Part shown: piece after piece, positions 1 to 64,000 of the stretch | How the letters are laid out: every line of letters starts with the position of its first letter | How positions within the stretch are numbered: position 1 is the stretch's first letter | NCBI RefSeq assembly: GCF_058153355.1 | Contig: NZ_CM177019.1 | Direction: 5' to 3' (one strand) | Length of the DNA: 64,000 nucleotides | Notes under the pieces: generated by a model | Told to the model about the DNA's origin: nothing | Database searches by the model: none | What the model saw: only the letters and a program-made list of their open reading frames with translations | Program-made: the position numbers and the translations under genes

Positions 1-90
1 TGGATCTTCAAAATCAAAGCCAGCGATGAAAGCGAACTGGAATCACTGCTGGATGCGACCGCATACGAAGCATTGTTAGAAGACGAGTAA
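1..90 (+). CDS. gcvH: glycine cleavage system H protein, 3' end (partial, start outside window)
   Basis: Frame ending at TAA 88-90 translates ...[29 protein letters not shown], matching the GcvH C-terminus as recalled; immediately upstream of gcvP. Confidence 0.85.
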
Positions 91-208
91 CAGCTTTATT
101 CCTCTTCTGCGGAAGAGGATCAGGGTGAGGAACATTTACGCCTCACCCTCACTCTCTTCGCAAGGAGAGAGGTTCACAATTCACTGCACGTTTCAGGAAC
201 CATCGCTC

Positions 209-3082
209 ATGACACAGACGTTAAGCCAGCTTGAAAACAGCGGCGCTTTTATTGAACGCCATATCGGACCGGACGCCGCGCAACAGCAAGAAATGCTGAA
301 TGCCGTTGGCGCACAATCGTTAAACGCGCTGACCGGCCAGATTGTGCCGAAAGATATTCAGCTTGCGACCCCGCCGCAGGTTGGCGCACCGGCGACCGAA
401 TACGCCGCGCTGGCGGAGCTCAAGGCTATTGCCAGTCGCAATAAACGCTTCACGTCTTACATCGGCATGGGTTACACCGCCGTGCAGCTACCGCCGGTTA
501 TTCTGCGTAACATGCTGGAAAATCCGGGCTGGTATACCGCGTATACTCCGTATCAACCTGAAGTCTCCCAGGGCCGCCTTGAAGCACTGCTCAACTTCCA
601 GCAGGTAACGCTGGATTTGACCGGGCTGGATATGGCTTCGGCTTCTCTTCTTGACGAAGCCACTGCTGCTGCCGAAGCAATGGCGATGGCAAAACGCGTC
701 AGTAAACTGAAAAATGCCAACCGCTTCTTCGTTGCTTCTGACGTGCATCCGCAAACCTTAGATGTAGTACGTACACGCGCAGAAACCTTTGGTTTTGAAG
801 TGATTGTCGACGATGCGCAAAAAGTTCTCGATCACCAGGACGTCTTCGGCGTGCTGTTACAGCAGGTTGGCACTACCGGTGAAATTCACGACTACACTGC
901 GCTTATCAGCGAACTGAAATCACGCAAAATTGTGGTCAGCGTCGCCGCCGATATTATGGCGCTGGTGCTGTTAACCGCGCCGGGTAAACAGGGCGCGGAT
1001 ATTGTCTTTGGTTCGGCGCAACGCTTCGGCGTGCCGATGGGCTACGGTGGCCCACATGCGGCATTCTTTGCGGCGAAAGATGAATACAAACGCTCAATGC
1101 CGGGCCGTATTATTGGTGTATCGAAAGATGCTGCGGGCAATACCGCGCTGCGCATGGCGATGCAGACTCGCGAGCAACATATTCGCCGTGAGAAAGCGAA
1201 CTCCAACATTTGTACTTCCCAGGTACTGCTGGCAAACATCGCCAGCCTGTATGCCGTTTATCACGGCCCGGTTGGCCTGAAACGTATCGCTAATCGCATC
1301 CACCGTCTGACCGATATCCTGGCAGCGGGCCTGCAACAAAAAGGTCTGAAGCTGCGCCATGCGCACTATTTCGATACTTTGTGTGTGGAAGTGGCCGACA
1401 AAGCGGGCGTGCTGGCGCGTGCCGAAGCGGCTGAAATCAACCTGCGTAGCGATATTCTGAATGCGGTTGGGATCACCCTTGATGAAACCACCACGCGCGA
1501 AAACGTGATGCAGCTTTTCAGCGTACTGCTGGGCGATAATCACGGACTGGACATCGACACGCTGGACAAAGACGTGGCTCACGACAGCCGTTCTATTCAG
1601 CCTGCAATGCTGCGCGATGACGAAATTCTCACCCATCCGGTGTTTAATCGCTACCACAGCGAAACCGAAATGATGCGCTATATGCACTCGCTGGAGCGTA
1701 AAGATCTGGCGCTGAATCAGGCGATGATCCCGCTGGGTTCCTGCACCATGAAACTGAACGCCGCCGCCGAGATGATCCCAATCACCTGGCCGGAATTTGC
1801 CGAACTGCACCCGTTCTGCCCGCCGGAACAGGCCGAAGGTTATCAGCAGATGATCGCGCAACTGGCTGACTGGCTGGTGAAACTGACCGGTTACGACGCC
1901 GTCTGTATGCAGCCGAACTCTGGCGCTCAGGGCGAATACGCGGGGCTGCTGGCGATTCGTCATTATCATGAAAGCCGCAACGAAGGGCATCGCGATATCT
2001 GCCTGATCCCGGCTTCTGCGCATGGCACTAACCCGGCTTCCGCGCATATGGCAGGAATGCAGGTGGTGGTTGTGGCGTGTGATAAAAACGGCAACATCGA
2101 TCTGACTGACCTGCGCGCGAAAGCGGAGCAGGCGGGCGATAATCTCTCCTGCATTATGGTGACCTATCCTTCCACCCACGGCGTGTACGAAGAAACGATC
2201 CGTGAAGTGTGTGAAATCGTGCATCAGTTCGGCGGTCAGGTTTACCTTGATGGCGCGAACATGAACGCTCAGGTTGGCATCACTTCGCCGGGCTTTATTG
2301 GCGCGGACGTTTCGCACCTTAACCTGCATAAAACTTTCTGCATTCCGCACGGCGGTGGTGGTCCGGGTATGGGACCGATCGGTGTGAAAGCGCATTTGGC
2401 ACCGTTTGTTCCGGGTCATAGTGTGGTGCAAATCGAAGGCATGTTAACCCGTCAGGGCGCGGTTTCTGCGGCACCGTTCGGTAGCGCTTCTATTCTGCCA
2501 ATTAGCTGGATGTACATCCGCATGATGGGCGCAGAAGGGCTGAAAAAAGCAAGCCAGGTGGCAATTCTTAACGCCAACTATATTGCCAGCCGCCTGCAGG
2601 ATGCCTTCCCGGTGCTGTATACCGGTCGCGACGGTCGCGTGGCGCACGAATGTATTCTCGATATTCGCCCGCTGAAAGAAGAAACCGGCATCAGCGAGCT
2701 GGATATTGCCAAGCGCCTGATCGACTACGGTTTTCACGCGCCGACTATGTCGTTCCCGGTGGCGGGGACGCTGATGGTAGAACCGACTGAATCTGAAAGC
2801 AAAGTGGAACTGGATCGCTTTATCGATGCGATGCTGTCTATCCGCGCAGAAATCGACCAGGTGAAAGCCGGTGTTTGGCCGCTGGAAGATAACCCGCTAG
2901 TGAACGCGCCGCACATTCAGAGCGAACTGGTCGCCGAGTGGGCGCATCCGTACAGCCGTGAAGTTGCAGTATTCCCGGCAGGCGTGGCAGACAAATACTG
3001 GCCGACAGTGAAACGTCTGGATGATGTTTATGGCGACCGTAACCTGTTCTGCTCCTGCGTACCGATTAGCGAATACCAGTAA
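209..3082 (+). CDS. gcvP: glycine dehydrogenase (decarboxylating), glycine cleavage system P protein
   Basis: ORF 125..3082; likely start is the internal ATG at 209 ([22 protein letters not shown]...), giving 957 aa with the PLP-dependent GcvP sequence. Confidence 0.95.
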
Positions 3083-3148
3083 TTTACTGATCCGACTATC
3101 TTCTAAAGGCGCTTCGGCGCCTTTGACACTGATGTCAAACTCAACATT

Positions 3149-3248
3149 GCCTGATACACCTCGTTTATCAGGCCTACATAGTCTGTGCAATGTATTGAAT
3201 TTGCACGATTTTGTAGGCTGGATAAGGCGTTCACGCCGCATCCGGCAT
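3149..3248. repeat. pair of REP (repetitive extragenic palindromic) elements in the gcvP-ygfF intergenic region
   Basis: gcctgatacacctcgtttatcaggcctac (3149-3177) and gtaggctggataaggcgttcacgccgcatccggca (3214-3248) match the E. coli REP consensus as recalled. Confidence 0.7.
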
Positions 3249-3277
3249 AATAAAAGCACTTTGTCATCAATAATTTG

Positions 3278-3305
3278 AAAGGCGCTTCGGCGCCTTTATT
3301 TTTTT
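3278..3305 (+). terminator. intrinsic terminator-like hairpin followed by a T-run
   Basis: aaaggcgcttcggcgccttt (perfect 8-bp stem, tetraloop) followed by atttttttt; an identical hairpin without T-run occurs at 3105-3124. Confidence 0.6.
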
Positions 3306-3315
3306 AGGAAAACAA

Positions 3316-4059
3316 ATGACTATAGCACTTGTGACCGGTGGCAGTCGCGGCATCGGGCGGGCAACTGCATTACTGTTGGCGCAAGAAGGATATACGGTGG
3401 CGGTTAATTATCAGCAAAACCGCCACGCAGCGCAGGAAGTTGTGAACTTAATAACTGAAGCAGGTGGCAAAGCGTTTGCGCTCCAGGCGGATATCAGTGA
3501 CGAAAATCAGGTCATCGCAATGTTTACAGCAATCGATCAGCACGATGAACCGCTAGCCGCGCTGGTCAATAACGCCGGGATCTTGTTTACCCAGTGCACC
3601 GTAGAAAACCTTACCGCAGAGCGAATCAACCGGGTACTTTCCACCAATGTGACGGGATATTTTCTCTGTTGCCGCGAGGCGGTAAAACGCATGGCGCTTA
3701 AAAATGGCGGTAATGGCGGTGCTATCGTCAATGTCTCTTCAGTGGCCTCACGGCTGGGATCTCCGGGGGAATACGTTGATTATGCGGCCTCGAAAGGGGC
3801 GATTGATACGTTAACCACCGGACTATCGCTGGAAGTCGCCGCGCAGGGGATCCGCGTTAACGGCGTGCGGCCAGGGTTTATTTATACCGAAATGCACGCC
3901 AGCGGTGGCGAGCCTGGACGCGTTGATCGCGTTAAGTCGAATATCCCCATGCAGCGTGGCGGACAGGCGGAAGAGGTCGCGCAGGCCATCGTCTGGCTGT
4001 TAAGTGATAAAGCCTCTTATGTCACGGGAAGTTTTATCGATTTGGCGGGTGGAAAATAA
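3316..4059 (+). CDS. ygfF: short-chain dehydrogenase/reductase family oxidoreductase
   Basis: 247-aa ORF with N-terminal TGGSRGIG Rossmann motif and SDR catalytic region; position downstream of gcvP as in K-12. Confidence 0.9.
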   Translation: MTIALVTGGSRGIGRATALLLAQEGYTVAVNYQQNRHAAQEVVNLITEAGGKAFALQADISDENQVIAMFTAIDQHDEPLAALVNNAGILFTQCTVENLTAERINRVLSTNVTGYFLCCREAVKRMALKNGGNGGAIVNVSSVASRLGSPGEYVDYAASKGAIDTLTTGLSLEVAAQGIRVNGVRPGFIYTEMHASGGEPGRVDRVKSNIPMQRGGQAEEVAQAIVWLLSDKASYVTGSFIDLAGGK

Positions 4060-4120
4060 AACAGGACAGTTGTCTGACCGGATGCAACGCAACAAGTATT
4101 GCATCCGGTACTTCATCGAC

Positions 4121-5581
<1,461 letters not shown>

Positions 5582-5598
5582 TTACAGGAAATAGTACC

Positions 5599-5910
5599 AT
5601 GCAGCCAAACGACATCACTTTTTTTCAACGTTTCCAGGATGACATTCTGGCTGGGCGTAAAACCATCACCATCCGCGACGAGTCTGAATCGCACTTCAAA
5701 ACGGGTGATGTGCTTCGTGTCGGGCGCTTTGAAGATGACGGTTATTTTTGCACGATTGAAGTCACTGCAACCTCAACCGTAACGCTGGATACACTGACGG
5801 AAAAACATGCAGAGCAGGAAAATATGCCCCTGACTGATCTGAAAAAGGTCATTGCCGATATCTATCCCGGCCAGACACAGTTTTATGTGATTGAATTTAA
5901 ATGCCTTTAA
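5599..5910 (+). CDS. yqfB: ASCH-domain protein YqfB (N4-acetylcytidine amidohydrolase family)
   Basis: 103-aa [33 protein letters not shown]..., recognised as YqfB. Confidence 0.85.
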
Positions 5911-6070
5911 ATTGAACTCACGCCTGTTAGTTGAAATTTCGCATTTAATTTCATGATTTTTCGGAGATTAGTCTCAAATCAGAATTTATTTTAGCTAACA
6001 GGTGTTCACTGGAACTATTCTCAGTTACGCTGGAGAAGTGTTCACGTGCGTGTACGTTTCTCCGGAGTAA

Positions 6071-6733
<663 letters not shown>

Positions 6734-6745
6734 TGAGTGTGCCTT

Positions 6746-6776
<31 letters not shown>

Positions 6777-6806
6777 TCTACCCCGGTTTCCCAGATTGCA
6801 GGCATG

Positions 6807-8185
<1,379 letters not shown>

Positions 8186-8207
8186 GTCGCCGGAGCGATA
8201 CAGAGAT

Positions 8208-9188
8208 TTACTCTTCGAGCGAATACGGCAGCGGCTCGATATGCAATGTATTCATATCGTCGCGTACGCGGAAGATGCTGTCCGGTTCCATATCGTTATT
8301 CATGACGACCTGTACCACGACCTGACCATCTTCCAGTTTTACCGCAGCCAGCACCGTACCGGTACGACGCCAGTTCTCGCCCATTTTCAGCTCTAAATCT
8401 TCACCCGCTTCCGGCAGTCGGCTGGCGCTACCTGCCAGCAGCCAGAGGGCACGTTTGTTGGCACCGCGGAATTTAGCTCGTGCCACCATCTCTTGTCCGG
8501 TATAACAGCCTTTTTTAAAGCTGATGCCGCCCAGCGCCTGGAGGTTGGTCGCCTGTGGGATAAACTGCCCGCTGTTGGCGGCATCAATCACCGGAAAACC
8601 CGCTTCAATGTTTAATGCCAGCCACTGTTGGCTATTGTTCAGTTCCGCTTCACCGCGCAGTTTATCGGTCAGCGTATTGGCGGTAGCTTCATCGGTTACG
8701 ATCAGGAAACGTTCTGCTGGGTGTTCAAACCATAGCAGGGTAGTCGCACCTTCTCTGATAACCTGCTTTTCCTTCGAAGGTAATTCACTAAAGAGGTTAG
8801 CCAGCGCAGCGCGTGCCTGAAAACCGGCAACACCAAGCAGCACACGTTCATCGTCTGGCGCGATGGTCACTTTAGAGAACACCGCATATTTTTTCAGTTC
8901 AGTCAGTTGCGACTCGCGCACGCTGCGCCGTTCAATCCACGCAAAGCCATCGCCGTCGCGGAACAGACGTAAATTGCTCCACATTTTACCTTTGGCGTCG
9001 CAATGGGCGGCGAGCAGGTGCTGATCTTCTGTCATCTGGCTGACATCTGCTGTCACCTGACCCTGCATATATTTTTCGCTGTCCGTGCCAGTAATGGTGG
9101 CAAGCGCCCAGTCATCAAGCGTCATCAGCGTCAGCGGTAAACGGGCAGAAGCCGTAGGCTGACGGGGAGGAAAAGGTGTAAAAGCCAT
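8208..9188 (-). CDS. ygfZ: tRNA-modifying folate-binding protein YgfZ
   Basis: ORF 8208..9254; start assigned to the internal Met ([34 protein letters not shown]...), 326 aa. Confidence 0.9.
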
Positions 9189-9427
9189 AATGGAGTCCTG
9201 TTTTACAAACGGCGTATTTATGACTAATGGTAAAAGAGCTATGAGGCAATGCAAGTGCTTTCACTACGCGATCTGTGCCTTCTGATATGCTTTGCGAGGC
9301 GACTTCCAAAAAAATGAAGCCCTTGAAATATTGTGGGTTAATTTCGCGATCGCGATTGTGTTTACTGATATTCCCGCAAAAGAAGTCGAAAAACACGTTA
9401 CAATAGCCTGGTACTGGATTTTCGTGA

Positions 9428-10094
<667 letters not shown>

Positions 10095-10133
10095 AGATGA
10101 CGGCAAAGGCTGTGTGCTAAGCCGTCAGTGACA

Positions 10134-10655
10134 TCAGGCGTAATGCTCTGCCATTTCGTTGAGGATTTGCTCGCACCAGCTCTGAATACGCTCGTCGCTA
10201 AGGTCATACTGGTTAGTTTCGTCCAGTGCCAGACCCACGAACAGTTGCCCGTCAGCAATCACCGGTTTCGGGCTGGTAAACTCATATCCTTCCGTTGGCC
10301 AGTAGCCGACGAACTTCACGCCTTTGGTCGAGAGTTTGTCATGCAGCATGCCGAGCGCATCGAGGAACCACTCGCCGTACCCCAGTTGATCGCCAAGCCC
10401 ATACAGCGCAACAATTTTACCTTCGAGATTCAGGTCGTCGAGCTGATCCCAGACGGCTTCCCAGTCTTCCTGGATTTCGCCAAAATCCCAGGTCGGGATA
10501 CCCAGAATGAGCACATCGTACTGCTCCATTAATTTCGGGGAGTCGTCCTTGAGGTTATGTAAGGTCACCAGTTCTGGGCCGATAATATCGCGGATTTTTT
10601 CTGCCGCCATTTCGGTATAACAGGTGCTGGAACCATAAAAAAGACCCATATTCAT
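10134..10655 (-). CDS. fldB: flavodoxin 2
   Basis: 173-aa [26 protein letters not shown]..., long-chain flavodoxin. Confidence 0.9.
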
Positions 10656-10766
10656 AACGTAAGCTTCTCGATTCTGCTGTGGCTTTTGCGGCTAGTGTAT
10701 CAGAATCGCTTTAGTCACGGCACAATAAGGCATAATGGATCAAATGAGTGACCATAAGGGGCGCAA

Positions 10767-11663
10767 GTGAAACAGGATCTGGCACGCATCGAGCAGTTTC
10801 TTGATGCTCTGTGGCTGGAAAAAAATCTGGCTGAAAATACGTTGAACGCATACCGTCGCGATCTGTCAATGATGGTGGAGTGGTTGCATCACCGCGGGTT
10901 GACGCTGGCGACGGCGCAAAGTGACGATTTGCAGGCATTACTGGCAGAACGGCTGGAGGGCGGGTATAAAGCCACCAGCTCAGCGCGTTTGCTGAGTGCA
11001 GTGCGACGATTGTTCCAGTATCTTTATCGCGAAAACTTTCGTGAAGACGATCCCAGCGCGCATCTGGCTTCGCCGAAATTGCCCCAGCGTTTGCCAAAAG
11101 ATTTAAGCGAAGCGCAGGTCGAACGATTATTACAGGCACCATTAATTGATCAGCCACTGGAGCTGCGCGATAAAGCCATGCTTGAAGTGTTGTATGCTAC
11201 CGGGCTGCGTGTCTCTGAACTGGTCGGGCTGACAATGAGTGATATCAGCCTGCGTCAGGGCGTAGTGCGGGTCATTGGTAAAGGCAACAAAGAACGCCTT
11301 GTGCCGTTAGGTGAAGAGGCGGTTTACTGGCTGGAAACTTATCTGGAACACGGGCGACCGTGGTTGCTAAACGGTGTGTCGATTGACGTGTTGTTTCCCA
11401 GCCAGCGCGCGCAGCAGATGACGAGACAAACCTTCTGGCACCGCATTAAACATTATGCTGTGCTGGCGGGGATCGACAGCGAAAAGCTGTCACCGCATGT
11501 GTTGCGTCACGCCTTTGCCACTCATTTATTAAATCATGGTGCGGATTTACGCGTGGTTCAGATGCTACTGGGCCACAGCGATCTTTCCACCACGCAAATT
11601 TATACGCATGTCGCTACCGAGCGTCTGCGGCAACTTCATCAACAGCATCACCCGCGGGCGTGA
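10767..11663 (+). CDS. xerD: site-specific tyrosine recombinase XerD
   Basis: 298-aa ORF with conserved R..HxxR..Y catalytic residues (HVLRHAFATHLL, LGHSDLSTTQIYTH). Confidence 0.95.
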   Translation: MKQDLARIEQFLDALWLEKNLAENTLNAYRRDLSMMVEWLHHRGLTLATAQSDDLQALLAERLEGGYKATSSARLLSAVRRLFQYLYRENFREDDPSAHLASPKLPQRLPKDLSEAQVERLLQAPLIDQPLELRDKAMLEVLYATGLRVSELVGLTMSDISLRQGVVRVIGKGNKERLVPLGEEAVYWLETYLEHGRPWLLNGVSIDVLFPSQRAQQMTRQTFWHRIKHYAVLAGIDSEKLSPHVLRHAFATHLLNHGADLRVVQMLLGHSDLSTTQIYTHVATERLRQLHQQHHPRA

Positions 11664-11687
11664 TGTCTGAAAAGAACGGGAAGATTT

Positions 11688-12398
11688 ATGAAGAAAGGTT
11701 TTATGTTATTTACGTTGTTGGCGGCGTTTTCTGGTTTTGCTCAGGCTGATGACGCGGCAATTCAACAAACGTTAGCCAAAATGGGCATCAAAAGCAGCGA
11801 TATTCAGCCTGCACCCGTGGCTGGCATGAAGACAGTTCTGACTAACAGCGGTGTGTTGTACATCACCGATGACGGTAAACATATCATTCAGGGGCCAATG
11901 TATGACGTTAGCGGAACGGCTCCGGTCAATGTCACCAATAAGATGCTGTTAAAGCAACTGAACGCGCTTGAAAACGAGATGATCGTTTATAAAGCGCCGC
12001 AGGAAAAACACGTCATTACCGTGTTTACTGATATTACCTGTGGTTACTGCCACAAACTGCATGAGCAAATGGCAGACTACAACGCGCTGGGGATCACCGT
12101 GCGTTATCTTGCTTTCCCTCGCCAGGGGCTGGAGAGCCAGGCTGAGCAACAAATGAAAGCCATCTGGTGTGCGAAAGATAAAAAGAAAGCGTTTGATGAT
12201 GTGATGGCGGGTAAAGCTGCCACTCCGGCAAGTTGCGATATCGATATTGCCGATCATTACGCACTTGGCGTCCAGCTTGGCGTTAGTGGCACTCCGGCAA
12301 TTGTGCTGAGCAATGGCACACTTGTTCCGGGTTACCAGCCGCCGAAAGAGATGAAAGAATTCCTCGACGAACACCAAAAAATGACCAGCGGTAAATAA
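11688..12398 (+). CDS. dsbC: thiol:disulfide interchange protein DsbC
   Basis: 236-aa ORF with signal peptide and CGYC active site. Confidence 0.95.
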   Translation: MKKGFMLFTLLAAFSGFAQADDAAIQQTLAKMGIKSSDIQPAPVAGMKTVLTNSGVLYITDDGKHIIQGPMYDVSGTAPVNVTNKMLLKQLNALENEMIVYKAPQEKHVITVFTDITCGYCHKLHEQMADYNALGITVRYLAFPRQGLESQAEQQMKAIWCAKDKKKAFDDVMAGKAATPASCDIDIADHYALGVQLGVSGTPAIVLSNGTLVPGYQPPKEMKEFLDEHQKMTSGK

Positions 12399-12403
12399 TT
12401 CGC

Positions 12404-14137
12404 GTGAAACAACAGATACAACTTCGTCGCCGTGAAGTCGATGAAACGGCAGACTTGCCCGCTGAATTGCCTCCCTTGCTGCGCCGTTTATATGCCAGCC
12501 GGGGAGTACGCAGTGCGCAAGAACTGGAACGTAGTGTAAAAGGTATGCTGCCCTGGCAGCAACTGAGCGGCGTCGAAAAGGCCGTTGAGATCCTTTACAA
12601 CGCTTTTCGCGAAGGAACGCGGATTATGGTGGTCGGTGACTTCGACGCCGACGGTGCCACCAGCACGGCTCTAAGCGTGCTGGCGATGCGCTCGCTTGGT
12701 TGCAGCAATATCGACTACCTGGTACCAAACCGTTTCGAAGACGGTTACGGCTTAAGCCCGGAAGTGGTCGATCAGGCCCATGCCCGTGGCGCGCAGTTAA
12801 TTGTCACGGTGGATAACGGCATTTCCTCCCATGCGGGGGTTGAACATGCTCGATCGTTGGGCATTCCGGTTATTGTTACCGATCACCATTTGCCGGGCGA
12901 AACATTACCCGCGGCGGAAGCGATCATTAACCCTAACTTGCGCGACTGCAATTTCCCGTCGAAATCACTGGCAGGCGTGGGTGTGGCGTTTTATTTAATG
13001 CTGGCGCTGCGCACCTTTTTGCGTGATCAGGGCTGGTTTGATGAGCGCGGCATCGCAATTCCTAACCTGGCAGAACTGCTGGATCTGGTCGCGTTGGGGA
13101 CAGTGGCGGACGTCGTGCCGCTGGACGCTAATAATCGCATTCTGACCTGGCAGGGGATGAGTCGCATCCGTGCCGGAAAGTGCCGTCCAGGGATTAAAGC
13201 GTTGCTGGAAGTGGCCAACCGCGATGCGCAAAAACTCGCCGCCAGCGATTTAGGTTTTGCGCTGGGGCCACGTCTCAATGCAGCTGGGAGACTGGATGAT
13301 ATGTCCGTTGGTGTGGCGCTGTTGCTGTGCGACAACATCGGCGAAGCGCGAGTACTGGCAAATGAACTCGATGCGCTAAACCAGACGCGAAAAGAGATCG
13401 AACAGGGAATGCAGGTTGAAGCCCTGACCCTGTGCGAGAAACTGGAGCGCAGCCGCGACACGCTACCCGGCGGGCTGGCAATGTATCACCCGGAATGGCA
13501 TCAGGGCGTGGTTGGTATTCTGGCTTCGCGTATTAAAGAGCGTTTTCACCGTCCGGTTATCGCTTTTGCGCCTGCGGGTGACGGTACGCTGAAAGGTTCC
13601 GGTCGCTCCATTCAGGGGCTGCATATGCGTGATGCGCTGGAGCGGCTAGACACACTCTACCCCGGCATGATGCTGAAGTTTGGCGGTCATGCGATGGCGG
13701 CAGGCCTGTCGCTGGAAGAGGATAAATTCGAACTCTTTCAGCAACGGTTTGGCGAACTGGTTACTGAGTGGCTGGACCCTTCGCTATTGCAAGGCGAAGT
13801 GGTGTCAGACGGTCCGCTAAGCCCAGCCGAAATGACCATGGAAGTGGCGCAGCTGCTGCGCGATGCTGGCCCGTGGGGGCAGATGTTCCCGGAGCCGCTG
13901 TTTGACGGTCATTTCCGTCTGCTGCAACAGCGACTGGTGGGTGAACGTCATTTGAAAGTCATGGTCGAACCGGTCGGCGGCGGTCCGCTGCTGGACGGTA
14001 TTGCTTTTAATGTCGATACCGCCCTCTGGCCGGATAACGGCGTGCGCGAAGTGCAACTGGCTTACAAGCTGGATATCAACGAGTTTCGTGGCAACCGCAG
14101 CCTGCAAATTATCATCGACAATATCTGGCCAATTTAG
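12404..14137 (+). CDS. recJ: single-stranded-DNA-specific exonuclease RecJ
   Basis: 577-aa ORF, GTG start, DHH motifs (VVGDFDADGATS, DHH). Confidence 0.95.
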   Translation: MKQQIQLRRREVDETADLPAELPPLLRRLYASRGVRSAQELERSVKGMLPWQQLSGVEKAVEILYNAFREGTRIMVVGDFDADGATSTALSVLAMRSLGCSNIDYLVPNRFEDGYGLSPEVVDQAHARGAQLIVTVDNGISSHAGVEHARSLGIPVIVTDHHLPGETLPAAEAIINPNLRDCNFPSKSLAGVGVAFYLMLALRTFLRDQGWFDERGIAIPNLAELLDLVALGTVADVVPLDANNRILTWQGMSRIRAGKCRPGIKALLEVANRDAQKLAASDLGFALGPRLNAAGRLDDMSVGVALLLCDNIGEARVLANELDALNQTRKEIEQGMQVEALTLCEKLERSRDTLPGGLAMYHPEWHQGVVGILASRIKERFHRPVIAFAPAGDGTLKGSGRSIQGLHMRDALERLDTLYPGMMLKFGGHAMAAGLSLEEDKFELFQQRFGELVTEWLDPSLLQGEVVSDGPLSPAEMTMEVAQLLRDAGPWGQMFPEPLFDGHFRLLQQRLVGERHLKVMVEPVGGGPLLDGIAFNVDTALWPDNGVREVQLAYKLDINEFRGNRSLQIIIDNIWPI

Positions 14138-14227
14138 CGTCATATTATCTATAAAAAAGAGCGTGGATTGGGTACAATCCCGCTCTTATCACCGCATTTT
14201 GACTAGCTCAATAAAAGAAATCAGACC

Positions 14228-15326
14228 ATGTTTGAAATTAATCCGGTAAATAATCGCATTCAGGACCTCACGGAACGCTCCGACGTTCTTAGGGGGTATC
14301 TTTGACTACGACGCCAAGAAAGAGCGTCTGGAAGAAGTAAACGCCGAGCTGGAACAGCCGGATGTCTGGAACGAACCCGAACGCGCACAGGCGCTGGGTA
14401 AAGAGCGTTCCTCCCTCGAAGCCGTTGTCGACACCCTCGACCAAATGAAACAGGGGCTGGAAGATGTTTCTGGTCTGCTGGAGCTGGCTGTAGAAGCTGA
14501 CGACGAAGAAACCTTTAACGAAGCCGTTGCTGAACTCGACGCCCTGGAAGAAAAACTGGCGCAGCTTGAGTTCCGTCGTATGTTCTCTGGCGAATATGAT
14601 AGCGCCGACTGCTACCTCGATATTCAGGCAGGTTCTGGCGGTACGGAAGCACAGGACTGGGCGAGCATGCTTGAGCGTATGTATCTGCGCTGGGCTGAAT
14701 CGCGTGGTTTCAAAACTGAAATCATCGAAGAGTCGGAAGGTGAAGTGGCGGGTATTAAATCCGTGACTATCAAAATCTCCGGCGATTACGCTTACGGCTG
14801 GCTGCGTACTGAAACCGGCGTTCACCGCCTGGTGCGCAAGAGCCCGTTTGACTCCGGCGGTCGTCGCCACACGTCGTTCAGCTCCGCGTTTGTTTACCCG
14901 GAAGTCGATGATGATATCGATATCGAAATCAATCCGGCGGATCTGCGCATCGACGTTTATCGCGCATCCGGCGCGGGTGGTCAGCACGTTAACCGTACCG
15001 AATCTGCGGTGCGTATTACTCACATCCCAACCGGGATTGTGACCCAATGCCAGAACGACCGTTCCCAGCACAAGAACAAAGACCAGGCCATGAAGCAGAT
15101 GAAAGCGAAGCTTTATGAACTGGAGATGCAGAAGAAAAATGCCGAGAAACAGGCGATGGAAGATAACAAATCTGACATCGGCTGGGGCAGCCAGATTCGT
15201 TCTTATGTCCTTGATGACTCCCGCATTAAAGATCTGCGTACCGGGGTAGAAACTCGTAACACGCAGGCAGTGCTGGACGGCAGCCTGGATCAATTTATCG
15301 AAGCAAGTTTGAAAGCAGGGTTATGA
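14228..15326 (+). CDS. prfB: peptide chain release factor 2, requires programmed +1 ribosomal frameshift
   Basis: ATG at 14228; frame 0 reaches CUU UGA at 14300-14305, preceded by SD-like AGGGGG; the +1 frame from 14304 continues into the 293-aa ORF ending 15326, which contains the GGQ motif. Confidence 0.92.
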
Positions 15327-15335
15327 GGAACCAAC

Positions 15336-16853
15336 ATGTCTGAACAACACGCACAGGGCGCTGACGCGGTAGTCGATCTTAACAATGAACTGAAAACGCG
15401 TCGTGAGAAGCTGGCGAACCTGCGTGAGCAGGGGATTGCCTTCCCGAACGATTTCCGTCGCGATCATACCTCTGACCAATTGCACGCAGAATTCGACGGC
15501 AAAGAAAACGAAGAACTGGAAGCGCTGAACATCGAAGTTGCCGTTGCTGGCCGCATGATGACCCGCCGTATTATGGGTAAAGCGTCTTTCGTTACCCTGC
15601 AGGATGTGGGGGGCCGCATTCAGCTGTACGTTGCTCGTGACGATCTGCCGGAAGGCGTTTACAACGAGCAGTTCAAAAAATGGGACCTCGGCGATATCCT
15701 CGGCGCGAAAGGTAAACTGTTCAAAACCAAAACCGGCGAACTGTCTATCCACTGCACCGAGCTGCGTCTGCTGACCAAAGCACTGCGTCCGCTGCCGGAC
15801 AAATTCCACGGTTTGCAGGATCAGGAAGCGCGCTATCGTCAGCGTTATCTGGATCTCATTTCTAACGATGAATCCCGCAACACCTTTAAAGTGCGTTCGC
15901 AGATCCTCTCTGGCATTCGCCAGTTCATGGTGAATCGTGGCTTTATGGAAGTTGAAACGCCGATGATGCAGGTGATCCCAGGCGGCGCGGCGGCGCGTCC
16001 GTTTATCACCCATCACAATGCGCTGGATCTCGACATGTACTTGCGTATCGCGCCGGAACTGTACCTCAAGCGTCTGGTGGTTGGTGGCTTCGAGCGTGTA
16101 TTCGAAATCAACCGTAACTTCCGTAACGAAGGTATCTCCGTACGTCATAACCCAGAGTTCACCATGATGGAACTCTATATGGCTTACGCTGATTACAAAG
16201 ATCTGATCGAGCTGACCGAATCGCTGTTCCGTACTCTGGCACAGGATATTCTCGGTAAGACCGAAGTGACCTACGGCGACGTGACGCTGGACTTCGGTAA
16301 ACCGTTCGAAAAACTGACCATGCGTGAAGCGATCAAGAAATATCGCCCGGAAACCGACATGGCGGATCTGGACAACTTCGACTCTGCGAAAGCGATTGCT
16401 GAATCTATCGGCATCCACGTTGAGAAGAGCTGGGGTCTGGGCCGTATCGTTACCGAGATCTTCGAAGAAGTGGCAGAAGCACATCTGATCCAGCCGACCT
16501 TCATTACTGAATATCCGGCAGAAGTTTCTCCGCTGGCGCGTCGTAACGACGTTAACCCGGAAATCACTGACCGCTTTGAGTTCTTCATTGGTGGTCGTGA
16601 AATCGGTAACGGCTTTAGCGAGTTGAATGACGCGGAAGATCAGGCGCAGCGCTTCCTGGATCAGGTTGCCGCGAAAGACGCAGGCGACGACGAAGCGATG
16701 TTCTACGACGAAGATTACGTCACCGCACTGGAACACGGCTTACCGCCGACAGCAGGTCTGGGAATTGGTATCGACCGTATGGTAATGCTGTTCACCAACA
16801 GCCATACCATCCGCGACGTTATTCTGTTCCCGGCGATGCGTCCGGTGAAATAA
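15336..16853 (+). CDS. lysS: lysine--tRNA ligase (constitutive)
   Basis: 505-aa class II aa[38 protein letters not shown]... Confidence 0.95.
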
Positions 16854-16888
16854 GCATTACGTTATGCTCACAACCCCGGCAAATGTCG

Positions 16889-18314
16889 TAATGCCAGTCA
16901 GTTAAGCAACTGACTGGCTCTTTTTCGGGGCTGTGGGGTATTTCCAGGGCCTCTCCTTTACCACTCTCGGGAAGGCCCTTTCCCTTCTTGTCGGTAATTT
17001 CACAAGTTGTCCCATACTTGCAAGATCGCGCATCAGCTCCGGTATACGTCCCGGTGAAGCGCCCTGCAATGTCATCAGCATTCTCATCACCATTCCGCAT
17101 GATTCTGAGAAACTCAGTTGATTCGGCCAGTAACCTTTCAGATGTTCCGCCATTTTAATCATCTGATATCTCACCAGATTATAAGCCAGTAAGACACCCC
17201 ACAGCTCTTGCTCCACAAGCTCCGGCTTTTTACTTCTCAGCGTCAGCCTGCTCAGTTGCATCGTCTGTTTTATCTCCCTGTATCCCAGTTCGATTTCCCA
17301 GCGATGACTGTACAGATCCGCCATTTCTCCTCCGGGGAAGCGCATGGCGTCCGTCATCGACGTCAGCAGATGGCAGACTTTTCCTTTGCGCGTCACGGTC
17401 AGCAGGCGGGCTGTCACTTCATTTCCCAGTCCCGGCCACTTTTTTCGTGCCTGCGGGCTGGTTTTCAGCTTCACCAGATGATCGCCTTTACCCAGTTTTC
17501 TGATCTCTTCATATTGCGCTCCCTTTCTGAGAGGTATCATCCAGTGGCGGTGTTCTCCCGCCAGGCTCCAGGCATTTAACAGTCCCAGTGAGTAATAACC
17601 TTTATCCATTAACGTCAGAGTGTTATCGCCGGTTTGTTCTATAAGTTGCTCAGCAAGCTCATTTTCGCTGTTCTTCATCGTGCCGAAGGCTGCAGCCGTC
17701 AGCAGATGGCTGGTCAGTTCCATCTGGCAGACCATTTTGACCTGCGGGTAGAGCGCCGGGTTCCCGGCATGTGTCTGGCGGGGGAAGGCTGCATCGTTCT
17801 CTGGTGTATCCGGTGTGCGCCAGAACACACCATCGATGGCCAGCAGGGTCAGGCCGCACCAGTGCGGATGCGGCGTGGCGTTATGCCAGAGCTGCGCTGT
17901 TTTCGTGAACACGCGGCGGACAGCCTCACTTCCCAGGCGCTGGCGGGCCTGAATAACGGCACTGGGGGCAACGAAGGGGCGATTGCCCGGCAGCATGATG
18001 TCCAGGCGATTCACAATCTGGTGAAGAGGTTCTTTACGCTCAAGCGCCATGCCAACAATACACCAGACCATCATTTCGAGGGGAAGACGGCGCTTGCGTA
18101 GCGTTACAGTACCTGATTCGGCAAGGCAACGAGAGATGAGTTCGGGGTCGAGGTAATCCCCCAGAGAAGTCAGTGGGTTACGCAGAGAATCGTAACGGGA
18201 TACCAGATCAAGAGCCTGTCCAATGTGCATAAAAAAATCCGGAAACAAGTGAGCGTTTCCGGATTCTTACACAGCCACTGGATCGGTCAACTGATCCTTA
18301 ACTGATCGGCATTA
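16889..18314 (-). mobile_element. IS4 insertion sequence (1426 bp) with 12-bp target-site duplication
   Basis: Terminal inverted repeats taatgccagtcagttaag (16889-16906) and cttaactgatcggcatta (18297-18314); flanking direct repeat cggcaaatgtcg at 16877-16888 and 18315-18326. Confidence 0.9.
16902..18230 (-). CDS. insG: IS4 transposase (DDE)
   Basis: ORF 16902..18248; start assigned to the internal Met ([40 protein letters not shown]...), 442 aa, recognised as the IS4 transposase. Confidence 0.9.
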
Positions 18315-18333
18315 CGGCAAATGTCGGGGTTTT

Positions 18334-18877
18334 TTATTTAAGCTGGGTAAATGCAGATAATCGTTTTCTGGCTTCGCGATTTGTCGCCTGCATCACCATC
18401 CACGGACTGAACGCCCACGGCGTGGCATCAATACCGCGTAAAACCGCTGCTAAATCACACCATTGATAATCCATCACTTCATCATCGTTGATCTGTAACG
18501 CACTGGTCGTGCGTGCGGCAAATACCGGACATACTTCATTTCTACAATGCCATTCGGATCGGTGGCGCGATAGCGAAAGTCAGGATAGATTCAGGAGGTG
18601 TAATTTCCACGCCAAGCTCATAACGGCAACGGCGGATCACCGCGTCTTCGTTGCTTTCTCCCAGTTGTGGGTGCCCACAAACCGAGTTAGTCCACACGCC
18701 CGGCCATGCTTTTTTGCTAAGGGCGCGGCGGGTAACTAATAATTGCCCTTTGGCATTAAACAGCCAGCAGGAGAACGCGAGATGTAAGAGAGTGTCTGCC
18801 GTGTGTGCGGCATACTTTTCCAGCGTACCCGTGGGAACTCCCTGTGCATTCAATAAAATGACGTGTTCCGTTTGCAT
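18334..18877 (-). pseudogene. idi: isopentenyl-diphosphate delta-isomerase, disrupted by a frameshift
   Basis: N-terminal 98 residues match Idi ([28 protein letters not shown]...ITPPESI), then the frame stops at 18542. The remainder ([30 protein letters not shown]...AFTQLK*) continues in another frame to 18334. The break lies at gaatctatcctgac, which lacks the YP codons of intact Idi. Confidence 0.8.
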
Positions 18878-19125
18878 AATTTCTCACATGTAATTCTAAT
18901 CACTCATCATTATAGATAATTGAAGAGTGAAATGATTAACCAAGTGAGCGTTTATCGACAACCGCCCGTTTTGAGCGGATGTCGACAGGTAAAACCATTT
19001 AAAAAAGCAGCATCATATATTTGAAGCGACTTTCAATGGCCATTGCAACACAGTCAGAAATGACAGGAATAGAGAGAGTAAAAAGCAACAACAGACTGAA
19101 TATAGCGCGCATTAAAAGATTCATA

Positions 19126-20574
19126 TTATTCTCCATGCTCATTTTTCTTCAGCTTGCGCATCAGAAGCCACATACGTACTGTCCTGACTTTTAAATCTTT
19201 ATCAGAGACGGATTCCTTCACCAGATCAGCATGATGCTGATAGCCATTAAAGAAGACGTTCAGCGCAACGGCGCTAAGGGTTGCGAGCATAATGCCGCTA
19301 TGCAGCAACGGTTGCAGTACGGCCGGTAACTTAGAAAAGAAATCGTGAGAGAGCGTCGGAGTCATGCCAACGCCGAGACTGATCGCCACAATATAGAGGT
19401 TGTAACGGTTAGTGGTGTAGTTACAGCGCGACAGAATTCGAATCCCCGTCGCCAGTACCATGCCGAACATCACCAGCCCTGCGCCGCCAAGCACAAATTG
19501 CGGAATCGAGGCTACCAGCACCGCCATTTTGGGCACCATGCCAAACATGATTAATATGATCCCCGAAGAAATACACACCCAGCGACTATGAACGCGAGTC
19601 ACGCTAACCAGGCCAACGTTTTGAGAAAATGACGTGTGGGGGAAGCTGTTAAACGTTCCGCCTATCATTGTCCCTACACCATCGACACGCAGCCCGCGAA
19701 TAATATCGTGCGAAGAGAGTTTACGACCGACTATTTCACCCAGTGCCAGGAACATCCCCATCGACTCGATAAACACGATGATTAACACAGCGGTCATGGT
19801 TAGAATAGAAACGGGGTCAAATACCGGCATACCAAACGACATTGGGGTGACAATCGCAAACCACGAAGCATCATGTAGCCCGGACAAATTGACTTCATTC
19901 ATCATCCACGAAAGTAAAAAGCCAAATACAATCCCCAGTAATACGGCGACGTTGGACATAAATCCTTTCGCATAGCGAGTAATGAGCAAGATAAAAATTA
20001 AGACGGCAAAGGAGATACCTAAATAAACGGGATTACCATATTGCGGATTCCCTTCACCTCCAGCGGCCCAGTCAATACCGACCTGAATAATGCTAAGCCC
20101 GATAGAAGTAATAACCACACCGGTAACCAGTGGCGGGAATAAAGGCATTAAGCGACCGATAAGTGGTGCTAATAATGTGGTGATAAATCCCGCGGCGATA
20201 GTGGCACCAAATATCCCCAGCAGGCCGATATCCGGGTTCATGCCAATGGCTATCATTGGTGTTACAGCAGCAAAGGTTACCGACATAATCACCGGCAGAC
20301 GGATCCCCATAAAGCGGCCGATACCGATACATTGTAATAATGTGACGATCCCGCAGCAAAAGAGATCCGAGCTAATGAGCATCGCAATAGCTTCTTTTGA
20401 GAGGCCCAGTCGGTCACCAATCATAAGAGGAACAGCGACTGCACCTGCGTACATTACAAGGACGTGTTGCAGACCGAGTATGATCAGCTTTCCTGGTGAT
20501 AATATGCGGTCAACCTCATCAGTTGGGCGGTCTTGCCCTGAAGATGAGGGAAGTTGGGAATCTATGGCGCTCAT
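19126..20574 (-). CDS. uacT: uric acid permease (NCS2 family)
   Basis: ORF 19126..20703; start assigned to the internal Met (MSAIDSQLPSSSGQDRPTDEV...), 482 aa, multi-TM transporter. Confidence 0.9.
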   Translation of the reverse strand: MSAIDSQLPSSSGQDRPTDEVDRILSPGKLIILGLQHVLVMYAGAVAVPLMIGDRLGLSKEAIAMLISSDLFCCGIVTLLQCIGIGRFMGIRLPVIMSVTFAAVTPMIAIGMNPDIGLLGIFGATIAAGFITTLLAPLIGRLMPLFPPLVTGVVITSIGLSIIQVGIDWAAGGEGNPQYGNPVYLGISFAVLIFILLITRYAKGFMSNVAVLLGIVFGFLLSWMMNEVNLSGLHDASWFAIVTPMSFGMPVFDPVSILTMTAVLIIVFIESMGMFLALGEIVGRKLSSHDIIRGLRVDGVGTMIGGTFNSFPHTSFSQNVGLVSVTRVHSRWVCISSGIILIMFGMVPKMAVLVASIPQFVLGGAGLVMFGMVLATGIRILSRCNYTTNRYNLYIVAISLGVGMTPTLSHDFFSKLPAVLQPLLHSGIMLATLSAVALNVFFNGYQHHADLVKESVSDKDLKVRTVRMWLLMRKLKKNEHGE

Positions 20575-21009
20575 CAGTGTTTCTCCTTTCGCCCGCCAGA
20601 GTAAAAAGCAACCGTTTACGTTATTGAAACTGTCTAAACATATGCTCGTGGAGTGCCAGTTTTTGCGAGGAAGGGGAGTTAGAGACAGGAATTGCGGAGG
20701 CAATCACATAATCGTGGTTAAACCACGAAAATGAGAAGAGAACCTGACAATGGAATTATCTGTAATTTTCTCATATTGATATTTTATTAATCATTCTGGC
20801 ATGTCGCACTCTCGCATTTAATCGTTTTTATCTGGATAGCGCTCTTTTGGTCGGCAATGTTGAAATAATGAAAGCGGCACAGATTGAGGGGCAATAATTT
20901 GAACTCAGTCGCAAAATTATAATTAAAACGGTCATGCTACCTAATATATGCCCGTTTATTGCATCGCGAACTTTGAGAAGACATAACTCATTAAATGAAA
21001 GGGATGCAA

Positions 21010-22929
21010 ATGAATAAGTTTATCGCTGCTGAAGCTGCGGAATGTATAGGCTGTCATGCTTGTGAAATTGCCTGTGCGGTGGCACATAATCAAGAAAACT
21101 GGCCGCTGAGTCACAGTGACTTTCGACCGCGTATCCACGTTGTAGGGAAAGGCCAGGCTGCGAATCCGGTGGCCTGCCATCATTGCAACAATGCCCCTTG
21201 CGTTACGGCTTGTCCGGTTAATGCTCTGACTTTCCAGCCCGATAGCGTACAACTGGACGAGCAAAAATGTATTGGTTGTAAAAGATGCGCAATCGCTTGC
21301 CCCTTTGGCGTCGTTGAGATGGTCGATACGATTGCGCAGAAATGCGACCTTTGTAACCAGCGCAGTTCCGGCACGCAAGCCTGTATTGACGTATGCCCAA
21401 CACAGGCGTTACGGCTGATGGACGATAAAGGGTTGCAGCAGATAAAGGTGGCCCGCCAGCGCAAAACGGCAGCAGGAAAAGCGTCATCAGACGCTCAGCC
21501 ATCTCGCAGTGCAGCGTTGCTCCCCGTTAACTCGCGTAAAGGCGCAGATAAAATTTCAGCGAATGAACGGAAAACCCACTTTGGCGAAATTTATTGCGGG
21601 CTGGATCCACAACAAGCGACTTATGAGAGTGACCGCTGTGTTTATTGCGCCGAAAAAGCTAACTGCAACTGGCATTGCCCGCTGCATAACGCTATTCCGG
21701 ATTACATCCGTCTGGTGCAGGAAGGAAAGATTATTGAAGCGGCAGAACTTTGCCACCAGACCAGTTCCTTACCAGAAATCTGCGGCAGGGTATGTCCACA
21801 GGACCGTCTTTGTGAAGGCGCATGTACTTTGAAAGATCACTCTGGCGCAGTCTCTATCGGGAATCTGGAACGCTACATCACCGATACCGCGCTGGCGATG
21901 GGCTGGCGTCCTGATGTCAGCCATGTTGTTCCCCGTATCGAAAAAGTGGCGGTGATTGGCGCAGGGCCTGCAGGGTTAGGGTGTGCTGATATTCTGGCGC
22001 GCGCAGGAGTTCAGGTTGATGTCTTTGATCGCCATCCAGAAATTGGCGGTATGCTGACTTTTGGCATACCTCCTTTCAAACTCGATAAAACGGTATTAAG
22101 CCAGCGGCGAGAGATATTCACCGCAATGGGAATCGACTTTCATCTTAACTGTGAAATTGGCCGCGATATTACCTTTAGCGATTTAACTTCTGAATATGAT
22201 GCAGTTTTCATCGGCGTGGGGACTTACGGGATGATGCGAGCAGATCTGCCGCATGAAGATGCGCCCGGTGTCATTCAGGCTCTACCGTTCCTGACTGCCC
22301 ATACCCGCCAGCTCATGGGGTTGCCGGAGTCTGAAGAGTATCCGCTGACGGATGTGGAAGGTAAGCGAGTTGTGGTATTGGGCGGTGGCGATACGACCAT
22401 GGATTGTTTGCGGACTTCCATCCGCCTCAATGCCGCCAGCGTGACCTGCGCCTATCGTCGTGATGAAGTCAGTATGCCGGGCTCGCGCAAAGAGGTGGTC
22501 AATGCGCGCGAGGAAGGTGTCGAGTTTCAGTTCAATGTTCAGCCGCAATATATCGCTTGTGACGAAGATGGGCGTTTAACTGCGGTGGGCCTGATTCGTA
22601 CCGCTATGGGGGAGCCGGGGCCGGATGGTCGCCGTCGTCCTCGTCCGGTAGCGGGTTCAGAGTTTGAGCTGCCCGCCGATGTTCTGATTATGGCCTTTGG
22701 TTTCCAGGCGCATGCCATGCCGTGGTTGCAAGGCAGCGGAATTAAGCTCGATAAATGGGGCCTGATTCAAACCGGGGACGTCGGGTATTTACCCACCCAG
22801 ACGCATCTGAAAAAAGTCTTTGCTGGTGGTGATGCAGTTCATGGCGCGGATCTGGTCGTCACTGCAATGGCTGCAGGAAGGCAAGCGGCGCGCGATATGT
22901 TAACTCTGTTTGATTCGAAGGCATTGTGA
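21010..22929 (+). CDS. ygfT: Fe-S and FAD/NAD(P)-binding oxidoreductase (glutamate synthase small-subunit-like)
   Basis: 639 aa from [24 protein letters not shown]...; N-terminal ferredoxin-like Cys clusters and C-terminal dinucleotide-binding GAGPAG motif. Confidence 0.9.
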
Positions 22930-23417
22930 TGAAATCGTTAATTGTCGTTAATCCGGCTGATTGTATTGGCTGCCGTACTTGTGAAGTAGCCTGTGTGGTC
23001 GCTCATCCTTCAGAACAGGCGTTGAATGCCGATGTCTTTTTACCCCGGCTGAAGGTACAGCGACTGGACTGCATCAGTGCGCCGGTGATGTGCCATCAGT
23101 GTGAAAACGCCCCTTGTGTTGGCGCTTGCCCCGTGGGAGCGCTGACGATGGGCGAGCAGGTGGTGCAGGCCAATTCTGCCCGTTGTATTGGCTGTCAGAG
23201 TTGCGTCAGTGCGTGCCCGTTTGGGATGATAACCATTCAGTCGTTGCCGGGGGATACCCGGCAACAAATTGTGAAATGCGATCTCTGTGAACAGCGGGAA
23301 GAGGGGCCTGCCTGCGTTGAATCTTGCCCGACACAGGCACTGCAGTTGCTTACTGAAAGAGAACTCAGGCGAGTCCGCCAGCAGCGTATTGTTGCCAGCG
23401 GTGAGAATCCTCTCTGA
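22926..23417 (+). CDS. ygfS: 4Fe-4S ferredoxin-type protein
   Basis: 163-aa ORF with four CxxCxxCxxxCP motifs; start overlaps the ygfT stop. Confidence 0.9.
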
Positions 23418-23452
23418 AAGAATTCTCCGCGCTGAAAGGCGCGGAGAATCTA

Positions 23453-24820
23453 TTAGATAGCCCATCCACCCGCGTAAAATGCGACCAGTGCGGCAGTAAT
23501 GATTACCGTACCAATATTCAGCTTTTGCCATTCGCGTGCAAAGACGCGGCCTACGACCAGTGTCACAAAGCCCAGCATAATACCGGTAACGATATTACAA
23601 GTCAGAACGATAAACACGGCACACACCAGGCCAGCCATTGCGTCAATAAAATCGTTGAAATCCAGCTTCGAGACGTTACTTAACATCAGCAAACCTACGT
23701 ACATCAGAGCGGGTGCAGTGGCGTAACCAGGGATCAAAAATGACAGTGGTGATAAAAACAGAATCAACAGGAATAACGCCCCCACTACGGTTGCGGTCAA
23801 CCCTGTTTTACCCCCGGCGGCGGTTCCTGCCGCTGATTCGATATAAACCGCTGCGGGCGCAGCACCCACCAGGCCGGAGAATATTGAACTTACTGAGTCA
23901 CTGGTCAGGGCTTTACCGCCGTTGATGATCTGGTTGTCTTTATCTAACAAATTCGCCTGACCGGCGACGGCACGGATGGTACCGGTGGCGTCGAACACTG
24001 CGGTCATCACCAATGCCAGTACACTCGGAAGTACAGTTGGCTGGAGTGCCCCCATAATATCGAGGCTGAAAATCAGAGACTTACCATCTTCGCCAGTCAG
24101 ACTGGGCATCGCCACCAGACCGTGGTACTTCACCGCTGGATCAAAGATTAAGCCGATGATCGAAATTGCAATAATCACCAACAAGATCCCGCCAGGTACG
24201 CGGCACTTTTCCAGACCGAAGATGACCGCCAGACCCAGTAAGCTCATCATCACCGGGAAGGAGGTAAACGCGCCGAGCGCCACCGGCAAGCCTTCAATCG
24301 GGTTTTTGATAACCATTCCCACACCGTTAGCAGCAATCAGCAGCAGAAACAGGCCGATACCGATACCTGTGCCGTGAGCGATACCCATCGGTAAATTACG
24401 TAATATCCAGGTTCGCACACCGGTTACAGAAATGGCGGTGAAGATGACGCCCATCAGAAAGACCGCGCCCAGTGCGACAGGAACGCTAATTTGTTGCCCG
24501 AGTACCAGACTGAATGCGGTAAATGCCGTTAAGGAAATAGCGCAACCAATCGCCATTGGCAAGTTGGCCCACAAGCCCATCAGCAACGAGCCGAAGCCCG
24601 CGACCAGACAGGTGGCAACAAACACAGCTGCGGGAGGAAAACCTGCTTTGCCCAGCATTCCCGGAACGACGATAACGGAATAAACCATGGCCAGAAAGGT
24701 CGTTAAGCCAGCCAGTACTTCCTGACGAACGGTACTGCCACGAGCGGTAATTTTAAAATAATTATCCAGCGCGCCTTGTGGCTTTGGTGCGTCCGGTGTT
24801 TGTAGGATGTCTCCAGACAT
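23453..24820 (-). CDS. ghxQ: guanine/hypoxanthine permease (NCS2/AzgA family)
   Basis: 455-aa multi-TM ORF recognised as GhxQ (YgfQ). Confidence 0.9.
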
Positions 24821-24855
24821 AATGATGTCCTCACGAGGATGTTAAAGTTTTATTA

Positions 24856-26175
24856 TTAGTTGCGTTCGTACACCAGACGACCATCAACGTAGGTGCGGTA
24901 GATCGAACGGTCATCGCCCAACGTCATCATCACGAACAATTTGTCGACTAAAGAAACAGAGTTGTCATAGCGCAGCTGCTGTAGCGGGGTGGCGGTGGGT
25001 TCCATCACCACGAAATCAGCCTCTTTGCCAGGTAAAAAGTTGCCAATCAAATCGTCAAGGCCCAGAGATTTCGCCCCGCCGAGCGTGGCAAGGTAAAACG
25101 CTTCATATGCCGAGAGGCGATAGCCTTGTAATTGCAACACTTTGTAGGCTTCGTTCAGCGTTTGCAGCATGTTGAAAGTTGTTCCTGCGCCAATGTCAGT
25201 CCCCATGCCCACTTTGACTTTCTTCTGCCATGCTTTTTTCAAGTTGAATAAGCCACTGCCGAGGTAAAGGTTGGAGGTAGGACAGAAAGCAATGCTGGAT
25301 TTGGTTTCGCTGAGACGATCCCACTCTTTCTCTTCGAGATGGACGCAGTGAGCAAAGACACAATTTTTACCTGTCAGACCGTACTGATGGTAAACATCCA
25401 AATAACCATCATGGTCAGGATAAAGCGATTTGACCCAGGCAATTTCATCTTTATTTTCACAAAGATGGGTATGTACCCATGTGTCGGGATACTCTTCTTT
25501 CAGGCGTTGCGCCATCGCCATCTGTTCAGGAGATGAGGTTGGGGCGAAGCGTGGCGTAATCGCATACAACAGACGACCATTTTTGTGCCAGCGTTCGATC
25601 AGTTCTTTGCTTTGGTGATAGCTGCTTTCGGCAGTGTCGAGCAGATAATCCGGTGCGTTGCGGTCCATCATCACCTTACCGGCAATCATACGCATATTGA
25701 TATGACTGGCGGCTTCAAACAGCGCATCAACGGATTGCGGATGAACGGTACCAAACACCAACGCTGTGGTGGTTCCGTTACGTAAAAGCTGCTTGATGAA
25801 GAACGCCGACATTTCGCGGGCGTACTCTAAATCCTCATAACGACGTTCAGTAGGGAAGGTGTGTTTATTCAACCACTCCAACAATTGTTCACCATAGGCC
25901 CCAACCATTTCACTTTGCGGATAATGGATATGTGTATCGACAAAGCCCGGTACTACCAGTTTGCCGCGATAGTCGCGCACGCGAATGGTGTCAGGAATTT
26001 GATGCTTTCCGTCTTCCCATTCGCCAAACCATTCCACTTTTCCCTGTTTAATGAGTAATAAACCATCCTCAATAAACCGCAGCGCAGAGGCAATCTCTTC
26101 CGGGTTATCGACCGTACGGGTGACATCAATAAAACTGCCTCGTACCGCTTTTAACGTGTGTTCTCCTGACATCAT
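24856..26175 (-). CDS. guaD: guanine deaminase
   Basis: ORF 24856..26295; start assigned to the internal Met (MMSGEHTLKAVRGSFIDV...), 439 aa, amidohydrolase HxH motif (DTHIHYPQ). Confidence 0.9.
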   Translation of the reverse strand: MMSGEHTLKAVRGSFIDVTRTVDNPEEIASALRFIEDGLLLIKQGKVEWFGEWEDGKHQIPDTIRVRDYRGKLVVPGFVDTHIHYPQSEMVGAYGEQLLEWLNKHTFPTERRYEDLEYAREMSAFFIKQLLRNGTTTALVFGTVHPQSVDALFEAASHINMRMIAGKVMMDRNAPDYLLDTAESSYHQSKELIERWHKNGRLLYAITPRFAPTSSPEQMAMAQRLKEEYPDTWVHTHLCENKDEIAWVKSLYPDHDGYLDVYHQYGLTGKNCVFAHCVHLEEKEWDRLSETKSSIAFCPTSNLYLGSGLFNLKKAWQKKVKVGMGTDIGAGTTFNMLQTLNEAYKVLQLQGYRLSAYEAFYLATLGGAKSLGLDDLIGNFLPGKEADFVVMEPTATPLQQLRYDNSVSLVDKLFVMMTLGDDRSIYRTYVDGRLVYERN

Positions 26176-26189
26176 TGACTCCTTTACTG

Positions 26190-27590
26190 TTAATCCATCT
26201 CTTCCGCTGAGGTAATACCAGGCAGAACGTTTTCCTGTCGGTAGCCACCAGGGAGGATAATATTTAATAAAATCGCAGTTAATCCACCAGCACAAATAGG
26301 GTTTTCAACTAATACATAAATAGAGGCTGGCAATATTTTAAAAATTTCCGGGTCGTAGGAGACGCCAAGCCCTAAACCTAAAGAAGTGGCGACAATAAGT
26401 GTTTCACGGCGCTTTAATCCGTTGGTGATGATGATGCGAATCCCAGCGATGGCAATCATGGAAAACATCAACGTCATTGCGCCTCCCAGAACAGCCGAGG
26501 GAATGGTCGTGAAGAAGCCGCCAATCATCGGAAACAAGCCGAGAATAACCAACATGACCGCGATGGTTCGCCCGACATAACGTGAAGCGACACCGGTCAT
26601 CTGAATAACCCCATTATTTTGCGCAAACGTGGTTAACGGTAATGAACCGACAGCGGAAGCGATAACCGAAACCAGGCCATCTGCCAGTACGCCGCCTTTC
26701 AGACGCGACTGATACTCTTCTCCCTGGATGGGGCGGCGGGAAACCATTGCCGTGGCGGTGATATCACCGACAGCTTCCAGCACGCTAAGCAAATAAATCG
26801 TGCCGACCACCAGGAACTGATGGAAGCTGAAACTAAACCCGTATTTGAACGGATGCGGGATGGTGATTAACGGCAAATTGCGCATACTGCTGAAATCCAC
26901 CATGCCCAGGCATAACGACGCGATATAACCGACACATAGCCCAATGGCAATCCCTCCCATGCGTAGTAACGGACTGCGGCAGCAGTTAAAGCCGATCACC
27001 ACAATCAAAACCAATAAACCAACGCCGAGATGTTCGTAATTGCCGAACGTACCGCTGCTTTTGGCAGCAAATCCTCCACCAAAATCGATAATGCCGACTT
27101 TAATCAGGCTTAAGCCGATCATCAGCACCACAATGCCGCTAACGGTAGGTGTAATAACCCGACGTAAATAGGGCAGGATAAAAGAAGAGCCGACAACCAG
27201 AAATGCGCCAACGAAGGAGACGCCGAGAAGCGACGACATGATTAACTCTTCGTGAAAACCATCGCTTTTCATGCTGCTGCCCAGCGCAATCATGACTGTA
27301 ACAAATGAAAAATTGACTGACTGAATTGAGAGTAGGCCAGAACCGACGATGCCATAGCGGTTTACCTGTAACCAGGTACCAATACCAGAGGCGATCATCG
27401 CCATAGAAACAAGATAGGCGGTTGTTTCAGCGGAAAGCTGTAAGGCCGCACCCACGATTAACGCAGGGGTTACCATCGGAACGAAAATTGCCAACAGATG
27501 GGTAATGGCACCAACGAGAGCCTGATGAAAGGGAGGGCGATCCTCCAGTTCAAATATAAGGTCAGAACCTGCATGGTTTATATCAGACAT
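26190..27590 (-). CDS. xanQ: xanthine permease (NCS2 family)
   Basis: ORF 26190..27647; start at internal Met (MSDINHAGSDLIFELEDRPPF...), 466 aa. Confidence 0.9.
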   Translation of the reverse strand: MSDINHAGSDLIFELEDRPPFHQALVGAITHLLAIFVPMVTPALIVGAALQLSAETTAYLVSMAMIASGIGTWLQVNRYGIVGSGLLSIQSVNFSFVTVMIALGSSMKSDGFHEELIMSSLLGVSFVGAFLVVGSSFILPYLRRVITPTVSGIVVLMIGLSLIKVGIIDFGGGFAAKSSGTFGNYEHLGVGLLVLIVVIGFNCCRSPLLRMGGIAIGLCVGYIASLCLGMVDFSSMRNLPLITIPHPFKYGFSFSFHQFLVVGTIYLLSVLEAVGDITATAMVSRRPIQGEEYQSRLKGGVLADGLVSVIASAVGSLPLTTFAQNNGVIQMTGVASRYVGRTIAVMLVILGLFPMIGGFFTTIPSAVLGGAMTLMFSMIAIAGIRIIITNGLKRRETLIVATSLGLGLGVSYDPEIFKILPASIYVLVENPICAGGLTAILLNIILPGGYRQENVLPGITSAEEMD

Positions 27591-27755
27591 CCCTTCACTC
27601 CTTTTAAAGTAAATTTGATCATCTGAATCAGTAAAATAAATTCCCACGAATTTGGGGCGCAGGACGCCTTGAGAACGGCTTATCTCATTTTCGCAGTCAA
27701 CTATTTAGTCATCGTTCAAACAGAGAAACAGGCCGCCGAAGCGGCCATTTATTAT

Positions 27756-30626
27756 TTATATTTTTTCCAGCGCGGTGAGTATTTTCTCCGGTGTGAAATG
27801 CCATTCGCGTAACCAGATGCCGCAGGCATCGTGAATTGCGGTAGCAATCGCCGGAGCTGCGCCATTTACACCGATTTCTGAGATTGATTTCGCCCCGAAT
27901 GGGCCGACTTTATCGTCGCTCGGCACCAGCACAGCGCGGAAATCACGCGGAATGTCACCAATTTTCGGTGCGCCGTAACTGCGTAAATCACGCGTTAACG
28001 GGTGGCCTTCGGCGTCATAAATGATTTCTTCGCTCATACTGTGCCCGATAGCACGCAGGGTGGCTCCGTAGATTTGTCCCAACGCTAACTCTGGATTGAC
28101 CGGTGTACCACAGTCCAGCAAGGCGTAGAATTTATCCAGGCGGATTTCACCCGTACGTGTGTTGACGGCAACTTCAGCAAAGTTTGCGCCATACGGGAAG
28201 GCGAAATCAGGCGTGATATAACTGGCAGTTCCCACCAGTGAACCAAAACCGGTGCCGGTTTCGCCTTTATGGGCAATATCCCCGAAACTAACTTCGCCTT
28301 TCTTGCCGCGCACGACGCCCGGCGTTGCTAGTTGAACATCTGCCACTGGCTCACCCAACATTTGCGCGCCGTGGAACAGAATTTTATCCCGCAGATTTTC
28401 CGCTGCCAAACGCGCCGCGTTACCCGAGAAGCAAGTACCGGACGAGGCATATGCGCCTTTATCAAACAACGCATGATCGGTATCACCGGAGATAACATGC
28501 ACGTCCTGCGGTGGGCAGTGCAGCACTTCTGCTGCCAGTTTCGTCACCACGGTATCCAGACCAGTACCAATATCCGCACCGCCAGAATGAACAATAAAGG
28601 TACCGTCCGATTCCAGTTTAATCATGCAGTTAGCCTGATCGATATCCGGGATCCCCGATTTCTGCATGATAATGGCGACGCCGCGACCGATGTGCCAGTC
28701 ACCATTTTGCGGTTTTGGTGAAGACCATTGGATCATCTCGCGACCCTGACGCAGGATCTCTTCCAGCGCGCAGCTGGCGGCGGAAGGAACGGAGGTCGGC
28801 GCTTTACCTTCACCAATCGCACCGAGAATTTTCAGCTCTTGCCCTTCGTGTACCCGGTTACGTTCGATAATTTCCAGTTGGTCGATCTGTAACTGTTCAG
28901 CCAGTTCCGCTAATGCCATGGTGATAGCGAAGTTACCTTTCGGTGCGCCATAACCCTGATAAGCACCATTTGGGCAAATGTTGCTGTAGTAGGTGGTGAC
29001 CTGGAAATCGACGTTATCGCACGGATATAACGGCAGCGACAGCGCCGGTCCGTTACACGGTACGGTGAGTGAGTGGTTGCCGTAAGGGCCTGTGTTGGCG
29101 CGGAAATCCATCTTCACAGCCGTCAGGCGACCATCTTTCTTTGCCCCCAGTTTGACGGTGACTTTCGCGACGTGACGAGAGGTGTTAGCAATAAACTCTT
29201 CTTCACGGGTGTAGCGGAACAGTACCGGACGCCCGGTCACGCGGGTTGCCCAGGCGCACACTTCTTCCAGCAGGATGTCCTGTTTGGAACCAAAACCACC
29301 GCCTACGCGTTCTTTAATGACATGAACTTTATGTTGTTTCATGCCCACGAGGCGCGCAACCTGGCGGCGCAAGTGCCATGGTACCTGGGTGGAGGCGTGG
29401 ATCACCAGACGGTCGCCATCCATACGGGTAAAGCAGATATGTGTTTCAGTCGGGCATTGCTGCGCCTGAGTTGAGTTATAGGTTCGTTCAATGATCACAT
29501 CGGCATCGGCAAAGCCTTTATCCATATCGCCAATATGACCATGAATACTGGCGGCGATATTTTTACGAGGGCGAGAACCGATAGGGAAGTTGATGATCAT
29601 ATGCTCGCCGCGCTGGGCTGCATGGCTGTTATCGTCTTCCAGAGTGTCTGGCGCACCCGCCACATACACCACCGGTTCATCGTGTACGACAGGCGCATCT
29701 TCCGCCATTGCCTCGTCAATCGACATTACCGGCTTAAGCACTTCATATTCAACGTCGATGAGCTTCAGTGCTTCGAGCGCAATTTCTTCACTTTCAGCGA
29801 CTACCGCAGCAACGCGATCGCCGACGTGACGCATTTTCTTGCCGAACATACGGCGGTCAAGCGGTGACGGTTCCGGTGCGCTCTGACCACCCGGGGTATA
29901 GTAGATATCCGGGCAATTCAGGTGAGTAATAACGTGAACGACGCCCGGTAAGGCTTCAGCTTTGCTGACATCCAGATGAGTAATCAGTGCGTGAGCGTGT
30001 GGGCTACGTAACATTTTAATGACGCAGGCGTCAGCCGTTACGCGGTCTTCAACATAGCAGGGTTTCGCCTGCACCATTTTTGCGGCATCAGTTTTAGGAT
30101 AATGCTTACCAATGACTTCAAGGTCATCGCGGAAAGTCGGAGCGATATCAATGGTGGCCTGCGGGTTATTTTTACGTGCAATTGCCAGTTCAACGACCTG
30201 ATAGTATTGTTGCCAGCCTGCATCGCGACTGAACAAACCAGAAAGCGCGTCGTCGATCTCTTCGCGGGTCGGTGCGGCGATACGCTCGAGCAGATCAGTG
30301 ATAATCAGAGCAGCAGCAGGATCGTTATAACCAGACTGCACCACGCCAACATCAACCATTGCCTGTTGAACCAGACTTAACTCGTTCCATTTTCCCAGAG
30401 ACTCTGCCGTACGAATATCAGCCTTCTCTATCTGTGCGGCAATAAGTAAGGACGCGTTAACGATATTACCGTTAAAGATAATTGCGTCAGAACCGGCAAA
30501 CCCGAATCCATCATCGCTGTTGCGTACAGAGTGCATTCCCATGTTAAACAACAGCTTTTGCACGTTTTCGCCTGGATTAACGGTTAGCTCCTGAGGCGCG
30601 CCATTTAAAGTAAAGTGGATGATCAT
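27756..30626 (-). CDS. xdhD: molybdopterin-dependent hydroxylase, large subunit with N-terminal 2Fe-2S domain (xanthine dehydrogenase family)
   Basis: 956-aa ORF MIIHFTLNGAPQELTVNPGENVQKLL..., recognised as XdhD (YgfN). Confidence 0.9.
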   Translation of the reverse strand: MIIHFTLNGAPQELTVNPGENVQKLLFNMGMHSVRNSDDGFGFAGSDAIIFNGNIVNASLLIAAQIEKADIRTAESLGKWNELSLVQQAMVDVGVVQSGYNDPAAALIITDLLERIAAPTREEIDDALSGLFSRDAGWQQYYQVVELAIARKNNPQATIDIAPTFRDDLEVIGKHYPKTDAAKMVQAKPCYVEDRVTADACVIKMLRSPHAHALITHLDVSKAEALPGVVHVITHLNCPDIYYTPGGQSAPEPSPLDRRMFGKKMRHVGDRVAAVVAESEEIALEALKLIDVEYEVLKPVMSIDEAMAEDAPVVHDEPVVYVAGAPDTLEDDNSHAAQRGEHMIINFPIGSRPRKNIAASIHGHIGDMDKGFADADVIIERTYNSTQAQQCPTETHICFTRMDGDRLVIHASTQVPWHLRRQVARLVGMKQHKVHVIKERVGGGFGSKQDILLEEVCAWATRVTGRPVLFRYTREEEFIANTSRHVAKVTVKLGAKKDGRLTAVKMDFRANTGPYGNHSLTVPCNGPALSLPLYPCDNVDFQVTTYYSNICPNGAYQGYGAPKGNFAITMALAELAEQLQIDQLEIIERNRVHEGQELKILGAIGEGKAPTSVPSAASCALEEILRQGREMIQWSSPKPQNGDWHIGRGVAIIMQKSGIPDIDQANCMIKLESDGTFIVHSGGADIGTGLDTVVTKLAAEVLHCPPQDVHVISGDTDHALFDKGAYASSGTCFSGNAARLAAENLRDKILFHGAQMLGEPVADVQLATPGVVRGKKGEVSFGDIAHKGETGTGFGSLVGTASYITPDFAFPYGANFAEVAVNTRTGEIRLDKFYALLDCGTPVNPELALGQIYGATLRAIGHSMSEEIIYDAEGHPLTRDLRSYGAPKIGDIPRDFRAVLVPSDDKVGPFGAKSISEIGVNGAAPAIATAIHDACGIWLREWHFTPEKILTALEKI

Positions 30627-31402
30627 ACGGCTTCCTCCCCAGCCTGTTGGCAGTCGGCATAAAGGTCGGCTACCAGAACTCCCGTGATATAGCGTTTATA
30701 GGCCACGCTGCCCCGCAAATCTTCCTGCGGGAAAATGGCGTTGGCGACAGCCTGTTCAAGGGCATCGCCTTCCAGGTTTTGTTTTTCAACATCGTGCAGA
30801 CGCAGTGCTTTACTGGCCACGCCATCCAACGCAATTCGCATACCGTCGTGATCGGTTAACGCAACGGCTGCCGTTACTACCGTTAACCCAGCCTGAGAAC
30901 GGCTAATTTTGCGAGTCGCACAGGTGCGATACGGATCTTTAATGATGATTTCGGTTAGCAGGCGATCGCATGGGCAGGCCAGGTACTCCTCAATTGACAG
31001 AGTTTCACCGTTGCCAAAAACCAGTTCGGCATCCAGTGCCAGCAGGACGGGAAGCAGCACCGACTCTTCCTGCCGGGCGGCGATTTCACCACCAATGGTC
31101 GACTGATTACGAATATGGCGAGAGTAGACAAAGCCGAGAGCCTCACGCAGTGCTGCAGGAATAAACCGTGCATCACGCAGTGTTTGCAAGCGAGACATCG
31201 CGCCAATCCGCAATGCACCGTTATCCCAGTCAACCCAGTCCAGTTCCAGATCCTGTAAGGATATGGCAATCTTTTTATCGGTACGGGTTGGTGTGGCGTT
31301 GAGTTTACTGCCTCCGGCAAACCAGACAGCTTCATCCTGATAGCGGCGCTTCAGTTCCAGCGCCTGTTCGACAGAGTCGGGTCTGAAAAATTGTTCAATC
31401 AT
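30623..31402 (-). CDS. ygfM: FAD-binding subunit of molybdenum hydroxylase (CO dehydrogenase medium-subunit-like)
   Basis: 259-aa ORF overlapping the xdhD start by 4 bp; recognised as YgfM. Confidence 0.85.
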   Translation of the reverse strand: MIEQFFRPDSVEQALELKRRYQDEAVWFAGGSKLNATPTRTDKKIAISLQDLELDWVDWDNGALRIGAMSRLQTLRDARFIPAALREALGFVYSRHIRNQSTIGGEIAARQEESVLLPVLLALDAELVFGNGETLSIEEYLACPCDRLLTEIIIKDPYRTCATRKISRSQAGLTVVTAAVALTDHDGMRIALDGVASKALRLHDVEKQNLEGDALEQAVANAIFPQEDLRGSVAYKRYITGVLVADLYADCQQAGEEAV

Positions 31403-31452
31403 CTTCTTTCCTTATTTAACCCTCTTCCTTTAAGGAAGAGGGTATCTGTCAT

Positions 31453-32781
31453 TTATGCCAGCGCATCCATCCGACGCCACATAGCAGCGGCGGCTTTTTG
31501 GGCTTGCGCATAAATGGAATCGCAATCGAAGTTAAACTGACGGTCTTCATAGACCATAACGCCGTTGACCATCACGCTGTGGACGCTGCCTGAACCCATG
31601 CCGAAAGCGATATGTCCAGCGATATTGTCTGCCAGCAGTGGCGTCGGCGAGTTGTAATCGCAAATGGTTAAATCGGCTTTATAACCGGTTTCCAGCAGGC
31701 CAAATTTCGCGCCAAAGTTGCGGCTCATCAGTTCGTTGCCGTTAGCCAGAGCTTTGGCAAAGCTGTCAGGCCACAGCGGACCACCCGCATCGCGATGTTT
31801 AAAGAAGGCAAATTTCATCTCTTCAAACATATCTGAACCAATACCGTCCGTACCCAACGCCAGATTGCGGATGTCGCAAAGATGATGGTTGTAGCCGACA
31901 TGGTTGTTCATGTTTGAACGGGCGTTATGCACCAGGAATGCATCACGCTGATTGAGCAACGCGATGTCGTCTTTAGACAGATAAAGCCCATGAGCGACCA
32001 GCGTTTTGCTGTCGATGAGATCGAATTGCGCTAATCGTGCCAGCAGATCTTTGCCGTACCAGTGATGACTATGGGAAACATCGTAAAGGTCTTCCGCAGC
32101 GTGAATATGTAAACCACGGCCTGTGGCTTTCACGGCCTCACGCAGCATTTCCAGACCGGCATCCGGCACAGTAAACGGCGCGTGAGCACCAATATGAGCC
32201 TCTACCAGATACGGTTCAGTTGCCGCTTTCTTCGCATCGTCAATCTGACGGGCGAAGCGGATATTTTCCTCTACTCCTTCCTGTAGTTCTTTAATGCCGT
32301 TGTTACGGTCAGTGGTTTCAAAACAGGTCATCGCACGCAGGCCAACTTTTAAAAATGCGTTGCGCAATGTGGAGAGCGACCCGCTGATATACGCCGGAGA
32401 GGCATGGTGATCGATAACAGATGTACAGCCGCTCTTAATCGCTTCCAGTGAACAAATCAGCCCGCTGTAATAGAGCGACTCTTCATCAAGGGCGCGATCG
32501 AGCCGCCACCAGAGATTTTTCAGCGTTGAAATGAAATCCGGGCAGGGGGCGATGTTTGCCATAATTCCACGGGAAAGCCCCGAGTAAAAATGGTTGTGCG
32601 AGCAGACAATTCCCGGCATCACAATCCGACCATGCATCTCTTTGTAGTTGGCATCGGGGTAGCGTTGCGTCAGCGCATCGCCGATAGCGACAATCACATC
32701 ATTTTCGATGGCGATATCAACGCCTTCCTGCACTTTCGCCGGGTGTAACTGCACTGCGGTGACATTCTTCAGAATCAACAT
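31453..32781 (-). CDS. ssnA: putative aminohydrolase SsnA (amidohydrolase superfamily)
   Basis: 442-aa ORF with SHNHFYSG metal-binding motif; recognised as SsnA (YgfL). Confidence 0.9.
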   Translation of the reverse strand: MLILKNVTAVQLHPAKVQEGVDIAIENDVIVAIGDALTQRYPDANYKEMHGRIVMPGIVCSHNHFYSGLSRGIMANIAPCPDFISTLKNLWWRLDRALDEESLYYSGLICSLEAIKSGCTSVIDHHASPAYISGSLSTLRNAFLKVGLRAMTCFETTDRNNGIKELQEGVEENIRFARQIDDAKKAATEPYLVEAHIGAHAPFTVPDAGLEMLREAVKATGRGLHIHAAEDLYDVSHSHHWYGKDLLARLAQFDLIDSKTLVAHGLYLSKDDIALLNQRDAFLVHNARSNMNNHVGYNHHLCDIRNLALGTDGIGSDMFEEMKFAFFKHRDAGGPLWPDSFAKALANGNELMSRNFGAKFGLLETGYKADLTICDYNSPTPLLADNIAGHIAFGMGSGSVHSVMVNGVMVYEDRQFNFDCDSIYAQAQKAAAAMWRRMDALA

Positions 32782-32783
32782 GA

Positions 32784-35700
32784 TTACACCTCCACGCGGC
32801 CCAGCAGATAATGATGATGCTGGTGGACATGGCTAATGATGCGGCACATATCGTTCAGCTCCGGTGGTACGTTGTTGAACTGACCTTCGCTGTCGATGTT
32901 TAACACCCAGCTTTGGTTATTCAGACGTATGCGTACCTGGCAATCTTCCACAAGGAAGCCAGGGTTGCTGCTGTTATCAAAGTCTTGCGACAGGCTGAAT
33001 ACGGTGATTTTGTCTTTATATGGTTTACCGTTCCACGGGCAGAACTGGGCGCAGTTGCCGCATTCGTTACAGTAAGCGTCGAGGTGCAGCGTCTGGAAAC
33101 GGTTCTGGAATCCAGGGACCGCAATTGAGACATTGGCGCGGTTAGGGCAGACATCCACACACTTGCTGCAAACGTAGTTACATTCAAGACAGCGAGAAGC
33201 TTCCTGAGCGACAAACGCATCACGATCGTCGCTGTTCACCAGGGTGACTGAGATATCGCCTTTACGTTGGTAGATTTCCGCCGGATTGACGTTGTTCCAG
33301 TATTTATCGTTCTGGTGGGAACGGATATTTTCCCGACTCAGGATGGCATCGGTAGCCCGACGCGCAGTTCCGACAGCTGCAACGATAGAGGACGGTCCGC
33401 GCTGTACGTCGCCGATCATAAAGACGTCAGTCAGACGAGTTTCGCCATTATGGTCGACGTCTGGCCAGCCATTTTTGTCCAGCGGCACGCCCATCGCATT
33501 CAGGGCTTCAGTATCCTGCTGTTCGCCAATGGCGGTGATCAGGCTGTCTACATGCAGTGTTACTGTTTCGTTGGTTTCAACCGGACGGCGACGACCTTTC
33601 TCATCAGGTTCGCCAAGCGACATAACGCGCAAGGTTAAGGTGCCATCAGCATCGAAACGTTCCGGATTATTCAGGAAACGGAACTCCACGCCGTCGTGCA
33701 ACGCTTCTTCATACTCTTCGCGCCATGCTGGCATCTCTTGCAGTGAACGACGATAAACGACCGTTGCTTTTTCTACGCCTGGAACGCGTAACGCCGCACG
33801 AGCGCAGTCCATTGCGGTGTTACCCGCCCCGACAACGACCACATGCTTGCCCAGCTTGAGCGTAGTGCCTTTGTTGTATTCACGCAGGAAGGGGAGTGAT
33901 TTCCACACATTTTGGTTGTCGCCCGCCAATTTCACACCGCTATTTTTATCAGTGCCGGTGGCAATCAGAACATAGTGGAAGCCCTGATTTTTTAACTGTT
34001 CAACGGTCAGATCGGGTGAGCAGCCATACTCAAATTTCACGCCGTGAGCGGCAACAAAATCGATATCGTGCTGAATTAACTCTGCAGGAATACGGAACTG
34101 AGGAATGATATTTTTCACCACGCCGCCCGCATTGGCTTCGCGTTCAAACAGCGTAACCGGATGGCCCGCTCTGGCAAGGAAGTAACCTGCTGCCAGACCC
34201 GCCGGACCTGCACCAATCACGGCAACCGGATGGCGTGAACCAGAACCGGCTGGTTTGTGCCAGCGTTGCTTATATTCATCCCAACCTTTTTCCAGCGCGA
34301 CTTTTTTCAGTTCGCGGATATTCAGCGCACTGTCGTAATCCAGGCGGGTACAGTTGTATTGGCACTGGTGATCGCAAATATGACCGGTAATGGCGGGCAG
34401 GGCGTTGCGTTGGTAGATGAGTTCCAGTGCGTCGGCATAGCGGTGTTCGCCAAGCAGACGGATGTATTCCGGAATATCCTGTTTAATGGCGCAAGCAGTA
34501 ACGCACGGTGCAACGTAGCAGTCGGTCAGCGGCAGGTCTTCTGCCACTTCAATACGCTCTTCTGGCTTCCAGTGTTTCTGCGTGTATTCCATGGTTAACG
34601 CGTCTGCTGCCAGTTTGTTCAGTCGTTCGACGTCAACATGGTCAAGCCCCCAGGCGTCGGAGCCTTCCAGCTCGCGCATGCAGGCACTTAAGCGCAGATA
34701 GCCGCCAGGTTTCAGCAGGTCGGTTGCCATAGTAATAGGGCGAATACCAGTATCAAAAATATCGCGGATAGTCAGCTGACTGGCACCACCGGAATAAGAA
34801 ATGGGCAGTTTGCCGTCAAAGGCGCGAGAGAGAACTGCTGCAACATTGATGGAGAGCGGGAACAGCGCACGGCCTGACATATACATCTCTTCACCAGGCA
34901 GTGCGCCTTTATTGTTGATGGTGCCGAGAGTGTTAGTCAGTTTTACGCCAAAGCCGAGTGATTTTTCTTTTGCCAGTACCATCAGGCGTTCCAGCATTTC
35001 CAGCGCTTGCGTCAGCTTGAGGTCGTGATCAAATGACTCTTCTTTTAAGCCTATGTAACCGAAACCGCAGACATCGAGGATCTCACGAACACGCGCGTAC
35101 CCCAGTAAGGTCGGGTTGAGTTTCACAAAGGTATTGAGCCCTTTTTCTTCCAGCATGTAGCGGCAAATGGCTTCGATTTCATGCGGAGGACAGCCGTGCA
35201 TCGTGGAGAGGGTGACGCCCTGCACCATGCTGGTGGGGATGCGAGCGGGTAAGGCCTGCAAGCATTCGCGTTTTTCCTGTAAGCCGTGGCGGGCTAAAAA
35301 TGCGTCATCCTGGAGTAATTTATTCAGCGTATCGCGATATTGAGCGAATTTCGGATGGTCAGATGCGTCCATCATATTGTCGATGAACTGTTGCATTGGC
35401 GGTTGCTTAATACCTTCGAGGTTGTAACCGACGCTCATATTAAAGATGAACGATTTACCGGAATCAGAAGGCTGGAACATCGCTTCGAGAAGGTGCAGGG
35501 CAAACCAGGCTTTGAGGTATTCATCCCAGGCTTTAAGCAGGGTAAATTCGGTAGACCATTCGGTGTTAAAGCACTCGTCTTCAGCGTCGATACAGGGCTT
35601 TTCCAGTTCCAGGCGGTCAAGAATTTGGACAGTTTTTAGTTCGATGAAGCGTCCGCCAGTCAGCCAGGATGTGACAATATTTTGCGCGAGCTGCGTGTGC

Positions 35701-35882
35701 GGACCAGCGGCAGGGCCGACGGGAGTGGCACAGGTTTCACCGAAGACGCTAACAGTTTTACCTTTTACGGGTGAGTAAAACTGTTGCTCGGGAATACCAA
35801 AGATTGAGCGTTGTTGTTGGTATTCATCAAATATGCGCGTCAAAAGTTCCTCAAACGGAATGGGACGCATAATATCCCCCAT
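32784..35882 (-). CDS. ygfK: Fe-S/FAD-dependent oxidoreductase YgfK (putative selenate reductase subunit)
   Basis: 1032-aa ORF with central GAGPAG dinucleotide-binding motif and C-terminal Cys-rich 4Fe-4S region. Confidence 0.9.
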   Translation of the reverse strand: MGDIMRPIPFEELLTRIFDEYQQQRSIFGIPEQQFYSPVKGKTVSVFGETCATPVGPAAGPHTQLAQNIVTSWLTGGRFIELKTVQILDRLELEKPCIDAEDECFNTEWSTEFTLLKAWDEYLKAWFALHLLEAMFQPSDSGKSFIFNMSVGYNLEGIKQPPMQQFIDNMMDASDHPKFAQYRDTLNKLLQDDAFLARHGLQEKRECLQALPARIPTSMVQGVTLSTMHGCPPHEIEAICRYMLEEKGLNTFVKLNPTLLGYARVREILDVCGFGYIGLKEESFDHDLKLTQALEMLERLMVLAKEKSLGFGVKLTNTLGTINNKGALPGEEMYMSGRALFPLSINVAAVLSRAFDGKLPISYSGGASQLTIRDIFDTGIRPITMATDLLKPGGYLRLSACMRELEGSDAWGLDHVDVERLNKLAADALTMEYTQKHWKPEERIEVAEDLPLTDCYVAPCVTACAIKQDIPEYIRLLGEHRYADALELIYQRNALPAITGHICDHQCQYNCTRLDYDSALNIRELKKVALEKGWDEYKQRWHKPAGSGSRHPVAVIGAGPAGLAAGYFLARAGHPVTLFEREANAGGVVKNIIPQFRIPAELIQHDIDFVAAHGVKFEYGCSPDLTVEQLKNQGFHYVLIATGTDKNSGVKLAGDNQNVWKSLPFLREYNKGTTLKLGKHVVVVGAGNTAMDCARAALRVPGVEKATVVYRRSLQEMPAWREEYEEALHDGVEFRFLNNPERFDADGTLTLRVMSLGEPDEKGRRRPVETNETVTLHVDSLITAIGEQQDTEALNAMGVPLDKNGWPDVDHNGETRLTDVFMIGDVQRGPSSIVAAVGTARRATDAILSRENIRSHQNDKYWNNVNPAEIYQRKGDISVTLVNSDDRDAFVAQEASRCLECNYVCSKCVDVCPNRANVSIAVPGFQNRFQTLHLDAYCNECGNCAQFCPWNGKPYKDKITVFSLSQDFDNSSNPGFLVEDCQVRIRLNNQSWVLNIDSEGQFNNVPPELNDMCRIISHVHQHHHYLLGRVEV

Positions 35883-36203
35883 AACCCTCTCCTTAGCTTA
35901 TACAGATATCATTGAGTGACCGGTGTTGAGAAATCCGGTGGTTTAGGGGGATAAAGCAACAATCGCACCACTCTTGCCAGGTTTGGCGGGAAATATAAAA
36001 AAATGTGAGGCGGCTCGAAACTTAAGGGCTTTTTGTGAATGAACTCACAGGTGCCAAATGAGAATTAAAATCACTCCTGGAAATTATTATTACCAGCCCA
36101 TTTATCACTTTTTCTCTTTTCTCAAAATCAGTGATTCCTTATCATAATGATAAAGCAGGCTGGATGGTTTAGATATTTGAACGCAAACGTTTAACTACGT
36201 TTT

Positions 36204-36782
36204 CTAAATTTTAGTATACCTTTTTTGCGCTGTAATAAAGTCGTCCGGAGTATCAATATCTAAAATTATTTCTGCATTTTCTATTTCGACGGAATAATGT
36301 TCTCCCATAAGAAGTGCCTGACGCATATTGGTGACATTGGGTCGCTGGGTTGCCTGCATCAGGCATGGCTTTGACACTAAAATCGGATGGCCGGGGATAC
36401 CTTTATGGAGTGGCAGTATTGCGCCATCATTACGTAACGGCCAGATTTTTCTAAAAATATCGATGGTGAGGGTTGGCATGTCACCGTGGGTGAGAAAACA
36501 ATGTTCGGTTTGCACCGCGGGTACTGCGGCCTTTACTGATGTCAGTAAACCCTGCGCATAATATGGGTTGTGGATAATAGTGATATTACTCTGGTTCGCA
36601 TAACGTTCGTGCAGTTCATTACCACGATAGCCGGTGACTAAAATAATTCGGCTACAAAACTGCAACGCATTTTTGATACTTGCATCAAGAATTGTTCCCT
36701 GTTGCCAGGGTAACATCATTTTCCATTGCCCCATTCTTGATGATAATCCGGCAGCGGTAATTATACAGTCGATGGCTGACAT
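36204..36782 (-). CDS. mocA: molybdenum cofactor cytidylyltransferase
   Basis: 192-aa ORF MSAIDCIITAAGLSSRMGQWKMMLPW..., nucleotidyltransferase fold. Confidence 0.9.
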   Translation of the reverse strand: MSAIDCIITAAGLSSRMGQWKMMLPWQQGTILDASIKNALQFCSRIILVTGYRGNELHERYANQSNITIIHNPYYAQGLLTSVKAAVPAVQTEHCFLTHGDMPTLTIDIFRKIWPLRNDGAILPLHKGIPGHPILVSKPCLMQATQRPNVTNMRQALLMGEHYSVEIENAEIILDIDTPDDFITAQKRYTKI

Positions 36783-36884
36783 AGTGGTTCCATTATTAAT
36801 AGGGGCTAATAACGCCTGTTAATTGCGTTACTCCCTGATGGATTAAGTTGGGGATAATTTATCCCAGAGAGGTCATAAAGACTC

Positions 36885-37655
36885 GTGAAAAGTATAGTTG
36901 ACCCATCGGCATTATTCATTGATTTAGGCGCGCAGAAACGTTCCACTGTGATTTCTGTTGTTGGGGCTGGGGGGAAAACCAGCTTGCTTTTTTGGCTGGC
37001 AGAGCTGCTCCAGTCTAGCGGCAGGCGTGTGTTAATCACTACGACGACACATATGTTTATGCCAACGTCTCACTGGCCCGTGGTTTTCTGTCGTGATCCC
37101 GCCATGCTTCCTCATGCGTCTCTTACATCCCCCATTTCATTTTGTTTTCACAGCTGGAAAGCGAACCAGGGAAAAGTGCAGGGATTTATGCCAGAAGCGA
37201 TTGATGCACTGGTGCAACGACCAGAGTGTGACGTAATTCTCATTGAGGCAGATGGCTCGCGTGGAATGCCGTTAAAAGCGCCTGATGAGCACGAACCTTG
37301 CATACCCAAAAGCAGTTGCTGCGTGATTGCTGTGATGGGAGGACATATTTTGGGTGCGAAAGTGAGCACAGAAAATGTCCATCGCTGGTCGCAGTTTGCT
37401 GATATTACCGGGTTAACACCTGATGCAACCTTGCAACTGAGCGATCTCGTTGCGCTGGTTCGCCACCCTCAGGGCGCATTTAAAAACGTACCGCAAGGTT
37501 GTCGGCGAGTCTGGTTCATTAACCGTTTTTCTCAATGTGAGAATGCGATTGCGCAAAGCGAGCTCCTTCAACCGCTGCAACAACACGACGTAGAGGCAAT
37601 CTGGCTGGGCGATATACAAGAACATCCTGCAATCGCGCGCAGATTTGTGAATTAG
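36885..37655 (+). CDS. yqeC: selenium-dependent hydroxylase accessory protein YqeC
   Basis: 256-aa ORF with P-loop-like VVGAGGKTS; recognised as YqeC. Confidence 0.85.
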   Translation: MKSIVDPSALFIDLGAQKRSTVISVVGAGGKTSLLFWLAELLQSSGRRVLITTTTHMFMPTSHWPVVFCRDPAMLPHASLTSPISFCFHSWKANQGKVQGFMPEAIDALVQRPECDVILIEADGSRGMPLKAPDEHEPCIPKSSCCVIAVMGGHILGAKVSTENVHRWSQFADITGLTPDATLQLSDLVALVRHPQGAFKNVPQGCRRVWFINRFSQCENAIAQSELLQPLQQHDVEAIWLGDIQEHPAIARRFVN

Positions 37656-37702
37656 CGGCCCGGGTATTCCGGGTTACTGAAAGGATATCCATTGAGGTTG
37701 GT

Positions 37703-39328
37703 ATGAATATTTTCACAGAGGCTGCAAAACTTGAAGAGCAAAATTGTCCGTTTGCGATGGCGCAAATTGTTGATAGCCGAGGCTCGACTCCCCGCCATTC
37801 TGCACAAATGTTAGTGCGCGCCGATGGTTCTATCGTCGGTACAATTGGTGGTGGAATGGTTGAGCGGAAGGTGATTGAAGAGTCGCTTCAGGCATTGCAG
37901 GAACGTAAGCCGCGATTATTCCATGGACGTATGGCTCGTAACGGTGTGGATGCTGTCGGGTCAGATTGTGGAGGTGCAATGTCCGTGTTTATCAGCGTCC
38001 ATGGTATGCGTCCTCGTCTGGTGTTGATTGGCGCGGGGCATGTCAACCGGGCGATAGCCCAGAGTGCGGCGCTATTAGGATTTGATATTGCCGTTGCCGA
38101 TATTTATCGCGAAAGCCTTAATCCTGAATTATTCCCACCATCAACCACGCTTCTCCATGCTGAGTCGTTTGGTGCGGCAGTGGAAGCACTGGATATTCGC
38201 CCTGATAATTTTGTCCTGATTGCCACGAATAATCAGGATCGTGAAGCCCTCGACAAACTCATTGAACAGCCCATTGCATGGCTGGGGTTGCTGGCAAGTC
38301 GCCGCAAGGTTCAGCTTTTCCTACGTCAATTGCGTGAGAAAGGCGTGGCTGAAGAACATATTGCCCGTTTACATGCGCCCGTTGGTTACAACATAGGTGC
38401 GGAAACGCCGCAGGAGATCGCCATCAGCGTGCTGGCAGAAATATTACAGGTGAAAAATAACGCGCCGGGTGGGCTGATGATGAAACCTTCTCATCCTTCC
38501 GGACACCAGCTGGTGGTGATTCGCGGTGCGGGGGATATCGCCAGTGGTGTGGCGCTACGTCTGTATCATGCGGGTTTTAAAGTGATCATGCTGGAAGTGG
38601 AAAAACCGACAGTGATTCGTTGTACCGTGGCGTTTGCCCAGGCCGTGTTCGATGGCGAAATGACGGTCGAAGGCGTCACTGCCCGCCTGGCAACCAGCTC
38701 TGCGGAAGCGATGAAACTTACCGAACGCGGATTCATCACTGTGATGGTAGATCCCGCCTGTTCATTGCTTGATGAACTGAAACCGCTTTGCGTGGTGGAC
38801 GCTATTCTGGCGAAACAGAATTTGGGTACGCGGGCAGATATGGCACCAGTAACAATCGCGCTTGGGCCGGGCTTTACTGCTGGAAAGGATTGCCATGCGG
38901 TAATTGAAACAAATCGCGGGCACTGGCTCGGTCAGGTGATTTACTCTGGTTGTGCGCAGGAGAATACCGGTGTTCCCGGCAATATTATGGGGCATACCAC
39001 CCGACGGGTGATCCGTGCTCCTGCTGCAGGCATTATGCGATCCAACGTGAAATTAGGCGATCTGGTGAAAGAGGGCGATGTGATTGCCTGGATTGGTGAG
39101 CATGAAATTAAAGCACCGTTGACGGGGATGGTGCGTGGCTTGTTGAACGACGGACTGGCGGTGGTCGGTGGTTTTAAAATTGGTGATATCGATCCACGTG
39201 GTGAAACGGCTGATTTCACCAGCGTTTCTGATAAAGCCCGGGCAATTGGCGGCGGCGTACTTGAGGCGTTAATGATGTTGATGCATCAGGGCGTTAAAGC
39301 GACAAAAGAAGTGCTGGAAGTGGCTTAA
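37703..39328 (+). CDS. yqeB: XdhC/CoxI-family molybdenum cofactor insertion protein YqeB
   Basis: 541-aa ORF with two Rossmann-like GAG motifs; recognised as YqeB. Confidence 0.85.
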   Translation: MNIFTEAAKLEEQNCPFAMAQIVDSRGSTPRHSAQMLVRADGSIVGTIGGGMVERKVIEESLQALQERKPRLFHGRMARNGVDAVGSDCGGAMSVFISVHGMRPRLVLIGAGHVNRAIAQSAALLGFDIAVADIYRESLNPELFPPSTTLLHAESFGAAVEALDIRPDNFVLIATNNQDREALDKLIEQPIAWLGLLASRRKVQLFLRQLREKGVAEEHIARLHAPVGYNIGAETPQEIAISVLAEILQVKNNAPGGLMMKPSHPSGHQLVVIRGAGDIASGVALRLYHAGFKVIMLEVEKPTVIRCTVAFAQAVFDGEMTVEGVTARLATSSAEAMKLTERGFITVMVDPACSLLDELKPLCVVDAILAKQNLGTRADMAPVTIALGPGFTAGKDCHAVIETNRGHWLGQVIYSGCAQENTGVPGNIMGHTTRRVIRAPAAGIMRSNVKLGDLVKEGDVIAWIGEHEIKAPLTGMVRGLLNDGLAVVGGFKIGDIDPRGETADFTSVSDKARAIGGGVLEALMMLMHQGVKATKEVLEVA

Positions 39329-39368
39329 ATGAAAATGGCCGGATGGTATTACCCACCCGGCCTTTAAA

Positions 39369-40301
39369 TTACTGACAAATCACCGTTCCGGTTTTGCCTT
39401 CAATCCCTTCTTTCGCTTTGCTCAATACGGTAATCAGTGCTTCGCGTCCAGCGCGAGAGCGAGCAAACGAGGCGGCTGCTTCCACTTTAGGCAGCATAGA
39501 ACCTTTCGCAAAATGACCTTCTTCGATAAAGCGTTCAGCATCACTTAATGACAGGCGATCGAGCCACTGTTCGTTCTCTTTACCGAAGTTAATGGCCACT
39601 TTTTCTACCGCAGTCAGAATGATCAGCATATCGGCATCAATCATTTCTGCTAAACGGGCGCTGGCCCAGTCTTTATCAATAACCGCGCTGGCACCACGCA
39701 GATGGTTACCTTCACGAATAACAGGAATACCACCACCGCCAACGGTGATCACCACCTGGCCTGCTTCTACCAGCGCTTTTACCGTCTCTTTTTCAATGAT
39801 ATCAACCGGTTTTGGTGAAGCAACAACACGACGATAGCCGCGACCAGCATCTTCTTTCAGGGTGTAGCCCTGTTTTGTCAGAAGTTCAGCTTCCTGCTCG
39901 GTAAAGAACGAACCGATCGGTTTGGTCGGGTTGAGGAATGCCGGATCGTTAGCGTCGACTTCGACCTGGGTCACCAGAGTGACAACGGGTTTATGAATGC
40001 CACGGGAGAGCAACTCTTCCCTTAAGGCGTTTTGTAGATCGTAACCAATATAACCCTGGCTTAAGGCAACACAGACGGACATCGGCAGCATTGGCGAGTG
40101 CGCTTCAGTTTTTGCCGCGGCTTCAAAGGCCTGGTTAATCATGCCTACCTGCGGCCCGTTACCATGAGTGACGATGACCTCATGTCCCTGGGCAATTAAA
40201 TCAACAATTGCCTGAGACGTAATTTTTACCGCTTTCATTTGTCCGGCTAGATCGTCGCCCAGCGCATTCCCGCCCAGGGCGAGAACAATTTTCTTACTCA
40301 T
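39369..40301 (-). CDS. yqeA: carbamate kinase-like protein
   Basis: 310-aa ORF MSKKIVLALGGNALGDDLAG..., amino acid kinase family. Confidence 0.9.
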   Translation of the reverse strand: MSKKIVLALGGNALGDDLAGQMKAVKITSQAIVDLIAQGHEVIVTHGNGPQVGMINQAFEAAAKTEAHSPMLPMSVCVALSQGYIGYDLQNALREELLSRGIHKPVVTLVTQVEVDANDPAFLNPTKPIGSFFTEQEAELLTKQGYTLKEDAGRGYRRVVASPKPVDIIEKETVKALVEAGQVVITVGGGGIPVIREGNHLRGASAVIDKDWASARLAEMIDADMLIILTAVEKVAINFGKENEQWLDRLSLSDAERFIEEGHFAKGSMLPKVEAAASFARSRAGREALITVLSKAKEGIEGKTGTVICQ

Positions 40302-40348
40302 TTTTCCTCACTCATCATTCTTGATTGTGTATAGATCCCTGGCAGTGG

Positions 40349-41734
40349 TTAGAGCACGGGAGGGACAAACGGTTTGCGTCGCAGGAAACGACCTCGCCCG
40401 GCTTTGCCTGTAAAGGTGCCGTCACAGAAAATCGTTTCACCACGGGATAATGTTCTGACAATCGCGCCCTGACAGGTAAACCCCTCCCAGGGCGAGTAGT
40501 CGGCGTTGTCGTGGAGATGGCGATGCTGAATTTGTTGGCTCTGACGTGGGTCGATAATCACCACGTCACCATCGGAACCGGGTGCTAATATCCCTTTTTG
40601 CGGCCACAGGCCAAACAGCCTGGCGGGCATTGCGCTGGTTAGTTCAACAAAACGCTCCGGTGTGATACGTCCCGTCATCACGCCACTGGAAAACAGTAAC
40701 TGCATGCGGTTTTCCACACCGGGTAAGCCATTTGGGCAGCGACTGAAATCGCCTTTAGAAATTTGCAGGCGTTGAGCCATCGAGAAGGTGCAGTGATCGG
40801 TCGCCACCACGTCAATCGCACCATCGCTGATGCCACACCACAGTTTGTCCTGCTCGCGTACGTTACGCAGCGGTGGGCTAAGAATGAACTTCATGCCATC
40901 TTCTGTATCGTAACTGCGTTCGTCCAACAGGAGATATTGTGGGCAGGTTTCAACCCAGACTGGCTGGTGATTCGCACGGGCAAGACGCAGATAATCCAGA
41001 CCTAAGCCGTTAGAGAGGTGGACGATATAGAGCGGGGCGTTACCGGCAATTTGTGCCAGGTTAATCATGCGTGCGATGGCTTCCGCTTCGCATTCCAGAG
41101 GGCGACTCAAGGCGTGATAGCGCGGCGCGGTTAACCCTGCGGCAATAAACTCCGCCCGCTTGCTGGCGATAGCCGCGTCATTTTCCGGGTGCACGGTGGT
41201 CAGTGCGCCAGACTCATGCAAGCGGCGTAATGCCTGCAACACTTCATCATCGTTGAGTTTATATTGATAGGTTAAATAGAGTTTAAAACTGCTCAGCCCT
41301 TCTTCGACCATCATCGGAATTTCGTCGAGGATGGCGTGATTAATGTGCTGGATAACACCGTGAAAGCTGTAGTCAATAACCGCTTTATGGGCGGCATAGC
41401 CACGATAAACTTCCAGTTGATGGCGTAACCGGCAGCCATTTGGTCCAAATCCCATATGGTCAATAATGGTTGTTGTACCGCCACACGCAGCTGCGCGGGT
41501 ACCGGTAAAAAAATCATCACAACTGCGCGCGATGCCGACATCAATATTGAAGTGTGTATGGACATCTACGCCGCCAGGGAAAACGTAACAGCCAGTAGCA
41601 TCAATTTCTTCATAAGGGAGCTGCGGCGAAATATCGGTGCCCAACTGGCGAACAATCCCGCTTTCAATCAGCAAATCCTGTTTGGCTTGTCCATCTGCGT
41701 TAACGATAGTGCCGTTTTTGATCAATACGCGCAT
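40349..41734 (-). CDS. hyuA: D-phenylhydantoinase (dihydropyrimidinase family)
   Basis: ORF 40349..41746; start assigned to the internal Met (MRVLIKNGTIVNADGQ...), 461 aa, amidohydrolase HxH motif (DVHTHF). Confidence 0.9.
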   Translation of the reverse strand: MRVLIKNGTIVNADGQAKQDLLIESGIVRQLGTDISPQLPYEEIDATGCYVFPGGVDVHTHFNIDVGIARSCDDFFTGTRAAACGGTTTIIDHMGFGPNGCRLRHQLEVYRGYAAHKAVIDYSFHGVIQHINHAILDEIPMMVEEGLSSFKLYLTYQYKLNDDEVLQALRRLHESGALTTVHPENDAAIASKRAEFIAAGLTAPRYHALSRPLECEAEAIARMINLAQIAGNAPLYIVHLSNGLGLDYLRLARANHQPVWVETCPQYLLLDERSYDTEDGMKFILSPPLRNVREQDKLWCGISDGAIDVVATDHCTFSMAQRLQISKGDFSRCPNGLPGVENRMQLLFSSGVMTGRITPERFVELTSAMPARLFGLWPQKGILAPGSDGDVVIIDPRQSQQIQHRHLHDNADYSPWEGFTCQGAIVRTLSRGETIFCDGTFTGKAGRGRFLRRKPFVPPVL

Positions 41735-41786
41735 AGCAAACTCCAAAAACCCTCCGGCGAACCGGAGGGGAATAAGTGAAGAATAA

Positions 41787-42998
41787 TTATTCGGTTGCCA
41801 GCCAGCTTAACGGGATTGCAGCGTACATAGCGGCACAGGTCACCAGGTGAGATTTCCAGGTTTTTTCGTTAGGTGCGTGCGCTTCAGGTTCTTTACCAGG
41901 GCCAAAACCGATCACCGGAATGCCGTGACGACCCATGATGGAGACGCCGTTAGTTGAGAAGGTCCACTTATCAACAACCGGCGCTTTGCCAAACAGCCCT
42001 TCGTAGGCGTTTACCAGGGCTTTAACAGTGAAGTGATCTTCTTCCACTTTCCAGGTCGGGAAGTAGCATTCGGTTGGGTAAACCAGGCCAGTCCAGGAAG
42101 GACGGTCGTAGTTGTACATAGAAACAACCGCGTTAGCTTTCTGTACCGCAGGCAGGGCGCGGATTTCGTCCAGCGCGCCTTCCCAGGTTTCGCCCCAGGT
42201 CAGACGACGGTCAATTGAAACTGCGCAGCTGTCTGCTACAGCGCAACGGCTTGGAGATGTGAAGAAGATTTCAGAAACGGTGAGGGTGCCTTTGCCGAGG
42301 AATTCGTCATAGCCCAGGCGCTGGGAGAGTTCCTGCAATTCGCCAAGAATCGGACCCATTTTGAAAATGGCGTTATCACCGCGTTCTGGCGCAGAGCCGT
42401 GGCAGCTAACGCCCTGAACATCAATGCGAATTTCCATACGACCGCGTTGACCACGATATACCTGGCAGTCGGTTGGTTCGGTACTGACCACAAATTCCGG
42501 GCGAATGCCAGATTGTTCAATAATGTACTGCCAGCACAGACCGTCGCAGTCTTCTTCCTGCACAGTGCCGGTGACCAGCAGGGTGTATTCATCTTCCAGA
42601 CCGAGGTCTTTAATGATTTTACCGGCATAAACCATAGATGCCATGCCGCCTTCCTGGTCGGAAGTACCACGGCCGCCGATCAGCTCATCAGTTTCCATGC
42701 CTTCGTACGGATCGAAGTCCCAGTTTTTGATGTTGCCAATGCCGACGGTGTCGATATGCGCGTCCATCGCCACCAGACGCGGGCCGTGACCGATATAACC
42801 GAGCACGTTGCCCATCGGGTCGATTTCAACTTTATCGAAGCCGACTTTTTCCATCTCTTCTTTAATACGATGCACTACGCGTTTTTCGTCGCAGCTTTCG
42901 CTGGGGATCGCAACCATGTCGCGCAGGAAGCGAGTCATGTCTGCCTGGTAATCTTTTGCTTTTTCAAGAATCAGTTTGAATGGAATATTCTTAGCCAT
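41787..42998 (-). CDS. ygeY: M20-family peptidase/amidohydrolase YgeY
   Basis: 403-aa [30 protein letters not shown]... Confidence 0.9.
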
Positions 42999-43055
42999 TA
43001 TTTTTCTCCAGATTTTTTACTCCCCGTTTGGCGGGGAGCAGTTCCAATAGGGTGA

Positions 43056-44252
43056 TTAAGGTGCTACAGAGTGTTTGCCTTCCCAGACAACTTCGCGGTA
43101 GTGCTTCACGTCGGTGTCGCCTTCAGTGCTGATAACCAGCACCACTGCATCTTTGTTCAGCGCCAGTTTTTCCATCAGGCTTTGACGTTGCGGGTGATAA
43201 TGAACCGCCGCGAGAACGCCTAAACCGACAGCGCCGGATTCACCGGAGATGATGCGCGGGTCGTTGCCGTACGGATTACCCAGCACGCGCATACCTAATG
43301 CGGCAACGCTGTCCTGGCAGGAGATGAATTGGGTGGCGCAGTTACGTAGGATTTCCCAGCCCAGTGGGTTAGGTTCGCCGCAAGCCAGGCCCGCCATGAT
43401 AGTGGCCATATCGCCGCCAACGTTGACGATGTCGCCTTTGACACCAGAACGATAGATACAGTCAGCTTTGTCAGGTTCAACAATAATGCTGTGCAGATTT
43501 TGCGGGCTGTAGACGTCGACCAGATAACCCAGCACACCACCGGCCATAGCACCGACACCGGCTTGCAGCAGAACGTGCGTCGGGGTTACGCCCATTTCAC
43601 GCATTTGCTCTACGGCTTCATCTGCCAGGGTGGCGTAACCTTGCATGATCCAGGTTGGGATTTTGGTGTAGCCTTCCCTGGCGGTATCTTGCACCACTTC
43701 CCAGCCGTGTTGCTGCGCGTGTTGCATGGTCAGACGAACGGTATCGTCATAGTTCATATCAGTGACGATGCACTCGGCTCCGAGGTTCAGAATGGCGTCA
43801 ACGCGTTCCTGAGCGGAACCTTTCGGCATGTAAATTACCGCGTTCTGACCGAGTTGCTGTGCTGCCCAGGCAACACCGCGCCCGTGGTTGCCGTCGGTCG
43901 TTGTAGCAAATGTCATTTTTTCGCCGATGGCATTTTTCAGATGCTCGAATGACAGTGTTTCGATATCAAGATGATATTTTTCGCACAACAACTGAGCGAT
44001 GGCATATGCGCCGCCGAGCATTTTGAATGCGTTCAGACCGAATCGTTTTGATTCGTCCTTAACGAGAATTTTTTTTACCCCAAAAAGGTTTGCGAGATCG
44101 TCCAGCGCGCAAAGTGGTGTTGGGCGATAGCCAGCAATTTTCTGGTGGAACTGGCGCGCCAGTTTTGCCTGGCTTTGCGAAAAGAGCGGTGATGTTTCGC
44201 CGTTGAAAAATTTGTTATCGGCGATATCAATCTTCAATGAGAAAACGGACAT
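43056..44252 (-). CDS. dpaL: 2,3-diaminopropionate ammonia-lyase (PLP-dependent)
   Basis: 398-aa ORF recognised as YgeX; PLP fold type II. Confidence 0.9.
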   Translation of the reverse strand: MSVFSLKIDIADNKFFNGETSPLFSQSQAKLARQFHQKIAGYRPTPLCALDDLANLFGVKKILVKDESKRFGLNAFKMLGGAYAIAQLLCEKYHLDIETLSFEHLKNAIGEKMTFATTTDGNHGRGVAWAAQQLGQNAVIYMPKGSAQERVDAILNLGAECIVTDMNYDDTVRLTMQHAQQHGWEVVQDTAREGYTKIPTWIMQGYATLADEAVEQMREMGVTPTHVLLQAGVGAMAGGVLGYLVDVYSPQNLHSIIVEPDKADCIYRSGVKGDIVNVGGDMATIMAGLACGEPNPLGWEILRNCATQFISCQDSVAALGMRVLGNPYGNDPRIISGESGAVGLGVLAAVHYHPQRQSLMEKLALNKDAVVLVISTEGDTDVKHYREVVWEGKHSVAP

Positions 44253-44310
44253 ATCCTATCCTTTTGGCCTCTGGAAATAGAGAGCCGACCTGTCGATCGG
44301 CCCGAGGGGG

Positions 44311-45501
44311 TTATTTCACGCGTTCTTGCGCTTCTTTCAGCAGTTGTTCGAGCAGTGCGCCTGGTTTGGAATATTTACGGGAAAGGATCATTGCTGCGAT
44401 GATGTATGGCTTCCAGCTGGCTTCTTTGTAGGTCGCGATACGGTATTTTTCGAATACGCCTTCAGTGACTTCACCTTCTTTGCAGGATACGCCGCTGATA
44501 TCTGCTGGCAGGCAGTGCATGTACAGGGCTTCGCCATCACGGGTCAGTTCCATCATCTCTTCAGTGCAATGCCAGTCTTTGTGTTGCGCGTTCTGTGCCA
44601 GACACTGTTTTTCCAGTGCTTTTAAGCCTTCGTGATCGTTCGCACGCAGCAGTTCAGTACGCTCTTCCATCACTTTGTAAGGTGCCCATGACTTCGGATA
44701 AACGATGTCTGCGTCTTTGAAGGCTTCTTCCATGCTGGTGACCTGACGGAAGCTACCGCCAGAGGCTTTAGCATTATTTTTCGCTACTTCAACTACATCC
44801 GGGATCAAATCGTAGCCTTCCGGATGGGCCAGGGTGACGTCCATACCGAAGCGGGTCATCAGGCCGATAATGCCTTGCGGTACAGAGAGCGGTTTGCCGT
44901 AGCTTGGGGAGTATGCCCAGGTCATGGCGATTTTTTTACCTTTCAGGTTTTCGAGCGAACCAAAGTGTTCACGCAACCATGCCAGGTCAGCCATTGACTG
45001 AGTCGGATGGTCGATATCGCATTGCAGGTTCACTAAAGCCGGACGCTGTGGAAGCACGCCCTGCTTGTAGCCGTCATCAAGCGCAGCGCCAACTTCACGC
45101 ATATAGGCGTTACCTGCGCCCAGATACATATCGTCACGAATACCAATAGCGTCGGCGCAGAAGGAGATCATATTGGCGGTTTCACGTACGGTTTCGCCGT
45201 GAGCGATTTGTGATTTGCCTTCGTCGAGATCTTGCTGTGCAAGGCCGAGCAGGTTAAGCGCGGAAGCATAAGAGAAGCGGGTACGGGTGGAGTTGTCGCG
45301 GAATACGGAAATACCTAATCCACTATTAAAGACTTTGGTTGAGATGTTTTCAGCACGCAGTGCTTTTAATGCTGCGGCAACGTCCAGTACTTGTTTCAGT
45401 TCATCAGGCGTCTGTTCCCACGTTAACAAAAAATCTTTCTCGTGAAGGTGAGAGGTCAGCGAATTGATATCCTTAATCAGCTCATTAACAGTTTTCATCA
45501 T
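44311..45501 (-). CDS. ygeW: carbamoyltransferase YgeW (aspartate/ornithine carbamoyltransferase family)
   Basis: 396-aa ORF with STRTR carbamoyl-phosphate-binding motif. Confidence 0.9.
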   Translation of the reverse strand: MMKTVNELIKDINSLTSHLHEKDFLLTWEQTPDELKQVLDVAAALKALRAENISTKVFNSGLGISVFRDNSTRTRFSYASALNLLGLAQQDLDEGKSQIAHGETVRETANMISFCADAIGIRDDMYLGAGNAYMREVGAALDDGYKQGVLPQRPALVNLQCDIDHPTQSMADLAWLREHFGSLENLKGKKIAMTWAYSPSYGKPLSVPQGIIGLMTRFGMDVTLAHPEGYDLIPDVVEVAKNNAKASGGSFRQVTSMEEAFKDADIVYPKSWAPYKVMEERTELLRANDHEGLKALEKQCLAQNAQHKDWHCTEEMMELTRDGEALYMHCLPADISGVSCKEGEVTEGVFEKYRIATYKEASWKPYIIAAMILSRKYSKPGALLEQLLKEAQERVK

Positions 45502-45976
45502 AAAGTCCCGGTAGTGGAATGACAGGCAAAGTGGTTTATTTCACTGTGACTTGCCAAAGTGATTGGTGTTTTCACAGCTATACCAGGGACTAACAATAAG
45601 TGTGCCAGAATTATCCACGCGGCTATAAAAGACTAATTTGACGGGTAATGTGTGGTGTAGATCACAAATTGATGCCAGCTTCCGGTTGTGTGTAAAATAC
45701 GAAAACGTTTGGCTTTTTTTATTGCGTTGTTTATTTGCTGCTAAGTATCAGAAATAAGATAAAGGGGCAGGCTATCCCTCGTCAGTTTGATAAACTCACC
45801 GCTGTAATTCTCATATTGATATAGAAATGTGATATCTCTTCCATAATTTCATTAGAAAGTGATAAAAACCTTATGTTTTTATCAAAGCCAATTTCGCCTG
45901 AGTTAATATCATGATGATCTGTGAACCATCAACGTCTTCAATGATCGACTTTTAAGTAAGTCTGGAAGGTAAAGCT

Positions 45977-47755
45977 ATGGAGCTTGCTACTACGCAGTCA
46001 GTATTGATGCAAATTCAACCGACAATTCAGCGTTTTGCCAGAATGCTTGCCAGCGTTTTGCAGCTTGAGGTTGAGATCGTTGATGAAAACTTGTGTCGCG
46101 TCGCCGGAACGGGCGCGTATGGGAAGTTTCTTGGCCGCCAGTTGAGCGGCAACTCACGCCTGCTCCGCCACGTCCTGGAAACGAAAACTGAAAAAGTTGT
46201 GACACAGTCTCGCTTCGATCCCCTTTGCGAAGGTTGCGATAATAAAGATAATTGTCGCGAAAAAGCATTTCTGGGTACGCCTGTCATTTTACAGGATCGT
46301 TGTGTTGGGGTGATAAGTTTGATTGCAGTTACCCACGAGCAACAAGAACATATCAGTGATAATTTACGCGAGTTTTCTGATTACGTTCGCCATATATCCA
46401 CCATTTTTGTTTCGAAACTTCTGGAAGATCAGGGACCAGGAGATAACATCAGTAAAATATTTGCGACCATGATCGATAATATGGATCAGGGCGTTTTAGT
46501 TGTTGATGACGAAAATCGGGTTCAGTTTGTTAATCAGACTGCCTTAAAAACACTCGGTGTTGTGCAAAATAATATTATTGGGAAACCTATTCGTTTCAGA
46601 CCATTAACATTTGAGAGTAATTTTACCCATGGACATATGCAGCATATTGTTTCGTGGGACGATAAAAGTGAATTAATCATTGGTCAATTACATAACATTC
46701 AGGGCCGACAATTATTTTTAATGGCGTTTCACCAATCGCATACCAGTTTTTCTGTAGCAAATGCACCTGATGAACCGCATATTGAACAATTGGTTGGCGA
46801 GTGCCGTGTTATGCGGCAATTAAAACGACTCATTAGCCGTATTGCACCCAGCCCATCCAGCGTTATGGTGGTTGGTGAAAGCGGCACGGGTAAAGAAGTC
46901 GTCGCGCGTGCAATCCATAAGTTGAGTGGAAGACGAAATAAACCCTTTATTGCTATCAACTGTGCCGCGATTCCTGAACAACTTCTGGAGAGCGAACTAT
47001 TCGGTTATGTTAAAGGCGCATTTACTGGCGCTTCAGCCAACGGTAAAACAGGGTTGATTCAGGCGGCGAATACGGGCACGCTGTTTCTCGATGAAATTGG
47101 TGATATGCCATTAATGTTGCAGGCTAAATTACTGCGCGCTATTGAGGCGCGTGAAATACTGCCGATTGGTGCCAGTAGCCCAATTCAGGTCGACATCCGT
47201 ATCATTTCTGCAACTAACCAGAATTTGGCCCAGTTCATCGCCGAAGGTAAATTCCGCGAAGATCTCTTCTACCGACTTAATGTTATCCCGATCACTCTTC
47301 CACCGCTGCGTGAACGTCAGGAAGATATTGAACTGCTGGTACATTACTTTTTACATCTGCATACCCGTCGTCTGGGATCGGTTTATCCGGGTATTGCTCC
47401 CGATGTCGTCGAGATATTGCGTAAGCATCGTTGGCCCGGAAACCTGCGCGAGTTAAGCAATTTAATGGAATATCTGGTTAACGTTGTTCCTTCAGGTGAA
47501 GTTATCGACAGCACGCTATTGCCGCCAAATTTGCTGAATAATGGCACAACAGAGCAAAGTGATGTAACAGAGGTCAGCGAGGCGCACTTGACACTCGATG
47601 ATGCGGGCGGCACGGCGCTGGAGGAGATGGAAAAGCAAATGATCCGCGAGGCACTTTCACGTCATAACAGCAAGAAGCAAGTTGCTGATGAACTGGGTAT
47701 CGGCATTGCTACGCTCTATCGCAAGATAAAGAAATATGAGTTGTTAAACGCATAA
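45977..47755 (+). CDS. ygeV: sigma-54-dependent transcriptional activator YgeV
   Basis: 592-aa ORF with AAA+ sigma54-interaction domain (VVGESGTGKEVVARAIH, GAFTGA) and C-terminal HTH. Confidence 0.92.
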   Translation: MELATTQSVLMQIQPTIQRFARMLASVLQLEVEIVDENLCRVAGTGAYGKFLGRQLSGNSRLLRHVLETKTEKVVTQSRFDPLCEGCDNKDNCREKAFLGTPVILQDRCVGVISLIAVTHEQQEHISDNLREFSDYVRHISTIFVSKLLEDQGPGDNISKIFATMIDNMDQGVLVVDDENRVQFVNQTALKTLGVVQNNIIGKPIRFRPLTFESNFTHGHMQHIVSWDDKSELIIGQLHNIQGRQLFLMAFHQSHTSFSVANAPDEPHIEQLVGECRVMRQLKRLISRIAPSPSSVMVVGESGTGKEVVARAIHKLSGRRNKPFIAINCAAIPEQLLESELFGYVKGAFTGASANGKTGLIQAANTGTLFLDEIGDMPLMLQAKLLRAIEAREILPIGASSPIQVDIRIISATNQNLAQFIAEGKFREDLFYRLNVIPITLPPLRERQEDIELLVHYFLHLHTRRLGSVYPGIAPDVVEILRKHRWPGNLRELSNLMEYLVNVVPSGEVIDSTLLPPNLLNNGTTEQSDVTEVSEAHLTLDDAGGTALEEMEKQMIREALSRHNSKKQVADELGIGIATLYRKIKKYELLNA

Positions 47756-47765
47756 CCTCAGTAAA

Positions 47766-47789
47766 TCCGGCCTGAGTTCAGGCCGGATA
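47766..47789. terminator. bidirectional terminator-like hairpin between convergent ygeV and xdhC
   Basis: ccggcctgagttcaggccgg (8-bp GC-rich stem) located between the ygeV stop (47755) and the xdhC stop (47795). Confidence 0.5.
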
Positions 47790-47794
47790 TCCTT

Positions 47795-48274
47795 TTACTT
47801 CGTTTTCTCGCAATCCAGAACTGTATTTACAATCATCTGATACCCCGTGCAGCGACAAAGATTTCCCGCCAGGCCGCGACGAATCTCCGTAATAGTTAAT
47901 GGCTTCTCGCGTGGTTTCGCCAGCATTGCCGTGGTAGCCATAATCAGGCCAGGCGTACAAAACCCGCACTGCACCGCGCCGGATTTCGCATAAGCTTGCT
48001 GGACATGAGAAAGTTTTCCGCCTTTCGCTTCACCTTCCAGCGTGCGGATTTCTTTGCCTTCAGCCCAGGCGGCAAGGTATAAGCAACTGTCTATCGCAGT
48101 ACCGTCGACCAGCACCGTACAGGCACCACATTCACCCACGCAGCAACCTTGCTTGACGCTTAGCAGTCCTTGTTCGCGGAGTAATTCCGAGAGCGGCGTG
48201 CCTGGCGCGGCGTGAAGCTGAAAAGGTATCTCGTTAATGGTGCATTCGATGGTAATTGTTTCGCTGTGATTCAT
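47795..48274 (-). CDS. xdhC: xanthine dehydrogenase Fe-S binding subunit (2Fe-2S)
   Basis: 159-aa ORF with CxxGxCGxC and CxxC 2Fe-2S motifs. Confidence 0.92.
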
Positions 48275-49149
48275 TGCAATTTTCCCCCCGCCGCGGCGAC
48301 GGCTTCACTAATCACTTTTTTGGTCATCGTCTGGATGAGATGCAGACGAAACTCTTTGCTGGCCCGCCATGATGAACGCGGGGCGACATCCTGCAGGACT
48401 GATTCGCTGATGGCTTCCAGCGTTTGCAGGTTTAATGGCGCATTTTGTGCAGTTTGTTCGGCATGTTGGCAGCGAATCGGCGTTGGCGCGGCAACGCCAA
48501 ATGCCAGGCGTAATTCGCTGAAATTGCCGTTATCCAGTCGGCAATGTGCGGCACAGCCAATCGTTGAAATATCCATCGCATCGCGCATGGCATATTTGAA
48601 ATGCGCGCTGCCTGCGTGTTCTTTCGGCTGGGGCGGAAAATGAAAGGCGACAAGGATTTCGTCATGCTCAAGGGACACTTTGCCCGGTCCGGTGTGGAAG
48701 CCATTAATCGGGACGAAATGAACACCGCGCGGGGAGTGGATCTCCAGCTTCGCATCATAAATTAGCGTTGGCGTGGCAGAATCCGCGCTGGTGGCTCCGT
48801 TGCAAATATTTCCTCCGTAGGTAGCGACGTTACGGATCTGCGGCCCGGCAATGGATGATGCCGCAGCACATAATGCCGGGAGATGACGTTGAGTTACAGG
48901 ATCTTCAATGAGCTGGGTAAATGTCGTTGCTGAGCCGATGCGTAGCGAGTCATCTTCCGCTAGCGTAATTCCACGAAGCTCCGTCAGATTGTGGATATCA
49001 ACAATATGGCGATAACGGTCATTGTGATGGTGGAGCTGAATCAGTACGTCAGTGCCACCGGCGAGCAGTTTGGCCTGCGGGTTGTCAGCCAGCAGGTTGA
49101 TGGCATCGGCAAGGGTTGCTGCGCGATGGTAAGAAGCAAAATCAAACAT
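48271..49149 (-). CDS. xdhB: xanthine dehydrogenase FAD-binding subunit
   Basis: 292-aa ORF; start overlaps the xdhC end. Confidence 0.92.
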
Positions 49150-49159
49150 GATGTTATCC

Positions 49160-51418
49160 TCAAATCAATCCTGCCAGATGGAACTCTTCATATAACCGTT
49201 TTGGCGTCAGCGGCAGTGTATTGATTGCAACACCGGTAGCCATCTTCACTGCGTTACGAATAGCAGCGGCAACAGGAATTATGGGTGGCTCACCCAGTGA
49301 CTTATGTCCGTATGCGGATTGCGGCTCATTGATTTCGACGAACGCGCTTTCCAGTTGTGGCAGATCCGGCATGGTAGGCATTTTGTAATCCAGCAGATTG
49401 GGGTTACGGACCACGCCGCTTTTCGCATCGATGATCATTTCTTCAAATAGCGCCCAGCCAATGCCCATTCCCATTCCGCCGTGTACCTGACCTTCTGCCA
49501 GCAACGGATTAAGAATATGGCCCGAATCATGAACGTTGAGGATGCGGTTGATGGTGACTTTGCACAGCGCAATATCGACAGTCAGATCAACAAAGGTACA
49601 GCCAAACGCCGGTGGGTTAGTGGTGGTTTTGATGGAGCTTTCGGCAGAGAGCTGCCCGCCGCGTTCAGGGTGGTAGAAAGCGTCCATCGCCACATCTTTT
49701 AACGACATTAACGGCTCTTCCGGTCGTTCAACCAGCACGATATGGCCTTTTATCAGGGTAAGATTCATCGCTGACTGATGTAGCATGACAGCGGCGTGAG
49801 CGATGATTTTCTCCTTTAATAACAGTGCCGCACTGCGCAGCGCAGGCGCGGCAACATAGCTCTGGCGTGAGGCAAATGCACCGGGATCGAACGGCGTAAT
49901 GTCGGTATCTTGGGTTGAAATAACGCGAACGTCGCTGACCTGAACCCCCACGGTTTCTGCTACCATTTGCGAGAAGACAGTGTCGGCCCCCTGACCGATT
50001 TCCGTCGCGCCGCTTTGCACATTGATGGTTCCATCCTGATTCATCAGAAGGCGCGCGCCTGCTATTTCTACGCCGACAGGCCAGGTGTTAGAGGTGTAGC
50101 TAAAACAGGCGACGCCAACGCCGCGGCGTAAATTGCCTTGCTGGTTCTGGCATTCTGCACGGCGTTTTTCCCATTCAAATATTTTCCGGCCTTTTTCAAG
50201 ACACTCCGGTAACCCTGCGCTGTAAATACGTTTGCCCGTGAGCGGATTAGCATCTCCTTCGCGGGCGGCGTTGCGTAAACGAATTTCAATAGGATCAATA
50301 TTTAACGCTGTCGCGGCGTCATCAAGCATTGACTCAACGGCAAATACGACTTGTGGCGCGCCATAACCGCGCATCGCTCCAGCCGAGGGGAGGTTGGTAT
50401 AAAAGGTCTTTGAACTGTAAGCGTAGGCACAACGAGGATAAAGGTAAGCGACTTTATTCCCGCCCGCAGAAGCGATGGAGTGCCCGTGAGATGCATAAGC
50501 GCCGGTGTTAGACAGAACATCCAGACTATAACCTTTCAATGTTCCGTCGCGGTTCACGCCCATTTGCCCGTCAATAGTAAAAGCGTGGCGGGTACGGGTT
50601 GCGAGGAAACACTCTTCACGGCTAAGGGAAACTTTCACCGGAATGCCGCCGAGCTTGCTGGTCAGAAATGCCGCCATTGGCTCTTCCAGTACATCCTGTT
50701 TATTACCAAAACCGCCACCGACAAACGGTTTGATGACTCGTACGCATGACCAGGGAATATCCAGCGCCTGACCAACTACGCGGCGAACAATGTGCGGGAT
50801 CTGGGTGCTGGAAACGATGGTAATTCGAGAGTCATCCTCCATCCATGCCAGCGATGTCACGCTTTCCATATGACAATGTTGAATAACGGGAGTCTGATAG
50901 TGCCCCTGCACCTGGTAATCGGCGGCATCGATTGTTTGTTGGACATTACCCGTCGACATCGAGCTTTGTTTTAGTAAATTGCCGCCGTTATGGATTGGTG
51001 CAGCATCTTCTGCCAACGCCGCTTCTGGCGTGGTGATAACGGGTAATTCTTGCCACTCAATGCTGACCAATTGCGCCGCTTTTTCTGCCGTGAGTTCATC
51101 ACGGGCCACGACGATGGCAACGGCGTCACCATGATGACGAACATGGCGAGTTAGCAGTGCGCGATCGGCGGTATCGCGCTTGTTTTCGTCAAGTGTCCAG
51201 GCATGCCCAGCTGTAGCGAATGGGATATCAGGTACATCTTCCCAGGTAAAAATTGCCAGTACGCCTGGTAAACTTCTGGCTTGTTCATCATTAATACTTA
51301 CGGCATAACCATGTGCGATAGGGCTACGTACATATTTCGCGTAACACATGCCCGCCATAACATAATCGTCAGTATATCGTGCCCGCCCAGTGACCTTAGC
51401 AATGGCATCGACGCGCAT
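49160..51418 (-). CDS. xdhA: xanthine dehydrogenase molybdenum-binding subunit
   Basis: ORF 49160..51457; start assigned to the internal Met (MRVDAIAKVTGRARYTDDY...), 752 aa. Confidence 0.9.
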   Translation of the reverse strand: MRVDAIAKVTGRARYTDDYVMAGMCYAKYVRSPIAHGYAVSINDEQARSLPGVLAIFTWEDVPDIPFATAGHAWTLDENKRDTADRALLTRHVRHHGDAVAIVVARDELTAEKAAQLVSIEWQELPVITTPEAALAEDAAPIHNGGNLLKQSSMSTGNVQQTIDAADYQVQGHYQTPVIQHCHMESVTSLAWMEDDSRITIVSSTQIPHIVRRVVGQALDIPWSCVRVIKPFVGGGFGNKQDVLEEPMAAFLTSKLGGIPVKVSLSREECFLATRTRHAFTIDGQMGVNRDGTLKGYSLDVLSNTGAYASHGHSIASAGGNKVAYLYPRCAYAYSSKTFYTNLPSAGAMRGYGAPQVVFAVESMLDDAATALNIDPIEIRLRNAAREGDANPLTGKRIYSAGLPECLEKGRKIFEWEKRRAECQNQQGNLRRGVGVACFSYTSNTWPVGVEIAGARLLMNQDGTINVQSGATEIGQGADTVFSQMVAETVGVQVSDVRVISTQDTDITPFDPGAFASRQSYVAAPALRSAALLLKEKIIAHAAVMLHQSAMNLTLIKGHIVLVERPEEPLMSLKDVAMDAFYHPERGGQLSAESSIKTTTNPPAFGCTFVDLTVDIALCKVTINRILNVHDSGHILNPLLAEGQVHGGMGMGIGWALFEEMIIDAKSGVVRNPNLLDYKMPTMPDLPQLESAFVEINEPQSAYGHKSLGEPPIIPVAAAIRNAVKMATGVAINTLPLTPKRLYEEFHLAGLI

Positions 51419-51872
51419 GCATGATTCACCCGTAGCGGTTGCTTCCCGCGCTTCCATAGAAATCCCCTCGATTTGAACATTTGGTTCTTATGGCAAAGAT
51501 TTAGTCTAAGCAGGCAAGATTTACGCCAGAAACGACGATAAACGTTAGGGGAGGAAGGAAGTGTGATGACGTTAAAAAAATACAGATACGATACGAAACA
51601 GGACTTTGAATAGGGACAGTGATACGTATCAATATGAGTGGCGATAAAATCAATGTGATAAATTAGGATTATTACGCATCAGGATGGGAAATAGGGTAAA
51701 AGAGTCAGGAACTTCGATACCACCACAGCAAATATTTTGCTTATGATACTTCCCTTTGCCAAATGAAATTAATCTCTTTCTCAATTACCTCGTTTTTCCA
51801 GAAGCGAGAGATTGGGTATCAAGAGGCTGGCTGCTATGATATGGCGTCTTGTTTTTTAAGCGAGGAAAGATT

Positions 51873-52628
51873 TTGAGTGCGGGACGCCTGAATAAAAAAT
51901 CTCTGGGTATCGTGATGTTGTTATCGATTGGACTGCTTTTGGCGGGCTGTTCGGGTTGCAAATCATCCGATACAGGAACGTATTCCGGCTCCGTTTACAC
52001 CGTGAAACGGGGGGATACGCTATATCGTATTTCGCGCACCACGGGAACCAGCGTAAAAGAACTTGCGCGACTGAACGGCATTTCACCCCCTTACACCATT
52101 GAAGTTGGTCAGAAACTAAAACTGGGTGGGGCGAAAAATAGCAGTAGTACACGTAAAGCAACCGCCAAATCAACGACCAAAACCGCATCGGTTACACCGT
52201 CATCAGCGGTACCGAAATCTTCCTGGCCGCCAGTAGGGCAACGTTGTTGGTTATGGCCAACGACAGGGAAAGTTATCATGCCGTATTCGACAGCTGATGG
52301 CGGCAATAAAGGGATTGATATCTCTGCTCCACGGGGTACACCTATTTACGCCGCGGGTGCAGGAAAGGTGGTGTATGTGGGCAACCAGCTGCGTGGCTAC
52401 GGTAATCTCATCATGATTAAACACAGTGAAGATTACATTACGGCTTACGCCCATAATGACACGATGCTGGTAAATAATGGGCAAAGCGTGAAGGCTGGGC
52501 AAAAAATCGCCACTATGGGGAGCACTGATGCGGCATCGGTTCGCCTGCATTTCCAGATTCGTTACCGTGCAACGGCAATTGATCCGCTACGTTACTTGCC
52601 GCCTCAGGGCAGCAAGCCAAAATGCTGA
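51873..52628 (+). CDS. ygeR: LysM/M23-peptidase-domain lipoprotein YgeR
   Basis: ORF 51849..52628; likely TTG start at 51873 (MSAGRLNKKSLGIVMLL...LLAGCSG lipobox), LysM plus LytM domains; start codon uncertain. Confidence 0.8.
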   Translation: MSAGRLNKKSLGIVMLLSIGLLLAGCSGCKSSDTGTYSGSVYTVKRGDTLYRISRTTGTSVKELARLNGISPPYTIEVGQKLKLGGAKNSSSTRKATAKSTTKTASVTPSSAVPKSSWPPVGQRCWLWPTTGKVIMPYSTADGGNKGIDISAPRGTPIYAAGAGKVVYVGNQLRGYGNLIMIKHSEDYITAYAHNDTMLVNNGQSVKAGQKIATMGSTDAASVRLHFQIRYRATAIDPLRYLPPQGSKPKC

Positions 52629-52706
52629 TGGCGAATTAATCAGCAGTCAGCAGCGCGGCACTTGCTAAGGAGAGCGTAAGGTTTATAATGCCTTACGCAT
52701 CTCGAA

Positions 52707-52780
52707 GCGGGCGTAGTTCAATGGTAGAACGAGAGCTTCCCAAGCTCTATACGAGGGTTCGATTCCCTTCGTCCGCTCCA
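52707..52780 (+). tRNA. glyU: tRNA-Gly (anticodon CCC)
   Basis: 74-nt sequence gcgggcgtagttcaatggtagaacgagagcttcccaagctctatacgagggttcgattcccttcgtccgctcca with cloverleaf arms and encoded CCA; the island starts immediately 3' of it. Confidence 0.92.
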
Positions 52781-52944
52781 AACAAACATTTCTCAACGTC
52801 TACTAAAGTCCATCAAACCCACGAGTATCAAGCCTTCCAGCCATTTTCATAGTTTATTAACGTCTACTCACAACTACCAGAATCTACACACAGAAGTGTA
52901 TAGTAATGCGTATAGGACAAAATTTATTTTTTGGAGCTATACAC

Positions 52945-54309
52945 ATGCTGCTTTCAGACCTTGCCATCAGGCGCGCGAAGCCGAAAGAAAAGGCTTATAC
53001 ACTCAATGACGGTAACGGGCTTTCGTTGCTCATTGAGCCGAACGGTTCGAAAGGGTGGCGACTGCGCTACAGGTTTGCAGGAAAGCCCAAAATGTTGTCG
53101 TTGGGTGTGTACCCTGATGTGTCTCTGTCTGATGCCAGGGCGGCAAGGGATGAGGCTAAAAGGCTTCTTGCTGGTGGTATAAATCCAAGTGAGGCCAGAA
53201 AAGCCCAAAAGCGAGAACAGGCGAGCAAATTTGGCAATACTTTTGAGGGTATCGCTCGCGAATGGTACGAAAAGCGGATCGACAGGTGGTCATCGTCATA
53301 CGCCGAGGAAATGATCGAGACGTTTGAAAAAGACGTTTTTCCGTACATTGGCGGTAGGCCGATCGCAGAAATTAAGCCGATGGAATTGCTGGCGGTTCTT
53401 TCCCGTCTTAATGACCGTGGTGCGACTGAAAAATTGCGTAAGGTTCGCCAGCGATGTGGCGAGGTGTTCCGGTACGCAATCATCACCGGACGCGCCGAAT
53501 ATAATCCAGCCCCTGACCTGGTGAGCGCATTTGCTCCACATAAAAAAGAGCATTACGCCTGTTTGAAGGCCGATGAACTGCCGGAATTTTTCCGCGTTTT
53601 TAATACGTACACCGGAAGCCAGATCGTCAAACTGGCAATGCGGCTATTAATTCTGACAGGTGTCAGACCCGGGGAATTACGGCAGGCAGAATGGCGGGAG
53701 ATCGATTTTGATAATCGTTTGTGGGAAGTGCCTAAAGAACGAATGAAGATGCGCCGTCCGCATTGCGTGCCATTACCAGAACAGGCGATAAAAATACTGG
53801 AGCAGTTAAAAAACATGACAGGTCAGTATCAGTTTATTTTCCCCGGTCGTATTCACCACAGTAAACCAATGAGTGAAATGGCAATGAATGTGCTCATTCG
53901 TCGTATTGGCTACGCCGGGCGCGTTACTGGTCATGGATTCCGGCACACCATGAGCACCATTTTGCATGAGCAGGGCTATAACACCGCGTGGATAGAGACA
54001 CAGCTTGCGCACGCCGATAAAAACTCAATTCGTGGCACATACAACCATGCGCAATATCTGGATGGCAGACGCGAAATGCTCCAGTGGTATGCCGACTATA
54101 TGGATTCGCTCGAGCATGGCGGAAATGTGGTGCATGGTGAGTTCGGAAAATGCGGGGGACTGGTTGAGTATACAGTAGTAGACTTTGAGCGACTAAAAAC
54201 GGCTGTGTCTAGGGTCGCTCCTGAAAACCCGTACACCTCTGCGGGCTGGCACAGCCACTATGGTAGAGGGCGCGAGGTGACGCGTGATCGATATTGCCGA
54301 ATTACTTAA
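52945..54309 (+). CDS. int: tyrosine-type site-specific integrase, P4-like (tRNA-associated)
   Basis: ORF 52906..54309; start assigned to ATG 52945 with GGAG 8 nt upstream (MLLSDLAIRRAKPKEKAYTLNDGNGLSLLIEPNGSKGWRLRYRF...); C-terminal catalytic residues (HGFRHTMST, Y in GTYNHAQY). Confidence 0.9.
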   Translation: MLLSDLAIRRAKPKEKAYTLNDGNGLSLLIEPNGSKGWRLRYRFAGKPKMLSLGVYPDVSLSDARAARDEAKRLLAGGINPSEARKAQKREQASKFGNTFEGIAREWYEKRIDRWSSSYAEEMIETFEKDVFPYIGGRPIAEIKPMELLAVLSRLNDRGATEKLRKVRQRCGEVFRYAIITGRAEYNPAPDLVSAFAPHKKEHYACLKADELPEFFRVFNTYTGSQIVKLAMRLLILTGVRPGELRQAEWREIDFDNRLWEVPKERMKMRRPHCVPLPEQAIKILEQLKNMTGQYQFIFPGRIHHSKPMSEMAMNVLIRRIGYAGRVTGHGFRHTMSTILHEQGYNTAWIETQLAHADKNSIRGTYNHAQYLDGRREMLQWYADYMDSLEHGGNVVHGEFGKCGGLVEYTVVDFERLKTAVSRVAPENPYTSAGWHSHYGRGREVTRDRYCRIT

Positions 54310-54604
54310 CGCAGAAAAGAATAATTTCATTAGCCTGAGAGAGTTAATAGAGCGTATTAAATTATCTCAACCGAAAGCTACTACATCCCAGATAGTAAGT
54401 TTTCTTTATCAGACGCGGCAGAAATTACCCGAATGGGTTAAGTGGGATGAAATGATGGGCATTGAGCAAACATCGGAGAATCCTTTTGATGGGGATTGGT
54501 CTTTATCAGAGGTTCTTGAAGGCATTTTAAGACTAGGCTTTGTGCCAGAGGTTGAAGATTCTGTACCCCTCGCTATCGATGATAGCGACGATATTCCGTA
54601 TTGA
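54284..54604 (+). CDS. hypothetical protein (106 aa, AT-rich gene; GTG start, overlaps int 3' end)
   Basis: ORF with SD-like gagg upstream of GTG 54284; no recognisable domain; start uncertain. Confidence 0.45.
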   Translation: MIDIAELLNAEKNNFISLRELIERIKLSQPKATTSQIVSFLYQTRQKLPEWVKWDEMMGIEQTSENPFDGDWSLSEVLEGILRLGFVPEVEDSVPLAIDDSDDIPY

Positions 54605-54623
54605 TGAAGACTTAAGGTGAATT

Positions 54624-55067
54624 ATGGCAGATGAAGTTTATTTGGCTCGTGCTTGTGATAAGTATGGTTTTCGTCGAGCAGAGCTTAAAGAATTTGCTGA
54701 AAAACTAGGGGTTAATTTATTTTCCCCAATGGATGAAATAACCCAGTCCATTCCTGAGGTTGCTGCTAGTGATTCTTTGAATAATGGGCCGACTGTTGAT
54801 GAATTACGTGCGGAAATTGCTTTACTTAAAGCGCGAATTGAAGAACTTGAAAGCGAACGACCAATTCTCTTAAATAAATACAGGGATAATGATCCGCTAT
54901 ATCTGGCTATCGAGATTAGAAACAGAGAGTGGGCCAATTACGACCCGGAGAATGATCGCGCCACCAGGGGAAACCAGGGCGCGATTACTACTGAGCTTGA
55001 AAAACGAGGTTTTACCTCCCGACAGGCCGCATCTATTGAGCTTGTCGCCTGTCCTATCAAACGATGA
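54624..55067 (+). CDS. hypothetical protein (147 aa, predicted coiled-coil segment)
   Basis: ATG with SD aaggtga 7 nt upstream; heptad-like VDELRAEIALLKARIEELESE; no recognisable domain. Confidence 0.55.
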   Translation: MADEVYLARACDKYGFRRAELKEFAEKLGVNLFSPMDEITQSIPEVAASDSLNNGPTVDELRAEIALLKARIEELESERPILLNKYRDNDPLYLAIEIRNREWANYDPENDRATRGNQGAITTELEKRGFTSRQAASIELVACPIKR

Positions 55068-55072
55068 AGCCT

Positions 55073-55219
55073 TACCCTAGAGGTATCTCATGTTTTGTTC
55101 GCGTCTCACCCTAAGGGTAATCAGACCTCACCCTTAGGGTATTTTTGTATGCTTTCCCATCAATTTTACTATTACCCTTAGGGTAAAAATATTCCCGATT
55201 ACCATTAGGCCTGAGGGTA
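55073..55219. promoter_or_regulatory. array of palindromic operator-like sites (consensus ACCCTwAGGGT) upstream of alpA
   Basis: Sites at 55073-55085 (taccctagaggta, imperfect), 55109-55119 (accctaagggt), 55130-55140 (acccttagggt), 55174-55184 (acccttagggt) and a half-site gagggta at 55213-55219. Confidence 0.6.
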
Positions 55220-55287
55220 TGAAAATATTCGTTATTTCTGTGCCATGATTACCTCGTCAAATTGAGTAGACGTTATGAGGTAAATAT

Positions 55288-55485
55288 ATGTCAAATACGC
55301 TTATTCGTTTAACGGAAGTTCAGCGTAGAACTGGATATAGCAAGGCATGGATTTATCGCCTTATGGGGCAAGGTAAATTTCCTGCATCAGTTAAAATTGG
55401 CTCGCGAGCTATTGCTTTCGTTGAGAGTGAAATTGACGAGTGGATTAATCAGCGTATTGCTGAATCACGCGGAACAGCTACCTGA
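55288..55485 (+). CDS. alpA: AlpA-family phage/island transcriptional regulator (excisionase-like HTH)
   Basis: 65-aa ORF MSNTLIRLTEVQRRTGYSKAWIYRLMGQGKFPASVKIGSRAIAFVESEIDEWI..., strong SD gaggtaaa. Confidence 0.85.
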   Translation: MSNTLIRLTEVQRRTGYSKAWIYRLMGQGKFPASVKIGSRAIAFVESEIDEWINQRIAESRGTAT

Positions 55486-55563
55486 TTAAATGGCTACGGG
55501 GCCAGAAGCCCCAGCTATCCACCAGCAAATAAAAAGTAACTTAATTCGATAGCAGGAGTTTTT

Positions 55564-56364
55564 ATGAAATTTCCAAAAACGCCCATACAGGGGCAGGGCT
55601 TCGTTCGGCTTGAAAACCAGAATCTGCAAAATTTTGGCAAAATTATCCCGGTTATTTCCGGCGTTATTGGCGGGCGTGAAACCAATATTGTTAGCGCCAG
55701 AGCGTTGCATAAGGCGCTCGGGGTAGGCCGTGATTTCACAACCTGGATTAAAGTACGCATTGATGAGTACGGATTTAAAAAGGGCGTGGATTTTGAATTC
55801 GTAGAAAATTTGACCTCCCCCAATCCGGTGAGCGCAAAATCTCGCCAACGTATAGAGCACGACTACCTGAGCACTATCAACATGGCGAAAGAACTGGCGA
55901 TGGTCGAACGCACCGAACAGGGCCGCGCCGTTCGTCAGTATTTCATCAAATGCGAGGAGGAGCTACACAAGGTAGCGCCTGTGCGTTCCGCAGCGTTACG
56001 CCGGGAACTGAAAGCCCGTATCACTGTTGCCAGCTACTTTAAGCCAATGTGCGCCGCGCTGGAGGCGTACCGGGCAGAACTGGGTAAAAACACTCTACAG
56101 CACCACTACACCACGGAAGCTAATATGCTGGCGCGTATCGTGCTGGGTGGCATGACTGCAAAACAGTGGGCACTGGCGAACGGCATCACAAGCGAACCAC
56201 GCGACCACATGAGCACGTTGCAGCTTGAGCACCTTTCTTACCTTGAGCAGAGCAATATCACGCTGATTGAGTTAGGCCAGGACTACCACCAGCGGAAAGC
56301 TGAATTAATTCGTCTTTCGCAGCGCTGGTTAGCCCGTCGCATGGAGGAAAACAACCATGTGTAA
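55564..56364 (+). CDS. phage antirepressor-like protein (AntA/KilAC-type domains)
   Basis: 266-aa ORF with SD aggag; N-terminal region resembles AntA/Bro-type antirepressor domain; assignment by recall, moderate confidence. Confidence 0.6.
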   Translation: MKFPKTPIQGQGFVRLENQNLQNFGKIIPVISGVIGGRETNIVSARALHKALGVGRDFTTWIKVRIDEYGFKKGVDFEFVENLTSPNPVSAKSRQRIEHDYLSTINMAKELAMVERTEQGRAVRQYFIKCEEELHKVAPVRSAALRRELKARITVASYFKPMCAALEAYRAELGKNTLQHHYTTEANMLARIVLGGMTAKQWALANGITSEPRDHMSTLQLEHLSYLEQSNITLIELGQDYHQRKAELIRLSQRWLARRMEENNHV

Positions 56365-57018
56365 CGCTCTGACCGTTACAAAAAGAGAAAGCGCCCCGTT
56401 GCCGGAGCGCCTTTGTGAACGAATAGCCTACTGCGCCATATTGCTTACTGTCTACGAGGCAGATTATAGCGTTGTGGTCGCACAGAGTGAAGGCACTGAT
56501 CACCGTTACTACAGCACGCCAGAAATGCAGAATATTTTGCTGCAAAATGCCGCTGGCCACGCTGTCCGGAAAGCAAAAAATTTTGCTGGTGGCGCGACTG
56601 ATACGATTTTTTCTGGTCGCCAGGTGCTGATCAATCTGATGTCTGATTTCGTTCTGGATAAAACAAAGGCGACCGCAGAGGGCCACCAGTGGGAAAGCTA
56701 CACACTTGAACACATCGCCAACAATGCCAGATTTGCGGCTGGTGGGCAATGTGATCAGTGTGTTGGCTTGCTGGTGGGCTGTTCGTCTGGTTCAGTCCGT
56801 TGCCATGCATGGAGTGAACGCATTTTCCAGGAATACTCTTTGAGGTACTTCTCAAGAGCAAACGCACACGGGGCGAATCTCTCCGGTTCATGTTCGTTTA
56901 CCGCATTTTTGCGTTGTTTTTTCCTGGATGAGGATAATTTCTTTAATGATTTGTCAGTCATCGTATATACCTGTAACCCTGTGCGCCACAGTTCACTGCA
57001 CCACGGCGCTGATGGTGA

Positions 57019-57198
57019 TTACTCTGATTCTTTGGCCTTGCGGCGCTGGCGGCGTTTGATCTCACCTTCAAGTGCCGAAACGATAAATTGTCCAGTGCTT
57101 TCGCCTTCTTCCTTTAAACTTTCTACAGCGTCAGCTATTGCATGGGGTACTCGTGCCTCAAGTTTTTTTGATTTTCCATTAACTGCTTTCGTTGCCAT
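57019..57198 (-). CDS. ribbon-helix-helix (CopG/Arc-like) DNA-binding protein
   Basis: 59 aa MATKAVNGKSKKLEARVPHAIADAVESLKEEGESTGQFIVSALEGEIKRRQRRKAKESE; beta-strand then two helices typical of RHH; SD aaggga upstream; divergent from the promoter at 57260-57288. Confidence 0.6.
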   Translation of the reverse strand: MATKAVNGKSKKLEARVPHAIADAVESLKEEGESTGQFIVSALEGEIKRRQRRKAKESE

Positions 57199-57219
57199 AT
57201 CTGATTCCCTTGTTATTAG

Positions 57220-57299
57220 GTGGCTGACAGTATACACACAAGAAAATGGAAAAACACTATTGACGTGGCTGACACCTGTTACTAGTATAGTGGCTGACA
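57220..57299 (+). promoter_or_regulatory. near-consensus sigma70 promoter (TTGACG-17 bp-TAGTAT) overlapped by three direct repeats GTGGCTGACA
   Basis: -35 ttgacg 57260-57265, -10 tagtat 57283-57288; direct repeats at 57220-57229, 57265-57274 and 57290-57299. Confidence 0.6.
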
Positions 57300-57562
57300 C
57301 CTTTATTAAGGTAATCGATGAAAAGACAAAGCCCGCAGGCGCTACCAACACCAACGGGCTTCTAACCACCAACGATAGAAAGCGTATCGAGGTAGCTATG
57401 TTAAATCATACCACACACCCGCAAGGGCGGGACTCGCACAACCTGAATAAAGCGGGGGTAAAAAACCAGTTGATCGCCACTGCCAGCCAGGGCTATGATT
57501 TATCTGCACCAGCAAAATCTGGTGCCCGGATTGGCGTCCTGAAAATTCTGAAGGCGACATAT

Positions 57563-57584
57563 GACGCGCCGAGCGTCTTTTTTT
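57563..57584 (+). terminator. intrinsic terminator-like hairpin plus T-run inside the leader downstream of the promoter
   Basis: gacgcgccgagcgtc (5-bp stem) followed by ttttttt. Confidence 0.45.
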
Positions 57585-57787
57585 ATGTCGTAGGTCTGAC
57601 TCACCCATTTTTTGGGCGTTGGTGTATAATCCAGCGCCTTTGTCAATCAATGGTGGCTCAGGCGGGGGCTTCTTCGGAAGCGCCGGTATCCTTCAGAGCC
57701 GGTTACGCCAACCCTGTCTGGGCTACCACCAGCGAAATTGGCGTTTCCGGTGGTAGCGTAACCTGCTATCTGAAGGAGGCTGCCGAC

Positions 57788-57976
57788 ATGGCTACTACCC
57801 CTACCCTTGTACATTCTCAAACCGTCTTTCTCTGGCGCTTTATCGCCCTGAGCACAGCACAACCGCGCGTGATTCACATCGTGGCCACCAGCGAACAGGA
57901 AGCCCGCCAGCAATCTCCGGCTGGCTGCGTGATGGTATTCGCCGCCCGTATTCGTCAGGAGGTGGGCCATGATTAA
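57788..57976 (+). CDS. small hypothetical protein (62 aa) of the island early operon
   Basis: ATG 57788 preceded by SD gaaggagg; stop overlaps the next start (atgattaa). Confidence 0.55.
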   Translation: MATTPTLVHSQTVFLWRFIALSTAQPRVIHIVATSEQEARQQSPAGCVMVFAARIRQEVGHD

Positions 57977-58074
57977 TCTGTCACTTACCGACCTTAACCG
58001 TAAGCGTCTTATCAGGACCGTCTGGCAAATTCCCGATGCTTTGGACAAAGTATCCACCACTAAATTAATAGTGG

Positions 58075-64000: not shown

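Follow-up and report, generated by a model that had tools for sequence, protein, structure and literature searches.

We are highly confident that the 11-mer ATCAGGCCTAC at positions 3167-3177 (+ strand) of the 64-kb window, i.e. of the whole stretch of E. coli DNA analysed here, represents the conserved foot of a y-type REP within a BIME-1 unit and, in addition, a functional attachment site of IS621 that is currently vacant. The window is the empty allele of a site used in nature: in E. coli 2017-02-2CC, IS621 has inserted at the corresponding position. The earlier note had called the 11-mer an unoccupied IS621 target, and this label is supported by the occupied allele of that strain, by the split 11-mer at the flanks of the IS621 copy resident in the window, and by the canonical guides of that copy.

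The target of IS621, ATCAGGCCTAC (alternatively ATCGGGCCTAC) with a CT core at positions 8-9, occurs exactly and only once on both strands of the window, as ATCAGGC-CT-AC in the + strand context ...GCCTGATACACCTCGTTTATCAGGCCTACATAG..., and its core at 3174-3175 would be the point of strand exchange. As had been claimed, it lies in a REP between gcvP and ygfF, with the gcvP stop at 3082 and the ygfF ATG at 3316 according to the annotation of the nearest complete genome. This REP is a short y-type palindromic unit (3149-3177, + strand) with the target as its 3' foot, identified by its inverted repeat and its identity to a REP query. It comprises the imperfect palindrome GCCTGATACAC/GTTTATCAGGC at 3149-3173, with 11-nt arms (3149-3159 and 3163-3173) that are 91% complementary, followed by CTAC at 3174-3177, all in extragenic position, in agreement with the REP pattern of an imperfect palindrome of 20-40 nt that terminates in CTAC/GTAG. 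A published short y-type REP of similar length, GCCTGATGCGCTACGCTTATCAGGCCTACG (PMC11208160), is identical to it at 24 out of 30 positions. The loop of the REP is degenerate, and the three bases 3' of the 11-mer read ATA.

A match of this kind could in principle be a coincidence unrelated to REPs or to IS621. In dinucleotide-preserving shuffles the 11-mer was found 0.02 times on average, and a copy arose by chance in 2 out of 100 shuffles. This reading is already refuted, as the 11-mer belongs to a palindromic REP of an identifiable BIME-1 and is used by IS621 in another strain, and we assign a negligible probability to it. If up to one mismatch was allowed, 4 matches were counted in the window compared to 0.53 expected. 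This excess arises because the 11-mer belongs to the REP consensus, and nothing specific to IS621 is needed to account for it. The one-mismatch site that the earlier note had placed in the downstream REP was confirmed by mismatch search and REP context as ATCCGGCCTAC at 8100-8110 (+ strand) in a z-type REP at 8077-8110. It deviates at target position 4 and represents a plausible IS621 target, though one that is much less favoured than the y form.

The y REP is part of a 153-bp BIME-1 unit (3125-3277, + strand) that consists of a 24-nt left arm, the y REP, a linker, a z REP and a 31-nt right arm. BIME-1 is defined as a y REP and an inverted z REP with a long L linker, which carries an IHF site in this class (PMC3333891). 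The spacer contains these parts in single copy, namely the y REP at 3149-3177, an inverted z-type REP at 3213-3246 (− strand), whose foot ATCCAGCCTAC is two mismatches away from the target, and a long conserved linker between them. The L-type linker of 35 nt (3178-3212) was assigned by a match to Rfam ES036/CssrF on the minus strand (3170-3212; 43.2 bits, gathering score 37.6) and by alignment to other BIME-1 linkers; it may contain the putative IHF site of the unit. An IS621 insertion at 3167-3177 would cut the ES036/CssrF-like element (3170-3212). A weak naRNA4 match is located at 3216-3257. The unit is approximately 80% alignable, over its full length, to a 151-bp unit that other strains carry at prohibitin-tkt, and it is absent as one block in strain MFDS1022581. 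On both sides it is bordered by the gcvP terminator stem-loop AAAGGCGCTTCGGCGCCTTT, which forms an exact 20-nt direct repeat on the + strand (3105-3124 and 3278-3297). A T-run is found at the second copy only: the first copy was not scored as a terminator, and the second, followed by ATTTTTTT, is the only terminator-like site in the spacer.

The window also carries the element for which the 11-mer would serve as a target. An IS621 isoform of 1282 nt, including both CT cores (8030-8029 and 6750-6749), is located at 6749-8030 on the minus strand within a y REP between trhA and ygfZ. Its minus-strand flanks read ...CGCGTCTTATCAGGC-CT/TGTATTATCC...AACAGTAT-CT/ACAAAGG (the slash follows the core), and if the element is taken out, ATCAGGCCTAC is restored in the y REP downstream of ygfZ. 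The occupied y REP (8031-8062, − strand), delineated by the junction and the REP pattern, adjoins the left end of IS621 with its foot ATCAGGC-CT and is included in a full-length naRNA4/REP-pair match at 8030-8107. This match to naRNA4, a REP325-type pair of y and z REPs, was obtained on both strands and stops exactly at the left IS621 junction, from which it follows that IS621 abuts the REP-pair unit without splitting it.

The nucleotide identity of the resident copy to annotated IS621 copies is 97.6-99.6%. It matches annotated IS621 elements in 2244 out of 5426 complete E. coli genomes, mostly with 97.6% identity, and matches of at least 99% were found in only 5 of the 5426, i.e. it represents a rare isoform. 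Genomes carrying IS621 do so at a median of 5 places, and 110 of the 5426 have an insertion at the trhA-ygfZ site. The recombinase gene (6856-7836, − strand) is intact and encodes 326 amino acids, four of which differ from the canonical copy. Both of its domains, PF01548 (DEDD_Tnp_IS110, 1.8e-24) and PF02371 (Transposase_20, 3.9e-26), score above the curated cut-offs; the element thus possesses the DEDD RuvC-like N-terminal domain and the C-terminal serine domain of the IS110 family.

Upstream of the recombinase gene, a bridge RNA region of 178 nt (7837-8014, − strand) was assigned by correspondence to the published bridge RNA, and the definitions given by Durrant et al. 2024 (PMC11208160) were used to locate the guides. 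Both target guides, on the left ATCGGGCCT (7965-7957) and on the right GTAG (7937-7934, preceded by TGC), lie on the minus strand and are identical to the canonical copy, as are the donor guides ACAGTATC and CAAG; all four strings (LTG, RTG, LDG, RDG) are therefore unchanged. In RNA form the target guides read AUCGGGCCU and GUAG, and pairing of the target with them is complete apart from the known G:T at position 4. Only 3 differences to the canonical bridge RNA were found; they are confined to the small hairpin that separates the target guides and leave the predicted fold unchanged. They comprise a G to A and a C to T exchange and one extra C at bridge RNA positions 60-67 (window 7935-7960, minus strand), by which the stem is lengthened. 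A search of the bridge RNA region against Rfam matched no family at the gathering or the E-value threshold. The predicted circle junction of this copy consists of TTGCAG, a 17-nt spacer and TATTAT. The resident copy is presumably active.

A mechanistic model of the insertion can be taken from the literature. IS621 is an IS110-family element which employs a bridge RNA and excises scarlessly as a circle, whose RE-LE junction forms the donor ACAGTAT-CT-TG as well as the bridge RNA promoter, and the bridge RNA pairs with both target and donor (PMC11208160). At the site described here, the right target guide GUAG would pair with the top strand CTAC and the recombinase would exchange strands at the CT core, so that after insertion the left end would adjoin ATCAGGC-CT and the right end would be followed by CT-AC. 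The site is presumably accessible in the host cell of the window. An insertion at 3174/3175 would be co-oriented with gcvP and would disrupt no gene, as is the case in 2017-02-2CC.

We used a synthetic junction, in which 120 nt of the window, up to and including ATCAGGCCT, were joined to the first 120 nt of the IS, to search the 5426 complete E. coli genomes. An end-to-end match was obtained in exactly one genome, 2017-02-2CC, with 98.8% identity. There, an annotated IS621 gene is located between gcvP and ygfF, and the insertion spans 9121-10400 of the extracted locus L004. The left junction ...TTTATCAGGC-CT/TGTATTATCC, the right junction AACAGTAT-CT/ACATAGTCTGTGCAATG (with ACATAGTCTG after the core) and the orientation of the element are those predicted from the 11-mer. 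The REP at the occupied site differs from the REP of the window by a single base, and the two IS621 copies differ at 6 out of 1282 nt and have the variant hairpin in common.

The trhA-ygfZ site of 2017-02-2CC is empty and reads ATCATGCCTAC. While the backbones of the window and of this strain are 97.4-97.8% identical, the IS copies are 99.5% identical, and one rare isoform has therefore inserted independently, and rather recently, into two REPs at a distance of 3.6 kb. The hopping of a single IS copy between both sites is not favoured, as trhA-ygfZ in 2017-02-2CC reads ATCATGCCTAC and not the restored target, and the backbones differ by 2.2-2.6%. Two strains with a near-identical isoform, each with an empty site where the other is occupied, thus provide a tidy natural illustration of alternative REP sites, and this reciprocal occupancy confirms that the published specificity of IS621 operates in wild genomes. 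At both occupied sites IS621 is positioned just downstream of a gene (ygfZ, 8208-9254 on the minus strand, and gcvP, respectively), co-oriented with it and with the left end first. Read-through from these genes could consequently express bridge RNA and recombinase without circle formation.

The occupied allele also bears on the question whether the 11-mer might be a mere REP foot that is refractory as a target in this context, be it due to an inactive resident copy, to masking by IHF or BIME proteins, or to the degenerate hairpin. Neither the window nor any of the 8 complete genomes with an uninterrupted BIME allele, including N96 with its 21-22 IS621 places, has an insertion at the site; the isoform of the window deviates from the canonical element by 4 amino acids and 3 bridge RNA bases; and the extended GCA pairing, which marks the most-used sites (PMC11208160), is missing after the target. 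Set against this, the same rare isoform with the same variant hairpin has inserted exactly here in 2017-02-2CC, into a REP with one base difference, and the guide sequences are unchanged. We therefore consider a refractory site unlikely, and the reading as a functional vacant target is retained, with the qualification that the empty state of all 8 uninterrupted carriers indicates a rare use of the site.

The vacancy itself could also have a history, namely if a former IS621 was excised from 3167-3177 and ATCAGGCCTAC was restored. As excision in the IS110 family is scarless (PMC11208160), the product would be indistinguishable from a never-used site, and near-identical IS621 copies are present in the window, at a distance of 3.6 kb, and at the equivalent position in a related strain. 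Yet 8 uninterrupted alleles, in backgrounds with up to 7% divergence in the spacer, are found for 1 occupied allele, and the 99.5% identity of the IS copies compared to 97.4-97.8% of the backbones indicates a recent insertion in the lineage of 2017-02-2CC rather than repeated loss. A past excision is accordingly improbable, even more so than a refractory site.

The orientation of the two sites has a possible structural consequence. Relative to the resident copy, an insertion at 3174/3175 would be inverted, so that the 3.6-kb ygfF-trhA segment could become inverted as well. An event of this kind was not seen when the first 12 kb of the window were compared to relatives. The suggestion of the earlier note that REPs mediate rearrangements found no support, as these 12 kb are colinear between the window and both relatives, and no rearrangement attributable to REPs or to IS621 was detected in this comparison. 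In R32_14_1F, the closest relative of the window (L002, 9960-11723), two hypothetical genes are found between trhA and ygfZ instead of the REP cluster and IS621. Elsewhere in the window a tRNA-Gly(CCC) gene (52707-52780) is followed by matches to int-alpA RNA (54202-54269), isrK (57506-57583) and C4 antisense RNA (57646-57733); on sequence grounds, 52707-57733 looks like a P4/P2-type integrated element at a tRNA gene.

To characterize natural landing sites, metagenomes were scanned with the IS621 left end (its first 35 nt), which yielded 59 contigs, most of which break inside the IS and retain the host flank. Clustering was performed on the distal 35 nt of the flank, since the nearest 40 nt represent the REP itself and merge different loci. 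The 59 left junctions correspond to 31 distinct sites, and 18 of the 31 read ATCAGGCCT. The others deviate from it by 1-2 substitutions or lack a single base; among them, ATCGGGCCT, which is exactly complementary to the guide, was found once, and 2 out of 31 read the z-REP variant ATCCGGCCT (L036, in a z REP, and L059). A REP palindrome is located upstream at most of the distinct junctions. In the six natural copies with both ends assembled, joining the flanks rebuilds ATCAGGCCTAC in five cases and ATCGGGCCTAC in one. Copies of IS621 flanked by unrelated sequence, which the earlier note had named as an observation that would speak against its proposal, were not present among the 31 distinct left junctions. 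In a collection of species-representative genomes, no match to the left end of IS621 was obtained.

Empty sites of the y form ATCAGGCCTAC and the z form ATCCGGCCTAC were counted 11 and 12 times, respectively, in 487 kb, and 3 and 7 times in 200 kb of E. coli DNA. As both are similarly common when empty and the junctions are mostly of the y form, the latter seems to be preferred about ten-fold, which is a rough estimate. The mismatch at position 4 is known to be tolerated as rG:dT, where the guide G accepts a target A (PMC11208160). Empty exact 11-mers occur approximately once per 50 kb of E. coli DNA, which agrees with the 129 BL21(DE3) sites with ATCAGGCCTAC hit by IS621 (Durrant et al. 2024, PMC11208160) and by far exceeds the median of 5 IS621 places in genomes that carry the element. 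The idea that REPs provide many potential landing sites per genome therefore holds, both by the density of empty exact sites and by the 129 sites used in BL21(DE3). In the same study, 144 out of 173 insertion sites were in REPs (Durrant et al. 2024, PMC11208160).

The gcvP-ygfF locus varies among E. coli strains. An uninterrupted spacer was found in only 8 of the 5426 complete genomes (92.8-100% identity), in addition to the occupied one of 2017-02-2CC. In 4 of these 8 carriers the sequence was checked: R32_14_1F is identical to the window over the whole spacer, EC42405 and 06-00048 keep the exact 11-mer, and ws5-3 reads ATCAGGACTAC at this position. In three further genomes the spacer measures 60 nt and contains a single terminator hairpin but no BIME, and a synthetic BIME-less allele matches all three as a single 240-nt piece. 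Three nested states of the locus are thus observed, i.e. the terminator only, the terminator with a 173-bp block containing the 11-mer, and the latter with IS621. In O157:H7 strain 1130 (L003) ygfF is missing, and bglA directly follows gcvP. In K-12 the arms of this spacer are similar, but the repeat between them is a different one. Compared to window positions 3083-3315, the K-12 spacer (L001, 584-849) shows similar outer arms, a decayed second hairpin and, in place of the two REPs, a G+C-rich repeat which we take to be box C-like. The T-run retained by its left hairpin copy points to an independent insertion at this same terminator.

A further hint towards the origin of the landing site arises from the terminator hairpin. 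The 173-bp block that is present or absent at gcvP-ygfF corresponds to the 153-bp BIME-1 unit (3125-3277) plus the second, exact copy of the 20-nt hairpin. In the prohibitin-tkt spacer of FDAARGOS_144, AAGGGCCGCTTTCGCGGCCCTT (22 nt, exact) is found on both sides of the 151-bp unit, and other strains have a precise single-hairpin allele there, which is also 173 bp shorter. The same layout occurs at yddM-fdnI and yqjG-yqjF, where the two hairpin copies have diverged. The hairpin differs at each of these four unrelated loci. It ends 24 nt before the y REP at gcvP-ygfF, prohibitin-tkt and yddM-fdnI, and at yqjG-yqjF the copies border on the same arms of 24 nt and 30 nt. The loop sequence is the same in both hairpin copies, which identifies them as direct and not inverted repeats. 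Beyond the window, the hairpin-flanked units are located at L065 401-596, L067 about 405-590 and L070 4870-5068. The BIME-1 units were found by a linker-centred search, as a strict pattern for complete units missed known copies. Among six units with canonical arms, which represent a small sample, the hairpin duplication is clear in four, partial in one and absent in one; 200 kb of 2017-02-2CC contained only one further canonical unit.

These layouts look like a hairpin-sized target duplication, which may be generated when BIME-1 inserts next to a terminator. The short allele could alternatively result from deletion between the repeats, although the repeats themselves would still need an origin. 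According to a 2026 preprint the way in which REPs insert is not yet entirely clear. No description of a flanking hairpin duplication with precise empty alleles was found in the literature searched, which did not extend to older BIME papers, and we can only weakly suggest that it is new. That the duplication is a true footprint of BIME-1 insertion and at the same time previously undescribed seems possible, though we rather doubt it. If so, BIME-1 would insert at terminator stem-loops, unlike the duplication-free route of the IS200/IS605 type usually assumed for RAYT, and the locus would represent a nesting in three steps from terminator to BIME-1 to IS621, in which the landing pad itself was delivered by a mobile repeat. 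A reproducible hairpin duplication with matched empty alleles would provide BIME insertion with a concrete and testable footprint.

With regard to IS621, the finding of a vacant target is already known in kind and repeats earlier work. REP targeting by IS621 was reported by Choi, Ohta and Ohtsubo 2003 (J Bacteriol 185:4891), to the extent that this work is cited in PMC11208160, and Durrant et al. 2024 (PMC11208160) described the 11-mer, the guides and the use of REP sites across the genome. The vacant target as such therefore matters little, as knowledge of REP targeting dates from 2003 and that of the 11-mer rule with its bridge RNA basis from 2024; what the window adds for IS621 is only a new locus and a rare isoform. 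Compared to the published REP sites, the 11-mer with its CT core in the foot of a y-type REP, the guides and the anatomy of the occupied junctions are the same. There is no mechanistic difference, and the deviations are confined to a locus present in few lineages (8 uninterrupted and 1 occupied out of 5426) and to the rare isoform.

Among other systems, IS1397 and ISKpn1 of the IS3 family resemble IS621 in that they use REP/BIME repeats as extragenic safe harbours. They possess a DDE transposase, insert into the REP loop with target duplication and have no guide RNA. Their insertion in palindromic units of BIMEs is the subject of refs 10-12 of PMC3333891. ISPpu9 and ISPpu10 of Pseudomonas putida (PMC12288879; bioRxiv 10.64898/2026.03.19.712850) likewise belong to the IS110 family, insert into REPs and are guided by a bridge RNA; they differ from IS621 in host, REP family and guide sequences, and the bridge RNA architecture of ISPpu10 is described as distinct (bioRxiv 10.64898/2026.03.19.712850). 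The repeat unit of the window agrees with BIME-1, RIB and RIP (PMC3333891, PMC2817692) in its composition of y REP, L linker with putative IHF site and z1 REP, in being single-copy and in its position at the 3' end of a transcription unit, and it differs from them, as far as they are described in the literature searched, by the hairpin-sized direct duplication and the precise empty alleles.

Follow-up and report, generated by a model that had tools for sequence, protein, structure and literature searches.

The prfB gene in this DNA carries a +1 frameshift site. The site is almost certainly the known programmed +1 ribosomal frameshift site of prfB, through which release factor 2 (RF2) regulates its own synthesis. 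The prfB gene is the textbook case of both programmed +1 frameshifting and release-factor autoregulation. The site found here belongs to the known prfB recoding family, of which it is the type sequence, and it adds nothing new to that family. All of the testable defining features of a prfB recoding site are present. The consequence is for annotation only. The gene should be written as the two-segment join given in Table 1, and two mis-annotations should be avoided: a 25-aa open reading frame (ORF) accompanied by a 293-aa fragment, and a pseudogene. We use "the window" for the whole 64,000-nucleotide stretch of DNA that was analysed.

A canonical recoding site interrupts the prfB reading frame

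Direct reading of the sequence gives c-t-t-AGGGGG-TAT-CTT-TGA-C at positions 14288-14306. An earlier note on this DNA had placed CUU UGA C at 14300-14306 and a Shine-Dalgarno (SD)-like AGGGGG at 14291-14296, and both placements proved exact on re-reading. CTT occupies 14300-14302, TGA occupies 14303-14305, and the following C is at 14306. Counted from the ATG at 14228, the in-frame UGA is codon 26. The AGGGGG element lies 3 nt from CUU and 6 nt from the stop, and it is this 3-nt gap ahead of CTTT that is conserved (PMC12421855). With every sequence element at its canonical spacing, the site is intact, as had been claimed.

The two reading frames overlap at this point. After a TAA stop at 14247-14249, the +1 frame stays open over 14250-15326. 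It contains no ATG, GTG, or TTG between 14250 and 14444, and its first start is the ATG at 14445. A program-made ORF list reports only two ORFs at prfB, one of 25 aa (14228-14305) and one of 293 aa (14445-15326). The recoding site had been offered as the explanation of the 293-aa fragment, and the layout of the frames bears this out. The fragment appears in the list because start codons are lacking from the +1 frame between the TAA and the ATG at 14445. For the same lack of a start codon, independent initiation cannot yield RF2 residues 26-72. On the minus strand, a 334-aa ORF (14289-15293) lies wholly opposite prfB and has no Pfam match; it was treated as a shadow ORF.

Folding of positions 14260-14360 gave -28.6 kcal/mol (z = -0.66 relative to shuffles), hence no significant local RNA structure across this interval. 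The result is consistent with a mechanism that relies on linear elements alone. At Rfam gathering thresholds, no family was found at the prfB site when the whole window was scanned. Rfam holds no family for this site, so the scan is uninformative either way and supplies no covariance-model confirmation; a covariance-model match is not expected for a linear motif. Predicted promoters and terminators were no more numerous in a scan of 13900-15500 than in shuffles. The single promoter-like match, at 14088-14115 within the 3' end of recJ, is unsupported, and the scan thus did not locate the prfB promoter.

Table 1. Features of the prfB locus, in window coordinates
Feature	Position	Strand	Basis or remark
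Whole prfB (RF2)	join(14228..14302, 14304..15326), span 14228..15326	+	365 aa plus stop
Frame-0 ORF, 25 codons, ending at the in-frame UGA	14228..14305	+	ORF list and translation
+1 frame already open 5' of the shift site, no start codon	14250..14303	+	Preceding stop TAA 14247-14249
Internal Shine-Dalgarno-like AGGGGG	14291..14296	+	Sequence read; agrees with the prfB-site consensus AGGGGG in PMC12421855
Spacer UAU, 3 bases, Tyr codon 24	14297..14299	+	Would be the E-site codon while CUU is in the P site
Slippery sequence CUU-U	14300..14303	+	Sequence read and literature; P-site tRNA-Leu would move from CUU to UUU
RF2-specific UGA followed by C, weak termination context	14303..14306	+	Sequence read and literature
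+1-frame ORF, 340 codons, C-terminal ...SLKAGL	14304..15326	+	Stop TGA 15324-15326; translation
RF2 residue 246 codon (Ala)	14964-14966	+	Comparison with K-12 RF2
lysS (lysine-tRNA ligase, 505 aa)	15336..16853	+	9 bases past the prfB stop; same gene pair in K-12

The joined frames encode RF2

The +1 frame had been said to carry the remainder of RF2. It does so: 340 codons run from the GAC at 14304, and the protein obtained by joining them to the 25 leader codons aligns over residues 1-365. This 365-aa product scores 525.9 bits on the NCBIfam model TIGR00020 (prfB), whose curated cut-off is 370 bits, and the match (residues 12-362) spans the junction. The models for release factor 1 (RF1) give 304-306 bits on the same protein, under their own cut-offs of 400-423. 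Both Pfam domains, PCRF (207.5 bits) and RF-1 (146 bits), are found in the joined protein. Its alignment with solved E. coli RF2 structures, PDB 1gqe and 1ml5 among them, covers residues 1-365 and is gapless at the junction, ...RGYL|DYDAKK.... The stop-codon recognition tripeptide SPF is at residues 205-207 and the catalytic motif GGQ at 250-252. These matches identify the predicted joined product as a complete release factor, of the RF2 type and not the RF1 type.

The +1-frame product is identical to K-12 RF2 at 339 of 340 positions. The sole difference is at residue 246, an alanine here and a threonine in K-12. Either Ala or Ser at this position is the state of all non-K-12 lineages, and the Ala246 protein is the more active form (PMC5373646). 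Since the window encodes Ala246 and not the K-12-specific Thr246, its source is no K-12 derivative.

The gene has the K-12 layout

The earlier note had proposed a comparison with annotated prfB. From the ATG at 14228 through the site to 14460, the DNA is identical to prfB of K-12 MG1655 (b2891), and the layout is the same in both: 25 codons, CUU UGA C, and 340 codons. The identity over 14228-14460 with the characterised K-12 gene, together with the completeness of the joined product, upholds the reading of this as the classical prfB recoding site. RefSeq, for its part, annotates the matching prfB sequence as a two-piece coding sequence (CDS) both in the best E. coli match and in MG1655. A "programmed frameshift" note accompanies PGAP-annotated records, the closest E. 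coli match among them, and is lacking from the MG1655 entry.

The neighbours are also those of K-12, with recJ upstream and lysS downstream, and the genes 5' of prfB (xerD, dsbC, and recJ) are as in E. coli. Three single-nucleotide polymorphisms distinguish the window from MG1655 in the recJ-prfB intergenic region. This spacer contains a hairpin, AGAGCGTGGATTGGGTACAATCCCGCTCT, at 14157-14187, with an A6 run before it. Read on the minus strand, 14157-14187 is a terminator-like hairpin plus a T-run, and there is no converging minus-strand gene; the hairpin is possibly a recJ terminator or a REP-like element. At the other end of the gene, an SD-like GAGGA overlaps the prfB stop (ttaTGAGGAaccaacATG, window 15324-15338), and the lysS ATG is at 15336. 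Such a layout could permit translation of lysS to be coupled to that of full-length prfB.

The motif is fixed while the protein diverges

A 1,301-base region containing prfB was found once each in 5,425 of 5,426 complete E. coli genomes, the remaining genome having no match to it at all. Identity to the window across this region reaches 99% or more in only 10 of the 5,425. Because so few are this close, the source may come from an Escherichia lineage that has been sequenced less often. The 32-mer around the site (14277-14308) was matched at a threshold of at least 99% identity in 5,416 of the 5,426 genomes, once per genome and in every case under an annotated prfB. The common polymorphism near the site is a synonymous one, TAC/TAT at 14309.

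The prfB region is present without a 32-mer match in E. coli BH100 substr. MG2014 and eight other genomes. In BH100 substr. MG2014 (NZ_CP024650.2, locus 267-378) the SD-like element of prfB reads GGGG, not GGGGG, and this places the whole gene in one frame (…LRGIFDY…). In RefSeq this prfB is an ordinary CDS, with no programmed frameshift annotated. Either the missing G is a homopolymer error, or this strain has naturally lost RF2 autoregulation.

Beyond E. coli, the exact 16-mer AGGGGGTATCTTTGAC occurs in at least 120 other species in a scan of one genome per species. The matches listed come from Gamma- and Betaproteobacteria, Bacteroidota, Nitrospirae, Rickettsiales, and others. At 115 of the 120 loci listed, translation in the +1 frame from the motif's GAC gives a homologue of RF2 residues 26-365, with a median identity of 70%. 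The alignment begins no more than 5 residues from the junction in 114 of the 115 homologous loci listed, and the frame-0 leader is 24-27 codons long in most of the listed loci. The other five of the 120 comprise three that are truncated by a contig end and two that resemble chance matches. The motif therefore does not differ between this site and the prfB sites of the other bacteria listed, although their proteins have diverged to that median of 70%. An exact 16-mer retained alongside an RF2 of this identity indicates that, among the matches listed, the nucleotides are fixed and the protein is divergent.

This conservation of the nucleotide motif agrees with a published survey of 12,753 genomes, in which the hyper-conserved arrangement of AGGGGG, 3 nt, CTTT, TGA, and C was present in 64% (PMC12421855). 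The same survey names Actinomycetota and Mycoplasmatota as lineages without the prfB site.

Alternative explanations of the frame break

A single-base discontinuity in a reading frame resembles an indel error. Indels are reported at the prfB site, as in the BH100 substr. MG2014 assembly, which is one G off in the G5 run, and idi, a nearby gene in the window, also has apparent frameshifts. The break could accordingly be read as a disabling mutation or as a sequencing or assembly error, making prfB a pseudogene or mis-assembled. We regard this as very improbable. The identical break is present in K-12 MG1655 and in the 5,416 complete E. coli genomes, it recurs where the RF2 frames join in 115 of the other species listed, and it falls exactly at the conserved recoding motif. 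RF2 function, moreover, is essential, and a second prfB was not seen. Because the frame break is conserved base for base, a pseudogene and a sequencing error are both excluded in favour of the programmed site. An equally slight chance attaches to the reading that there are two genes here, a 25-codon leader ORF and an RF2 initiated independently in the +1 frame, for example as a 293-aa protein from the ATG at 14445. The ORF list consists of precisely these two ORFs. The +1 frame, however, is devoid of ATG, GTG, and TTG over the whole of 14250-14444, and 14304-14444 encodes RF2 residues 26-72, 47 codons identical to those of K-12. The solved RF2 structures run from residue 1 to 365 through the junction, residues 26-72 included, and the TIGR00020 match likewise crosses it. 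Independent initiation is excluded because no start precedes 14445 and because the 47 intervening codons are conserved and present in crystal structures.

The motif might also be a chance occurrence with no recoding role, a reading to which we give even less weight than to the other two. Bare CTTTGAC is indeed common, with nine copies in the window on the two strands together. Only one of the nine, the prfB site, has GGGGG 3 bases upstream, and GGGGG-N3-CTTTGA is correspondingly found nowhere else in the window. The full 16-mer AGGGGGTATCTTTGAC occurs a single time in the 64-kb window even when two mismatches are permitted, against an expectation of 0.02 per window from shuffles. Its one copy is located exactly where two RF2-coding frames overlap. 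Position and conservation together exclude a chance occurrence, and the programmed frameshift site of prfB is the reading that we retain.

Probable mechanism of frameshifting and autoregulation

For the identical K-12 sequence, the shift and the dependence of its efficiency on RF2 are experimentally established, according to the account that PMC12421855 gives of Craigen & Caskey 1986, Weiss et al. 1987, and Marquez et al. 2004. That account also credits Craigen et al. 1985 and Craigen & Caskey 1986 with the junction-spanning peptide of K-12 RF2. By analogy with this literature we infer that the frameshift event, the role of pairing between the SD-like element and the anti-SD, and autoregulation would all operate likewise in the source strain. 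The steps below follow the mechanism as PMC12421855 summarises it from Craigen & Caskey 1986, Weiss et al. 1987, Poole et al. 1995, and Marquez et al. 2004.

Translation would initiate at the ATG at 14228, and 25 codons would be read. At that point CUU, paired with tRNA-Leu, would fill the P site and UGA the A site. With a C after it, this UGA would be a poor termination signal, decoded by RF2 alone. When RF2 is plentiful, termination would follow and a 25-residue peptide would be released. When RF2 is scarce, the ribosome would pause. AGGGGG, 3 bases upstream, would pair with the 16S rRNA anti-SD and favour release of the E-site tRNA. The P-site tRNA-Leu would re-pair one base downstream, moving from CUU to UUU. 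GAC (14304-14306) would be decoded next, and translation in the +1 frame would yield the 365-aa full-length RF2. With termination when RF2 is abundant and a shift when it is scarce, RF2 would control the rate of its own synthesis. The 64-kb window contains no rRNA genes, hence the 16S anti-SD lies outside it; CCUCC is expected at the 3' end of the 16S rRNA, as in an Escherichia genome.

A departure from K-12 is conceivable in the set-point of frameshifting, or in the 3' end or stability of the mRNA of prfB-lysS, since Ala246 RF2 is more active and the lysS terminator hairpin has been lost to an IS4 element (16889-18314). We think such a difference rather unlikely, and the recoding site would still be the known one.

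Two other recoding sites resemble prfB in part. The eukaryotic ornithine decarboxylase antizyme gene likewise uses an autoregulatory +1 shift at an in-frame UGA, with an efficiency set by the end product or sensor. Unlike in prfB, the sensor there is polyamines and not RF2. The stimulators differ as well, being a downstream pseudoknot and an upstream element in antizyme and SD/anti-SD pairing in prfB, and the two systems are not known to be homologous. The -1 site of E. coli dnaX has, like prfB, an internal SD-like stimulator upstream of its slippery site. It differs from prfB in direction (-1), in its heptamer (A AAA AAG), in a longer SD spacing, and in having no known competition from a stop codon. 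The dnaX site also requires a downstream stem-loop, in contrast to prfB, where folding of 14260-14360 gave no significant structure. The dnaX site is cited in PMC12421855.

An IS4 insertion and other features of the window

The IS4 element is 1,426 bp long (16889-18314) and is inserted 24-35 bases past the lysS stop. Its transposase ORF lies on the minus strand (16902-18248, 448 aa) and contains Nterm_IS4 and DDE_Tnp_1 domains. The element is flanked by a 12-bp direct repeat, the target duplication cggcaaatgtcg, at 16877-16888 and 18315-18326. It interrupts the hairpin (CCCCGGCAAATGTCGGGG, with a T-run) that is predicted as the lysS/idi terminator; E. coli 24A16CRGN010 retains this hairpin uninterrupted. 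IS4 is found at the same junction in four complete E. coli genomes, of which MS 21-1 is 100% identical across the junction. A shared lineage could explain the common junction, as could a hot spot for insertion.

Beyond IS4, idi (isopentenyl-diphosphate isomerase, about 18334-18877, minus strand) differs from its counterpart in E. coli 24A16CRGN010 by two deletions. One, of 4 bases, removes one ATCTATCT unit, and the other, of a single base, falls in an A-run. The ORF that remains is 111 aa long (18542-18877). Either idi is a pseudogene or the deletions are sequencing errors.

Further along the window, a tRNA-Gly(CCC) gene (52707-52780) is followed by a 467-aa ORF (52906-54309). RNA matches past the tRNA gene are int-alpA (54202-54269), isrK (57506-57583), and C4 antisense RNA (57646-57733). 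This arrangement suggests a P4-like integrated element at glyU, spanning 52707-57976 of the window. Rfam matches were also obtained at 8030-8107, to naRNA4/CssrE (both strands, a REP-type element), and at 3170-3212, to the ES036/CssrF sRNA.

Follow-up and report, generated by a model that had tools for sequence, protein, structure and literature searches.

We analyzed a stretch of 64,000 nucleotides (contig NZ_CM177019.1 of RefSeq assembly GCF_058153355.1; hereafter, the window), in which a complete IS4 insertion sequence separates two convergent genes, lysS on the plus strand and a pseudogenised idi on the minus strand (Table 1). The original prediction had described an IS4 insertion in a short convergent intergenic region, bounded by a 12-bp direct repeat on both sides and extending from 16877 to 18326, and each of these points agrees with what we find: the uninterrupted lysS-idi spacer measures 42 nt, the repeat CGGCAAATGTCG is exact at 16877-16888 and 18315-18326, both copies immediately adjoin the 1426-bp element, and the interval comprises exactly the left duplication, the IS4 and the right duplication. 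On the idi side, the element ends 7 bp beyond the idi stop codon. Upstream of lysS, the prfB gene (14289-15326) contains its normal programmed +1 frameshift, is so annotated in all relatives, and is not a pseudogene.

Table 1. Features of the IS4 insertion and its surroundings (positions are those of the window)
Feature	Position	Strand	Basis or remark
lysS (lysine--tRNA ligase), intact, upstream neighbour	15336..16853	+	NF009101, 1110 bits
Predicted lysS terminator, split, 5' part, AACCCCGGCAAATGTCG	16872..16888	+	Fold of reconstructed empty site
Left target-site duplication copy, 12 bp, CGGCAAATGTCG	16877..16888	.	Sequence and repeat finder; single-copy at empty site
IS4, complete, 1426 bp	16889..18314	-	99.9% full-length identity to annotated E. 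coli IS4
Terminal inverted repeat, transposase-distal end, TAATGCCAGTCAGTTAAG	16889..16906	+	
Inward terminator-like hairpin, 11-bp perfect stem GCCAGTCAGTT/AACTGACTGGC, loop AAGC, then TCTTTTT	16893..16925	+	Terminator scan and fold
Transposase gene, intact, 442 aa from ATG	16902..18230	-	The element's only long ORF
Inward hairpin AAGAATCCGGAAAC/GTTTCCGGATTTTT, then U7 ending at transposase ATG	18231..18268	-	Fold and covariation
Promoter-like TTGACC-16-AAGAAT with TG, candidate transposase promoter	18263..18290	-	1 site vs. 1.0 expected by chance
Terminal inverted repeat, transposase-proximal end, TAATGCCGATCAGTTAAG	18297..18314	-	16/18 match to other end
Right target-site duplication copy, 12 bp, CGGCAAATGTCG	18315..18326	.	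Sequence and repeat finder
Predicted lysS terminator, split, 3' part, CGGCAAATGTCGGGGTTTTTT	18315..18335	+	T-run overlaps idi stop codon 18334-18336
idi pseudogene	18334..18877	-	4-bp deletion between 18590 and 18591; 1-bp deletion between 18541 and 18542

Taking membership in IS4 as at least 95% nucleotide identity over the full length of 1426 bp, we found that the window element aligns over 1426/1426 bp, at 99.9% identity, with many loci for which RefSeq gives the annotation "IS4-like element IS4 family transposase", and that it differs from the commonest variant by 1 nt, a synonymous substitution (17226 C/T). Its length and identity, its 18-bp imperfect ends, a duplication within the 11-13-bp range, and an empty site in which the target occurs once are all those of IS4. 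The terminal inverted repeats had been given as 18 bp; they are indeed of this length, but are imperfect, matching at 16 of 18 positions, which is normal for IS4. The IS4 end motif occurs only twice in the 64-kb window, compared with 0.00 occurrences expected from shuffles. Across complete E. coli genomes, we found IS4 in 2686 of 5426, with a median of 1 copy, a maximum of 24, and roughly 5,500 places in total.

The transposase gene gives the same assignment, with matches to the Pfam families Nterm_IS4 (PF13006, 3e-33) and DDE_Tnp_1 (PF01609, 8.7e-32, profile positions 3-200 of 200) and to the NCBIfam model transpos_IS4_1 (NF033592, 304.5 bits against a cut-off of 115). A 448-aa form starting from an upstream TTG (18248) is also annotated in RefSeq, where both lengths occur. 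The motif Y(2)R(3)E(6)K, which defines the YREK signature of the IS4 family (PMC2266710), is present at residue 307, so that the element combines this motif with a single ORF carrying a DDE domain and an IS4 N-terminal domain. From IS4-family membership and the intact ORF we infer a cut-and-paste mechanism, through hairpin intermediates, carried out by the DDE transposase, and the window copy is an intact, presumably active IS4.

The flanking repeat is present in single copy at the empty site of related genomes, as expected if it is a target duplication. An uninterrupted lysS-idi site, i.e., the 800-bp junction without an IS and with one 12-mer, was found in 5394 of 5426 complete E. coli genomes, including the closest strain, 24A16CRGN010, in which the empty site reads CACAACCCCGGCAAATGTCGGGGTTTTTTATTTAAG and the 12-mer occurs once. 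The lysS flank of this strain (1.4 kb) is 100% identical to the window, and a length difference of 5 bases at the 800-bp junction is accounted for by the two idi deletions (4 bp and 1 bp). The window as a whole is collinear with E. coli 24A16CRGN010 apart from IS4 and one further IS insertion, and the nearest complete RefSeq E. coli genome is 98.2-99.3% identical along it.

The reconstructed empty site folds into a 9-bp stem with a 4-nt loop, AACCCCGGC-AAAT-GUCGGGGUU, followed on the lysS strand by U6 (-15.4 kcal/mol, z -3.0), while the idi-strand version of this hairpin is followed by a poor U-run. The features of an intrinsic terminator, a G+C-rich stem-loop and, after it on the transcribed strand, a U-run, are present at the native site and at both IS4 end hairpins described below, and by this definition the IS4 target is predicted to be the canonical intrinsic terminator of lysS. 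The centre of the duplication coincides exactly with the dyad of this palindrome. We propose that an intact IS4 copy transposed into the 42-nt convergent spacer by two strand transfers, which would have been staggered by 12 bp and symmetric about the dyad of the terminator palindrome AACCCCGGCAAATGTCGGGGTT and its T6, and that subsequent gap repair would have produced the 12-bp duplication.

Is such a target typical of IS4? Five other E. coli IS4 sites (aroA-ycaL, obgE-dacB, creD-arcA, ravA-kup and yjbE-pgi) all consist of an A-tract, a palindrome and a T-tract, with duplications of 12-13 bp. For a broader sample, we collected flanks adjoining the IS4 right-end 23-mer in species-representative genomes (38 loci) and the left-end 23-mer in metagenomes (120 loci), obtaining 145 distinct outward flanks, whose counts ignore kinship and mix true IS4 with relatives that are 64-92% identical to it. 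The consensus of these flanks is C-N-S-C-N4-G-G-N-G-S-S-N-TTTTTT. Position 1 is C in 85% of flanks and position 4 in 73%; positions 9 and 12 are G in 60-66%, and positions 17-19 are T in 78-86%. At the expected distance, at least six T in eight were found in 67% of the 145 flanks vs. 4.0% of 20,000 random control positions. We were able to reconstruct 17 empty sites, all 17 of which are hairpins whose loop centre lies at most 1 nt from the duplication centre (duplications 11-13 bp, mean MFE -14.2 kcal/mol, mean z -4.7).

Together, these patterns suggest that the preferred target would be a short G+C-rich palindrome with C at duplicated positions 1 and 4 and symmetric Gs, bordered by an A-tract and, on the opposite side, by a T-tract, which in practice would amount to an intrinsic, often bidirectional, terminator. 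An AAA-N20-TTT target consensus for IS4, reportedly described by Mayaux et al. in 1984, agrees with this architecture. The term "terminator" expresses a preference and not a rule, since somewhere between a fifth and a third of IS4 flanks carry no clear T-run, including that of the commonest site in the sample (ATCTTGGTTCTG), which we take to be the chromosomal IS4 site of E. coli K-12. We also considered a fixed insertion orientation, as the transposase-proximal end adjoins the T-run in all five lysS-idi copies discussed below. This was rejected as a general rule because T-runs flank both IS4 ends at similar rates (at least six T in eight for 62% of left and 73% of right ends) and because single sites are occupied in both orientations (L065 vs. 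L079, L080 vs. L099, and L120 vs. L110).

The presence of a duplication-centred hairpin at 17 of 17 targets, combined with stem sequences that vary widely among them, would also fit a transposase that recognizes structure, in the form of a cruciform or a single-strand hairpin extruded during transcription or replication, such that any terminator would serve as a target regardless of sequence. We regard this mode of recognition as unlikely, given that specific bases are favoured beyond what pairing explains (C1 in 85%, C4 in 73% and G9/G12 in 60-66%), that targets with poor hairpins exist (z of +0.2 at the L080 site and -1.7 at the ATCTTGGTTCTG site), and that DDE transposases of the IS4 family, such as those of Tn5 and Tn10, act on duplex targets. 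It concerns only how the target is recognized, and is compatible with our main explanation, in which IS4 inserted into the lysS terminator as one of its preferred targets.

The original prediction had also proposed that the insertion may affect lysS termination. The lysS terminator hairpin is indeed split, but IS4 carries a predicted terminator of its own that likely relocates termination: the left-end hairpin starts 5 nt inside the IS4 end facing lysS, where it is placed to stop lysS transcripts, and the left junction folds well (71 nt, -26 kcal/mol, z -3.9). The T-run of this hairpin is kept in diverged IS4 relatives, while its 5' arm is fixed by the search pattern in the relatives sample, so that support for the structure comes from the terminator scan and the fold. 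At the opposite end, the hairpin proper (18268-18238 on the minus strand, with a 9-14-bp stem) is placed to stop read-through from the idi side before it reaches the transposase gene. This right-end hairpin is conserved with 5 compensatory base pairs among 17 IS4 relatives (64-92% identical), and as these five pairs have changed on both sides, selection on the structure is well supported. The terminator scan missed this minus-strand hairpin, probably since its stem can extend into the T-run. A further scan match, a hybrid hairpin at the right junction (18306-18327, plus strand), was rejected as no better than shuffles (-10.5 kcal/mol, z -1.0), and a search of 16000-19200 against Rfam returned no RNA family, the sole match (E 0.23; 19 bits, where the gathering score is 100) being no better than chance.

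The candidate transposase promoter overlaps the 5' arm of the right-end hairpin, and its hexamer regions are conserved in IS4 relatives. It is thus possible that the transposase's own transcript may start inside the hairpin and escape termination, while transcripts reading through from outside would form the hairpin. In this arrangement, transcription entering from lysS or idi would stop within ~40-85 nt of the IS4 edge; the split host terminator would be functionally replaced for both convergent genes, and the transposase would be insulated from outside transcription. Because IS4 carries a predicted inward terminator at each end, lysS termination was probably replaced and not lost, and the modelled structures make its relocation by ~40 nt more likely than its loss. 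Judging from the predicted hairpins, the insertion is most likely near-neutral, with little effect on the adjoining genes.

The idi gene was likewise said to be pseudogenised, and we identified two frameshift deletions in it, a 4-bp slip in ATCTATCTATCC and the loss of 1 bp in an A-run, relative to an intact allele that is otherwise 100% identical, which points to a very recent pseudogenisation. The truncated idi product of 111 aa occurs only in Logan assemblies, two to three of them (SRR8656992, SRR31441161), in contigs with an identical idi-side junction that break off after 23 nt of IS4, as would be anticipated for a repeat present in several copies. The IS4 junction and the idi frameshifts together thus form a lineage marker common to two public read sets.

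These observations bear on whether the insertion could instead have been functionally consequential, with destruction of the shared terminator altering lysS 3'-end formation or stability, or causing antisense transcription or read-through into idi linked to its decay. Points that would fit such an effect are the splitting of the native hairpin precisely at the dyad, the weak fold of the right-junction hybrid hairpin (-10.5 kcal/mol, z -1.0), and the co-occurrence of the idi frameshifts with the IS4 junction in two independent read-set assemblies. Against it, both IS4 ends supply strong inward terminator-like hairpins, idi is intact and annotated in three E. coli genomes occupied at the same site, and the window idi is broken by two internal deletions located 205-257 bp from the IS. 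Moreover, idi is non-essential in E. coli, in which the MEP pathway makes both IPP and DMAPP. We therefore hold a functional consequence of this kind to be quite improbable, and from the sequence comparison, the decay of idi appears mechanistically unconnected with IS4, having arisen through separate frameshift events.

Searching all 5426 E. coli genomes, we found IS4 at the identical base pair and in the same orientation in four (BEN5202, GCUET01, MS 21-1 and FDAARGOS_944). The flanks of these strains are ~3.3% diverged from the window, and since the strain with identical flank, 24A16CRGN010, is empty, the four occupied strains and the window do not trace to one event. The IS4 copies at the site are up to 9-12 substitutions apart. 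The BEN5202 copy additionally has a 3-bp indel, making it 1429 bp long, and its duplication is a variant, CGGCAACCGTCG, in both copies, an allele that many genomes, ATCC 11775 among them, carry unoccupied at 100% identity. The occupied sites in the four genomes and the window thus appear to represent at least two to three independent events, which on one base pair indicates a preferred target, and such independent hits in other E. coli lineages follow from the fit of the lysS-idi site to IS4's preferred architecture; at the same time, an occupancy of only 4/5426 makes it a recurrent target and not a major hot spot.

That a single ancestral insertion spread by descent or homologous recombination, with no target preference at this site, seems very unlikely, for while all five copies share orientation and junction base pairs and occupancy is limited to 4/5426 genomes, the BEN5202 12-mer differs in both duplication copies and equals a common pre-existing empty allele, the window lysS flank matches that of an empty-site strain at 100% identity but differs by 3.3% from those of all occupied strains, the IS4 copies are up to 12 substitutions and a 3-bp indel apart, and independent IS4 sites elsewhere have the same target architecture. 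Taken as a whole, our explanation, namely that IS4 inserted into the lysS terminator at a preferred target, that termination was replaced with near-neutral effect, and that the idi frameshifts arose separately, has in our estimate a probability of roughly 0.88.

The insertion had further been suggested to create a substrate for recombination, and one of the occupied relatives, though not the window itself, illustrates this. In FDAARGOS_944 (L004, 3399-4824), no right-hand duplication follows the IS4 at the lysS site, and in place of idi the element runs into an ISEc60 fragment, hok/gef and cysH. With an offset of 1 nt, the sequence now adjoining it matches what flanks the opposite end of another IS4 insertion (metagenome contig L059), and the arrangement was probably produced by an inversion between two IS4 copies. 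For the window, the main consequence of the insertion is most likely a 1.4-kb homology patch available for IS4-IS4 recombination.

Our searches also returned a range of IS4 relatives and other elements. The exact IS4 right-end 23-mer (L011-L048) was found in Photorhabdus, Photobacterium, Buttiauxella, Rosenbergiella, Rahnella, Serratia, Pectobacterium, Pseudomonas citri and Kosakonia, with at least 16 contig-end copies in the draft genome of Kosakonia oryziphila REICA_142 (L027-L042), which points to an IS expansion. A 265-bp contig labelled "Methylobacterium mesophilicum" (L024) carries the flank of ATCTTGGTTCTG, the K-12 chromosomal site, and so may be E. coli contamination. Several metagenomic relatives have large internal deletions with both ends kept (L133 1481-2074, L096 8200-8651, L152 1549-2793 and L146 489-1578); for instance, L133 joins IS4 positions 1-403 to 1236-1426 (~594 bp), and L096 joins positions 1-351 to 1320-1426 (~458 bp). 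These may be non-autonomous, MITE-like derivatives.

Within the window, a second insertion of ~1.4 kb relative to 24A16CRGN010 occupies 6751-8147, between trhA (yqfA) and ygfZ. Its 326-aa product is an IS110-family "RNA-guided transposase" (NF033542, 253 bits), REP-like copies of AATNCNAGGCNTGATAAGACGCGTCAGCGTCGCATCAGGCA lie at 8023-8063 and 8142-8182, and the element is presumably IS621, a REP-targeting bridge-RNA element. A third IS (62159-64000) is an IS110-like ISSso6 element with a 391-aa transposase (62248-63423), downstream of whose gene a perfect 205-bp tandem repeat (2.5 copies, 100% identity, 63484-64000) runs off the window end. E. coli reference copies of the ISSso6 element span ~310 bp less and appear to hold ~1.5 repeat units fewer. 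IS110/IS1111-type elements encode a guide RNA in their non-coding end, and the duplicated non-coding end of this ISSso6-like element may deserve a look.

The IS4 of E. coli K-12 is the founding member of the IS4 family and a 45-year-old model insertion sequence. The window copy shares with it (insG, ISfinder IS4) the 1426-bp length, the 18-bp imperfect ends, the 442-aa DDE/YREK transposase and the 11-13-bp duplication, differing only in its lysS-idi insertion site and, within the element, in one synonymous substitution. IS10 and IS50, the insertion sequences of Tn10 and Tn5 and the most thoroughly studied members of the family, resemble IS4 in their DDE and YREK residues, single ORF, duplication of about one helical turn, and symmetric target consensus read by a two-fold-symmetric transpososome; both also have devices that shield the transposase from read-through activation. 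Their own hot-spot consensus is short and not terminator-like, and their duplications are 9 bp, compared with the 11-13 bp and longer target arms of IS4 (PMC2266710).

Extragenic palindromes also serve as targets for IS1397 and ISKpn1 (IS3 family), IS621 (IS110 family) and ISRm22 (IS4 family), and insertion into REP/BIME palindromes has been described as occupying a "safe" intergenic niche (PMC1525189). These elements differ in targeting REP repeats, in the IS110 family by RNA guidance, whereas the terminator hairpins chosen by IS4 are unique sequences bordered by A/T tracts, and its duplication is long and symmetric. Terminator-like sequences immediately upstream of and inside ISs (IS200/IS605 and others) have recently been reported, and read as limiting transposase expression (bioRxiv 10.1101/2025.07.22.666184). 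That work describes a statistical trend at the family level, with which the terminator replacement proposed here agrees; in our case, one element is followed base by base, with a dyad-centred duplication and two predicted inward terminators.

Since nothing in the element, in the length of its duplication, or in its palindromic target with A/T flanks departs from textbook IS4, the finding itself is already known, and its significance is small: one more IS4 copy between genes, where it looks neutral, in an E. coli/Shigella-type genome rich in ISs. What it adds is that the point of insertion coincides exactly with the dyad of the predicted lysS terminator, that this base pair is hit repeatedly, and that conserved, predicted inward terminators probably make such insertions nearly silent. 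It can be used for the annotation of the IS4 boundaries, the duplication and the IS-independent decay of idi, and as a worked example of terminator choice and of the probable preservation of termination. While the target consensus is old knowledge, the proposed functional replacement of the terminator, conserved with covariation, may not have been described explicitly before.

Relatives sharing the ends and target type of IS4 are present in Photorhabdus, Kosakonia, Pectobacterium, Buttiauxella, Rosenbergiella and Photobacterium. We tentatively suggest, at somewhat less than even odds, that IS4 may be a dedicated terminator-swapper, which reads a duplex palindrome and its A/T arms, integrates on the dyad, and substitutes its own inward terminators, such that its insertions become nearly invisible to the genes around them and its transposase is kept insulated. 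If true, this would explain the persistence of IS4 and its spread across the Enterobacterales.

What the first reader, a model, noticed from the sequence alone, without database searches (positions are those of the whole stretch)
19003..19142. Small hydrophobic ORF overlapping the uacT 3' end on the same strand
A 41-47 codon ORF (minus strand; ...MNLLMRAIFSLLLLFTLSIPVISDCVAMAIESRFKYMMLLF*) starts inside the last codons of uacT in another frame. The third ATG has GGAGA 6 nt upstream. It is below the ORF-track size cutoff and could be an unannotated small membrane protein.
Basis: seen in the sequence. Interest (0 to 1): 0.3.

Follow-up and report, generated by a model that had tools for sequence, protein, structure and literature searches.

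The report
Known small membrane protein gene yqfG
The small hydrophobic reading frame after the urate transporter gene uacT is real and under selection, but it is the already annotated E. coli gene yqfG, a 41-residue membrane protein of unknown function, so the finding is a rediscovery.

Summary
The ORF exists as described: window 18999..19142, minus strand, 47 codons from the first ATG and 41 from the third. It is not unannotated. It is yqfG (K-12 b4684). RefSeq lists it as "protein YqfG" between uacT and idi in every E. coli row shown, and this stretch matches about 99% of 5,426 complete genomes. The window's protein differs from K-12's by one residue (F3L).

The annotated, conserved start is the third ATG (19124). 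It lies 1 nt after the uacT stop codon, so the gene product does not overlap uacT. Only this ATG has a Shine-Dalgarno match (GGAG).

The frame is conserved directly downstream of uacT in Escherichia, Citrobacter, Klebsiella, Raoultella, Pseudocitrobacter, Yokenella, Trabulsiella, Kluyvera and Enterobacter. dN/dS is 0.03-0.39 and six residues are invariant.

Published work shows YqfG is integrally membrane-associated and is cleaved by the intramembrane protease RseP. Its function is unknown.

The one thing not seen in the papers I could search is the strict uacT-yqfG linkage whatever lies downstream. This suggests an accessory role for the urate transporter. That is an inference and was not tested.

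Novelty: already known. Interest: low.

The parts
18999..19124 (-). yqfG coding sequence, 41 codons plus TAA stop (MNLLMRAIFSLLLLFTLSIPVISDCVAMAIESRFKYMMLLF)
   Evidence: It is co-linear with annotated yqfG in L001 (1877..2002, WP_001050745.1, 100% identical protein) and in K-12 (b4684, 40/41 identical). dN/dS is 0.03-0.39 in this frame. AlphaFold2 predicts one helix over residues 3-40 with pLDDT 85.
19125..19142 (-).
   Evidence: There is no SD before these ATGs (-1.0 kcal/mol against -6.4 for the third ATG). The full extension is seen only in Escherichia and L010. Three other orthologues have a different 3-4-residue in-frame start, and the Kluyvera/Enterobacter orthologues start 52-84 nt after the uacT stop.
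19130..19134 (-). Shine-Dalgarno-like GGAGA inside the last codons of uacT, 5 nt before the yqfG ATG
   Evidence: Read directly. The anti-SD duplex is -6.4 kcal/mol, in the top 7% of all ATGs in the window. Most orthologues have an SD match before the equivalent ATG, ranging from -2.2 to -11.1 kcal/mol.
19126..20574 (-). uacT (urate:H+ symporter, 482 aa), the upstream gene; its TAA stop at 19128..19126 is 1 nt from the yqfG ATG
   Evidence: The uacT-yqfG adjacency is conserved in all 26 loci that carry a YqfG-family ORF.
18953..18987 (-). Conserved stem-loop starting 11 nt downstream of the yqfG stop, with no U-tract after it
   Evidence: MFE of the 81-nt context is -27.1 kcal/mol, z = -5.8. 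The consensus fold over 8 Escherichia-group sequences has 3 hairpin pairs (4 in the whole fold) kept through changes on both sides. The simple scan does not call it a terminator.
18932..19024 (+). Antisense small ORF equivalent to yqfH (b4753). It is 30 codons here instead of 23 because of a 1-nt deletion in a T-run, and it overlaps the yqfG 3' end by 26 nt
   Evidence: K-12 annotation and translation. The 1-nt gap is seen in the alignment. PGAP calls the 30-aa form 'hypothetical protein' in L001. yqfH is reported in PMC6001520.
18932..18961 (-). Published constitutive sigma-70 promoter for idi (TTGTCG-18-AATCAT) in the yqfG-idi spacer; its -35 element lies in the 3' arm of the hairpin
   Evidence: Table entry 'yqfG > idi TTGTCG-18-AATCAT' in PMC3946193. 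The sequence is found at these coordinates.

Best explanation
This is yqfG, a known Escherichia coli small-protein gene. It encodes a 41-residue, single-helix inner-membrane protein.

Shown:
- The ORF is the annotated yqfG.
- Its amino-acid sequence is under purifying selection across at least nine enterobacterial genera.
- It always sits directly after uacT on the same strand.
- Only the third ATG has a Shine-Dalgarno match.
- In published experiments, tagged YqfG is integrally membrane-associated and is cut within its transmembrane segment by the S2P protease RseP, both in vivo (including chromosomally encoded RseP) and in vitro.

Inferred:
- YqfG is translated from the uacT-yqfG message by ribosomes that finish uacT at TAA (19128..19126). 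They restart, or are recruited by the GGAG in uacT's last codons, at the ATG 1 nt downstream. This would tie YqfG synthesis to UacT synthesis.
- The helix inserts N-in/C-out.
- RseP limits its abundance.
- My most likely guess for function (about one in three) is that YqfG binds UacT as a small accessory or regulatory subunit, as CydX, KdpF, AcrZ or MgtS do for their partners.
For: Identity:
- K-12 annotates yqfG b4684 at the co-linear position. Its translation is 40/41 identical to the window's.
- L001 carries the identical protein as WP_001050745.1 'protein YqfG'.
- The region matches 5393 of 5426 complete E. coli genomes, and yqfG is annotated in every listed row that covers the gene.

Coding:
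- dN/dS is 0.03-0.39 in every pair where it could be computed; for example, 7 synonymous against 1 non-synonymous change versus E. albertii. The two other frames give pN/pS of 0.6-6.8.
- M1, R6, P20, S32, R33 and F34 are invariant in 16 sequences.

Start site:
- SD duplex is -6.4 kcal/mol before the third ATG against -1.0 before the first two.
- Orthologues start 1-4 nt after the uacT stop, or 52-84 nt after it with an SD match of their own (-4.3 to -11.1 kcal/mol).

Membrane helix:
- Kyte-Doolittle maximum over 19 residues is 2.18.
- AlphaFold2 predicts one helix over residues 3-40, pLDDT 85.

Experiments in the literature:
- HA-MBP-YqfG is integrally membrane-associated and cleaved by wild-type RseP but not by the E23Q mutant (PMC4597795).
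- YqfG was cleaved in all four assays, including with purified RseP (PMC10470546, Table 1).

uacT linkage:
- 11 of 11 loci fetched through the small protein itself have a Xan_ur_permease gene immediately upstream.
- The downstream gene varies: idi, a molybdopterin Fe4S4 gene, an IS element or others.
Against: - No function is known. The RseP papers call YqfG a protein of unknown function.
- I could not read the discovery paper (Hemm et al. 2008). I also found no ribosome-profiling table in the held library. Evidence that the untagged chromosomal gene is translated therefore rests on annotation, on citations of that paper, and on my memory of it.
- The RseP assays used N-terminally tagged, plasmid-expressed YqfG.
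- Several uacT-like genes have no yqfG after them: Cedecea, Pluralibacter, Buttiauxella, Morganella, Serratia oryzae, Trabulsiella guamensis. UacT-type transporters therefore do not need it.
- Gene adjacency is not proof of interaction.
- Topology is predicted, and is only indirectly supported by RseP cleavage of an N-terminal cytoplasmic fusion.
Confidence: 0.9

Rival explanations
1. The 47-codon (or 45-codon) form that starts inside uacT is the real product, so the two genes overlap out of frame.
For: The ORF is open from ATG 19142. The same upstream ATGs exist in E. albertii and L010. Some gene callers have produced a 45-codon-start form (P0014).
Against: The first two ATGs have no SD match (-1.0 kcal/mol). 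The extension is dictated by uacT's own codons. The 4-6-residue MSMENN/MENN extension is seen only in the Escherichia group. Citrobacter and Yokenella have a different, shorter in-frame ATG, while Klebsiella and Trabulsiella have none. In Kluyvera and Enterobacter the ORF starts well after the uacT stop. RefSeq and K-12 use the third ATG.
Confidence: 0.03
2. The ORF is translated, but the peptide itself does nothing. Its translation matters only in cis, for example to keep ribosomes on the message up to the hairpin and so set mRNA stability or read-through into idi.
For: It is tightly coupled to uacT. A conserved hairpin sits 11 nt after the stop. idi follows in many species.
Against: The amino-acid sequence is under purifying selection and has invariant residues, which a purely cis-acting ORF would not need. 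The ORF persists in eight loci where idi is not within the ~2 kb fetched downstream. idi has its own mapped promoter.
Confidence: 0.04
3. YqfG is a toxin-like membrane peptide (type I toxin style) held in check by RseP and by antisense transcription from the yqfH side.
For: It is small and hydrophobic. It falls in the same RseP 'class I' substrate group as HokB and HokE. An antisense gene overlaps its 3' end.
Against: It has no separate promoter or long leader of its own and is coupled to a transporter gene. It is present once, at one conserved chromosomal site, rather than in mobile or repeated copies (median one place per genome). The RseP papers read report no toxicity for YqfG. PADLOC and toxin libraries were not searched.
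Confidence: 0.03
4. It is a chance ORF with no coding function.
For: ORFs of this length are common: 93 of 41-60 codons in the window.
Against: The frame is conserved across genera with dN/dS well below 1, and the alternative frames are not conserved. An HMM built from the family hits exactly one ORF per positive locus and nothing else in 93 loci. Published experiments use the protein.
Confidence: 0.005

Closest known systems
YqfG of Escherichia coli K-12 (b4684, YP_002791254.1; RefSeq WP_001050745.1 'protein YqfG')
   Same: Same locus (uacT - yqfG - idi), same length and same start 1 nt after the uacT stop. 40/41 residues match K-12, and the protein is 100% identical to WP_001050745.1.
   Different: One substitution (F3L) and one synonymous change relative to K-12. 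Downstream, a 1-nt deletion alters the antisense yqfH ORF.
CydX / AppX (small subunits encoded directly after cydB / appB)
   Same: A protein of about 30-40 residues with a single helix, encoded immediately downstream of, and on the same message as, a large membrane protein gene (established knowledge of cydABX). CydX is also among the RseP-cleavable small proteins.
   Different: CydX is a proven stoichiometric subunit required for oxidase activity. No physical or functional link between YqfG and UacT has been shown. There is no sequence similarity.
KdpF, AcrZ, MgtS, MgtR (small membrane proteins that bind and modulate transporters)
   Same: Single-pass small proteins acting on transporters. 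KdpF and MgtR are encoded in the partner's operon (established knowledge).
   Different: Their partners and effects are demonstrated. For YqfG only gene adjacency is known. AcrZ and MgtS are encoded away from their partners.
Signal-peptide-like and Hok-type substrates of the S2P protease RseP
   Same: [quoted passage not shown] It has the predicted type II orientation (PMC4597795).
   Different: Hok proteins are toxins with antisense-RNA control. For YqfG, no toxicity and no physiological consequence of cleavage is reported in the papers read.

Membership tests
YqfG (E. coli b4684) orthologue group | Protein sequence near-identical to the K-12 reference | tested here: met
   40/41 identical to the translation of K-12 3032817..3032942. 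100% identical to the annotated CDS in L001.
YqfG (E. coli b4684) orthologue group | Position between uacT and idi, same strand as uacT, start 1 nt after the uacT stop | tested here: met
   Window uacT stop at 19128..19126 and yqfG ATG at 19124. The layout is the same in K-12 (2816/2818) and in L001 (1875/1877).
YqfG (E. coli b4684) orthologue group | Reading frame maintained by selection in relatives | tested here: met
   dN/dS 0.03-0.39. 26 loci are positive with the family HMM.
YqfG (E. coli b4684) orthologue group | Protein actually made in cells | not testable with these tools
   Rests on Hemm et al. 2008 as cited in PMC4597795. That paper could not be opened. No ribosome-profiling supplement was held.
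Small single-pass inner-membrane proteins | One hydrophobic helix long enough to span the membrane | tested here: met
   Kyte-Doolittle 19-residue maximum 2.18. AlphaFold2 predicts a helix over residues 3-40. Published alkali-extraction result for HA-MBP-YqfG.
RseP (S2P) substrates | RseP-dependent intramembrane cleavage | not testable with these tools
   Shown experimentally for K-12 YqfG in PMC4597795 and PMC10470546. The window's variant differs only at residue 3, outside the Ile-8 to Phe-15 segment that was probed there.
Operon-encoded accessory subunits of membrane transporters or oxidases (CydX/KdpF type) | Encoded next to, and co-oriented with, the partner gene across species | tested here: met
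   All 26 YqfG-positive loci have uacT immediately upstream. This includes 11 of 11 loci found through the small protein itself.
Operon-encoded accessory subunits of membrane transporters or oxidases (CydX/KdpF type) | Physical binding to the partner and an effect on its activity or stability | not testable with these tools
   No experiment was found in the held literature. The structure tool returns no interface information.
Type I toxin-antitoxin toxins (Hok/Ldr/Ibs/TisB type) | Own transcription unit with a regulatory antisense RNA, and toxicity on expression | not tested
   Indirect points only: coupling to uacT argues against an own unit, and an antisense protein-coding ORF (yqfH) overlaps the 3' end. 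Rfam gave no sRNA match. Toxicity cannot be tested here.
Pfam / NCBIfam curated families | Match to a curated model above its cut-off | tested here: not met
   No Pfam match. The only NCBIfam match is far below cut-off (12 bits against 40). The RefSeq name therefore does not come from an HMM in that library.

The most novel reading that the evidence does not exclude
YqfG is a dedicated small accessory subunit or regulator of the urate:H+ symporter UacT. It would be made in step with UacT through translational coupling and removed by RseP. It would belong to a family spread through the Enterobacteriaceae whose members outside Escherichia are unnamed 'hypothetical proteins'. This would be the first small-protein partner described for an NCS2/NAT-family nucleobase transporter.
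Probability: 0.3. Interest if true: 0.4.

Novelty: already known. Interest (0 to 1): 0.08.

Why it matters
As a finding it matters little. The gene has carried a K-12 b-number (b4684) since its report by Hemm et al. 2008 (from memory; the paper could not be opened) and is annotated in RefSeq E. coli genomes.

It is a useful positive control for the scan, because reading raw sequence alone recovered a true 41-codon gene and the right start codon.

The residual value is a testable hypothesis for a protein of unknown function. Its strict linkage and near-abutting stop/start with uacT in at least nine genera, whatever lies downstream, points to the urate transporter as its partner.

Tried and rejected
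- Reading the discovery and follow-up papers failed because they are not held: Hemm 2008; Hemm 2010; Fontaine 2011; the EcoSal small-proteome review.
- Supplements of two ribosome-profiling or small-protein papers are not held, so I have no direct translation data.
- A search for 'b4684' returned only unrelated papers.
- Pfam and NCBIfam gave no family.
- Rfam gave only a chance-level match at 19 bits against a gathering score of 100, so no known RNA element explains the region.
- The simple terminator scan does not call the hairpin after yqfG.
- I considered modelling a UacT-linker-YqfG fusion with AlphaFold2 and dropped it, because the tool returns no coordinates or inter-residue errors, so an interface could not be judged.
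- I did not run the 1.84-billion-protein profile scan. A 41-residue hydrophobic profile would mostly add uninterpretable weak hits, and the answer would not change the verdict.
- The 47-codon overlapping form, a chance ORF, a purely cis-acting ORF and a type I toxin were considered and ranked low (see rival explanations).

Full report
**1. The observation**

The minus strand of the window carries an ORF at 18999..19142: 47 codons from the first ATG, translating to MSMENNMNLLMRAIFSLLLLFTLSIPVISDCVAMAIESRFKYMMLLF.
- In-frame ATGs lie at 19142, 19136 and 19124.
- The upstream gene, uacT, ends with TAA at 19128..19126.
- The 47- and 45-codon versions therefore overlap uacT out of frame, but the 41-codon version begins 1 nt after the uacT stop (TAAtATG).
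- GGAGA lies at 19134..19130, 5 nt before the third ATG.

Length alone is unremarkable. The window contains 93 ATG-ORFs of 41-60 codons. Only 3 of them have a 19-residue Kyte-Doolittle maximum of at least 1.8, and this one scores 2.18.

**2. What it is**

The stretch matches 5393 of 5426 complete E. coli genomes. In every listed record the feature under the ORF is "yqfG: protein YqfG".
- In strain 2020CK-00188 the CDS (L001 1877..2002, WP_001050745.1) starts 1 nt after uacT, and its protein is 100% identical to the window's.
- In K-12 MG1655 it is yqfG, b4684, YP_002791254.1, at 3032817..3032942. The K-12 protein is MNFLMRAIF..., so the window differs by F3L plus one synonymous change.

The ORF is therefore an annotated gene, not an unannotated one.

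**3. Is the frame conserved?**

A single-sequence search found relatives only in Escherichia and Shigella, including cryptic Escherichia clades at 85-88% identity, all 41 aa.

I then fetched uacT loci from one genome per species and scanned the DNA after each uacT stop. A YqfG-like ORF follows uacT in these loci:

| Group | Loci | Position relative to uacT stop |
|---|---|---|
| E. albertii, 'Citrobacter sp. MGH106', Citrobacter sp. R56, C. amalonaticus, Citrobacter sp. Res13, Klebsiella indica, Trabulsiella odontotermitis, Yokenella regensburgei | L009, L010, L012-L015, L021, L022 | Start 1-4 nt after the stop |
| Two Enterobacter and two Kluyvera species (more diverged, 38-40 aa) | L018, L019, L024, L025 | Start 52-84 nt after the stop, each preceded by an SD match (-4.3 to -11.1 kcal/mol) |

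- Sixteen distinct sequences align with one terminal and one N-terminal gap and share invariant M1, R6, P20, S32, R33 and F34.
- Nei-Gojobori counts in the yqfG frame give dN/dS of 0.03-0.39 for every pair where it is defined (7 synonymous against 1 non-synonymous change versus E. albertii). The other two frames give pN/pS of 0.6-6.8.
- An HMM of the family, run on six-frame translations of all 93 loci, hits exactly one ORF in each of 26 loci and nothing else.
- It finds nothing after the uacT-like genes of Cedecea, Pluralibacter, Trabulsiella guamensis, Serratia oryzae, Buttiauxella and Morganella, or of any non-enterobacterial locus.
- A profile search of the protein database added Klebsiella, Raoultella, Pseudocitrobacter and other Citrobacter species. 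All are labelled "hypothetical protein" with no Pfam domain.
- Pfam and NCBIfam hold no model for the family.

The frame is conserved, so the refutation test does not refute.

**4. The start codon**

Only the third ATG has a Shine-Dalgarno match: -6.4 kcal/mol to the anti-SD, in the top 7% of all ATGs in the window. The first two ATGs give -1.0. Most orthologues also have an SD match before the equivalent ATG (-2.2 to -11.1 kcal/mol).

The full N-terminal extension is present only in the Escherichia group. In Citrobacter sp. R56, C. amalonaticus and Yokenella a different in-frame ATG gives a short, unrelated 3-4-residue extension, and the remaining orthologues have none. The overlap with uacT named in the finding's title is therefore most likely not part of the gene product.

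**5. How it most likely works**

*Shown by sequence*
- A stop and start 1 nt apart, with the SD inside uacT's last codons. This is the classic layout for translational coupling.
- One hydrophobic helix: AlphaFold2 on the 16-sequence alignment gives a single helix over residues 3-40 with mean pLDDT 85.

*Shown in the literature*
- HA-MBP-YqfG is integrally membrane-associated, is predicted to be type II (N-in/C-out), and is cleaved by RseP but not by RseP(E23Q). Helix-destabilising substitutions at I8 and L12 change cleavage in an allele-specific way (PMC4597795).
- YqfG is one of six "class I" small membrane proteins cleaved in all four assays, including by chromosomally encoded RseP and by purified RseP (PMC10470546).
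- Both papers describe its function as unknown.

*Inferred*
- YqfG is made in step with UacT and inserted N-in/C-out, and its level is limited by RseP.

*Function*
- The only lead is gene context. All 11 loci fetched through the small protein itself have a Xan_ur_permease gene of 481-482 aa immediately upstream.
- The gene downstream varies. It is idi in Escherichia, Klebsiella, Pseudocitrobacter and some Citrobacter. In Raoultella it is a molybdopterin Fe4S4 gene. In one Klebsiella contig it is an IS-associated gene. In eight positive loci idi is not within the ~2 kb fetched downstream.
- This is the pattern expected of an accessory subunit or regulator of UacT, as CydX is for cytochrome bd or KdpF for Kdp.
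- I put that at roughly 0.3. Adjacency is not interaction, several uacT-like genes lack the ORF, and nothing in the searchable literature addresses it.

**6. Rivals**

- A chance ORF is excluded.
- The 47-codon overlapping form is unlikely (no SD, no conservation of the extension).
- A purely cis-acting ORF is hard to square with selection on the amino-acid sequence, with persistence where idi was not found downstream, and with idi having its own mapped promoter (TTGTCG-18-AATCAT; PMC3946193).
- A toxin-like role is suggested only by hydrophobicity, the shared protease and an antisense neighbour. Coupling to a transporter gene and a single fixed chromosomal site argue against it.

**7. Surroundings**

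- A stem-loop begins 11 nt after the yqfG stop (18953..18987, minus strand). The 81-nt context folds at -27.1 kcal/mol, z = -5.8.
- Across eight Escherichia-group sequences, three hairpin pairs (four in the whole fold) are kept through changes on both sides.
- The stem-loop has no U-tract and is not called a terminator. Rfam has nothing here.
- On the opposite strand K-12 annotates yqfH (b4753, 23 aa; PMC6001520), tail-to-tail with yqfG. In the window a 1-nt deletion in a T-run changes its C-terminus and lengthens it to 30 codons, overlapping yqfG by 26 nt.

**8. Verdict**

Novelty is "already known" and interest is low. The uacT-partner hypothesis is the only part that goes beyond the literature I could search.

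Noticed in passing
window 18334..18877 (-): idi (isopentenyl-diphosphate isomerase) is frameshifted in this window. Relative to K-12 there is a 4-nt deletion near 18587 and a 1-nt deletion near 18538, which splits the gene into ORFs of 111 and 47 codons. Near-identical E. coli strains (e.g. L001) have an intact 549-nt idi.
   Followed up: partly
window 16889..18314: A 1426-bp IS4 element (transposase ORF 16902..18248, minus strand) is inserted between idi and lysS, flanked by a 12-bp duplication of K-12 3033622..3033633. The same IS4-idi junction was found in only 3 of 5426 complete E. coli genomes, and at only 94-97% identity. The window may therefore come from a Shigella or an unusual lineage that is absent from that collection.
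   Followed up: partly
window 18932..19024 (+): The antisense small gene yqfH (23 aa in K-12) is altered here. A 1-nt deletion in a T-run (near 18991..18994) replaces its last two residues and extends it to 30 aa, so that it overlaps the 3' end of yqfG by 26 nt. PGAP labels this form 'hypothetical protein'.
   Followed up: partly
window 18953..18987 (-): A conserved stem-loop between yqfG and idi shows compensatory base changes across Escherichia species and has no U-tract. Its 3' arm contains the -35 element of the published idi promoter, and the whole hairpin lies inside the yqfH reading frame on the other strand. Its role is unexplained; it could be a transcript 3' end, a stabiliser or an attenuator.
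   Followed up: partly
proteins P0001, P0005, P0014, P0018, P0024: Some E. coli strains carry altered YqfG forms. Stop-loss or frameshift variants are extended to 57-66 aa through the run of T's at the stop codon. In-frame duplications within the hydrophobic segment give 43 and 45 aa forms.
   Followed up: no
L012-L015, L018, L019, L021, L022, L024, L025, L089-L093: YqfG-family ORFs outside Escherichia are either uncalled or labelled 'hypothetical protein', and neither Pfam nor NCBIfam has a model for them. A small family model built on the alignment (invariant M1, R6, P20, S32-R33-F34) would name them.
   Followed up: yes
L010 (NZ_KQ089822.1, 'Citrobacter sp. MGH106'): This record's UacT C-terminus (96% identity) and YqfG (93% identity) are as close to E. 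coli as those of E. albertii, and much closer than other Citrobacter records. The organism label may be wrong, or the region may have been transferred.
   Followed up: no
L021 versus L028 (both Trabulsiella odontotermitis): One record has a YqfG-family ORF after its uacT-like gene and the other does not. L028's downstream ORFs closely resemble those of T. guamensis L020. These could be different paralogues or strain differences.
   Followed up: no

Follow-up and report, generated by a model that had tools for sequence, protein, structure and literature searches.

The window analysed here, a stretch of 64,000 nucleotides, belongs to an Escherichia coli strain that is not K-12; across the region its sequence matches strain 2013C-4282 completely (100% identity) and most genomes at 95-99% identity. 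Within it, the genes ygeV and ygeW are divergent and lie 476 bp apart, and the 475-bp spacer between them contains a sigma-54 promoter element, here called PygeW, on the same strand as ygeW. The genes and hairpins around this element are the following:

45977 to 47755, plus strand: ygeV (isrR), divergent gene for a sigma-54 enhancer-binding protein (open reading frame, RefSeq, domains)
44311 to 45501, minus strand: ygeW, knotted carbamoyltransferase of the reductive uric-acid pathway, first gene of the promoter
43056 to 44252, minus strand: ygeX/dpaL (open reading frame, RefSeq)
41787 to 42998, minus strand: ygeY (open reading frame, RefSeq)
41750 to 41769, minus strand: terminator-like GC-rich hairpin with a T run, between ygeY and hyuA
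40349 to 41734, minus strand: hyuA (open reading frame, RefSeq)
39369 to 40301, minus strand: yqeA/arcC (open reading frame, RefSeq)
39362 to 39337: strong terminator-like hairpin after yqeA/arcC, stronger than the one between ygeY and hyuA

The function of ygeW has been described previously (PMC12507026; bioRxiv 10.1101/2025.04.24.650524). Its open reading frame begins at the first of two ATG codons, at 45501, and RefSeq annotates the second one, at 45498. Genes ygeW, ygeX/dpaL and ygeY are co-directional, with gaps of 57-58 bp, and are certainly served by PygeW. An earlier note on this DNA had proposed a ygeW-ygeY-hyuA-yqeA operon. Such an operon also holds ygeX (dpaL), and the hairpin at 41769-41750, where the ygeWXY unit may end or be attenuated, precedes hyuA-yqeA, so that expression of this last part may depend on read-through. 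Read-through probably does reach hyuA and yqeA, given that they fall in the same iModulon (see below) and that no other sigma-54 site lies ahead of them.

On the minus strand, PygeW reads TGGCAC (45607-45602), ACTTA (45601-45597) and TTGTT (45596-45592). This direct reading agrees, in letters and in coordinates, with the near-consensus TGGCAC-actta-TTGTT reported in the earlier note, and the distance to the ygeW start, put there at about 95 bp, was measured as 91-106 bp from the ATG at 45501. Compared with the consensus TGGCAC-N5-TTGCW, PygeW shows a single mismatch, a T for C at the -12 position, while the spacing is correct and both the GG and the -13 G are present. The GG of the -24 element occupies 45606-45605; in the -12 region (TTGT), the G is found at 45594 and the T instead of C at 45593. 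The promoter and the start site predicted from it are:

45592 to 45608, minus strand: sigma-54 promoter PygeW, CTGGCACACTTATTGTT, a 17-mer consisting of TGGCAC-ACTTA-TTGTT plus one C ahead of it (45608-45592), assigned by identity to ChIP-seq site OS30, top PSSM score and conservation in orthologues
45581, minus strand: predicted transcription start, placed 12 nt after the -12 position, which would give an 80-nt leader

The 80 nt between 45581 and the ATG at 45501 equal the "Distance" given for ygeW in Table 1 of Bonocora et al. (PMC4591121), and the same 12-nt rule also yields the value of 84 given there for xdhA. The leader has no Rfam match (riboswitch or sRNA), and its predicted fold is not significant (z = -0.7).

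Binding of sigma-54 to exactly this sequence was already on record (PMC4591121; PMC8743547), which supports the sigma-54 promoter that had been proposed for ygeW from the letters alone. Since PygeW has been published before, the promoter as such is not novel. Indeed, ChIP-seq site OS30 (Bonocora et al., 2015, PLoS Genet, PMC4591121) corresponds to CTGGCACACTTATTGTT, with ygeW as the downstream gene, a distance of 80 and a FAT score of 3, and the published 17-mer was checked and found identical to positions 45592-45608 of the window. This site is presumably one of the 8 novel intergenic sites of that study, since it had no earlier EcoCyc entry. The ygeV/ygeW spacer also gave a sigma-54 holoenzyme gSELEX peak, of 53-55% (Shimada et al., 2021, PMC8743547). 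OS30, the gSELEX peak and PygeW are the same object, with the same 17-mer, orientation and 80-nt distance to ygeW. The published data, obtained on an identical sequence, show CTGGCACACTTATTGTT to be bound by the sigma-54 holoenzyme, as a closed complex, both in vivo and in vitro. Both studies demonstrated sigma-54 binding alone, the activator, the enhancer and transcription being outside their results. Regarding the activator, YgeV has been inferred from transcriptomic co-variation to activate a "YgeV iModulon" comprising xdhABC, ygeWXY, hyuA, ygfK, ssnA, ygfM, xdhD, ygfT and uacT (Lamoureux et al., 2023, PMC10602906), a paper in which sigma-54 promoters ahead of xdhABC and ygeWXY are cited to Reitzer and Schneider (2001). 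A search of the literature found no report of YgeV or rpoN dependence of ygeW transcription, and no mapped ygeW start site or YgeV DNA-binding site.

Taken alone, the consensus match is not significant: the loose consensus, allowing at most 1 mismatch, has 4 matches in the 64-kb window versus 3.19 expected. As a plain consensus search is uninformative, it was replaced by a PSSM built from the 41 other intergenic E. coli sigma-54 ChIP-seq motifs of Bonocora et al., with ygeW left out. By this leave-one-out matrix, CTGGCACACTTATTGTT reaches 16.1 bits (training median, 15.95 bits), the highest score on both strands of the 64-kb window, where 0.225 equally good sites are expected. Moreover, a 31-mer spanning PygeW is identical in 4857 complete E. 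coli genomes. For wider comparison, a scan for YgeW with one genome per species provided 80 loci, 41 of them proteobacterial and 39 from other phyla. Nearly all proteobacterial loci (Enterobacterales, Aeromonas, Photobacterium, Endozoicomonas and betaproteobacteria) have just one TGGCAC-N5-TTG element, which precedes ygeW by 82-158 nt (245 nt in one case), whereas the 39 loci of Riflebacteria, Bacteroidota, Lentisphaerota and other phyla have neither ygeV nor a sigma-54 element upstream of ygeW. When each locus is represented by its best sigma-54 score in the 300 nt ahead of ygeW, the median is 15.4 bits for the 41 proteobacterial loci versus 1.7 for the 39 others (Mann-Whitney p = 8e-15). In an alignment of the spacer from 18 genera, TGGCA..TTATTG is invariant and its flanks are variable.

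The departure from consensus at -12 is conserved as well. In 39 proteobacterial orthologues, the -12 pentamer is TTGTT (21), TTGAT (12), TTGGA (5) or TTGAG (1), so that the consensus C is found in none of the 39 and TTGC never occurs. A C occupies this position in 38 of 42 E. coli intergenic ChIP sites (PMC4591121). The missing C does not disqualify PygeW, since pspA, pspG and hydN also lack it, and pspA and pspG are functional promoters (PMC4591121). This conserved avoidance of C at -12 is one of three useful additions made here.

The 18-genus alignment revealed a second conserved block, around 45840-45785, whose core is a palindrome. The earlier note had suggested looking for enhancer sites in the spacer, and this palindrome, conserved and common to all four sigma-54 promoters of the cluster, is what the search turned up. 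The sites concerned are:

45807 to 45823: candidate YgeV UAS, palindrome TATATCAATATGAGAAT with core TATCA-ATA-TGAGA (conservation, PWM, DioR motif)
45778 to 45794: weaker flanking UAS-like site TTTATCAAACTGACGAG (9.0 bits by the UAS PWM)
45860 to 45884: distal inverted repeat TGATAAAAAC-N5-GTTTTTATCA (sequence; partly conserved in the 18-genus alignment)

The candidate UAS is centred at about -234, 214 bp upstream of the -24 element. Its form is TATCA-ATA-TGAGA in E. coli and TTATCA-N3-TGATAA in most genera, and in nearly all proteobacterial loci it precedes the -24 element by 141-244 bp (213-217 in most Enterobacteriaceae). A Comamonadaceae (betaproteobacterial) locus has a second pair of palindrome and promoter adjoining ygeV. 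The flanking site TTTATCAAACTGACGAG contributes a conserved TTATCA half-site, invariant in the 18-genus alignment, 29 bp promoter-proximal of the main palindrome. The distal repeat TGATAAAAAC-N5-GTTTTTATCA has TGATA/TATCA half-sites at another spacing, about 100 bp upstream of the ygeV ATG, and is possibly used for ygeV autoregulation. A Fur box was also considered as the identity of the palindrome and rejected, the 10-12 matches out of 19 being within the random background.

Unlike the promoter consensus, the palindrome stands out from chance. TATCAWTATGAKA with at most 1 mismatch has 6 matches in the window (5 distinct sites) versus 0.15 expected, and four of the five distinct sites are located upstream of predicted starts, namely those of xdhA (131 bp), ygfT (199 bp), ygfK (202 bp) and ygeW (234 bp). 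A UAS PWM trained on non-E. coli orthologous sites only ranked the sites of ygfK (24.1 bits), ygfT (20.95) and ygeW (20.91) as the top three in the window; for the shuffle maximum, the 95th percentile is 16.4 bits. The sister promoters and their associated sites are:

51513 to 51529, minus strand: xdhABC sigma-54 promoter CTGGCGTAAATCTTGCC (ChIP-defined)
51625 to 51641 and 51646 to 51662: two UAS-like palindromes of xdhA, 21 bp apart (UAS PWM)
35955 to 35971, minus strand: ygfK sigma-54 promoter GTGGTGCGATTGTTGCT (ChIP-defined)
36138 to 36154: ygfK UAS, perfect palindrome CTTATCATAATGATAAA (UAS PWM rank 1)
36034 to 36049: perfect CRP consensus of ygfK, centred at -97.5
20947 to 20963, plus strand: ygfT sigma-54 promoter TATGCCCGTTTATTGCA (ChIP-defined)
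20767 to 20783: ygfT UAS palindrome, its 15 central bases identical to those of the ygeW site
37286 to 37302: validated sigma-54 promoter inside yqeC, with a CRP consensus at about -78.5

The promoter inside yqeC responds to nitrogen limitation (PMC4591121). A strong PSSM match at 28176-28192, inside xdhD, is absent from the ChIP sites. From the presence of the same palindrome at the xdhA, ygfK and ygfT sigma-54 promoters, we infer that the whole purine/urate cluster forms one YgeV regulon.

The activator gene is intact. YgeV contains PAS, Sigma54_activat, AAA lid and HTH_8 domains, with intact GAFTGA and Walker A motifs, in line with its identification as an enhancer-binding protein in the earlier note. 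A divergent ygeV lies upstream of ygeW in 31 proteobacterial loci. The protein has been renamed IsrR, as an indole-induced regulator of virulence genes (PMC9426417). Among NCBIfam models, YgeV passes none, the best match being PrdR, below cut-off. No PSSM match to a sigma-54 promoter of ygeV itself was detected on the plus strand between the palindrome and the ATG.

A first homologue search with YgeV returned near-identical E. coli proteins only; a search of 1.8 billion representatives returned many full-length relatives with 35-41% identity. One of them, P0128, is 39% identical over YgeV residues 1-586, and the segment of its HTH recognition helix, LGIGIATLYRKI, is identical to that of YgeV. 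It is encoded on a contig of 29% GC and adjoins dpaL-, ygeY- and uacY-like genes, a context of the type found with DioR (named proteins CBO2889, CTC00072 and CD3186), the predicted activator of sigma-54 regulons of Clostridiales (GAF-PAS-AAA+-HTH_8, with GAFTGA; Nie et al., 2019, BMC Genomics, PMC6615313). This contig has palindromes at 8970 and 8989, about 95 bp ahead of TGGCTT-N5-TTGCT, and a further two upstream of the activator gene. The Cys-rich domain at the N-terminus of YgeV is conserved as far away as Clostridia. In a second homologue context, the contig ends right after the gene, with three palindromes at its 3' edge. The predicted DioR targets are ygeW-ygfK-ssnA-ygeY, dpaL-pbuX-pyrC, yqeC-ygfJ-yqeB-xdhC and xdhABC (PMC6615313), and the UAS sites in the supplement of that paper include ATTTATCATAATGATAAGG, TATTATCATTTTGATAATA and AATTCTCGTATTGATAAAA, all three of which show the same palindrome as the PygeW UAS. 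By the proteobacterial matrix with an AT-rich background, 9 of the 12 published DioR UAS sites score at least 11.9 bits (p about 3e-5 per 17-mer). As judged from these sequences, YgeV is very probably a DioR family member with the same enhancer specificity. The promoter element, the activator gene and the palindrome are thus conserved together across proteobacteria, and they match the Clostridial regulon of the same pathway. The link between YgeV and DioR suggests a single regulatory module that has spread across phyla along with the pathway. A second addition is an explicit candidate YgeV enhancer, common to the four purine/urate promoters and identical in motif to that of DioR.

Between the enhancer and the promoter, the spacer has a CRP-like site:

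45651 to 45666: CRP-like site TGTGATCTACACCACA (minus strand), TGTGA-N6-CCACA, 1 mismatch, centre at -77.5

Of 36 orthologous loci, 25 have a CRP-like site between -76.5 and -78.5 (Enterobacterales and Aeromonas); as background, any site with at most 2 mismatches turns up in about 9% of 140-nt windows taken at random. The ygeV/ygeW spacer has been noted previously to contain a native Crp site; wild-type urate degradation is repressed by glucose, and this repression is relieved once constitutive promoters replace the spacer (PMC12507026). From glucose repression alone, we infer a positive role of CRP at PygeW. No IHF consensus with at most 1 mismatch was found between enhancer and promoter (45600-45830), which makes CRP the likely bending protein. 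The position-conserved CRP site is another of the three useful additions, all of which are directly testable. A consensus scan of the DNA ahead of ygeW, a weak test in itself, detected no suitably placed sigma-70 -35/-10 pair. A class II sigma-70 arrangement using TATAGC at 45627-45622 was checked by hand and discarded as poor and not conserved. A PurR-operator-like box, ACGAAAACGTTTGGCT, is also present in the spacer (45699-45714), and ygfK and uacT are preceded by boxes of a similar kind (3 versus 0.62 expected).

PygeW is best explained as the RpoN promoter of ygeW-ygeX-ygeY(-hyuA-yqeA), in the anaerobic uric-acid (2,8-dioxopurine) pathway, and it is likely that YgeV, acting at the palindrome, activates sigma-54 polymerase there with CRP as a co-regulator. 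According to this model, transcription would start near 45581 and would require the divergently encoded AAA+ activator YgeV. YgeV would bind the palindrome TATCA-N3-TGAGA at 45807-45823 (about -234), and possibly weaker flanking sites too, and would meet the polymerase through DNA looping, ATP hydrolysis then opening the promoter. CRP-cAMP, at a fixed -77.5 between enhancer and promoter, would probably provide a bend and couple expression to carbon status, and the sub-consensus -12 would weaken the closed complex. The purine/urate cluster as a whole may form a single YgeV regulon mirroring the Clostridial DioR regulon. The role of YgeV as likely ygeW activator, put forward in the earlier note, finds support in the architecture, in iModulon membership and in the shared palindrome, up to the grade of a likely reading. 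Against it stand the low ChIP occupancy (FAT 3), the -12 without the consensus C and the rather distant enhancer (-234), which is 162 bp from the ygeV ATG and could serve ygeV autoregulation as well, or instead. In addition, the iModulon does not include ygeV, and its activity is tied to ethanol in baeR/cpxR knockouts, not to urate (PMC10602906).

The activator could instead be another enhancer-binding protein, such as NtrC under nitrogen limitation, in which case the palindrome would belong to a different regulator or serve ygeV autoregulation only. Such a reading would fit the nearby promoter inside yqeC, with its response to nitrogen limitation, the position of the palindrome, nearer to the ygeV start than to PygeW, and the literature, in which the search found no direct experiment on YgeV and ygeW. 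However, the palindrome is neither an NtrC site nor a Fur box, it recurs at three sigma-54 promoters away from ygeV, it accompanies ygeV and ygeW throughout gamma- and betaproteobacteria, and it matches the UAS of the homologous Clostridial regulon, all of which makes a different activator improbable.

It is likewise quite improbable that ygeW is expressed mainly from a CRP-dependent sigma-70 promoter, with the bound sigma-54 holoenzyme either standing by or acting as a brake. The sigma-54 element is invariant, but the stretch that separates it from the CRP site is not conserved. The distance from the CRP centre to that element is fixed, and the Photobacterium and betaproteobacterial loci retain the sigma-54 element and the palindrome without a CRP site. 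The consensus scan described above, with no usable sigma-70 -35/-10 pair upstream of ygeW, points in the same direction. These observations have to be set against the conserved upstream CRP site, the glucose repression of the pathway, the weak sigma-54 occupancy (FAT 3) and the usual role of CRP as an activator of sigma-70 promoters. Finally, non-functional sigma-54 binding, the "biological noise" proposed for part of the 135 ChIP sites, has in its favour the low FAT score, a consensus match that alone is not above chance and the absence from the ChIP sites of the strong match inside xdhD (28176-28192). It is very improbable, however, for a correctly oriented intergenic site, 80 nt from the start codon, that has kept its sequence and position, along with an activator gene and an enhancer motif, in about 40 genera.

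Beyond activation by YgeV, a more tentative proposal, for which the chances appear somewhat less than even, is that PygeW and the promoters of ygfK and inside yqeC share an unusual sigma-54 design in which CRP replaces IHF and the -12 element is sub-consensus. In such a design, CRP-cAMP bound at about -77.5 or -97.5, on the same helical face, may loop the DNA as a positive co-activator, and the weak -12 may have been selected for a weak closed complex that is doubly dependent on YgeV and CRP. If true, this would, combined with the YgeV palindrome, provide a complete and testable wiring for the switch-on of anaerobic uric-acid degradation in gut Enterobacteria. The ygeW operon and its neighbours encode the anaerobic uric-acid (2,8-dioxopurine) pathway, recently solved in gut bacteria. 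This pathway bears on human urate disposal and on engineered probiotics for gout. One group swapped this very spacer for constitutive promoters because its native regulation was poorly understood (PMC12507026). The layout defined here offers targets for mutation: the YgeV palindrome at -234, the CRP site at -77.5 and the weak -12 element.

Among known systems, the DioR regulon shares both pathway genes and activator architecture with the YgeV cluster; the study that described it (Nie et al., 2019, PMC6615313) mentions neither YgeV nor E. coli. In the DioR regulon and in the YgeV cluster alike, TTATCA-N3-TGATAA is located 100-250 bp upstream of a sigma-54 promoter. They differ in that the Clostridial promoters show the canonical TTGCT at -12 and usually a pair of palindromes spaced by about 19 bp, whereas PygeW combines TTGTT with a single strong palindrome and a CRP site.

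Catabolite control of a sigma-54 operon was reportedly the subject of work by Lee, Newman and Keasling in 2005, in J Bacteriol, on prpR-prpBCDE of E. coli and Salmonella. Like PygeW, this system combines a divergent gene for a ligand-sensing activator, not a response regulator, with a sigma-54 catabolic operon and an input from cAMP-CRP. It differs in its sensor domain and UAS and in that prp uses IHF, the role of CRP at PygeW being the one suggested above. With regard to the -12 element, pspA and pspG are well-characterised sigma-54 promoters that, like PygeW, have a T for C (TTGTA), but their activator is PspF, their regulon is a different one and they depend on IHF.

Parallels for CRP-cAMP acting upstream of a sigma-54 closed complex are glnAp2, dctA and Pu, which illustrate the mostly inhibitory role of CRP at sigma-54 promoters (PMC3900584). 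Whereas CRP inhibits these three promoters, glucose repression suggests a positive role at PygeW, and whereas their CRP sites are weak or absent, that of PygeW is a good consensus conserved in position.

Further candidate regulatory sites of the purine cluster are located in the window as follows.

Candidate regulatory sites (window coordinates)
45699-45714, PurR-operator-like box in the ygeW regulatory spacer
36181-36196, PurR-operator-like box in the ygfK regulatory spacer
20606-20621, PurR-operator-like box in the uacT/ygfT regulatory spacer
36034-36049, perfect CRP-like site TGTGAATGAACTCACA, at -97.5 of the ygfK promoter
37227-37242, CRP-like site TGTGACGTAATTCTCA, at about -78.5 from the yqeC-internal sigma-54 promoter
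43962-43978, YgeV/DioR palindrome match (17.1 bits), coding, within ygeX/dpaL
37528-37544, YgeV/DioR palindrome match (16.1 bits), coding, within yqeC

The PurR-like boxes (core AAACGTTT / AACCGTTT) each deviate from ACGCAAACGTTTGCGT by 3 mismatches, and 3 were found against 0.62 expected. Conservation of the ygeW box is limited to the E. coli / Citrobacter / Atlantibacter / Trabulsiella clade. These boxes may represent a purine-repressor input to the purine catabolic cluster. Regarding the CRP-like sites, their spacing at the ygfK promoter and at the yqeC-internal promoter, which had already been published (37286-37302, plus strand), is equal to that at the ygeW promoter or two helical turns off.

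Of the two strong palindrome matches, the one in yqeC follows the yqeC-internal sigma-54 promoter at a distance of about 230 bp, and the one in ygeX is shared with Kosakonia. The locus from a Comamonadaceae MAG (L075, 6910-7032) carries a second palindrome, TATCAATCTGATA, identical to that of the L075 ygeW promoter. With a score of 18.3 bits, a strong sigma-54 element (CTGGCACGATTTTTGAA) lies 106 bp downstream of this palindrome and is oriented divergently to ygeV; the available locus ends before the gene downstream of this element. The enhancer half-sites recur in a perfect 10-bp inverted repeat at 45860-45884 (TGATAAAAAC-N5-GTTTTTATCA), which precedes the ygeV ATG by about 100 bp and may constitute an autoregulatory operator; autoregulation has been predicted for dioR of Clostridia. 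The repeat adjoins a conserved TAATAT/TAGTAT block (45904-45909), a possible -10 element of ygeV.

Within xdhD, about 530 bp upstream of xanQ, the sequence ATGGCGCAAACTTTGCT (28176-28192, minus strand; 15.6 bits) ranks second among the sigma-54 PSSM matches of the window. This match is absent from the published ChIP-seq sites (Bonocora 2015, PMC4591121), and is either unbound or was overlooked by ChIP-seq. Between ygeY and hyuA, the minus strand at 41750-41769 reads CCCTCCGGTTCGCCGGAGGG and then TTTTT, a terminator-like hairpin on account of which the five-gene string may comprise two units or an attenuated operon.

Beyond a tRNA-Gly(CCC) gene (52707-52780) come genes for GH15 and for a GhoT/OrtT-family toxin, together with an ETT2-type type III secretion cluster (onwards, about 55500-64000); in the matching strain, YscQ of this cluster is frameshifted and SpaN truncated. 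The region is an island border adjoining the purine cluster.

The sigma-54 promoter of ygeW has T, A or G at -12 (window 45593 and the equivalent positions in the orthologous loci L002-L075), and the consensus C occurs in 0 of 39 proteobacterial orthologues. This pattern suggests that the consensus -12 is selected against at this promoter. In contrast to these C-less proteobacterial promoters, the Clostridial counterparts exhibit the canonical TTGCT.

Follow-up and report, generated by a model that had tools for sequence, protein, structure and literature searches.

A Putative Two-Protein Module with an SSB-Like Tip between int and alpA in a Family of Gram-Negative PICI-Type Islands

Two uncharacterized genes in the integration zone of a glyU island

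In the window analyzed here (the whole 64,000-nucleotide stretch of DNA), two small genes fill the slot between the integrase gene int and alpA, which raises the question of whether they are interchangeable cargo or a fixed part of this type of island. The original prediction described them as a 106-aa ORF with a GTG start (gene A, ORF1) and a 147-aa ORF (gene B, ORF2), uncharacterized, low in GC, and located between int and alpA in a satellite-type glyU island, and this description agrees with our results, coordinates included (Table 1). GC content is 40.5% in A and 43.7% in B, lower than the 50.3% of int and the 51.0% of the window as a whole. The absence of recognizable domains was also confirmed: scans of both ORFs against PHROGs, NCBIfam, and PADLOC-DB 2.0 returned no family at E values of ≤0.1, and Pfam scans returned no domain at E values of ≤0.001 for either ORF and only weak coiled-coil-type matches, on the B side, when 50 relatives of B and 18 relatives of A were included. 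A sequence-profile search of the PDB with A and B gave chance-level matches only, apart from that of the A tail to the SSB tip (see below). A match of B to C3 ADP-ribosyltransferase (E value of ∼0.01) aligned a noncatalytic stretch and was judged spurious.

Since B has 76 clusters of homologues (none with a Pfam domain) and A is matched exactly in further E. coli assemblies in addition to 24 profile matches, the two are real genes rather than chance ORFs. Considering that tblastn found no match for A or B among 50,697 phage records and none for B among 72,556 plasmid records, they do not appear to be phage or plasmid borne. No earlier description of the pair was found in the literature searched.

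TABLE 1 Features of the int-alpA region in the window
Feature	Position	Strand	Evidence or details
tRNA-Gly(CCC), glyU; island integration site, attL side	52707..52780	+	ARAGORN, Rfam tRNA
int, P4-type tyrosine integrase	52945..54309	+	Normal protein 52945-54156 (404 aa), then read-through
int-alpA RNA motif (Rfam RF02996), 5' leader of the A-B operon	54202..54269	+	cmscan
Low-GC hypervariable cassette (all of A and the N-terminal two thirds of B)	54284..54868	+	DNA alignment with L001 and L002
Gene A (ORF1)	54284..54604	+	106 aa, GTG start, SD GAGGTG 4 nt upstream
Gene B (ORF2)	54624..55067	+	147 aa, ATG start, SD AAGGTG
Palindrome (T)ACCCTnAGGGT(A), array of five copies upstream of alpA	55073..55220	.	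Repeat and inverted-repeat search
alpA, AlpA-family regulator/excisionase	55288..55485	+	65 aa; phrog_2790, phrog_66

The surrounding genes place the pair in the integration zone of a Gram-negative PICI, as the window contains tRNA-Gly, int, alpA, antA, C4/isrK RNAs, DUF4222, and a D5_N primase, and the xdhA-actS-tRNA-Gly-int context recurs in E. coli relatives. Judged by this gene content, through which it is known here, the island appears to be satellite-type and Gram-negative PICI-type. The GTG start of A had been described as overlapping the end of int; the overlap is present in the window but is not native. The int stop codon is mutated there (TGA>GGA at 54157-54159), so that the reading frame runs on through the leader RNA and enters the beginning of gene A, while profile matches to phrog_1 and NF007246 stop at approximately residue 409 of the 467-aa ORF. 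Relatives end int at TGA: the stop is kept in two aligned islands (L001 and L002), and int has 404 aa in four further loci (L021 to L024), being extended in L025 only. Going by these sequences, the overlap is an accident of the window's strain. The island is further disrupted by IS66 and IS110-family insertions, one of which truncates the primase. Because of this decay (loss of the int stop and IS insertions), the A-B pair in the window has probably ceased to fulfill its role, even though neither gene is damaged.

Conservation of the gene order across islands

The order int, A, B, alpA recurs in ∼70 loci, which come from Enterobacterales and from a single Orbaceae genome. The content of the slot was examined in 16 distinct, singly retrieved loci and in 43 loci from IMG/VR, a source far richer than the genome contigs, a scan of which gave 5 loci only. 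At every related locus examined, including those of Salmonella, Enterobacter, Proteus, Kluyvera, Pantoea, Raoultella, and Orbaceae, the slot held members of these two protein families, encoded separately or as a fusion, rather than unrelated genes. The IMG/VR loci comprised 17 split pairs (A ending in IPF in all 17), 24 A-B fusions, and 2 loci with a truncated B. A and B were always adjacent and co-oriented, and sometimes they were translationally coupled (a 4-nt ATGA overlap in Salmonella) or fused into single proteins of 243 to 257 aa. This constancy of families and order contradicts the suggestion that the two genes are interchangeable cargo with defense, anti-defense, or immunity functions, against which also speak the silence of the PADLOC defense models for either ORF and the linked, conserved leader RNA and operator-like array described below. 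By these comparisons, A and B are a conserved two-protein module of a phage-satellite island family, not random cargo, and the layout in this lineage of Gram-negative PICI-type islands is leader RNA, A, B, palindrome array, and alpA.

The expectation of variability nevertheless holds in part, in two respects. Variation at the slot concerns the allele or domain composition or whether the module occurs at all. First, the middle of the region is a hypervariable cassette that cannot be aligned with other alleles (L001 and L002), while its flanks are ∼95% identical, indicating that alleles are swapped between otherwise closely similar islands; its GC content is 40%, compared with 48% for the 3' part of B, which is conserved. 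A blastn search of 5,426 complete E. coli genomes with ORF1 found no match, and 154 genomes shared only the segment from 54869 onwards. Second, the whole module is optional, being missing from EcCICFT073 and EcCIMP1, the two experimentally studied E. coli PICIs examined.

Such data also bear on whether the two ORFs are variable cargo or a decaying remnant, either accessory genes without a role in the island's life cycle or the broken halves of the 253-aa single gene of other glyU islands. The sizes add up exactly (106 + 147 = 253 aa, as in L001), and the window's island is decayed in other respects. However, A and B are as a rule separate outside E. coli, both genes come with an SD and a start of their own, a conserved C-terminal motif of A exists in the split form only, the central regions are unalignable rather than frameshifted, and A and B identical to those of the window are found in strains with an intact island. 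The remnant reading is thus very improbable, and its split-pseudogene version, largely refuted by these comparative data, was rejected.

A leader RNA immediately upstream of gene A

The element upstream of A is a member of the int-alpA RNA family (RF02996), scoring 45.5 bits by cmscan versus a gathering threshold of 35.8 (E value of 3e-07), and it ends 14 nt before the GTG of gene A. The same motif lies 14 to 15 nt upstream of A at five other loci (L006, L009, L019, L021, and L014); in L014, where an extra gene is inserted between int and A, it stays beside A. The RNA region is conserved across genera, with a G>A/C>T double change in its outer stem. Whereas the family name links the motif to int and alpA, in the window and at the five other loci it directly precedes gene A as its 5' leader, and it is missing from the PICIs without A and B (EcCICFT073 and EcCIMP1). 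An orphan Rfam motif can thus be reassigned to a specific downstream operon. A sigma-70 scan of 54000-55700 found no promoter, and no terminator was found there on the plus strand.

Predicted folds of A and B and their contact

According to AlphaFold2 (AF2) models, A has a globular domain (approximately residues 1 to 85; topology H-E-H-H-E-E-H; pLDDT of 90 to 97) that is predicted to be winged-helix-like, followed by a linker that is short and variable and by an acidic tip at the C terminus, DDSDDIPY, with a tail pLDDT of <60. B consists of an N-terminal segment with a YGFRR motif (residues 1 to 40), a spacer that is disordered, a leucine-zipper-like helix, and a C-terminal domain that is helical and conserved (residues ∼80 to 147; ...IRNREW..YD...IELVACPIKR). 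The coiled-coil-like segment that had been noticed in B corresponds to the long helix modeled at residues 58 to 78, with weak matches to bZIP, TSC22, and HALZ. Structure prediction, proposed earlier as a check on both proteins, thus yielded a winged-helix-like domain for A and a zipper-like helix for B.

When B is modeled with A, its residues 1 to 40 rise from a pLDDT of 55 to 69 to one of 86 to 97, and a new beta-strand forms at YGFR; moreover, the motif, generalized as [YF]GF[RK]R, is kept even where the remaining sequence of B differs. Going by these AF2 confidence values, the N-terminal segment of B is predicted to be its A-binding part. An interaction of A and B is supported by several observations together, namely, the natural fusions, the ATGA overlap in Salmonella, the conserved YGFRR-type motif, and the ordering of B in the AF2 model.

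A palindrome array between B and alpA

The palindromes (at 55073-85, 55107-19, 55129-41, and 55173-85, with a split copy at 55198-55220) include three perfect copies within 77 bp, versus ∼1 match with ≤1 mismatch expected in the whole 64-kb window, and none of 100 shuffled sequences reached the observed count. Their number and spacing in the interval between B and alpA are conserved across genera; the Pfam domain Phage_AlpA was found in homologous loci.

AlpA autoregulates its own promoter in EcCICFT073, and AlpA itself could therefore be the protein that binds the array. Palindromes or CCCT/AGGG half-sites, however, accompany the conserved C-terminal domain of B with AlpA of either type 1 or type 2 (L015 and L071), whereas L017 and L019, whose B has an unrelated C terminus, have neither even though their AlpA is 71 to 85% identical to that of array-bearing loci. 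Judging from this correlation, the C-terminal domain of B appears to track the palindromes independently of AlpA type, and the array as an AlpA site is disfavored by the contrast, the informative loci being few (these four). A hairpin in the alpA leader folded no better than shuffled sequence (z score of −0.36) and thus had no energetic support.

An SSB-like tip at the C terminus of A

The tail of SSB is the recruiter of the cell's replication and repair enzymes, and its C-terminal tip serves as the docking peptide for at least 17 genome-maintenance enzymes as well as for phage annealases. The tip sequence is DDDIPF (PMC5872125), and phage RecT proteins recognize the seven C-terminal residues of SSB (bioRxiv 10.1101/2020.04.14.041095). 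The A family carries the same type of acidic tip (D-I/L-P-F after a disordered linker) at the very C terminus. Among 20 diverged A proteins, the terminal residue is F in 19, P stands at position −2 in 19, and I stands at position −3 in 17, with 17 ending in IPF; 7 of the 20 end in (E/S)PPMDFDDDIPF, which is the end of E. coli SSB (the C terminus of K-12 SSB reads SNEPPMDFDDDIPF). Many A-family C termini share their last 9 to 12 residues with E. coli SSB, and the family profile aligns with the last 18 residues of that protein (1eqq_A, SSB residues 161 to 178). The SSB-like linker before the tip ranges from 0 to ∼30 residues and is often proline rich, and the tip peptide is constant across loci despite synonymous codon differences. 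In other respects A differs from SSB: its predicted topology is not an OB fold, the Pfam SSB family (PF00436) did not match ORF1 or 18 family members, and its winged-helix-like part is predicted to pair with a second protein. The sequences therefore suggest mimicry of the SSB tip by the A C terminus. The window's own copy, a candidate for such binding, retains the acidic run and the -IP-aromatic ending but has a terminal Tyr instead of Phe, which counts against the reading preferred below. Because the fused A-B forms are without the tip, it is not needed for core function.

What the tip is for can be read in different ways. Tethered to the array through B, A might act as an adaptor whose tip recruits SSB-interacting enzymes of the host (candidates including PriA, DnaG, Pol III chi, RecQ, and Topo III) or the primase-helicase of the island, thereby aiding excision, the start of replication, or circle repair rather than controlling alpA. 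Such a role would suit a near-perfect SSB-Ct under purifying selection, a module adjoining int in the integration zone, and islands that encode a primase themselves and, in many cases, also an SSB whose tail is of the DDIPF type. We nevertheless consider it unlikely, as fused alleles lose the tail and retain everything else, the array is located precisely within the promoter/leader region of alpA, and the origin of Gram-negative PICIs has been reported downstream of pri, not near alpA (PMC10111431).

Alternatively, A made multivalent by the B zipper might be a decoy that titrates SSB-docking proteins, providing interference or anti-defense by inhibiting the recombination and replication of helper or competitor phages or by inhibiting host nucleases; this is the version nearest to the original prediction. 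Tail mimicry with an SSB-like linker, a hypervariable, recombining cassette typical of arms-race genes, the optional presence of the module among PICIs, and the dependence of phage RecT proteins on the C7 residues of SSB (bioRxiv 10.1101/2020.04.14.041095) would all be compatible with a decoy. On the other hand, neither PADLOC nor any other defense family matches the proteins, other genes do not take the place of the module in the slot, and the form most often seen in E. coli is the fused allele without a tail; a decoy would also leave the leader RNA, the B C-terminal domain, and the covarying array unexplained. Its probability therefore appears low.

A candidate control module for alpA

AlpA is the master activator of PICIs (PMC6092414, PMC11773190), and among Gram-negative PICIs its gene is helper induced, with the repressor and inducer of these islands stated to be open (PMC6092414). 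The reading that we prefer, tentatively and at slightly less than an even chance, is that A and B form a complex that sits on the array and governs alpA, the master switch of the island, while the A tail engages SSB-interacting host or phage proteins. The winged-helix-like domain of A would dock on the N-terminal YGFRR segment of B, and B would dimerize through its zipper and bind the palindromes with its C-terminal domain. The array-bound complex would then set the expression of alpA, its presumed target, most likely by holding alpA off or by insulating it from int/A-B read-through. The free A tip would couple the complex to proteins that normally dock on SSB, perhaps host SSB-interacting enzymes or helper-phage proteins such as RecT/Red-beta-type annealases, which recognize the last seven residues of SSB. 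The 11-bp palindromes have half-sites too close together for a classical winged-helix pair, which counts against this model. Separately, the studied PICIs are helper inducible without the A-B module, an observation that is also unfavorable to it.

A more specific version, which we regard as rather improbable, makes A-B a helper-phage sensor and repressor: B would hold alpA off at the palindromes, and on infection, binding of helper proteins that have to dock on the host SSB tail (RecT/Red-beta-type annealases, Orf-like mediators, or replication proteins) to the SSB-tip bait of A would free the complex and turn the island on. If so, a decoy of a host hub would have been built in as a phage detector, and the orphan int-alpA RNA would gain a function as the leader of the module. 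More broadly, the module offers a concrete, testable candidate for the question of PICI silencing and alpA induction in one lineage. It also appears to be the first case found, within the literature searched, of a non-SSB mobile-element protein with a faithful SSB C-terminal tip. Whether recruiter, decoy, or sensor, it would be a new way for mobile elements to exploit the SSB hub, and the copied tail suggests a new route by which islands plug into, or sense, DNA metabolism.

Comparison with characterized satellites

EcCICFT073 and EcCIMP1 resemble the window's island in that a P4-type int and alpA share one orientation at a tRNA site and that an AntA/Bro zone carrying C4/isrK RNAs comes next, ahead of the primase (PMC10111431), but their int-alpA gap is empty of A, B, the leader RNA, and the palindromes and contains other repeats. 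EcCIMP1_002, which lies between int and alpA in EcCIMP1, was considered as an A/B homologue and rejected because it is not homologous.

In Gram-positive PICIs and SaPIs, the master repressors (Stl/Rpr) are released by binding helper-phage proteins, and Stl of SaPI2 responds to phage recombinases. A-B is like these repressors in adjoining int in the regulatory region and in its proposed gating of the switch for induction, perhaps by contacting a protein of the helper (PMC6092414). It differs from them in having no similarity of sequence or fold, in being co-oriented with int and alpA rather than divergent, in consisting of two subunits or their fusion, and in its putative action on an activator gene, alpA.

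Gene content and decay of the glyU island

The island lies at the glyU site of E. coli, where xdhA, actS, and tRNA-Gly(CCC) are followed by a P4-type integrase gene (int). ORF1 and ORF2 (A and B, also as family names) were borne out in place and size, each with its own Shine-Dalgarno sequence, and their GC contents of 40.5% and 43.7% are indeed lower than those of int (50.3%) and the window (51.0%). As anticipated, neither has a recognizable domain, with no match in PHROGs, NCBIfam, or PADLOC at E≤0.1 or in Pfam at E≤0.001. The noted overlap of the GTG start with the int end holds in this window but is a strain-specific accident rather than a general trait: GGA stands where relatives have TGA after 404 aa, and reading continues to 54309, adding ∼50 residues, crossing the int-alpA RNA, and overlapping the start of A. 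Among other assemblies encoding an identical ORF1 protein, int has the normal 404 aa in four and is extended in one (L025).

The island fits the layout of Gram-negative phage-inducible chromosomal islands (PICIs), with an integration zone (int and AlpA), a Bro/Ant zone with C4-type immunity RNAs (C4, isrK, and c4-a1b1), and a replication zone with primase (PMC10111431). It is decayed and defective, though A and B are intact, because the int stop is lost, an IS66-family element is inserted, and the primase is truncated beside an IS110-family transposase. The immunity RNA trio (P1/P7 type) also occurs in comparison loci L006, L009, and L021 and in EcCIMP1. The 539-aa ORF overlapping the C4/isrK genes and a minus-strand ORF is probably overextended, with only its C-terminal Ash-like region looking genuine; its equivalent in locus L024 is a 192-aa gene.

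Features of the glyU island in the window
Feature	Coordinates	Details
tRNA-Gly(CCC)	52707-52780	
Lost int stop	54157-54159	GGA for TGA
Palindrome and repeats	54159-54200	ACTG-N10-CAGT directly after int stop, then AGTAGAC repeats
int-alpA RNA (Rfam RF02996)	54202-54269	Match above gathering score
ORF1 (A)	54284-54604	GTG start, 106 aa, Shine-Dalgarno 4 nt upstream
ORF2 (B)	54624-55067	ATG start, 147 aa, Shine-Dalgarno 4 nt upstream
alpA-leader hairpin	55249-55283	Would cover alpA Shine-Dalgarno
539-aa ORF	56357-57976	
YlcI/YnfO-like ORF	57019-57372	Minus strand
c4-a1b1, isrK, C4 antisense RNA	57493-57733	Upstream of Ash/Icd-like ORF
IS66-family element	58075-60438	orfA, orfB, transposase; inserted before DUF4222 gene
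DUF4222 gene	60853-61152	
D5_N primase, truncated	61149-62189	Adjoins IS110-family transposase
IS110-family transposase	62248-63423	

A and B as a conserved module

The original prediction placed the two genes where satellite islands often carry variable cargo; a reading as interchangeable cargo is contradicted by the presence of the same A and B families, followed by alpA, in all loci fetched. The order int, A (100 to 125 aa), B, alpA was kept at differing att sites in Salmonella, Enterobacter, Proteus, Kluyvera, Pantoea, and Raoultella, and occurred also in one Orbaceae genome and in metagenomes. ORF2 homologues formed 76 clusters, every one "hypothetical" and without a Pfam domain, and measured 144 to 155 aa in Salmonella, Klebsiella, Enterobacter, Serratia, Proteus, Yersinia, Pectobacterium, and Morganella and 243 to 257 aa in E. 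coli. The long E. coli proteins align to ORF1 at the N terminus and to ORF2 at the C terminus, which identifies them by sequence as A-B fusions. Among 43 IMG/VR loci, 17 were split, 24 fused, and 2 truncated, with alpA next in all; every split locus had an upstream A with an -IPF end (one found by hand). In Salmonella, the B start overlaps the A stop (ATGA).

At glyU, E. coli strains carry either a fused or a split allele between flanks ∼95% identical, and the segment unalignable between alleles (54284-54868) coincides exactly with the low-GC part. Of 5,426 complete E. coli genomes, none gave a blastn match to ORF1 DNA, and 154 carried the conserved stretch that runs from 54869 through alpA. 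No tblastn match was detected to A or B in the phage collection or to B in the plasmid collection. Judged from these comparisons, the A-B pair is a conserved module; an unlikely rival reading takes both genes for plain cargo or a remnant. Proteins P0086 and P0093 and loci L015:624-1352, L071, and L072 carry a third N-terminal domain, without annotation (approximate consensus LPxxIxRxxIISAxxAAxALxG), that is fused either ahead of A or straight onto a B-type C terminus, suggesting domain shuffling within the module.

Modeled alone, B was all-helical and of mediocre confidence (pLDDT 72), with one long helix spanning 58-78, another three to four within 91-142, and residues 1-40 at pLDDT 55-69. 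In a joint B-(GS)15-A model with a partly paired alignment, residues 1-40 rose to 86-97 and gained a beta-strand at YGFR (14-17), while the A domain (90-97) had a winged-helix-like topology (H-E-H-H-E-E-H) and the A tail (≤60) stayed undocked. The B motif [YF]GF[RK]R is conserved even where the remainder of B is replaced. This ordering of B, the natural fusions, and the retained motif support a predicted A-B complex via the A globular domain and the B N terminus.

An SSB-like tip on A

Twenty A proteins, many <50% identical pairwise, have in common an N-terminal domain (MxDIxExLKxxxxEFISLRELIxRI...) that is connected to a C-terminal tip by an often proline-rich linker of 0 to ∼30 residues. Phe is last in 19/20 and Pro at -2 in 19/20, with Ile at -3 in 17 and Asp at -4 in 16; seven proteins end in (E/S)PPMDFDDDIPF. 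The extreme C terminus of the family profile aligns to E. coli SSB residues 161-178, PAAPSNEPPMDFDD-DIPF, and K-12 ssb as translated here ends in SNEPPMDFDDDIPF. By sequence, gene A carries an SSB tail copy. Between loci, the same peptide is written in synonymously varying codons (GAT/GAC, CCA/CCG/CCT, TTC/TTT, and ATT/ATA), so the tip is kept by selection rather than recently captured as DNA. The window's A has the variant DDSDDIPY, common to all 17 contigs with this allele, and fused alleles are without an SSB-like tip. In SSB itself, the C-terminal hexapeptide DDDIPF is a docking site for many genome maintenance proteins (PMC5872125, PMC10018359). Less likely rival readings take A-B for a recruitment adaptor, or for an SSB-tip decoy in interference or anti-defense.

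Leader RNA and palindrome array

In five other loci (L006, L009, L014, L019, and L021), the RF02996 motif precedes the A start codon by 14 to 15 nt; in one of them, the Orbaceae locus, an extra gene separates int from A and the motif remains beside A. This identifies it as the leader of the A-B operon. The RNA travels with A, not int; both its name and its presumed status as an sRNA may have to be reconsidered. Upstream of it, the ACTG-N10-CAGT palindrome and AGTAGAC repeats do not vary across genera and may act as a promoter/operator or as an arm site for the integrase.

The B-alpA spacer contains five copies of (T)ACCCTnAGGGT(A), three of them perfect within 77 bp, where ∼1 (≤1 mismatch) is expected in the entire window. 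An array of similar number and spacing occurs in all loci with the conserved B C-terminal domain (degenerate in L067), and the Orbaceae locus retains the 5+N+5 architecture with altered bases (ACTATnATAGT). Loci L017 and L019, with AlpA 71 to 85% identical to that of array-bearing loci and an unrelated B C terminus, have other repeats and no palindromes, whereas L015 and L071, with another AlpA type (34% identity) and a B-type C terminus, keep CCCTCA/TGAGGG sites. Since the sites follow the B C terminus and not the AlpA type, B rather than AlpA is their likely binder. RNA, A, B, and array are all missing from EcCICFT073 and EcCIMP1, the two E. coli PICIs with experimental work that were compared; by these co-occurrences, RNA and array belong to the A-B module. 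In the alpA leader, UUACCUCGU can pair with AUGAGGUAA, in a fold whose energy does not improve on shuffled sequence (z -0.36); a similar pairing, CTCGTAA/TTACGAG, occurs in other genera.

Proposed role of the module

AlpA is the helper-induced master activator in Gram-negative PICIs (PMC6092414, PMC11773190), for which the global repressor is stated to be unclear and the phage inducer unknown (PMC6092414; PMC11773190). The most economical reading that we infer is that A-B would be a DNA-binding regulator, of two subunits or fused, that targets the alpA control region via the B C-terminal domain, with A supplying the SSB-like tip. Both families are named "hypothetical protein" throughout databases, and no description of these genes was found in the searched, incomplete literature on SSB-tip mimics of phages and satellites, int-alpA, and PICI repressors or inducers. 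Within that literature, an SSB tip in a mobile-element regulatory module appears unprecedented, its mechanism being one that we infer.

The SaPI2 Stl repressor is released by phage recombinases. Phage RecT annealases recognize the last seven SSB residues (bioRxiv 10.1101/2020.04.14.041095). By analogy with both, a bait or sensor role for the A tip is conceivable. The tip may contact host SSB-interacting enzymes, replication proteins of the island itself, or helper-phage proteins. Downstream of primase, related islands (L001, L021, and the CFT073 island, L026) have a short SSB gene of their own; the CFT073 product (L026:4538-4948), as translated, ends in ...GDDIPF, and these elements thus evidently make use of the SSB-tip interaction network.

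What the first reader, a model, noticed from the sequence alone, without database searches (positions are those of the whole stretch)
55073..55219. Array of four to five ACCCTwAGGGT palindromes upstream of alpA
Three perfect 11-bp palindromes (55109, 55130, 55174), one degenerate copy (55073) and a half-site (55213) are spaced 21-44 bp apart in the 220-bp gap before alpA. This looks like a cooperative operator for a dimeric DNA-binding protein (AlpA itself, the upstream 147-aa protein, or a helper-phage factor) and probably gates island induction.
Basis: seen in the sequence. Interest (0 to 1): 0.55.

Follow-up and report, generated by a model that had tools for sequence, protein, structure and literature searches.

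The report
Operator array for satellite-island regulator
A phased row of 11-bp palindromes in front of the master-switch gene alpA of a phage-satellite island is real, and it travels with an uncharacterised coiled-coil protein encoded just upstream rather than with AlpA, so that protein is probably the island's own site-specific regulator of alpA.

Summary
ACCCTNAGGGT occurs exactly three times in 64 kb (expected 0.02), all within 77 bp of the 220-bp gap before alpA. A decayed copy (55074) and a conserved weak proximal element (55201-55218) complete the row. Site centres lie about 2, 3 and 4 helical turns apart.

The island sits at tRNA-Gly(CCC). It is an IS-damaged relative of the Gram-negative phage-inducible chromosomal island EcCICFT073 (primase 93% identical).

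Across 90 related loci plus ten loci encoding eight distant homologues, the palindromes track the 64-residue C-terminal domain of the upstream 147-aa protein, called "X" here. All 32 distinct gaps behind that domain carry the motif; none of 42 other gaps does.

X has a three-heptad zipper and a confidently modelled four-helix domain. That domain has no Pfam, NCBIfam, PHROG, PADLOC or PDB match.

Best reading: zipper-held X dimers bind the array cooperatively and hold alpA off, or insulate it from int-X read-through, until a helper phage acts on X's variable N-terminal module. DNA binding, the sign of regulation and the promoter position are all inferred. This is a new variant of a known kind, of moderate-to-high interest.

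The parts
55074..55084 (.). Site 1, a decayed palindrome ACCCTAGAGGT, 6 bp after the X stop codon
   Evidence: 2 mismatches. Diverged relatives keep a good site at this position.
55108..55118 (.). Site 2, exact palindrome ACCCTAAGGGT
55130..55140 (.). Site 3, exact palindrome ACCCTTAGGGT
55172..55186 (.). Site 4, the best site: 15-bp dyad TTACCCTTAGGGTAA with core 55174-55184. Its centre is 109 bp before the alpA ATG.
   Evidence: In 28 of the 30 distinct arrays tabulated there is a site centred 107-109 bp before the ATG, or 162 bp before it in the L210/L235/L245 subgroup.
55201..55218 (.). Proximal weak composite element ACCAT-TAGGCCTG-AGGGT, which includes GGCCTGAGGGT at 55208-55218
   Evidence: Invariant in the E. 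coli relatives. Diverged loci carry CCCTCATGCCTGAGGGTATGA here.
54624..55067 (+). Gene X, 147 aa: a short N-terminal helical pair, a 3-heptad zipper (about residues 55-78) and a 64-residue C-terminal four-helix domain ending IELVACPIKR. It is the proposed reader of the palindromes.
   Evidence: Association with the motif.
54284..54604 (+). ORF106. It is homologous to the N-terminal part of the 250-265-aa single-gene forms of X. It is the proposed partner or sensor module.
   Evidence: shared MIDI..AEL...FI.LRE start. One search found p106 homologues just upstream of X in 9 viral loci.
55288..55485 (+). alpA, 65 aa, Phage_AlpA PF05930. This is the regulated gene.
   Evidence: (E = 2.8e-19). It is 36% identical to EcCICFT073 AlpA.
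55241..55249 (+). Candidate extended -10 element TGcCATGAT (CATGCCATCAT in relatives). Uncertain.
   Evidence: Read from the sequence and from conservation. The consensus scan found no promoter here.
55251..55283 (+). alpA leader stem (55251-55259 with 55275-55283) that would pair the Shine-Dalgarno GAGG at 55277-55280. Weak evidence.
52906..54309 (+). P4-type tyrosine integrase. It is first in the int-ORF106-X run of co-oriented genes.
52707..52780 (+). tRNA-Gly(CCC), the integration site and left end of the island
   Evidence: Relatives sit at the same site.

Best explanation
The palindromes form the operator array of the protein encoded immediately upstream (X, 147 aa, here working with the separate 106-aa ORF).

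Proposed mechanism, step by step:
1. X dimerises through a three-heptad leucine zipper.
2. Each dimer reads one ACCCT-N-AGGGT dyad through its conserved C-terminal four-helix domain.
3. Four strong or medium sites on one face of the helix help load the weak proximal element that abuts the alpA promoter and leader.
4. The occupied array keeps alpA silent. It does so by blocking the alpA promoter, by acting as a roadblock to transcription reading through from int-ORF106-X, or both. No intrinsic terminator is predicted in the gap.
5. A helper-phage product acting on the variable N-terminal module of X releases the array.
6. AlpA is then made and switches on excision and replication of the island.

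Shown here: the array, its phasing, its conservation, and its exclusive association with the X domain and not with AlpA.

Inferred: DNA binding by X, the dimer, the sign of regulation (repression is my estimate, at about 60:40 over activation), and the helper input.
For: - Motif enrichment is 3 copies against 0.02 expected.
- The palindromes and their roughly 10.7-bp-multiple spacing are kept in arrays whose flanking sequence has diverged.
- In 36 viral-contig loci with the X-alpA layout, every exact copy lay in the gap.
- All 32 distinct gaps behind an X C-terminal domain have the motif, against 0 of 42 other gaps. Fisher p was 1e-18 before L226 and L231 were reclassified as X-bearing.
- Distant X homologues (34-50% identical in the domain) keep ACCCTNAGGGT (L271: three exact copies plus two weaker ones) or the same 5-1-5 dyad with ACTAT arms (L265, L269, L274). 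Their AlpAs share only 9 of 43 to 32 of 57 aligned residues with the window's.
- Heptad hydrophobics fall at V55, L58, I62, L65, I69 and L72. AF2 models a long helix at 58-78, and there are weak bZIP/DivIC hits.
- The C-terminal domain models at pLDDT 94.
- X is fused to many different N-terminal domains, as expected of a sensor joined to a constant DNA-binding module.
- No + strand terminator is predicted between X and alpA.
Against: - No binding experiment exists.
- The domain is not markedly basic, by my own residue count.
- X and the array are physically adjacent, so linkage alone inflates their co-occurrence among close relatives.
- The promoter could not be placed, so the choice between repression and activation rests on indirect argument.
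- EcCICFT073 lacks X yet is helper-inducible (PMC6092414), so X is not universally needed.
- Some distant homologues have other repeats (L275: ACCCGACA) or no clear dyad (L272).
Confidence: 0.45

Rival explanations
1. X binds the array as above but acts as an activator. Upstream dimers recruit or stabilise RNA polymerase at a weak alpA promoter once a helper signal converts X to its active form.
For: - No good -35 element is recognisable.
- If the -10 is TGcCATGAT at 55241-55249, the proximal element ends about 25 bp upstream of it, a geometry typical of activators.
- The last full site and the proximal element keep fixed distances from the ATG.
Against: - X lies in the int-X run of co-oriented genes and would be present in the quiescent state.
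- The number of sites varies from 3 to 6 through 33-bp unit gain and loss, which suits occupancy-type repression more than precise activation.
- The array begins 6-18 bp after the X stop codon with no terminator, which fits insulation.
- X-less islands still activate alpA (PMC6092414).
Confidence: 0.25
2. AlpA itself binds the palindromes, as positive autoregulation of the kind shown for EcCICFT073.
For: - AlpA activates its own promoter in EcCICFT073 and EcCIMP1 (PMC6092414, PMC11773190).
- The array is directly upstream of alpA.
Against: - L205-L209 have an AlpA with the same residues from position 5 onward, but no palindromes and a different repeat set.
- Three AlpA proteins that are each identical in sequence occur both with and without the array.
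- L275's AlpA has the same RTGYSKAWIYRL helix as the window's but a different motif, while L271's AlpA has a different helix and the exact motif.
- The X-less EcCICFT073 gap has 10-bp-phased direct repeats, not dyads.
Confidence: 0.04
3. A helper-phage or host protein reads the palindromes, and X is merely linked to them (for example as an accessory or defence gene matched to the same helper).
For: - Helper phages induce alpA transcription by an unidentified factor (PMC6092414).
- X has no recognisable DNA-binding fold.
Against: - The motif is kept next to X homologues from many genera and from metagenomes.
- Other islands integrated at the same or other tRNA sites of E. coli lack the motif entirely.
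- This reading needs an extra unobserved factor whose specificity happens to follow X.
Confidence: 0.12
4. The array is not a transcriptional operator. It could be a replication origin with iterons, a packaging or partition site, or arm sites for integrase or excisionase.
For: Phased repeat arrays occur at origins and centromere-like sites. From general knowledge, P4 uses repeated octamers at ori and crr.
Against: - The sites are dyads, not direct iterons.
- They lie 6 kb from the primase and 2.3 kb from the att end.
- They track X, not Int: Int is 54-98% identical across motif-bearing loci and absent next to L265.
- Published PICI origins lie downstream of pri (PMC10111431).
Confidence: 0.04

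Closest known systems
SaPI Stl master repressor and its operator (Gram-positive PICIs)
   Same: Both are island-encoded DNA-binding regulators that sit next to int and hold the island's lytic programme off. In Stl, a constant DNA-binding part is joined to a variable part that phage proteins target (PMC6695447, PMC9638917). X shows the same constant-plus-variable build.
   Different: Stl has an N-terminal HTH and is transcribed divergently from the genes it represses. X is co-oriented with alpA, its conserved domain is C-terminal and has no known fold match, and it controls an activator gene rather than the whole operon directly. No experiment exists for X.
AlpA autoregulation in EcCICFT073 and EcCIMP1 (Gram-negative PICIs)
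   Same: The island type is the same. The primase is 93% identical, and the related islands L001-L006 carry the same YlcI / Icd-like / DUF4222 gene modules as EcCICFT073. The gene controlled is also the same.
   Different: EcCICFT073 has no gene between int and alpA, and its gap carries phased direct repeats. The window's array does not follow AlpA.
Lambda CI at OR/OL (cooperative operator arrays)
   Same: Both have several dyad sites of graded strength on one helical face next to a promoter, with a weak promoter-proximal site that would depend on cooperativity.
   Different: Lambda operators are 17 bp and are read by an HTH domain.
KorA / KorB-type compact palindromic operators of IncP plasmids (from general knowledge)
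   Same: Both use short 12-13-bp perfect palindromes read by small helical dimers.
   Different: Those operators are dispersed singly across many promoters, whereas here they form one local array. No sequence or fold relation to X was found.

Membership tests
Gram-negative phage-inducible chromosomal island (GN-PICI) | Tyrosine integrase at the island end next to its attachment site, pointing inward | tested here: met
   tRNA-Gly(CCC) at 52707-52780 is followed by int at 52906-54309.
Gram-negative phage-inducible chromosomal island (GN-PICI) | alpA (Phage_AlpA) downstream of int and co-oriented with it | tested here: met
   PF05930, E = 2.8e-19.
Gram-negative phage-inducible chromosomal island (GN-PICI) | Bro/Ant zone followed by a pri-rep replication gene | tested here: met
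   An AntA-like gene lies at 55564-56364. The primase at 61149-62189 is 93% identical to EcCICFT073 Pri but is cut by an IS.
Gram-negative phage-inducible chromosomal island (GN-PICI) | Induction, packaging and transfer by a helper phage | not testable with these tools
   This copy carries IS66 and IS110-type insertions and a truncated primase, so it is probably not mobile.
Repressor operator array (lambda CI / SaPI Stl type) | Multiple dyad-symmetric sites enriched far above chance | tested here: met
Repressor operator array (lambda CI / SaPI Stl type) | Sites overlap or abut the regulated promoter | tested here: inconclusive
   The array fills the gap up to about 70 bp before the ATG, but no promoter could be placed.
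Repressor operator array (lambda CI / SaPI Stl type) | A cognate DNA-binding protein is encoded nearby and co-varies with the sites | tested here: met
   The X C-terminal domain goes with the motif in 32 of 32 distinct gaps against 0 of 42. Distant homologues keep the dyad.
Repressor operator array (lambda CI / SaPI Stl type) | Demonstrated binding and repression | not testable with these tools
   This needs EMSA or footprinting and reporter assays.
AlpA / Vis / Xis-type autoregulatory or excisionase sites | The site sequence follows the AlpA allele | tested here: not met
   Identical or near-identical AlpAs occur with and without the motif. The recognition helix and the motif are uncoupled.
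Iteron-type replication origin (P4 ori/crr, PICI ori) | Direct repeats next to, and specific for, the primase/initiator | tested here: not met
   The sites are dyads 6 kb from pri and are present in loci of several genera irrespective of downstream content.
Known DNA-binding domain families (Pfam, NCBIfam, PHROG, PADLOC, PDB folds) for X | A significant sequence or structure match | tested here: not met

The most novel reading that the evidence does not exclude
X founds an undescribed family of sequence-specific DNA-binding regulators: a zipper plus a new four-helix domain ending IExVACPIxR. It is the missing island-encoded, helper-sensing master repressor of a large class of Gram-negative PICIs.

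The unit [X gene + operator array + alpA promoter] is an exchangeable cassette. At least five unrelated X types, each with its own repeats, have been swapped in front of the same AlpA.
Probability: 0.4. Interest if true: 0.8.

Novelty: new variant of a known kind. Interest (0 to 1): 0.62.

Why it matters
In Gram-positive PICIs the switch is understood: the Stl repressor is inactivated by helper-phage proteins. [quoted passage not shown] None of the later papers I found in the held library names one.

A conserved operator array tied to an uncharacterised, modular protein between int and alpA gives a concrete and testable candidate for that missing layer. It comes with a defined DNA target: five sites within 150 bp.

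The result also shows that the alpA control region is a swappable cassette. That would explain how closely related islands could answer to different helpers.

Finally, X occurs in the related islands of E. coli O104:H4 and 55989 and its 144-155-aa form is found in Salmonella, Klebsiella, Serratia, Proteus, Yersinia and Pectobacterium, so experiments are easy to set up.

Tried and rejected
2. Family searches for X and ORF106 in NCBIfam, PHROGs, Pfam and PADLOC found nothing.
3. A PDB sequence profile search returned only coiled-coil noise.
4. Fold searches of the high-confidence C-terminal model found no solved relative. AFDB returned only uncharacterised proteins. The fold therefore neither supports nor refutes DNA binding.
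5. Promoter scans in the window and in four diverged loci did not place PalpA. The 'terminator-like' hits there are the palindromes themselves.
6. I considered reading the palindromes as RNA hairpins or terminators. This was rejected because a 5-bp stem with a 1-nt loop cannot form, and the proximal hairpin-like element is not kept in the window.
7. A literature search for the motif strings returned only unrelated papers.
8. P. aeruginosa AlpA (PMC9371919) is a larger, Q-like antiterminator. It binds a 6-bp element as a monomer and is not a model for this 65-aa protein.
9. I looked by eye for residues in the X domain that change with ACCCT versus ACTAT arms. There are too few independent pairs to call anything.

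Full report
**What is in the sequence**

The gap between the stop codon of a 147-aa ORF (54624-55067) and the ATG of alpA (55288) is 220 bp. It holds three exact copies of ACCCT-W-AGGGT, at 55108, 55130 and 55174. These are the only copies in the 64-kb window. Dinucleotide-preserving shuffles give 0.02 copies on average, and none of 100 shuffles reached three.

A 2-mismatch copy, ACCCTAGAGGT, lies at 55074.

The site centres are 34, 22, 44 and 34 bp apart.

**Context**

- tRNA-Gly(CCC) lies at 52707-52780.
- It is followed by a P4-type integrase, a 106-aa ORF, the 147-aa ORF, and alpA (PF05930, E = 2.8e-19).
- Next come an AntA/Bro-type gene, an IS66 element, and a primase cut by an IS110-type element.
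- The primase is 93% identical to the first 340 residues of the Pri protein of EcCICFT073.
- Related islands share the YlcI, Icd-like and DUF4222 modules of EcCICFT073.

The locus is therefore an IS-damaged member of the Gram-negative PICI group. In that group AlpA is the helper-induced, self-activating master switch (PMC6092414, PMC11773190, PMC10111431).

**Conservation**

167 complete E. coli genomes carry a related segment. In four of them the palindromes are kept. The centre base varies, and the copy number changes through gain or loss of a 33-bp unit.

A pattern scan of viral contigs returned 52 loci. Thirty-six had the layout X homologue, then array, then alpA, and in those every exact copy lay in the gap.

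In islands whose AlpA is only 77-88% identical and whose gap is otherwise unalignable, four to six dyads persist. Their spacings are 21-24, 32-33, 42-44 or 54-55 bp, and in most arrays a site is centred 107-109 bp before the ATG. Across the family the core is ACCCT-N-AGGGT with weak tt/aa flanks.

This is a phylogenetic footprint of a protein-binding site with sites on one face of the helix.

**Who reads it**

I analysed 90 loci: the window, nine of the ten E. coli loci L001-L010 (L004 has no alpA), and 80 viral-contig loci found with an AlpA alignment.

- Every distinct gap that follows a protein ending in the ...IExVACPIxR domain has the motif (32 of 32, after L226 and L231 were shown to encode that domain).
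- No gap behind any other upstream gene has it (0 of 42).

AlpA does not follow the motif.

- L205-L209 encode an AlpA that differs from the window's only at residues 2 and 4. They have a different upstream protein and ATGGTGG-type repeats instead.
- Three AlpA proteins, each identical in sequence across loci, occur both behind X with palindromes and behind unrelated genes without them.
- L275's AlpA has the same RTGYSKAWIYRL helix as the window's but an ACCCGACA motif. L271's AlpA has a different helix but three exact ACCCTNAGGGT copies plus two weaker ones.
- Distant X homologues (34-50% identical in the domain) from metagenomes are again followed by alpA after a gap of about 150-185 bp wherever the contig extends far enough. 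They carry ACCCTNAGGGT or ACTAT-N-ATAGT dyads of the same 5-1-5 build.

Other upstream gene types have their own repeats. EcCICFT073, which has no such gene, has 10-bp-phased direct repeats.

Linkage inflates the association among close relatives. The deep cases and the natural swaps argue for a functional tie.

**What X is**

The 144-155-aa form is common in Enterobacterales and is always named hypothetical. Only 64 clusters at 50% identity exist among 1.84 billion representative proteins. In them, the conserved zipper plus C-terminal domain is fused to many different N-terminal regions.

The window has the two-gene form. ORF106 matches the N-terminus of the 250-265-aa single-gene forms.

Hydrophobic residues at positions 55, 58, 62, 65, 69 and 72 form three heptads. 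AF2 models a helix at 58-78. The C-terminal 64 residues model as four helices at pLDDT 94.

There is no Pfam, NCBIfam, PHROG or PADLOC hit. There is no significant PDB match. AFDB relatives are all uncharacterised. DNA binding by X is therefore inferred from genomics, not from fold.

**Mechanism**

I propose that zipper-held X dimers occupy the dyads cooperatively. I further propose that they keep alpA off, or block transcription reading through from int-ORF106-X, until a helper product acts on the variable module.

Arguments for repression:
- X is co-oriented with int and probably expressed in the quiescent state.
- The array starts 6 bp after the X stop codon, with no predicted terminator.
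- The number of sites is variable.
- X-less islands still activate alpA.

Arguments for activation:
- The -35 region is poor.
- The proximal element sits upstream of a possible TGcCATGAT -10.

The promoter could not be placed. I put X binding the array at about 0.7, and repression at about 0.6 given binding.

**Novelty**

Nothing I found in the held literature describes this motif or a regulator between int and alpA. The logic (an island regulator with an operator array) is a known kind. The protein family, the compact 5-1-5 operator and the cassette exchange in front of a constant AlpA are new.

Noticed in passing
window 55251-55283: The alpA leader can form a 9-bp stem that pairs the Shine-Dalgarno GAGG (55277-55280). 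The stem is kept in nine diverged loci, but only one pair shows a two-sided change, and the window's fold scores z = -1.1.
   Followed up: partly
window 52906-54309: The integrase ORF is 467 aa, against 404 aa in relatives. Its last roughly 35 residues match relatives in another reading frame and overlap the start of ORF106. This suggests a frameshift or stop-codon loss. The annotated start also looks about 13 codons too far upstream.
   Followed up: partly
window 58075-60438 and 62248-63423: An IS66-family element (three ORFs) and an IS110-type transposase interrupt the island. The second cuts the primase at residue 346 of about 584. This copy is probably immobile.
   Followed up: partly
window 63558-63999: Two identical 78-aa ORFs start 205 bp apart (63558-63794 and 63763-63999). 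This indicates a tandem duplication at the end of the window.
   Followed up: no
L011-L090 (genome contigs): Pairs of ACCCTNAGGGT spaced 8-36 bp apart occur at many places in the genomes of Chloroflexi MAGs (Anaerolineae, Ardenticatenaceae, Ca. Leptovillus, Ca. Leptofilum). This looks like a dispersed repeat family unrelated to the island.
   Followed up: no
L006, L009, L205-L209, L213, L229, L233, L238 (X-alpA gaps): A second upstream-protein type has a C-terminal domain distantly homologous to X's (..AVNLILRP..GRRxKK; phmmer E of about 6e-4 to 7e-4, 22-27% identity). It goes with ATGGTGG/CCACCAT inverted repeats. DUF6387-type loci (L007) have TTATCCGCTTTGA three times.
   Followed up: partly
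L264 7188-7252 (EcCICFT073 int-alpA gap): Five to six 10-bp-phased direct repeats of (G)AACAAC, and a further ACACAAC-rich stretch just before alpA. These are possible AlpA sites in the experimentally studied island.
   Followed up: no
L265-L267: A distant X-alpA module lies directly downstream of a large terminase gene rather than an integrase. The module is therefore not tied to int.
   Followed up: no
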